Source: an uncultured Bacilli bacterium (GTDB lineage: Bacteria; Bacillota_I; Bacilli_A; RF39; UBA660). From it: a stretch of 8,429 nucleotides of DNA. Position numbers and translations under genes: made by a program. The notes below the pieces were generated by a model that was given only the letters and a program-made list of their open reading frames with translations, had not been told where the DNA came from and searched no databases. Every line of letters begins with the position of its first letter. The stretch's first letter is position 1. The stretch is from assembly GCA_949113215.1 (NCBI GenBank), contig CARZYU010000045.1, forward strand, positions 1 to 8,429. Reading direction: 5' to 3'. Below are positions 1 to 8,429 of the stretch, in pieces.

Positions 1-43
1 AATGAAATTTAGTGTGCGTGTCTTACGCCCCTTCGGTTGTTTC

Positions 44-121
44 CCGCGCGGGCGGTTTCCTAAAACGGTAATGAGAACTGGAACAATGTTAACAAACGGA
101 ATGTTGGGGCTCGCCCAGATT
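44..121 (+). repeat. DGR template repeat (TR), non-coding donor copy
   Basis: Ungapped 78-nt match to 1625-1702 at a constant offset of 1581, which is a multiple of 3. 61/78 positions are identical. 16 of the 17 differences are at TR adenines (A62,63,65,70,71,76,77,83,86,92,94,95,96,100,101,119), changed to C x8, G x5 and T x3. Six TR adenines are unchanged and 55/56 non-A positions are identical. Read in the VR frame, the TR has seven AAY (Asn) codons (64-66, 70-72, 76-78, 82-84, 85-87, 91-93, 100-102), the classic DGR design. It lies in non-coding DNA directly upstream of the RT. It is a GC-rich island in an AT-rich background. Confidence 0.9.
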
Positions 122-342
122 CACTTTTGAAGGAATCAAATTGGTTCAGAAAACAGATCTGTGAAATATATTTTAAGTAAAATATATCCGTATTTTAAAG
201 TGAAGGAATTTTCTTCTTTCTCGTCTCGCTAAGGAACAAGATTCTAATGCGAACGAAGCAATCAAAAAGCACTCACACAAACAACGAGTGAGGTTCACTC
301 TTTGGGCGTTATTCGGGGTGTTTCTTTTGTTGGAGGAAAACA
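122..342 (+). ncRNA. Spacer segment of the putative DGR RNA (between TR and RT), predicted to be structured
   Basis: 221 nt with no ORF between the TR end and the RT start. TCACTTT (121-127) is complementary to AAAGTGA (197-203), which closes a domain starting right at the TR 3' end. A 9-bp A/U hairpin spans 166-174/179-187 with loop AAGT. ACAGATCTGT (153-162) is a palindrome. TGAAGGAAT is directly repeated at 128-136 and 201-209. CACTC/GAGTG-type alternative pairings occur at 270-300. In the Bordetella phage BPP-1 DGR, the RNA 3' of the TR is required for priming cDNA synthesis. Exact RNA ends are unknown here. Confidence 0.5.
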
Positions 343-1371
343 ATGACAGTGGAAGAAATATTCACATTTGAAAACTTATACGATGCTTACAAGCATTGTA
401 GACTTGGAAAGCAACACAAGGGAGAGGTCATTCGTTTTGAAACAAATTTGGCCGTTCAGTTAAATGATTTAAGAAAAGATCTGAAGAGCAAAACGTATCA
501 ATTAGGAAATTATAAAACGTTTCATATTTATGAACCGAAAGAGCGGTTGATCGAGGCCCTTCCCTTTAAAGATCGTGTCGTAATCCGCTGTTTTTGTGAT
601 GTATGTTTAAAACCAAAGATAGAACCGAAGTTAATCTATGATAACTGTGCTTGTCGAAGGGGGGGAAAGGGGACAGCATTTGCGATTCGGAGGTTACATC
701 AATTTCTACGGAGTGTGTATTTCGAGGAAAAAACCAATCAATTCTATTTTTTAAAGTGTGATATTCGTAAGTATTTTCCCAATATCAATCATGACACTTT
801 AATTCATCTATTAGAAGAATTAAAGTTTTCTAAAGATGAAATGTGGATGAACGAAAAGTTAATCAAGGAGCAACCAGATCATTCGTCGCTAGGACTTCCT
901 CTTGGGAATCAATCTAGCCAGTGGTTTGCACTTCTCTATTTAAACAAAATTGATCATTTTATTAAAGAACAATTGAAAATAAAATACTATGTTCGTTATA
1001 TGGATGATATGATTTTGGTTCATCCGAACAAAGTTTATTTGGCGAAATGCAAACAAGAGATCAAAAAGATGTGTAAAGATCTTTTACAATTAGAACTGAA
1101 TGAAAAGACGCAAATTGGTATCGTAAAAAATGGAATTGATTTCCTTGGATATCGACATATGGTAAGCAAAACAGGAAAGATCATTGTGAAAATACGTTCT
1201 TCTTCCAAACAACGTATGAAAAAACACTTAAAAACGTTAAACAAGTTATACCAAAAGAATATCGTCGATGAAGACTATGTCTATTTAAGAAAAAATGCTT
1301 TTTACAATCATATCAAAGATACGAACGAGAATAAGAAATTTAAGGTTGACACCTTTCCTTCTAAAAAATAA
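343..1371 (+). CDS. DGR-type reverse transcriptase
   Basis: 342-aa ORF with a GGAGG RBS at 332-336, 6 nt before the ATG. The translation shows LPLGNQSSQ (nt 901-921), matching the [LIV]GxxxSQ motif that distinguishes DGR RTs from group II intron and retron RTs. It also shows the catalytic YMDD box in RYMDDMILV (nt 997-1008) and a downstream FLGY motif. It is compact, with no maturase, endonuclease or other appended domain. It sits immediately 3' of the TR. Confidence 0.93.
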   Translation: MTVEEIFTFENLYDAYKHCRLGKQHKGEVIRFETNLAVQLNDLRKDLKSKTYQLGNYKTFHIYEPKERLIEALPFKDRVVIRCFCDVCLKPKIEPKLIYDNCACRRGGKGTAFAIRRLHQFLRSVYFEEKTNQFYFLKCDIRKYFPNINHDTLIHLLEELKFSKDEMWMNEKLIKEQPDHSSLGLPLGNQSSQWFALLYLNKIDHFIKEQLKIKYYVRYMDDMILVHPNKVYLAKCKQEIKKMCKDLLQLELNEKTQIGIVKNGIDFLGYRHMVSKTGKIIVKIRSSSKQRMKKHLKTLNKLYQKNIVDEDYVYLRKNAFYNHIKDTNENKKFKVDTFPSKK

Positions 1372-1377
1372 AAGATT

Positions 1378-3342
1378 TTGGAAAATCATGGTATAATTGA
1401 CATGGTGATATCTATGTTTCAAAACGAAATAACCTTTTTAAGTTCAGATCAAATTTTTGGAAGAAATTCCTTGGACCTTTTTAAACATTATAGTAGAGAA
1501 TGTGCGATTACCGATTTTTCGATTTTATTAGGCGGTTATGTAGATGATAAGATAACAGTAGAGGATAATCTTGGAAAACATTATACTGATTGGTGGTGGA
1601 CGAGAGACTATTTTAATGATAGCTCCGCGCGGGCGGTTTCCCCGAGCGGTCGTGAGCTCTGGAGCACTGTTAGCCTCCGGTCTGTTGGGGCTCGCCCAGC
1701 TTTGCCGTACTCTCTCATCTCTTCCTTCTGCTCGAACGCAGTGAGAGTAAAAAAGGGAATTTGTGAAGTTCAATTTGGAGAATATCCACAATGGATTGTA
1801 GATCAAACCTTGGCACCTGAATTGGAATACCAATATAACAATGCTTCTACCATGAGGAATACAGGAAAAAAATATACGACAGATTCGGTTGATTGGGATG
1901 AATATGAGACTGGTTTTCTAGCGAAAGAACATATAGAATATGAGTATCAAAACAATAAATATATTCGAATAATAGGGGATTATAATGGAAAGGGAAAAAG
2001 ATTATCCGATGGTAGGAAGGTTAAAGAAGGAGATCCTTACTGGATTAAAGTAGAACCGATCACTTGGATAGTTGACGAAAAGGCCAATATTGCCCTTGCG
2101 AAATATCTTCTTTTTGCCGGGGTTCAATATGATCTTCTTAAAGATTATCAACAGGATTTTAATCAAACAAATATCAAGCGATTTTTAACGACGTATTTTG
2201 CCAATGATATTGTTGCATCACGAATAGTCCAAAATCAAGAAGAGCAAACTGGGAAAATAAGAAGGAAGCCAAATCCATATGGTTTTCATTTTAATGGTGT
2301 CAGTGAAGAGGATATGATTAAGGGAGCGGTGGAAAGTAATGTCCCCGTGTTTTTGCATGGCAAAAGTAGCGATGGAAAAAGCGCCAGGGTCAAGCAATTA
2401 GATCCCGATTGTGAGATCATTTATATGCGAAATGCTACTCCAGATAGTTTGAATGGAAAGAGTGTTTACAATGCAAACACTGGAGAGATGATCGATATAC
2501 CACCAACATGGTATCAAAGTCTAAAAGAAAAGTGTGAAAAAGAGCCTGACAAGATTCATATTTTATTTTTCGATGAATTAACCAATGCTCTACCATCCAT
2601 TCAAGGAATGGCCTTTAATATCGTATTAGACAAAGAAGTAAATGGAAAGTGGCAATTACCGGAGAACGTTCGAATTGTGGCAGCAGGAAACGATTTGAAC
2701 GATTCTTTAGCGGCCAATCAGATGGCAGAACCACTCTTCAATCGTTTTGCGCATGTTTATATTAATACGACGGTTGATAGCTGGTTGGAATGGGCGACAA
2801 CGCCAAACGAAAGTTACGAACGATTAAATTATGAGAAAGTGGTCGGAAAAAGGCCTAAAATTCATCCGGCAGTCTATGCTTACATTGCATATAAATCTTT
2901 TTCTCATCAAGATGTTTTGAGAACTCCTTATACGGGAGACAAACCCAATGCCGATCCTAGAAAATGGGAAATGGCCTCCAAGGTGCTGTATGAAACGAGG
3001 CAACCCGAGATGTTACGAGCTCTGATCGGAGAAGAATTGACAAGAGATTTTGTAATGTTTTCGAAACAATCCTTTTTAACGGTAGAAGATGTACTCAATC
3101 ACAATTACACAAAAGAAGAAATTGAAAGAATGAATGCGTCCATGAAATTTGCGACTGCGGTTGGACTTTCTTCTGTGGATCAAGAACATTTTGAAGTGAT
3201 AAGAGACTTTATGAAAGAGATTGGATCAGAACCCAAAGCAGCTTTTGAATCCATGTGGACGCATGGAGATGAAGATCGATTAGAACATCTTGCAGAAATT
3301 AGGCTAAAAGAAGCAAATATGGAAGGAGGAAAGGGAAAATGA
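1378..3342 (+). CDS. DGR variable (target) protein: N-terminal VR-bearing putative ligand-binding domain fused to a MoxR/AAA_5-like AAA+ ATPase
   Basis: 654-aa ORF. The VR covers codons 83-109 within ...YTDWWWTRDYFNDSSARAVSPSGRELWSTVSLRSVGARPALPY... AAA+ motifs are Walker A GKSSDGKS (G328-S335, nt 2359-2382) and Walker B ILFFDE (nt 2560-2577) followed by LTNALPSIQ in MoxR style. A sensor-1-like VAAGN is at nt 2677-2691, and LFNRF (R456, nt 2743-2745) resembles the MoxR L-x-DRF segment. The N-terminus has no signal peptide or TM segment. The start is uncertain: the track start at 1378 is TTG with a poor RBS. In-frame ATGs at 1402 and 1414 (GGTGA 5 nt upstream) are alternatives. Confidence 0.85.
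   Translation: MENHGIIDMVISMFQNEITFLSSDQIFGRNSLDLFKHYSRECAITDFSILLGGYVDDKITVEDNLGKHYTDWWWTRDYFNDSSARAVSPSGRELWSTVSLRSVGARPALPYSLISSFCSNAVRVKKGICEVQFGEYPQWIVDQTLAPELEYQYNNASTMRNTGKKYTTDSVDWDEYETGFLAKEHIEYEYQNNKYIRIIGDYNGKGKRLSDGRKVKEGDPYWIKVEPITWIVDEKANIALAKYLLFAGVQYDLLKDYQQDFNQTNIKRFLTTYFANDIVASRIVQNQEEQTGKIRRKPNPYGFHFNGVSEEDMIKGAVESNVPVFLHGKSSDGKSARVKQLDPDCEIIYMRNATPDSLNGKSVYNANTGEMIDIPPTWYQSLKEKCEKEPDKIHILFFDELTNALPSIQGMAFNIVLDKEVNGKWQLPENVRIVAAGNDLNDSLAANQMAEPLFNRFAHVYINTTVDSWLEWATTPNESYERLNYEKVVGKRPKIHPAVYAYIAYKSFSHQDVLRTPYTGDKPNADPRKWEMASKVLYETRQPEMLRALIGEELTRDFVMFSKQSFLTVEDVLNHNYTKEEIERMNASMKFATAVGLSSVDQEHFEVIRDFMKEIGSEPKAAFESMWTHGDEDRLEHLAEIRLKEANMEGGKGK
1625..1702 (+). repeat. DGR variable repeat (VR) inside the target CDS
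   Basis: This is the recipient copy of the TR (see feature 44-121). It is in frame and differs from the TR-encoded sequence at 10 codons (aa 89, 90, 92, 94, 96, 97, 99, 100, 102, 108). The scaffold residues (ARAVS, G91, E93, W95, V98, R101, VGARP) are encoded by TR bases other than mutated adenines. It is a local GC-rich island within an AT-rich gene. Confidence 0.9.
1684..1705 (+). other. Candidate IMH-like element at the VR 3' end (G/C-rich block GGGGCTCGCCC plus diverging flank)
   Basis: The TR 3' end is GTTGGGGCTCGCCCAGATTCAC and the VR 3' end is GTTGGGGCTCGCCCAGCTTTGC. The G/C-rich core is identical, followed by a few TR-versus-VR differences (1700, 1703, 1704). This is the arrangement described for IMH/IMH* in BPP-1. 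The assignment is by analogy only. Confidence 0.4.
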
Positions 3343-3740
3343 CAGAAGAGCGGATGGACTTGTTAGAGAAGTATTTAAGAAGTGGTTTTAATCCTATTTT
3401 AGTAGAAGATATTCCAGTAGATTCTTTCCACAACTCTGTCGTTTTACCAGCGACTCTTGATCCATTAGAACTCAATGGGCATTACGAAGATCGTAATTTT
3501 TGTCCTCCCCATTGGTATCAAGAATTAGTAGAAAAAAGTAAAAAAGAAGCAGTGATTTTACTGATTGAAAATATCAATGAGGTTGATCCTTTTGAACAGA
3601 ATAAATTTATCGAACTTTTAAAGTATAAGAAAATCAGTACCTTTTCTCTTCCTATGAATTGTCTCGTTCTTGTAACTTGTAAAAATTTAGAAGAAAGAAA
3701 GTTAAGTGAAGAGGTTTTCTCTTTGCTTGCGAAAATATAA
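3339..3740 (+). CDS. Small degenerate AAA+-like protein (paralog of the ATPase core of the upstream gene, Walker A and B ablated)
   Basis: 133-aa ORF. Its ATG overlaps the upstream TGA (ATGA at 3339-3342), and an AAGGAGG RBS lies at 3323-3329. By-eye alignment to aa ~310-440 of the 654-aa protein gives: CPPHWYQELVEKSKKE..VILLIENINEVDPFEQNKFIELL...SLPMNCLVLVTCKN versus IPPTWYQSLKEKCEKE...HILFFDELTNALPSIQGMAFNIVL...QLPENVRIVAAGN. The Walker A position reads EDIPVDSF instead of GKSSDGKS. Walker B DE is replaced by EN. Confidence 0.65.
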   Translation: MTEERMDLLEKYLRSGFNPILVEDIPVDSFHNSVVLPATLDPLELNGHYEDRNFCPPHWYQELVEKSKKEAVILLIENINEVDPFEQNKFIELLKYKKISTFSLPMNCLVLVTCKNLEERKLSEEVFSLLAKI

Positions 3741-3745
3741 GAGCA

Positions 3746-5119
3746 ATGATCGATATCGAAGCAATCAAACGAAAACTATTGGTAAAATATGCTCCTTTTG
3801 GAAGTGTAGTAGCCAATGTGGGTTTTAAGGAAGAAGATTCGGTTCCTACCGCTGGTACCGACGGTAAAACGATTTATTATAATTCGAAATTTGTAGAGTC
3901 TTTAACCGAAAAAGAAACGACGTTTCTTTTTGCTCATGAAATTTGTCATATTGCCTTTGACCATATTTATCGGTCCGAAGGAAAGGATGGGAAAATTTGG
4001 AATATTGCTACGGATGCGGTTATCAACGCCATGTTAAAGAAAGATAAACTACCTTTGATGAAAGGCGGAGTAGACAGGGAAGATGGAAACTATCTAAGTG
4101 CTGAGGAACTGTATGAGAAACTTTTAAAAGAGCAAAAGCAGGAAAATCAGAACAGTAATCAAGATGAATCAGAACATAATGATAAGTCACAGGAAAAGTC
4201 AAATCAGAATTCTAGTAACACCCAAGGAGACGGACAAGCAAGTGATAAAATGGAAGATAAACAAGAAAGCAGTGAAGGATCTTCGAAGGAGGAACAACAA
4301 GATAAGGATCAAGATGTGGGACACGATACACATGAAATGTGGAAAAAAGCAGTGAAGGAACGACAAGAAGAGAGAAAAAAGAGCCAAGAAAATGATAAGG
4401 GCGAAGAAAATCCTTCTACGAATAAAACGGAACCAATCAACGAGCAAGAAGTGTTTAAACAACTGCAAATAGAGAGAAAAAAACAGTTGGAGGAACTGCG
4501 CAAGTCCATTGTGAAAGAGTCACATACTCCTGGAGCAATGAGTAATGGTGAAGTGAGAGAGGTAAATGAAATTGGAGTTTCCAAACCACTGATCGATTGG
4601 CGAAGGTTATTAAAAGAGGCTATCAAATTCGATGTCGATTGGACGTATCAAAATGCCAGTGTTGAAGATGGAGTAGTGACCCCTTATTTGGAAGAACTTC
4701 CAAAACCAGAGACAGAAATTGTCTTAGATACGAGTGGTTCGATCGATGAAAACTTGCTTCGCAACTTCTTGAGAGAATGTAAGAATATTTTACAAAATTC
4801 CAAGGTGAAGGTAGGTTGTTTTGATACAAGGTTTTATGGTTTTACGGAAATCAGAAGTATAGAAGATATCGATCGTCTAACGTTTCAAGGTGGTGGCGGT
4901 ACGAACTTTGATGTTGCCGTTTCTGCTTTTACAAAAAGAGTAGAAAATAAAATCATCTTTACCGATGGAGAAGCCTCGATGCCTAGTATGTCCCTTGATG
5001 CAGTCTGGGTTGTATTTGGAAGTAGAAAAATAGCACCACCTGGTGGAAAGGTCATTCCAATCGATGAAGAGGCCCTTGAAAATTTATCTTATGACACTTC
5101 TTCAAAACACCGAAGATAA
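3746..5119 (+). CDS. Putative metallopeptidase-like (HExxH) plus VWA-domain protein, DUF2201-type partner of MoxR ATPases
   Basis: 457-aa ORF starting 5 nt after the previous stop. The N-terminal domain has HEICHIAFDH (H64-H68, nt 3935-3949) followed by NIATDAVIN. Residues ~125-260 form a Q/E/K/S/N/D-rich low-complexity linker. The C-terminal domain has a MIDAS-like DTSGS (D328-S332, nt 4727-4741), then GGGTNF and a FTDGE segment typical of VWA folds. This HExxH N-domain plus VWA-like C-domain architecture is what I recall for Pfam DUF2201_N/DUF2201 proteins, which usually neighbour MoxR AAA+ genes. Confidence 0.85.
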   Translation: MIDIEAIKRKLLVKYAPFGSVVANVGFKEEDSVPTAGTDGKTIYYNSKFVESLTEKETTFLFAHEICHIAFDHIYRSEGKDGKIWNIATDAVINAMLKKDKLPLMKGGVDREDGNYLSAEELYEKLLKEQKQENQNSNQDESEHNDKSQEKSNQNSSNTQGDGQASDKMEDKQESSEGSSKEEQQDKDQDVGHDTHEMWKKAVKERQEERKKSQENDKGEENPSTNKTEPINEQEVFKQLQIERKKQLEELRKSIVKESHTPGAMSNGEVREVNEIGVSKPLIDWRRLLKEAIKFDVDWTYQNASVEDGVVTPYLEELPKPETEIVLDTSGSIDENLLRNFLRECKNILQNSKVKVGCFDTRFYGFTEIRSIEDIDRLTFQGGGGTNFDVAVSAFTKRVENKIIFTDGEASMPSMSLDAVWVVFGSRKIAPPGGKVIPIDEEALENLSYDTSSKHRR

Positions 5120-5151
5120 AAAATCTCACTTGAATTCAAGTGAGATTTTTT
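5118..5151. terminator. Bidirectional Rho-independent terminator (perfect palindrome)
   Basis: AAAAAATCTCACTTGAATTCAAGTGAGATTTTTT is a perfect 34-nt palindrome. The core 9-bp stem is TCTCACTTG/CAAGTGAGA (5124-5132/5137-5145) with loop AATT. An A-run lies on the left and a T-run on the right. It sits between the convergent stops at 5119 (+) and 5155 (-). Confidence 0.88.
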
Positions 5152-5154
5152 CTG

Positions 5155-5994
5155 TTAGAGAGAAATGTTTAGTTTTCGATTGATTGTCACGCATATCTTT
5201 CGAATGAGCCCATTTCCATATTTGTTTTTAAATTGATCTGTTTCAAATATTTTCTTAAATTCTTCAAAACTTCTAGAAGCAGGAATTCTTGGGATTTTAT
5301 AATTATCAACACCTTTGGTGGCAAATTCTTCTTCTCCGGCAAAGGCAAGCTTATAGTTTTCTTCTTTCAAACTCTTAATAAAGTCTTCTGTATAAGTGTA
5401 ATAAGGATAAGCCAAATATTCTGCGGGAAAGAGCGCTTGGAACTTTTTAGTGTCTTCCCTTAGTTCTTGATACGTTTTCTTTTTGATAATAGGAGTTCCA
5501 TCTTCTGCTTGACGATGTAATCCATAAGTGTGGGAACCAAATGTAATTTGACCATCGTGATTTTTGATATCATTTAAGCCGATGAAATCAGTTCCTTCGC
5601 TTGAAGTTTCTCCAGTAAACTCTCCAACAACAAAAGAAGTAGCTTTGAAGTGGTACTTGTCTAAGACAGGTTTTGCATATTTAAGGAAAGAATAGTATCC
5701 ATCATCAAATGTAATCATAAAAGATTTTTCTGGTATCTTCTGATTCTTTTCTTTCCAATTGTAATATTCTTCGGGAGAAATACTAACGTATCCTTTTTCT
5801 TTTAAATAATTTAGCTGTCTTTCAAACTCTTCTACGGTCAACGCATCAACATCCTTTTCTTCCTCTGTTAAGACAATGCGGTGATAAGCAAGAACTGGGA
5901 ATTGTTGTTGATGTTTGTGATATTCTTTCCATAATAGAAAGGCAATGAAGAAGCTTAAGATCGCTAATGATAAATAGATTAATTTCTTTTTCAT
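5155..5994 (-). CDS. Membrane-anchored polysaccharide deacetylase (CE4 / NodB-homology, PgaB/IcaB-like)
   Basis: The translation shows an N-terminal hydrophobic anchor (KKKLIYLSLAILSFFIAFLLW), then LAYHRI, the TFDDG motif (ITFDDGYYSF) and the His motif GSHTYGLH. The track ORF begins at a TTG (6000). I prefer the ATG at 5994 (third codon), which lies 8 nt downstream of an AAGGA RBS on the minus strand. Confidence 0.85.
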   Translation of the reverse strand: MKKKLIYLSLAILSFFIAFLLWKEYHKHQQQFPVLAYHRIVLTEEEKDVDALTVEEFERQLNYLKEKGYVSISPEEYYNWKEKNQKIPEKSFMITFDDGYYSFLKYAKPVLDKYHFKATSFVVGEFTGETSSEGTDFIGLNDIKNHDGQITFGSHTYGLHRQAEDGTPIIKKKTYQELREDTKKFQALFPAEYLAYPYYTYTEDFIKSLKEENYKLAFAGEEEFATKGVDNYKIPRIPASRSFEEFKKIFETDQFKNKYGNGLIRKICVTINRKLNISL

Positions 5995-6133
5995 GATCAA
6001 GTTCCTTTCACTATTTGCATTGTACTATAAAAGAAGTTATTTTGCTACTAATAAAGGAGAATGTAAGAGTTTTAGTTTGGGATATCCTGCTCTGTTGATA
6101 GTTGTCTCTTCTTGTAATAATTTAATTCTATTG

Positions 6134-6943
6134 TCATGCTCGATTATTTTTCAAATATTTATTATCGCTTTCTGATAATATCTTCATTTGAGAAATGGCA
6201 ATTTTATTTAATCTATCAAGTCTATTTGATTGATTTAATCCATCGTTTATAAATACTGCATTTAAATTTTCTAAATTTGCTAAACATATTAGCTCATCAA
6301 TAGAAGCATAATCTCTTATATTTCCACTTTTATCTTTATTTTTCTCTCTCCAACTTTTTGCAGTCAGACCAAATAAAGCCATATTTAGAACATCTGCTTC
6401 TTCAGCATAAATATAATTTATTTCTTCTTTTGTTAATTCTTTAGGTATTAAATTATCCTTAATAGCGCTAGTATGAATTTTGTAATTGATTTTAGATAAT
6501 TCTCTTTTAACATTCCATCCCATTTGCCTTTGTTCTTCAGTCTTTAATCTTTCAAATTCTTTTATTAATAGTAATTTGAACTTGGGACTAATCCACATGC
6601 CAAATTCAAATGCTATATCCTTATGAGCGTACGTTCCCCCATATCTTCCTGCTTTTGATACAATACCAATAGCATTTGTTTTACGAGCCCATTCTTTAAC
6701 GCTAATTTTATAACGGTTAAGACCTGCTTGACTTTTAATTATGGCGAATTCGCCATAATTAAAATTAGGATTGTGAAGTTCTTCCCAAATACCCAAAAAT
6801 TCAATTGTATTTCTATTCCTTAACCAATCAGATACAAAAAATTCACCATCTTTTGACTTAAGCATATCCGTAATAGAAATATAATCTTCATCATTTATTT
6901 TTGTATAATTAATTATTTGATTATCAACATTTAATTCCAACAT
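6134..6943 (-). CDS. KilA-N domain-containing protein (phage/accessory-type DNA-binding domain) with a helical C-terminal half
   Basis: 269-aa ORF with an AAGGAG RBS (complement of 6951-6956). The N-terminal half has the KilA-N-like pattern ...ISITDM...WLRNRNTIEFLGIWE...GRYGGTYAHKDIAFEFGMWISPKFKLLLIKEF... It is markedly more AT-rich than its neighbours. Confidence 0.75.
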   Translation of the reverse strand: MLELNVDNQIINYTKINDEDYISITDMLKSKDGEFFVSDWLRNRNTIEFLGIWEELHNPNFNYGEFAIIKSQAGLNRYKISVKEWARKTNAIGIVSKAGRYGGTYAHKDIAFEFGMWISPKFKLLLIKEFERLKTEEQRQMGWNVKRELSKINYKIHTSAIKDNLIPKELTKEEINYIYAEEADVLNMALFGLTAKSWREKNKDKSGNIRDYASIDELICLANLENLNAVFINDGLNQSNRLDRLNKIAISQMKILSESDNKYLKNNRA

Positions 6944-7171
6944 AAATCTAATCTCCTTTCCATTTTTGCAGACATATCTGCAAAATATAATTCACTAATA
7001 ATGGAAAACCATTATCTTGTCATTTTCCATTGTCAATGGATCGCTTGTTTTCGTATTTTCTTTATTGATATCCGAACCTCCATTTTTTGTGCTGCTCACT
7101 TTTATTATTCGCAAACGGGTTGTATTTGGAAAACTTTCTTATAAAAATATGTTCTTTTTTCTAAAAAAGCC

Positions 7172-7201
7172 TTGCATTACATAGAATGTCTATGATAAAA
7201 T
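7172..7201 (+). promoter_or_regulatory. Sigma-70/SigA-type promoter for the S10 operon
   Basis: -35 TTGCAT (7172-7177), an 18-nt spacer, and an extended -10 TGaTAAAAT (7193-7201). An A/T-rich UP-like tract lies upstream (7141-7170). It is ~125 nt upstream of rpsJ. Confidence 0.5.
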
Positions 7202-7204
7202 GAT

Positions 7205-7320
7205 CCATGTGTGGCTGCTTAGATGTGGGAGGTTGCCGATACACTAGGACGAGTTGTCATAATCGTATCGGGTTATTCACACGGAGCAAGTCTATACTAG
7301 ATATAGGCGAAGGGAGGATA
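7205..7320 (+). promoter_or_regulatory. Structured 5' leader of the S10 operon (possible ribosomal-protein autoregulatory leader)
   Basis: Nested complementary segments: GTGTG (7209-7213) with CACAC (7278-7282), and CCGATAC (7236-7242) with GTATCGG (7265-7271). It is relatively GC-rich compared with its surroundings. The GGGAGG RBS follows at ~7313-7318. Confidence 0.35.
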
Positions 7321-7325
7321 AAAAT

Positions 7326-7634
7326 ATGTCAAAAGAAAAAGTTCGTATCAGATTAAAAGCGTACGATCACAGAGTTCTTGACAACGCCGCAACAAAAATT
7401 GTGGAAACAATTAAAAGATCAGGAGGAGAAATTTCTGGACCAGTTCCACTTCCAACCGAAGTTGAGAAGTTCACGATCTTAAGAGCGGTTCACAAGTACA
7501 AAGATTCACGTGAACAATTTGAAAGACGTACACACAAGAGATTGATTGACATTAAAAATCCAAGCAAGGAAACCATTGATGCTTTAGCACATCTTGATTT
7601 ACCAAGCGGAGTAAACATCGAAATCAAATTATAA
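7326..7634 (+). CDS. rpsJ: 30S ribosomal protein S10
   Basis: 102-aa translation [19 protein letters not shown]...GPVPLPTE...[15 protein letters not shown]... is unmistakably S10. It has a strong RBS and is followed by rplC, as in the conserved S10 operon. Confidence 0.97.
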
Positions 7635-7658
7635 AAGATATTTTAGGAGGAAAAGAAA

Positions 7659-8429
7659 ATGAAAGGAATCTTAGGAAAAAAGATTGGCATGACTCAAGTC
7701 TTTGCTACAAACGGTAAATTGACTCCTGTTACAGTCATCGAAGTAGAACCAAATGTCGTAACCCAAATCAAAACTGTAGAAAAAGACGGATACGATGCCA
7801 TCCAATTAGGTTATGAAACCGTAAGAGAACATGTTAGCAACAAACCAAAAATGGGTCATACCAAAAAAGCAGGTACTGCACCTAAGCGCTTCTTGAGAGA
7901 AATAAGAGGAGTTAACGTAGCAGATTACACGTTGGGACAAAACGTAACAGCATCTATTTTTGAAGTAGGAGAAATGGTGGATGTTACTGGTACCAGCAAA
8001 GGAAAAGGATACCAAGGTGTCATCAAACGTTACAACCAAACGAGAGGTCCTATGGGACATGGTTCACAATACCATAGAGGAGTAGGTTCTCTTGGTACGA
8101 TGTTACCAATGCACGTATTAAAAGGTAAAAAGTTACCAGGACATATGGGTAATGTCACAAGAACCGTACAAAATTTGGAAGTCGTTGCCATTGACGAAGA
8201 GAATCATTGTTTATTAATCAAAGGAAACGTTCCAGGACCAAAGAATTCGTTGGTAATGATTCGTACTGCAGTCAAAAATCCAGGAAAGGTCAATCCACAA
8301 GAAGAATTGATTACTTATGTAGAAGAAGTTCAAGAAGAAGTAGTGGAAACACCGATCGAAGAAACCGTGGTTGAAGAGACTGTAGAAGAAACTCCTGTGG
8401 AAACAGTAGAAACGACGGAAGAAGTCGTA
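7659..8429 (+). CDS. rplC: 50S ribosomal protein L3 (3' end beyond the window), with an acidic repetitive C-terminal extension
   Basis: It is absent from the ORF track because it has no stop in the window. AGGAGG lies at 7645-7650 and the ATG at 7659. My translation is [34 protein letters not shown]...[36 protein letters not shown]...[21 protein letters not shown], a canonical L3. It stays open for 257 codons to the window end. Confidence 0.95.

What the first reader, a model, noticed from the sequence alone, without database searches (positions are those of the whole stretch)
44..1702. Adenine-specific TR/VR repeat pair: hallmark of an active or recently active DGR
Two 78-nt copies align without gaps. 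One (44-121) is in non-coding DNA upstream of the RT and the other (1625-1702) is inside the next gene. All but one of the 17 mismatches sit at adenines of the non-coding copy (16 of its 22 A's are substituted: A->C x8, A->G x5, A->T x3). 55 of 56 non-A positions are identical. In the recipient's frame the donor encodes seven AAY codons, which under A-mutagenesis can reach 15 amino acids and never a stop. The recipient differs at 10 codons. 22 mutable adenines allow 4^22 (~1.8e13) DNA variants. Both copies are GC-rich islands ending in the shared block GTTGGGGCTCGCCCAG. This is the mutagenic-retrohoming signature established for the Bordetella phage BPP-1 DGR and its relatives.
Basis: partly seen in the sequence, partly recalled or inferred. 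Interest (0 to 1): 0.85.

Follow-up and report, generated by a model that had tools for sequence, protein, structure and literature searches.

The report
Diversity-generating retroelement targeting an ATPase
This is a real diversity-generating retroelement from a gut bacterium that rewrites a short patch near the start of a cytoplasmic ATPase, and its template unusually carries a stop codon, so about half of the rewrites should switch the gene off.

Summary
Bases 44-121 and 1625-1702 align without gaps, and 16 of the 17 mismatches sit at adenines of the non-coding copy (P = 7e-11). The reverse transcriptase (RT) between them is DGR-type: its best solved relative is Bordetella phage bRT, and it has the LGxxxSQ and YMDD motifs.

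In 17 related loci the template lies inside a conserved, covarying RNA whose helices match the published DGR RNA elements. Across 19 related loci, 218 of 230 template/variable mismatches are at adenines. Three samples of a sister species share one template but carry three different variable regions.

- A119>C is not mutagenesis. It is the same fixed difference in all 19 loci and marks the 3' boundary.
- "Never a stop" is wrong. The template holds in-frame TAA and AAA codons, and null alleles at such codons occur in 6 of 19 relatives and in two sister-species samples.
- The accessory gene avd lies just off the window's 5' end.

The target is unusual. The variable region sits near the N-terminus of a weakly DUF6273-like domain fused to an AAA+ ATPase. 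A degenerate AAA+ fragment and a metallopeptidase-VWA protein follow. This chromosomal module occurs in at least 241 species, mostly gut Bacilli. It is a canonical DGR mechanism with a new target variant.

The parts
1..9 (+). 3' part of the upstream arm of a long-range RNA duplex that closes the TR into a loop. It pairs with 207-218. The window cuts it, and the avd gene and a GNRA hairpin lie further upstream, off the window.
   Evidence: Helix 2 of the consensus structure has 12 pairs, 7 of them with compensatory changes, and 98.5% of cells paired. It corresponds to the 'cPRT Stop' duplex described for DGR RNAs (bioRxiv 10.1101/2023.10.23.563531).
44..121 (+). Template repeat (TR). It has a 5' homology block at 44-60, mutable adenines at 62-101, and a G+C-rich 3' block at 104-118. 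A119 is a fixed difference from the VR.
   Evidence: In-frame codons are listed.
122..342 (+). Structured spacer RNA downstream of the TR. Helices: 120-127/197-204 (TR 3' end paired to the spacer), 133-137/143-147, 166-174/179-187 (9 bp plus a tetraloop), 225-229/249-253, 267-274/316-323 and 281-287/299-305.
   Evidence: Alignment A3 of 17 loci: 72 pairs, 96.7% of cells paired against 41-53% when partners are slid, and 34 pairs with changes on both sides against 4-10. No Rfam family matches.
343..1371 (+). DGR reverse transcriptase, 342 aa.
   Evidence: PDB best hit is bRT 8ub7, E = 5.5e-37. Pfam RVT_1 7e-18. phrog_1423 8.7e-99. The LGNQSSQ and YMDD motifs are visible in the translation.
1414..3342 (+). 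Target gene. The ORF opens at 1378, and the probable start is ATG 1414, which gives 642 aa. It encodes an N-terminal domain of about 285 aa that carries the VR, fused to an AAA+ ATPase (Walker A GKSSDGKS, Walker B FFDE).
   Evidence: Homologues start at the position of M1414. The N-terminal domain models at pLDDT about 90 in the full-length model. The AAA+ half matches phrog_1297, 8e-41, and MCM-type AAA+ structures by Foldseek. Weak Pfam hits are AAA_5 and Sigma54_activat.
1625..1702 (+). Variable repeat (VR). It encodes ORF residues 83-108 (SARAVSPSGRELWSTVSLRSVGARPA), which are residues 71-96 counted from M1414. These lie on a predicted beta-hairpin and the following loop.
   Evidence: In 121 homologues, column entropy peaks exactly at the codons that are adenine-rich in the TR: ORF residues 88-90, 92-94, 96-97, 99-100 and 102.
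1729..1749 (+). Candidate hairpin about 27 nt downstream of the VR (TGCTC / GAGTA), a possible target-recognition element.
   Evidence: The nucleotide block TCGAACG.AGTGAGAG is conserved across loci, and the 5-bp stem shows compensatory changes in 5-6 sequences. The evidence is weak because the region is coding.
3339..3740 (+). 133-aa protein, a degenerate fragment of the AAA+ core with no Walker A. Its start overlaps the target's stop codon (ATGA).
   Evidence: BLASTP against the target's AAA+ half gives E = 8e-6. It lies between the ATPase and the VWA gene in 67 of the 69 related loci that hold both genes on one contig.
3746..5119 (+). Partner protein with an N-terminal HExxH metallopeptidase domain (DUF2201_N, HEICH) and a C-terminal VWA-like domain (DUF2201, DTSGS MIDAS motif).
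   Evidence: Pfam DUF2201_N 6.7e-30 and DUF2201 1.1e-13. phrog_1314 1.2e-67. The motifs are visible in the translation. A VWA homologue follows the target module in 69 of the 79 related loci; in the other ten the contig or stored stretch ends within about 1.3 kb of the module.
5113..5156 (.). 22-nt inverted repeat followed by a T run, between the convergent VWA and deacetylase genes. It is the probable end of the operon.
   Evidence: Inverted repeat I4, 91% complementary with no spacer.

Best explanation
The window holds most of a canonical diversity-generating retroelement.

Proposed mechanism. An RNA that starts upstream of base 1 and runs through the TR (44-121) and a structured spacer (122-342) is bound by the RT (343-1371) and by an Avd protein encoded just off the window. 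A long-range duplex (1-9 with 207-218) and pairing of the TR 3' end with the spacer (120-127 with 197-204) frame the template. cDNA synthesis starts near G118 and copies the TR faithfully except at adenines. The cDNA then replaces the VR (1625-1702) of the next gene, using the shared G+C-rich ends. A119 is never transferred.

Effect on the target. Retrohoming diversifies ten codons (the fixed GAT at 118-120 excluded) on a hairpin and loop of the N-terminal domain of a cytoplasmic AAA+ ATPase. This domain probably binds a ligand. The ATPase works with a degenerate AAA+ fragment and a metallopeptidase-VWA partner. The TR contains in-frame TAA and AAA codons, so about half of retrohoming events should write a null allele. 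The element therefore varies the target and also switches it off and on.

What is shown: the adenine-specific TR/VR pair, the DGR-type RT, the covarying RNA scaffold, the fixed 3' boundary, diversification and null alleles in relatives, and the conserved three-gene module.

What is inferred: the priming site, the involvement of Avd at this locus, current activity in this strain, and the role of the module. I take the module to be an intracellular sensor and effector in conflict with phages or other invaders.
For: - TR/VR statistics.
- The RT is closest to bRT and has the SQ and YMDD motifs.
- An Avd gene sits upstream of the TR in the syntenic L001 and in 24 other relatives.
- RNA structure: 96.7% of cells paired and 34 covarying pairs, against 4-10 in slid controls. 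The 12-bp distal duplex and the 9-bp tetraloop stem match the published conserved DGR RNA elements.
- 218 of 230 mismatches fall at A across 19 loci, and GATT/GCTT is fixed in all of them.
- The sister species shows an identical TR with three different VRs that differ only at A.
- Cluster 5 has 17 variable positions within the 24 VR residues, against 7 in the rest of the protein.
- TR stop codons occur in 13 of 19 loci. All 7 VR stop codons sit at TR stop positions. In the sister species the TAA codon reads TAG, TAA or TGG in different samples.
- The expected null fraction is about 0.5.
- The module is conserved in all 79 related loci, and at least 241 species genomes encode a relative of the target.
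- A neighbouring gene matches the PADLOC defence candidate PDC-S22, 2e-125.
Against: - avd is not in the window, and the first 43 bases are only part of the upstream RNA.
- No second allele of this exact species was found, so current activity here is not shown.
- One non-A mismatch (T61>C) is unexplained.
- The C-type lectin fold expected of a DGR target domain was not recovered. Foldseek found no significant match in the PDB or BFVD, and a family profile found nothing in PDB sequences.
- The target, the small protein and the VWA partner have no PADLOC match, so the defence role rests on architecture and analogy.
- VR stop codons in metagenome-assembled genomes could partly reflect consensus or chimeric assembly of mixed populations.
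Confidence: 0.85

Rival explanations
1. Relic DGR. The TR/VR pair and the RT ORF survive, but the element no longer retrohomes in this strain, for example through loss of avd or of the promoter. The VR is then a frozen allele.
For: avd is not visible in the window. There is one non-A mismatch, T61>C. No second allele of this species was found. Many related loci carry the target module with no adjacent DGR, so loss of the DGR happens.
Against: The RT ORF is intact with its catalytic motifs. The spacer RNA keeps every conserved helix. 55 of 56 non-A positions are still identical. The closest relatives have avd at the expected place and show different VRs between samples.
Confidence: 0.12
2. An ordinary duplicated segment, or gene conversion between two copies, that has diverged by point mutation. 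Nothing about it is retroelement-specific.
For: None beyond the existence of a repeat.
Against: The mismatch spectrum is adenine-specific and strand-specific, P = 6.7e-11. The same asymmetry recurs in 19 independent loci, 218 of 230 mismatches. One copy is non-coding and lies inside a covarying RNA next to a DGR-type RT.
Confidence: 0.01
3. The RT belongs to another class (retron, group II intron, or Abi/DRT defence RT), and the repeat is incidental to it.
For: Sub-threshold NCBIfam and PADLOC hits to group II, Drt3a, retron and UG-type RT models.
Against: All those hits are far below their curated cut-offs. The best solved relative by a wide margin is bRT, 131 bits against 48.5 bits or less. 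The DGR hallmark GxxxSQ replaces the QGxxxSP of other RTs (the motif rule is from the DiGReF paper PMC3521204). Avd accompanies the RT in relatives.
Confidence: 0.02
4. The mechanism is the same DGR, but the target module is not an immune sensor. Like NorQ/NorD or RavA/ViaA, the ATPase-VWA pair would be a housekeeping chaperone, and the variable domain would adapt it to changing substrates or host-derived ligands. On this view the TR stop codons are a tolerated cost of reaching Trp, Tyr, Phe, Cys and Leu, not a switch.
For: Characterised MoxR-VWA pairs are chaperones or metal-insertion factors (titles and abstracts listed). TNN codons do give access to aromatic residues that AAY cannot reach. 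Trp and Cys dominate ORF position 95 in the family. No PADLOC model hits the module.
Against: Hypervariation of a binding surface is hard to square with a fixed housekeeping substrate. Null alleles occur at about the frequency expected without selection, 7 of 16 TR stop codons, which suggests the gene is dispensable. The module is patchily distributed, is duplicated in arrays, and lies next to a defence-candidate gene. DGR-diversified MoxR/vWA systems have been argued to be conflict systems (PMC7159879, PMC10907252).
Confidence: 0.3

Closest known systems
Bordetella phage BPP-1 DGR (bRT, Avd, TR, target Mtd)
   Same: Adenine-specific TR-to-VR transfer. The RT is homologous (E = 5.5e-37 to bRT). 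An Avd partner is present in relatives. The TR is flanked by RNA elements: a distal duplex and a roughly 9-bp tetraloop stem just downstream of the TR. The 3' homology block is G+C-rich and carries a donor/recipient difference.
   Different: The gene order is avd-TR-RT-target rather than target-avd-TR-RT. The VR is near the N-terminus of a 642-aa protein, not at the C-terminus. The target is a cytoplasmic AAA+ ATPase rather than a phage tail fibre. The element is chromosomal in gut Bacilli. The TR contains in-frame stop codons.
Tentaclin-type DGR targets with an N-terminal DUF6273 domain (phages nd4 and nd12, PMC10743442)
   Same: [quoted passage not shown] 9 of 52 family members (and 9 of 76 in a wider set) give weak Pfam DUF6273 hits. 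Two BFVD DUF6273 proteins appear among the top, non-significant Foldseek hits.
   Different: The window protein itself has no DUF6273 hit even at E = 10. The downstream part is an AAA+ ATPase, not Ig-like tail-fibre domains. The element is cellular, not a phage receptor-binding protein.
DGR-diversified MoxR-vWA (VMAP) ternary conflict systems of cyanobacteria and Thiohalocapsa (PMC7159879, PMC10907252)
   Same: A DGR diversifies a putative sensor domain in a system built on an AAA+ ATPase and a vWA protein with a peptidase effector. The predicted location is cytoplasmic.
   Different: In those systems the variable C-lectin/FGS domain is C-terminal and usually fused to the vWA protein, MoxR is a separate gene, and a VMAP protein is the third component. 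Here the variable domain is N-terminal and fused to the ATPase itself, the peptidase is fused to the VWA, the third gene is a degenerate AAA+ fragment, and no VMAP is present. The hosts are small-genome gut Bacilli, not multicellular bacteria.
Phage AAA+ ATPase plus DUF2201 VWA gene pair (phrog_1297 and phrog_1314)
   Same: The ATPase half and the partner protein match these phage families strongly, 8e-41 and 1.2e-67. 572 phage records hold a relative of the ATPase half.
   Different: No cultured-phage record covers the N-terminal variable domain (coverage is 53% or less). No DGR is implied in those phages.

Membership tests
Diversity-generating retroelement (DGR) | A TR/VR pair whose differences are (almost) all at TR adenines | tested here: met
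   16 of 17 mismatches at A, P = 6.7e-11. 218 of 230 in 19 related loci.
Diversity-generating retroelement (DGR) | An RT of the DGR clade, with GxxxSQ in motif 4 and YxDD | tested here: met
   Best PDB relative is bRT 8ub7, E = 5.5e-37. LGNQSSQ and YMDD are in the ORF. No phylogeny was built.
Diversity-generating retroelement (DGR) | An accessory protein (Avd or equivalent) adjacent to the TR | tested here: inconclusive
   The window starts 43 nt upstream of the TR, so the gene cannot be seen. The syntenic L001 has a 193-aa ORF ending 86 nt before its TR that matches phrog_3206 'Avd protein of DGR' (2.4e-17) and Pfam bAvd (3e-5, below the cut-off). An Avd homologue sits upstream of the RT in 25 related loci.
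Diversity-generating retroelement (DGR) | The TR is embedded in an RNA with conserved flanking structure (distal duplex, stem-loop downstream of the TR) | tested here: met
   compared with the elements described in 10.1101/2023.10.23.563531. The equivalence of individual helices is by position and size only.
Diversity-generating retroelement (DGR) | A G+C-rich 3' end of the VR (IMH) with a TR counterpart that differs | tested here: met
   The shared block is GTTGGGGCTCGCCCAG, followed by a fixed A (TR) or C (VR) in all 19 loci and then by unrelated sequence. Function was not tested.
Diversity-generating retroelement (DGR) | The VR lies in a C-type lectin (or Ig-like) fold of the target | tested here: inconclusive
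Diversity-generating retroelement (DGR) | Ongoing diversification: different VR alleles with a constant TR within a population | tested here: inconclusive
   Met for the sister species (L081, L082, L084) and for protein cluster 5. It could not be tested for this exact species: the only other copy found (L085, GCA_950022715.1) is 100% identical.
MoxR-vWA 'VMAP' ternary conflict system | An AAA+ ATPase of the MoxR class | tested here: inconclusive
   The Pfam hits AAA_5 (0.011) and Sigma54_activat (7.5e-4) are below their cut-offs. Foldseek best hits are MCM subunits, E about 5e-6. Some phage homologues are annotated 'MoxR-like ATPase'.
MoxR-vWA 'VMAP' ternary conflict system | A vWA-domain partner encoded next to the ATPase | tested here: met
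   DUF2201 VWA-like domain, 1.1e-13, with a DTSGS motif. Conserved in 69 of 79 related loci; in the rest the contig or stored stretch ends too soon.
MoxR-vWA 'VMAP' ternary conflict system | A VMAP (vWA-MoxR-associated protein) as the third component | tested here: not met
   The third conserved gene is a 133-aa degenerate AAA+ fragment with no Pfam, NCBIfam, PADLOC or PHROG hit. No dedicated VMAP profile was available, so this rests on size and on similarity to AAA+.

The most novel reading that the evidence does not exclude
In this family the DGR is both a diversifier and a built-in stochastic on/off switch for a cytoplasmic sensor-ATPase immune module. The templates deliberately keep T-A-A or T-G-A codons in frame. 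These codons give access to Trp, Tyr, Phe, Cys and Leu at key binding positions. They also make roughly every second retrohoming event write a nonsense codon about 75 residues into the target. Null alleles are then seen in nature at about the rate expected without selection. This contradicts the accepted rule that DGR template codons are arranged so that nonsense codons cannot arise. It also extends DGR-armed ATPase/vWA conflict systems from multicellular bacteria to small-genome gut Bacilli.
Probability: 0.3. Interest if true: 0.75.

Novelty: new variant of a known kind. Interest (0 to 1): 0.55.

Why it matters
DGRs are the only known natural machines for targeted protein hypervariation in prokaryotes. 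Most characterised targets are phage tail fibres or surface proteins.

This locus belongs to a family found in at least 241 species genomes, mostly uncultured gut Bacilli. In this family the diversified patch sits at the front of an intracellular AAA+ ATPase that is paired with a metallopeptidase-VWA protein. That is the layout expected of an adaptive sensor coupled to an effector.

The family also breaks the textbook rule that templates avoid nonsense codons. It therefore offers a natural case for asking whether DGRs are also used for phase variation.

The compact cassette is about 5 kb and has a well-defined RNA scaffold. It could be reconstituted to test both ideas.

Tried and rejected
- Exact look-ups of the RT, the target and the VWA protein found nothing. 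The 133-aa protein led only to a 2.8-kb NCBI contig identical to the window, so no second allele and no upstream avd could be recovered for this species.
- A metagenome scan with the TR/spacer junction found two loci, both from more distant relatives.
- A Foldseek search with the full-length model returned only AAA+ (MCM) matches.
- Foldseek with the N-terminal domain model returned nothing significant in the PDB or BFVD. A 76-sequence profile of the domain found no PDB relative. The C-lectin assignment could therefore not be confirmed.
- Rfam has no family for the TR/spacer RNA.
- PADLOC has no model for the target, the small protein or the VWA partner.
- I first thought T61 was a recent TR mutation, because L001 has A there. 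I dropped this because TAA or TAG at that codon is shared by seven of the 19 TRs examined.
- I considered a reassigned genetic code (TGA = Trp) to explain stops in the VRs. I rejected it for this organism: the window's genes use TGG for Trp, the conserved ORFs have no in-frame TGA, and several VR stops are TAA or TAG.
- The hairpin downstream of the VR is only weakly supported, because the region is coding.

Full report
**1. The observation**

Bases 44-121 and 1625-1702 align without gaps over 78 nt, with 61 identities. Of the 17 mismatches, 16 lie at adenines of the upstream copy (A>C x8, A>G x5, A>T x3) and one is T61>C. The upstream copy has 22 A, and 55 of its 56 non-A positions are conserved.

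The hypergeometric probability of at least 16 of 17 mismatches falling on A is 6.7e-11. Five shuffles of the window gave best 78-nt matches of 42-47 identities, against 61 observed. Similarity ends abruptly on both sides.

**2. The parts in the window**

- The ORF at 343-1371 is a reverse transcriptase (RT). Its best solved relative is the Bordetella phage DGR enzyme bRT (8ub7, E = 5.5e-37, 131 bits). The next hits, group II intron, retron and Drt3a RTs, score 48.5 bits or less. It has the LGNQSSQ and YMDD motifs. NCBIfam hits to other RT classes are far below their cut-offs.
- The next ORF is 1378-3342. Its probable start is ATG 1414, the position where homologues begin. It carries the variable region (VR) at residues 71-96 counted from that start.
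- Its C-terminal half is an AAA+ ATPase, with Walker A GKSSDGKS and Walker B FFDE. It matches phrog_1297 at 8e-41 and MCM-type AAA+ structures by Foldseek. Pfam gives only weak AAA_5 and Sigma54_activat hits.
- A 133-aa gene follows (3339-3740). It is a degenerate copy of the AAA+ core.
- The last gene of the group (3746-5119) combines an HExxH metallopeptidase domain (DUF2201_N, 6.7e-30) with a VWA-like domain (DUF2201, 1.1e-13) that has a DTSGS motif.
- An inverted repeat at 5113-5156 probably ends the operon.
- Further on lie a convergent polysaccharide deacetylase gene, a KilA-N gene, and the S10 ribosomal protein operon.

**3. Relatives**

The target has more than 3,000 homologues in the protein collection. 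At least 241 of the 185,579 species genomes scanned encode a relative. Most are uncultured gut 'Bacilli', 'Tenericutes' or 'Mollicutes' metagenome-assembled genomes. Only one IMG/VR contig matched.

In every related locus the order [variable domain-AAA+] - [133-aa fragment] - [metallopeptidase-VWA] is kept as far as the contig allows. About 25-29 loci have Avd-TR-RT directly upstream. Others have no adjacent DGR, and some have tandem arrays of the target gene.

L001 is the closest locus (78% identity in the target). It is syntenic down to the S10 operon. It has a 193-aa ORF ending 86 nt before its TR that matches 'Avd protein of DGR' (phrog_3206, 2.4e-17) and Pfam bAvd (3e-5). The window begins 43 nt upstream of its TR, so avd is simply cut off.

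**4. Adenine mutagenesis across the family**

In 19 loci with a detectable pair, 218 of 230 TR/VR mismatches are at TR adenines. That is 44% of A's changed, against 0.6-2% of the other bases. In an alignment of 121 homologues, column entropy peaks exactly at the codons that are A-rich in the TR.

Three samples of a sister species (L081, L082, L084) have an identical TR and three different VRs. These differ from the TR at adenines, apart from four non-A positions. In one 90%-identity protein cluster, 17 variable positions fall within the 24 VR residues and only 7 in the remaining 635 or so. The family is therefore actively diversified in nature.

No second allele of this exact species was found. 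The only other copy (NCBI GCA_950022715.1) is identical to the window.

**5. The fixed boundary**

In all 19 loci the TR ends ...CCAGATT and the VR ends ...CCAGCTT. A119>C in the window is therefore a constant donor/recipient difference, not a mutagenic event. The VR encodes the conserved motif RPAL there; the TR would give RPD.

In the consensus RNA structure, TR bases 120-127 pair with spacer 197-204 and bases 115-116 pair with 205-206. This leaves A117-A119 unpaired. By analogy with cis-priming in BPP-1, I infer that cDNA synthesis starts at about G118. That would explain why A119 is never transferred.

**6. The RNA**

An alignment of the avd-to-RT intergenic region from 17 loci gives a consensus structure of 72 pairs. 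96.7% of cells are paired, against 41-53% when partners are slid by 1-3 columns. 34 pairs show changes on both sides, against 4-10 in the slid controls, and no shuffle out of 500 reached the observed values on four of the five measures (2 of 500 on the fifth).

Two elements stand out:
- A 12-bp duplex between sequence just upstream of the TR and sequence about 90 nt downstream of it (window 1-9 with 207-218).
- A 9-bp stem with a tetraloop (166-174 with 179-187).

Both match the 'cPRT Stop' distal duplex (average 13 bp) and the Avd-binding stem-loop (commonly 9 bp, tetraloop) reported as conserved among DGRs (bioRxiv 10.1101/2023.10.23.563531). Rfam has no matching family.

**7. Stop codons in the template**

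In the VR frame the TR reads TCC TAA AAC GGT AAT GAG AAC TGG AAC AAT GTT AAC AAA CGG AAT.

TAA can remain TAA or become TAG or TGA. AAA can also reach these codons. With the observed 45% substitution per A, about half of retrohoming events would write a null allele.

Thirteen of the 19 TRs have one or two in-frame stops, 16 codons in all. Six of the 19 VRs carry stops, 7 codons, and every one sits at a TR stop position. In the sister species the TAA codon reads TAG in one sample, TAA in another and TGG in a third. Gene callers split the null alleles into products of 88-90 aa and about 527-569 aa.

Seven of 16 is close to the roughly 0.5 expected without selection, though the sample is small and assemblies of mixed populations can mislead. 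Published surveys state that DGR template codons prevent nonsense codons (PMC10907252; 10.1101/2024.11.15.621889). This family is an exception.

TNN codons do give access to Trp, Tyr, Phe, Cys and Leu, which AAY does not fully cover. Trp and Cys dominate ORF position 95 in the family.

**8. The target domain**

The N-terminal domain is modelled with good confidence: pLDDT is about 90 over most of it in the full-length model, and 77 with pTM 0.78 when modelled alone. The VR lies on a predicted beta-hairpin and the following loop.

I therefore treat the C-lectin fold as unconfirmed. The N-terminal domain family has 1,671 representatives at 50% identity, and many are stand-alone proteins of about 300 aa.

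**9. Comparison with what is known**

The mechanism is that of a canonical DGR. These features are unusual:
- The cassette order is avd-TR-RT-target.
- The VR is N-terminal. Only three of 372 DGRs in Wu et al. had this (PMC5758913).
- The variable domain is fused to an AAA+ ATPase.
- The partners are a metallopeptidase-VWA protein and a degenerate AAA+ fragment.
- The template contains stop codons.

DGR-diversified sensors attached to MoxR/vWA 'ternary conflict systems' are known in cyanobacteria and Thiohalocapsa (PMC7159879, PMC10907252). In those systems the variable domain is C-terminal and usually sits on the vWA protein, MoxR is separate, and a VMAP protein is present. None of these holds here, so this is not a member of that family, although it may work in a similar way.

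Cultured phages carry the ATPase and DUF2201 genes but not the variable domain. No paper in the searched library links DGRs with DUF2201. The large DGR survey by Roux et al. does not mention ATPase targets in its main text.

**10. Verdict**

The DGR itself is a new member of a well-known kind. The target architecture and the nonsense-prone template make it a new variant worth follow-up. The function of the module, an intracellular sensor and effector that is probably part of a conflict system, is inferred and not shown.

Noticed in passing
window 61-63 and 94-96; L008, L011, L020, L021, L034, L074, L081, L082: The templates of this family carry in-frame TAA, TAG or TGA codons (13 of 19 loci). 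VRs with stops at exactly those codons occur in 6 of 19 species genomes and in two of three samples of a sister species. This contradicts the rule that DGR templates avoid nonsense.
   Followed up: partly
window 119 vs 1700: The A (TR) versus C (VR) difference just after the shared G+C block is identical in all 19 related loci. It marks the 3' limit of information transfer. In the consensus RNA structure it lies in an unpaired AGA between two helices.
   Followed up: partly
window 61 vs 1642; L009: The only two T mismatches among 361 template T's in 19 loci both fall on the T of the same TAA codon (window T>C, L009 T>A). The cause is unknown. It could be selection against the stop-prone codon, or chance (roughly 1 in 19).
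   Followed up: no
window 6134-6943 (-): The KilA-N domain protein matches the PADLOC phage-defence candidate PDC-S22 at E = 2e-125. In L001 the same interval, between the VWA gene and the S10 operon, holds a DUF1016/YhcG nuclease instead. This suggests a variable, defence-island-like spot.
   Followed up: no
window 7212-7310 (+): An Rfam S10-Clostridia ribosomal protein leader (RF03136, 38.1 bits, above the gathering score of 35.1) lies upstream of rpsJ.
   Followed up: no
window 6733-6764: A perfect 16+16 nt palindrome with no spacer (TTTTAATTATGGCGAA/TTCGCCATAATTAAAA) lies inside the KilA-N gene.
   Followed up: no
L051, L054, L066, L069 (related loci): Some genomes carry tandem arrays of two to four copies of the variable-domain-ATPase gene. 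Some copies are near-identical over 500 nt, as in L054, which has Avd-RT upstream. This could be an alternative route to diversity, or several targets of one DGR.
   Followed up: no
window 3339-3740: The 133-aa gene between the ATPase and the VWA gene is a degenerate AAA+ core fragment: no Walker A, and Walker B DE replaced by EN. It lies between the two genes in 67 of the 69 related loci that hold both. Its start overlaps the target's stop codon (ATGA).
   Followed up: partly
window 1143-3958: This stretch is 100% identical to NCBI contig CATLMK010000098.1 of assembly GCA_950022715.1, which identifies the likely source genome.
   Followed up: yes
L001 2815-3393; L081 757-1335: A conserved 192-aa ORF with a glycine-rich hydrophobic segment lies just upstream of avd in the closest relatives. 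It has no family match. Whether it belongs to the cassette is unknown.
   Followed up: no

Follow-up and report, generated by a model that had tools for sequence, protein, structure and literature searches.

A DGR that rewrites the N-terminal head of a MoxR-like ATPase in a conserved three-gene cassette of gut bacteria

What role could a DGR play when the protein that it rewrites is a predicted soluble ATPase, encoded in a bacterial chromosome next to a putative peptidase? This question is raised by a contig of an uncultured Bacilli bacterium (CARZYU010000045.1, analysed over a window of 8,429 nt), where a chromosomal DGR (TR, structured spacer RNA and RT) rewrites the head of an ATPase whose gene opens a conserved cassette of three genes. 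Every component that had been named in an earlier note on this DNA is found where that note had placed it, and the features of the locus are as follows:

44..121, + strand: DGR TR, non-coding, with an in-frame TAA and 7 AAY codons in the VR frame
115..342, + strand: structured DGR RNA spacer in the TR-RT interval, with covariation over 17 loci
343..1371, + strand: intact DGR RT of 342 aa with YMDD (RVT_1, phrog_1423)
1378..3342, + strand: DGR target of 654 aa (counted from TTG 1378), a putative N-terminal lectin-like module plus an AAA_5/MoxR-like ATPase
1414..2250, + strand: predicted ligand-binding N-terminal module of the target (aa about 13-290), a DUF6273-type C-lectin-like part with the VR plus a beta-rich insert
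1625..1702, + strand: VR, found as a repeat against the TR, with variable codons at aa 89-102 and 108
2299..2763, + strand: AAA+ alpha/beta core of the target (aa about 308-462), with Walker and sensor motifs (phrog_1297, 8.6e-41)
3339..3740, + strand: 133-aa degenerate AAA-core paralog, from hhalign against the target ATPase
3746..5119, + strand: DUF2201 protein of 457 aa (DUF2201_N and DUF2201 profiles, phrog_1314)
5113..5156, no strand assigned: bidirectional intrinsic terminator hairpin (A6-stem-T6)

The DGR itself is real, as had been claimed. TR and VR form a 78-nt repeat with 17 mismatches, 16 of which fall at TR adenines (P = 2e-8 for at least 16 of 17 at A), the remaining one being a T61->C change, and most of the TR adenines (19 of 22) occupy codon positions 1 or 2; the flanks show no decay. 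The intact RT matches RVT_1 (7e-18) and phrog_1423 (8.7e-99), aligns at full length with the RTs of 20 related loci and carries the YMDD and a QSSQ motif, both read straight from the sequence. Its best phage matches (36-41% identity) include the DGR RTs of Faecalibacterium phage FP_Brigit and of phage nd12, the latter being the closest one with 40% identity. This DGR looks recently active. In the interval between TR and RT, positions 115-127 form a long-range helix together with 197-206, and hairpins fold at about 133-147, 166-187, 220-256 and 267-323; a T-run follows this last hairpin, directly ahead of the RT RBS. In an alignment of 17 loci, paired cells reach 96%, versus 38-57% in slid controls, and 18 pairs show compensatory changes, versus 1-4 in the controls, values that were reached by none of 500 shuffles; this spacer RNA is under structural selection. 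Moreover, a bAvd-like gene of about 194 aa ends about 370 nt before the RT in 19/19 of the RT-intact relatives examined, with matches to bAvd (PF22296) that stay under the cut-off (E 8e-6 to 1e-2), and a gene of this kind probably lies just beyond the window edge, upstream of the TR.

The window starts 43 nt ahead of the TR and, since the RT-intact relatives have the bAvd-like gene just upstream of that repeat, the upstream limit of the operon falls outside of the window. At the other end, the hairpin 5113-5156 (22-nt arms, 91% complementary and spacer-free) separates the operon from a convergent deacetylase gene. This terminator was called with a repeat finder and by direct reading of the sequence, and a simple terminator scan did not pick it up because its stem has few G-C pairs. 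The start of the 133-aa ORF overlaps the stop codon of the target (ATGA), and the DUF2201 ORF begins 5 nt further on. On the other hand, the real start of the target is probably ATG 1414, which is preceded by a GGTGA RBS and where the homologs start with MNNFTFLT, and therefore the gap between RT and target would be about 42 nt, not 6, and the residue numbers would shift by 12. Of the terminator-bounded operon of four genes with gaps of 0-6 nt that had been described before, the downstream terminator, the overlap and the 5-nt gap hold, but an upstream bound is absent within the window and the gap after the RT is probably much longer. None of the four proteins shows a TM segment or a signal-like N-terminus (maximum KD19 1.17), in agreement with the previous description of the diversified protein as free of both.

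In the target, the DGR rewrites about 14 codons of a surface loop or hairpin of the N-terminal module, and the VR segment (aa 83-108 of the target ATPase) ends in a conserved GARPALP motif. Within 90% clusters of relatives, multi-allelic columns gather in the stretch aa 80-104, where a set of 9 sequences can show as many as 8 residue types. The AF2 model of the module is a confident one (pLDDT 86, pTM 0.86); a Foldseek search with it against the PDB returned nothing significant (best E 0.13), the expected matches to Mtd or TvpA being absent, and in a search with the full-length model the AAA+ matches dominate, which is uninformative on the module. Neither a single-sequence nor a profile search with the target gave a useful match in the PDB, BLASTP of the module against the target of phage nd12 found none, and between these two only hhalign detected the VR motif, with low probability. 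A DUF6273 Pfam match is found in homologs of the module and, together with the VR motif, suggests a DUF6273-type, C-lectin-like fold. N-terminal VR classes of the Ig type, as described by Wu and Roux, were weighed too and set aside, as they are phage tail-fibre families with different domains.

The rest of the target is a soluble AAA_5/MoxR-like ATPase. Its motifs are a Walker A GKSSDGKS (G328-S335, with K334), a Walker B FFDE (F397-E400), the sensor N438 and R456, and the Walker A, the Walker B, the LTNA..Q stretch and the NRF are invariant in 45 homologs (residues G328, G333, K334, S335, F397-A404, N438 and R456). The target ATPase falls under the Pfam cut-offs (AAA_5, 16.2 bits versus 22; Sigma54_activat, 19.7 versus 20.2) and has no NCBIfam match, and for AAA_3, the family of MoxR proper, the only match is one of a homolog, at E 0.005. 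However, homologs P0171, which aligns with the target ATPase at E 9e-24, and P0313 score above the AAA_5 cut-off (26.1 and 25.2 bits). Foldseek matches of the ATPase part, where AF2 confidence is moderate (pLDDT 50-75), comprise NorQ (9qh4_C, E 1.4e-4, TMt 0.44), NorQD (9qhd_B), McrB (6hz4/6ut6), MCM and sigma-54 activators such as NtrC1, in line with a structural similarity to AAA+ proteins of the helix-2-insert clade. The MoxR-type AAA+ motor proposed in the earlier note is thus backed by the invariant motifs and by these two homologs, although the target itself stays below the AAA_5 cut-off.

The two other members of the cassette have turned out much as anticipated. The 133-aa protein aligns with the target's own AAA core (hhalign probability 91.5%, E 8.7e-7), has no Walker A Lys, Walker B DE or Arg finger and is present in nearly all related loci, which agrees with a small AAA-like protein that has lost its catalytic residues. 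The DUF2201 protein is made of a gluzincin-like HExxH peptidase domain (aa 9-187), a low-complexity charged linker (aa about 130-270) and a VWA-like domain (aa 325-439). It passes the thresholds of both DUF2201_N (6.7e-30, 105 bits versus a cut-off of 23.2) and DUF2201 (1.1e-13, 51.8 bits versus 26.4), matches phrog_1314 (1.2e-67), and its HExxH (H64/E65/H68) and its MIDAS (DTSGS at 328) are conserved among DUF2201 homologs (68/71 for HExxH, at least 66/69 for DxSGS), confirming it as an HExxH-VWA protein. No repeat matching the TR is found in this VWA protein.

The three-gene set occurs in 205 stretches of GTDB species genomes, mainly from gut and rumen Firmicutes, and the homologs of the target number over 3,000, with the 120 best ones all being full length. 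Of 61 assessable loci, an intact RT is present in 20 and a fragmentary one in 8, whereas the other 33 lack an RT within 10 kb, so that the co-occurrence of RT and TR with the MoxR-VWA trio, about which the earlier note had asked, is found intact in a part of the loci but is not obligatory, DGRs or their remnants being present at roughly a third to a half of them. A TR was detected in 17 of the RT-intact GTDB loci, and each of these has an A-biased TR/VR pair; RT identity follows target identity across loci, and intact avd-TR-RT sets are kept in lineages at 47-75% protein identity. The architecture recurs in homologous operons of many species with co-diverging RTs. Because of the many loci without RT and of the truncated RTs of close relatives (stubs of 149-175 aa), continuous diversification is dispensable for keeping the cassette. 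Tandem target paralogs are found in RT-less loci, and the insertion sites are variable, both of which could be taken as conflict-like signs.

The wiring of a DGR to a MoxR-VWA module, which had not been recognised previously as a known system, has in fact precedents in the literature. DGR-diversified lectin/FGS domains have been reported in MoxR-vWA(-VMAP) systems, and a sensor role proposed for them (Kaur et al. 2020, PMC7159879; Doré et al. 2024, PMC10907252), and midasin-like / P-loop NTPase motifs have been found in CPR DGR targets of category g1 / UVR4 (Wu et al. 2018, PMC5758913). [quoted passage not shown] In those systems, however, the variable FGS/CLec domain is C-terminal, on the vWA component or on a STAND NTPase, while here the ATPase itself bears it at the N-terminus; a VMAP protein is found as third part instead of a dead AAA core; their effectors belong to the trypsin-like, caspase-like or TIR types, whereas here the vWA protein bears an HExxH peptidase (DUF2201); and the hosts are multicellular, in contrast to unicellular gut Firmicutes with small genomes and a DUF6273-type lectin module. 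The cassette stands apart from the VMAP ternary systems since its third part, judged from the identity of the gene present, is the degenerate AAA core, and the VR is not on the vWA protein.

A second set of relatives comes from phages. The phrog_1297/phrog_1314 pair of N4-like, rV5-like and group 2.2 jumbo phages is homologous to the ATPase (aa 312-631) and to the DUF2201 protein, adjacent and in the same order, but it comes without N-terminal variable module, dead AAA paralog or DGR. Tentaclin-type phage DGRs (nd4, nd12; PMC10743442) and the DUF6273 DGR targets of Faecalibacterium phages (PMC11792537) show the same order of RT and then target, and likewise a VR that lies in an N-terminal DUF6273-type, putatively C-lectin-like domain and ends in W-WW..R..A..V...G....G[AV]RP; tentaclins, however, are virion receptor-binding proteins that run on into Ig-like domains, whereas here the module runs into an AAA+ ATPase at a cellular locus. 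The CPR targets (Wu et al. 2018) also place an AAA-type NTPase in a DGR target, but upstream of a C-terminal VR of unassigned fold, with no peptidase-VWA partner reported and in another lineage. Finally, McrBC-type systems, whose McrB is one of the structural matches, likewise carry a variable N-terminal specificity domain on an NTPase of the AAA_5 class, which brings in a separate effector, although McrB, a GTPase, recognises modified DNA and its effector is a nuclease, in contrast to a peptidase-VWA effector and a specificity made by a retroelement. What is new here is the position of the lectin-like module on the ATPase N-terminus, its partnership with a peptidase-VWA protein of phage type and with a dead AAA paralog, without any VMAP component, a DGR cassette that resembles the phage tentaclin type, and the hosts, which are unicellular gut bacteria.

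As an overall best explanation, we lean slightly towards a protein-targeting conflict system that would work like the MoxR-vWA systems linked to DGRs in cyanobacteria and gammaproteobacteria. For its operation we infer a path from sensor to ATPase to peptidase, in which an oligomer of the ATPase would expose several variable lectin heads, all identical, to select a protein ligand, and ATP hydrolysis would remodel either this ligand, once bound, or the complex. Its VWA/peptidase partner would then dock, with the dead AAA subunit acting as an adaptor or regulator, and would cleave either the ligand or a downstream substrate. The likeliest role would be the cytoplasmic recognition of fast-evolving foreign proteins, such as those of phages, for which the DGR would provide an anticipatory diversity of specificities (about 3e11 variants). 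A defence role is plausible but unproven, and a point against a conflict role is that the phage homologs, a MoxR-like ATPase and a metallopeptidase-vWA protein, have been proposed as a chaperone/protease pair for virion assembly, not for immunity (Iyer et al. 2021, PMC7824862). A bolder version, tentative and rather doubtful at present, would be a programmable AAA+ protease or immune receptor, derived from a phage chaperone-protease pair and a phage DGR, both domesticated, where the retroelement writes the substrate specificity of an ATP-driven unfoldase-peptidase, so that a population could redirect it against new phage proteins. If this were true, unicellular gut bacteria would possess anticipatory recognition at the protein level.

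The genomic surroundings bear on these readings and on their rivals. No enrichment of defence genes was found with Pfam and PADLOC beside the first 23 GTDB loci, in a scan of 150 flanking ORFs (the first ones out of 436), which are mostly housekeeping, with 3 integrases, 2 transposases, a few HTH proteins and a handful of PADLOC matches. No PADLOC v2 model matches the target, the 133-aa protein or the DUF2201 protein, and the RT matches generic RT/DRT models only, so the residence in defence islands that had been contemplated for this locus is not borne out. Such neighbours, together with the persistence of the cassette in the loci without RT, would fit a host chaperone/protease for self substrates, involved in the assembly or maturation of complexes like NorQ/NorD, CbbQ/CbbO and RavA/ViaA, whose variable head would tune the choice among host substrates or variable self components, as a matter of physiology and not of immunity; MoxR-VWA pairs are classically maturation chaperones, and NorQ and NorQD are among the structural matches. 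Nevertheless, self substrates do not call for such a large number of variants, the VR columns are hypervariable between near-identical strains, tandem paralog arrays with a patchy, multi-copy distribution are typical of conflict genes, and a conserved candidate substrate gene linked to the cassette is absent, no other linked conserved gene having been found, all of which leaves this explanation an unlikely one.

It is improbable to a similar extent that the locus is a module of a mobile element, for instance a prophage remnant or satellite, working in superinfection exclusion, counter-defence or the processing of virion proteins. Both a DGR and an ATPase/peptidase-VWA pair would then be phage property, in keeping with the phrog matches and the phages that carry the pair, with an RT whose nearest relatives are gut-phage DGR RTs and with a layout like that of phage nd12. 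On a single IMG/VR contig, siphovirus tail genes lie at about 7 kb from the system, and some loci have integrases and a TnpB gene nearby. However, this contig holds the only relative among 2.9 million viral contigs, versus the 205 stretches of cellular species genomes, the loci are flanked by housekeeping genes without phage structural genes, and in locus L094 ABC-transporter genes lie between the system and the prophage end, so that a phage-borne system has been largely rejected. Slightly less probable again is a decaying relic, in which the retroelement would be dispensable or inactive, the function of the cassette free of ongoing hypermutation and the VR diversity historical. The loci with fragmented or missing RTs and the RT stubs of close relatives would agree with this, as would a protein (P0122) that is identical on 22 contigs from different samples and the CAG:605 cluster, which has two VR alleles only. 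Against such a relic, the RT is full length here and keeps its catalytic motifs, the TR/VR differences are almost all at adenines next to undecayed flanks, the spacer RNA is under structural selection and intact avd-TR-RT sets persist in diverged lineages.

With the conflict system as the preferred reading, the cassette would show that sensor-type DGR systems reach beyond multicellular bacteria. The proposal of cellular DGRs as 'antigen sensors' comes so far from the comparative genomics of large multi-domain loci in awkward organisms, whereas this family holds the whole idea in about 5.5 kb (avd, TR, RT, an ATPase with a variable head, a small paralog and a peptidase-VWA protein), and its clear, mutable enzymatic motifs make it a practical system to test the retargeting of a cytoplasmic machine by a DGR. 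The widespread phage ATPase/peptidase-VWA pair also has a cellular counterpart here, whose ligand could reveal the target of the phage pair. As for the DUF6273 lectin module, it seems to behave as a portable, DGR-compatible binding head, since it is found standalone in locus L012 (14242-15231), in tandem in protein P0003 and elsewhere fused to ankyrin or DUF4116 repeats.

The DGR of the window diversifies a predicted surface segment of a putative lectin-like head carried by a soluble AAA+ ATPase, which has as genetically coupled partners a predicted dead AAA subunit and an apparently active zinc-peptidase/VWA protein. The four genes involved are tightly packed ORFs of the + strand, listed here with the neighbouring features:

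343-1371, + strand: reverse transcriptase (RT), ORF call with an RVT_1 match
1378-3342, + strand: target, 654-aa ORF, ORF call
3339-3740, + strand: 133-aa ORF, its start overlapping the target stop codon (ATGA)
3746-5119, + strand: DUF2201 protein, 457-aa ORF, ORF call
5113-5156: perfect A6-stem-T6 hairpin (repeat finder) between the operon and a convergent polysaccharide-deacetylase gene
6134-6943, - strand: KilA-N domain protein, 269 aa, with the DGR operon on one side and rpsJ on the other
7212-7310: S10-Clostridia ribosomal protein leader (RF03136; 38.1 bits, exceeding the gathering score), upstream of rpsJ
7326-7634: rpsJ

The sole long repeat of the window is formed by the template repeat (TR, 44-121) and the variable repeat (VR, 1625-1702), where 16 of the 17 mismatches fall on adenines of the upstream copy, opposite any base in the downstream one (binomial P 2e-8). 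Together with a full-length RT bearing YMDD, which matches RVT_1 and the phage RT family phrog_1423 (8.7e-99), these adenine-specific differences establish that the DGR proposed earlier is real. The lone non-adenine mismatch (T at 61 in TR, C at 1642 in VR) falls in a TAA codon of the TR, both adenines of which are also altered. Read in the target frame, the upstream copy contains seven AAY codons and an in-frame TAA and places 19 of its 22 adenines at the first or second codon position, indicating a non-coding template; by varying residues 89-102 and 108 it could, by calculation, specify about 3e11 protein sequences. A conserved gene of about 194 aa, present in each of the 19 RT-intact relatives examined, ends some 370 nt before the RT, just upstream of TR, and its C-terminal 110 residues match the DGR accessory-protein family bAvd (PF22296) with E-values down to 8e-6, under the cut-off. 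As the window starts 43 nt before TR, this bAvd-like gene is cut off from it. The 220-nt spacer between TR and RT is more conserved than the proteins: in its helices (window 115-342 plus 16 related loci) 96% of cells are paired versus 38-57% in slid controls, 18 pairs show compensatory changes versus 1-4 in controls, and 0 of 500 shuffles reach the observed values. One helix joins the 3′ edge of TR (115-127) to 197-206, and a terminal hairpin with a T-run directly precedes the RT RBS. The spacer is a conserved structured RNA, probably the priming or scaffold element of the DGR RNA in this clade and, with the bAvd-like gene of the relatives, it indicates a complete element composed of avd, TR, structured spacer, RT and target.

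The target probably starts at ATG 1414 and not at 1378, since homologs begin with MNNFTFLT and a GGTGA RBS lies ahead of this codon. A hydrophobicity scan stayed below transmembrane strength in all four operon proteins. AlphaFold2 confidently folds target residues ~10-280 as a single compact N-terminal module (pLDDT 86, pTM 0.86), the remainder being modelled with lower confidence as an AAA+ core and a helical C-terminal region. A Pfam search with this module of the window protein gave zero matches, and a structural search against the PDB no significant neighbour. Two homologs with tandem modules, P0003 and P0176, exceed the Pfam cut-off for DUF6273 over a stretch that crosses the junction and reaches the VR (aa 265-361 and 214-375, respectively, covering the end of one module and the start of the next). 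Such matches suggest a module circularly permuted relative to DUF6273, with the VR-bearing half first, the 'W.V..' half last and a beta-rich insert between them. DUF6273 is the VR carrier in gut-phage DGR targets, where it has been reported as C-lectin-like (PMC10743442, PMC11792537); a BFVD search with the module returned weak matches to DUF6273 phage proteins, and hhalign paired its segment W-WW-T-R..A-R-A-V...G....G-A-R-P with the same motif in the target of phage nd12. From this motif and homology transfer, we take the module to be a putative DUF6273-type lectin-like head. It is represented by 1,124 cluster representatives at E <= 1e-10 and also occurs in tandem, as a standalone 329-aa ORF downstream of a cassette (locus L012, 14242-15231), and fused to ankyrin or DUF4116 repeats (the set of P0255, P0176 and P0303), behaving as a predicted portable binding head; in the same protein set, a fusion to BspA-type LRRs is weakly supported.

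The ATPase keeps Walker A, Walker B, sensor 1 and the NRF arginine invariant, and Foldseek relates it to NorQ, McrB, MCM and sigma-54 activators; the MoxR protein NorQ was matched both alone and with its VWA partner NorD. The window protein scores under the AAA_5 cut-off, which more typical family members exceed, and one of these, P0171, aligns to it at E 9e-24. The MoxR type assigned in the earlier note is thus best worded as AAA_5/MoxR-like, MoxR proper (AAA_3) not being supported. The suspected dead paralog was borne out by the 133-aa protein, which can be aligned end to end with the target's ATPase core (hhalign probability 91.5%, E 8.7e-7) and has lost the lysine of Walker A, the acidic pair of Walker B and the arginine. 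Likewise, the last operon protein is the expected HExxH-VWA protein (DUF2201_N plus DUF2201 profiles), and conservation of HExxH in 68 of 71 homologs and of the MIDAS DxSGS in at least 66 of 69 indicates that both domains are probably functional. The linker between them (window 4130-4560) is long, of low complexity and rich in E, K, Q, N and S, with strong AT and GC skew and a length that differs among homologs.

More than 3,000 target homologs are detectable, the best 120 being all full-length fusions from gut metagenomes. Scanning one genome per GTDB species gave 205 encoding stretches; the best 77 of these loci come mostly from uncultured gut or rumen Bacilli (RF39-like 'Tenericutes', Coprobacillus CAG:605) and some Clostridia. 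Practically every locus of sufficient length retains the order target, 133-aa gene, DUF2201 gene. Among 61 loci with sufficient upstream sequence, the RT is intact directly upstream in 20, fragmentary in 8 and absent within 10 kb in 33. In the 17 RT-intact GTDB loci with a detectable TR, this repeat lies ~300 nt ahead of the RT; most of its differences from the N-terminal VR, and in many loci all of them, fall at adenines. RT identity declines in parallel with that of the target, suggesting a long shared inheritance with recurrent loss, and close relatives carry RT stubs of 149-175 aa. Truncated or fragmented RT genes (149-250 aa) next to close relatives, at L090-L093, L005, L032, L033, L045, L058, L061 and L064, show that the retroelement decayed repeatedly and the three-gene cassette remained intact. 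In RT-less loci, 2-5 target paralogs often stand in tandem and have a single small gene and a single DUF2201 gene in common. One RT-less locus (L049, 4713-18369) has 5-6 diverged paralogs and two small-gene/DUF2201 sets, and locus L053 (4690-14131) has four target copies 100% identical over 301 nt, VRs included, reflecting either recent amplification or an assembly artefact. Within clusters of >90% identity, the columns with several alleles gather at residues 80-104, where as many as eight residue types were seen in nine sequences; the RT-less lineage CAG:605 shows two VR alleles only.

With regard to origins, the ATPase (aa 312-631) matches phrog_1297 and the DUF2201 protein phrog_1314, and tblastn located the ATPase in 588 records of N4-like, rV5-like and jumbo phages. 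In both phage records examined (n=2) a DUF2201-type gene follows the ATPase gene, either unannotated or labelled 'HNH endonuclease'. This label, present in PHROGs and GenBank (phrog_1314; Salmonella phage TR2 gp15, L082 4514-5614), seems to be an annotation error that was passed on, for what is an HExxH peptidase/VWA protein. The phage pair has been described as a MoxR/metallopeptidase-vWA chaperone system for virion assembly (Iyer et al. 2021, PMC7824862). The RT is nearest to gut-phage DGR RTs, that of phage nd12 (40% identity) among them, and in nd12 the RT likewise precedes a target, one whose DUF6273 domain is N-terminal. The cellular cassette therefore looks, from these matches, like a fusion of two phage-derived parts. 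A phage-borne system was largely rejected: the cassette occurs on only one of 2.9 million IMG/VR contigs, adjoining a prophage end beyond cellular ABC-transporter genes, and the other loci examined are set among housekeeping genes.

The sensor idea for DGR-linked MoxR systems is already published: a DGR accompanies about 80% of the VMAP-ternary (MoxR-vWA-VMAP) systems of cyanobacteria and gammaproteobacteria, the vWA component carrying the variable FGS domain as a C-terminal fusion (Kaur et al. 2020, PMC7159879), DGR targets of such systems have been proposed as antigen sensors signalling via MoxR (Doré et al. 2024, PMC10907252), and midasin-like AAA motifs occur in some CPR DGR targets (Wu et al. 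2018, PMC5758913). The general idea was therefore not as unprecedented as the earlier note held, whereas for this exact architecture (DGR head, ATPase, dead AAA and DUF2201) no describing paper was found in a literature coverage that was incomplete. Unlike VMAP-ternary systems, the family studied here bears the variable head N-terminally on the ATPase itself, and its third component is a dead AAA core instead of VMAP. It further differs from the published DGR-linked MoxR-vWA systems in a head of DUF6273 and not FGE/TvpA type, a vWA protein with an HExxH peptidase of the phage DUF2201 type, a DGR of the gut-phage tentaclin type, and unicellular, small-genome gut bacteria as hosts.

In the proposed mechanism, an oligomeric ATPase would display several identical variable heads capturing a protein ligand, ATP hydrolysis would remodel the ligand or the complex, and finally the VWA/peptidase partner would cut either that ligand or a substrate further downstream. 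The scale of programmed diversity and the strain-level turnover of VRs speak for a conflict role, as do paralog arrays, patchy multi-copy distribution, phage ancestry and the published parallel with DGR-linked MoxR-vWA systems. Against it, or at least not in its support, stand the frequent loss of the RT, the mostly housekeeping genes found when defence-gene surroundings were sought (150 flanking ORFs of 436 neighbouring) and the zero matches of PADLOC models to the core proteins. An immune role is tentative, falling somewhat short of an even chance; the anatomy of the DGR-ATPase-peptidase locus is held with high confidence, and the full statement, joining anatomy, sensor mechanism and conflict role, is slightly favoured. 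The earlier observation stands as a whole, with minor corrections (probable start at 1414, bAvd-like gene outside the window, ATPase under the Pfam cut-off); its interpretation is supported in part, for the DGR, the soluble AAA+ target, the dead paralog and the peptidase-VWA partner, but not for the novelty of the general idea, and the defence-island setting about which it asked was not seen among the mostly housekeeping flanks.

Finally, the neighbouring KilA-N protein (6134-6943) has matches in a PADLOC candidate defence family (PDC-S22, E 1.8e-125) and in a family of phage regulators (phrog_2657). The closest relative, L083 (target 78% identical), shares both the operon and its place upstream of the S10 operon. 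The intervening genes differ, being a DUF1016/YhcG nuclease-like gene and a 95-aa ORF (9285-11057) in L083, and the deacetylase and KilA-N genes (5155-7310) in the window; the stretch adjoining rpsJ may be a small variable hotspot.
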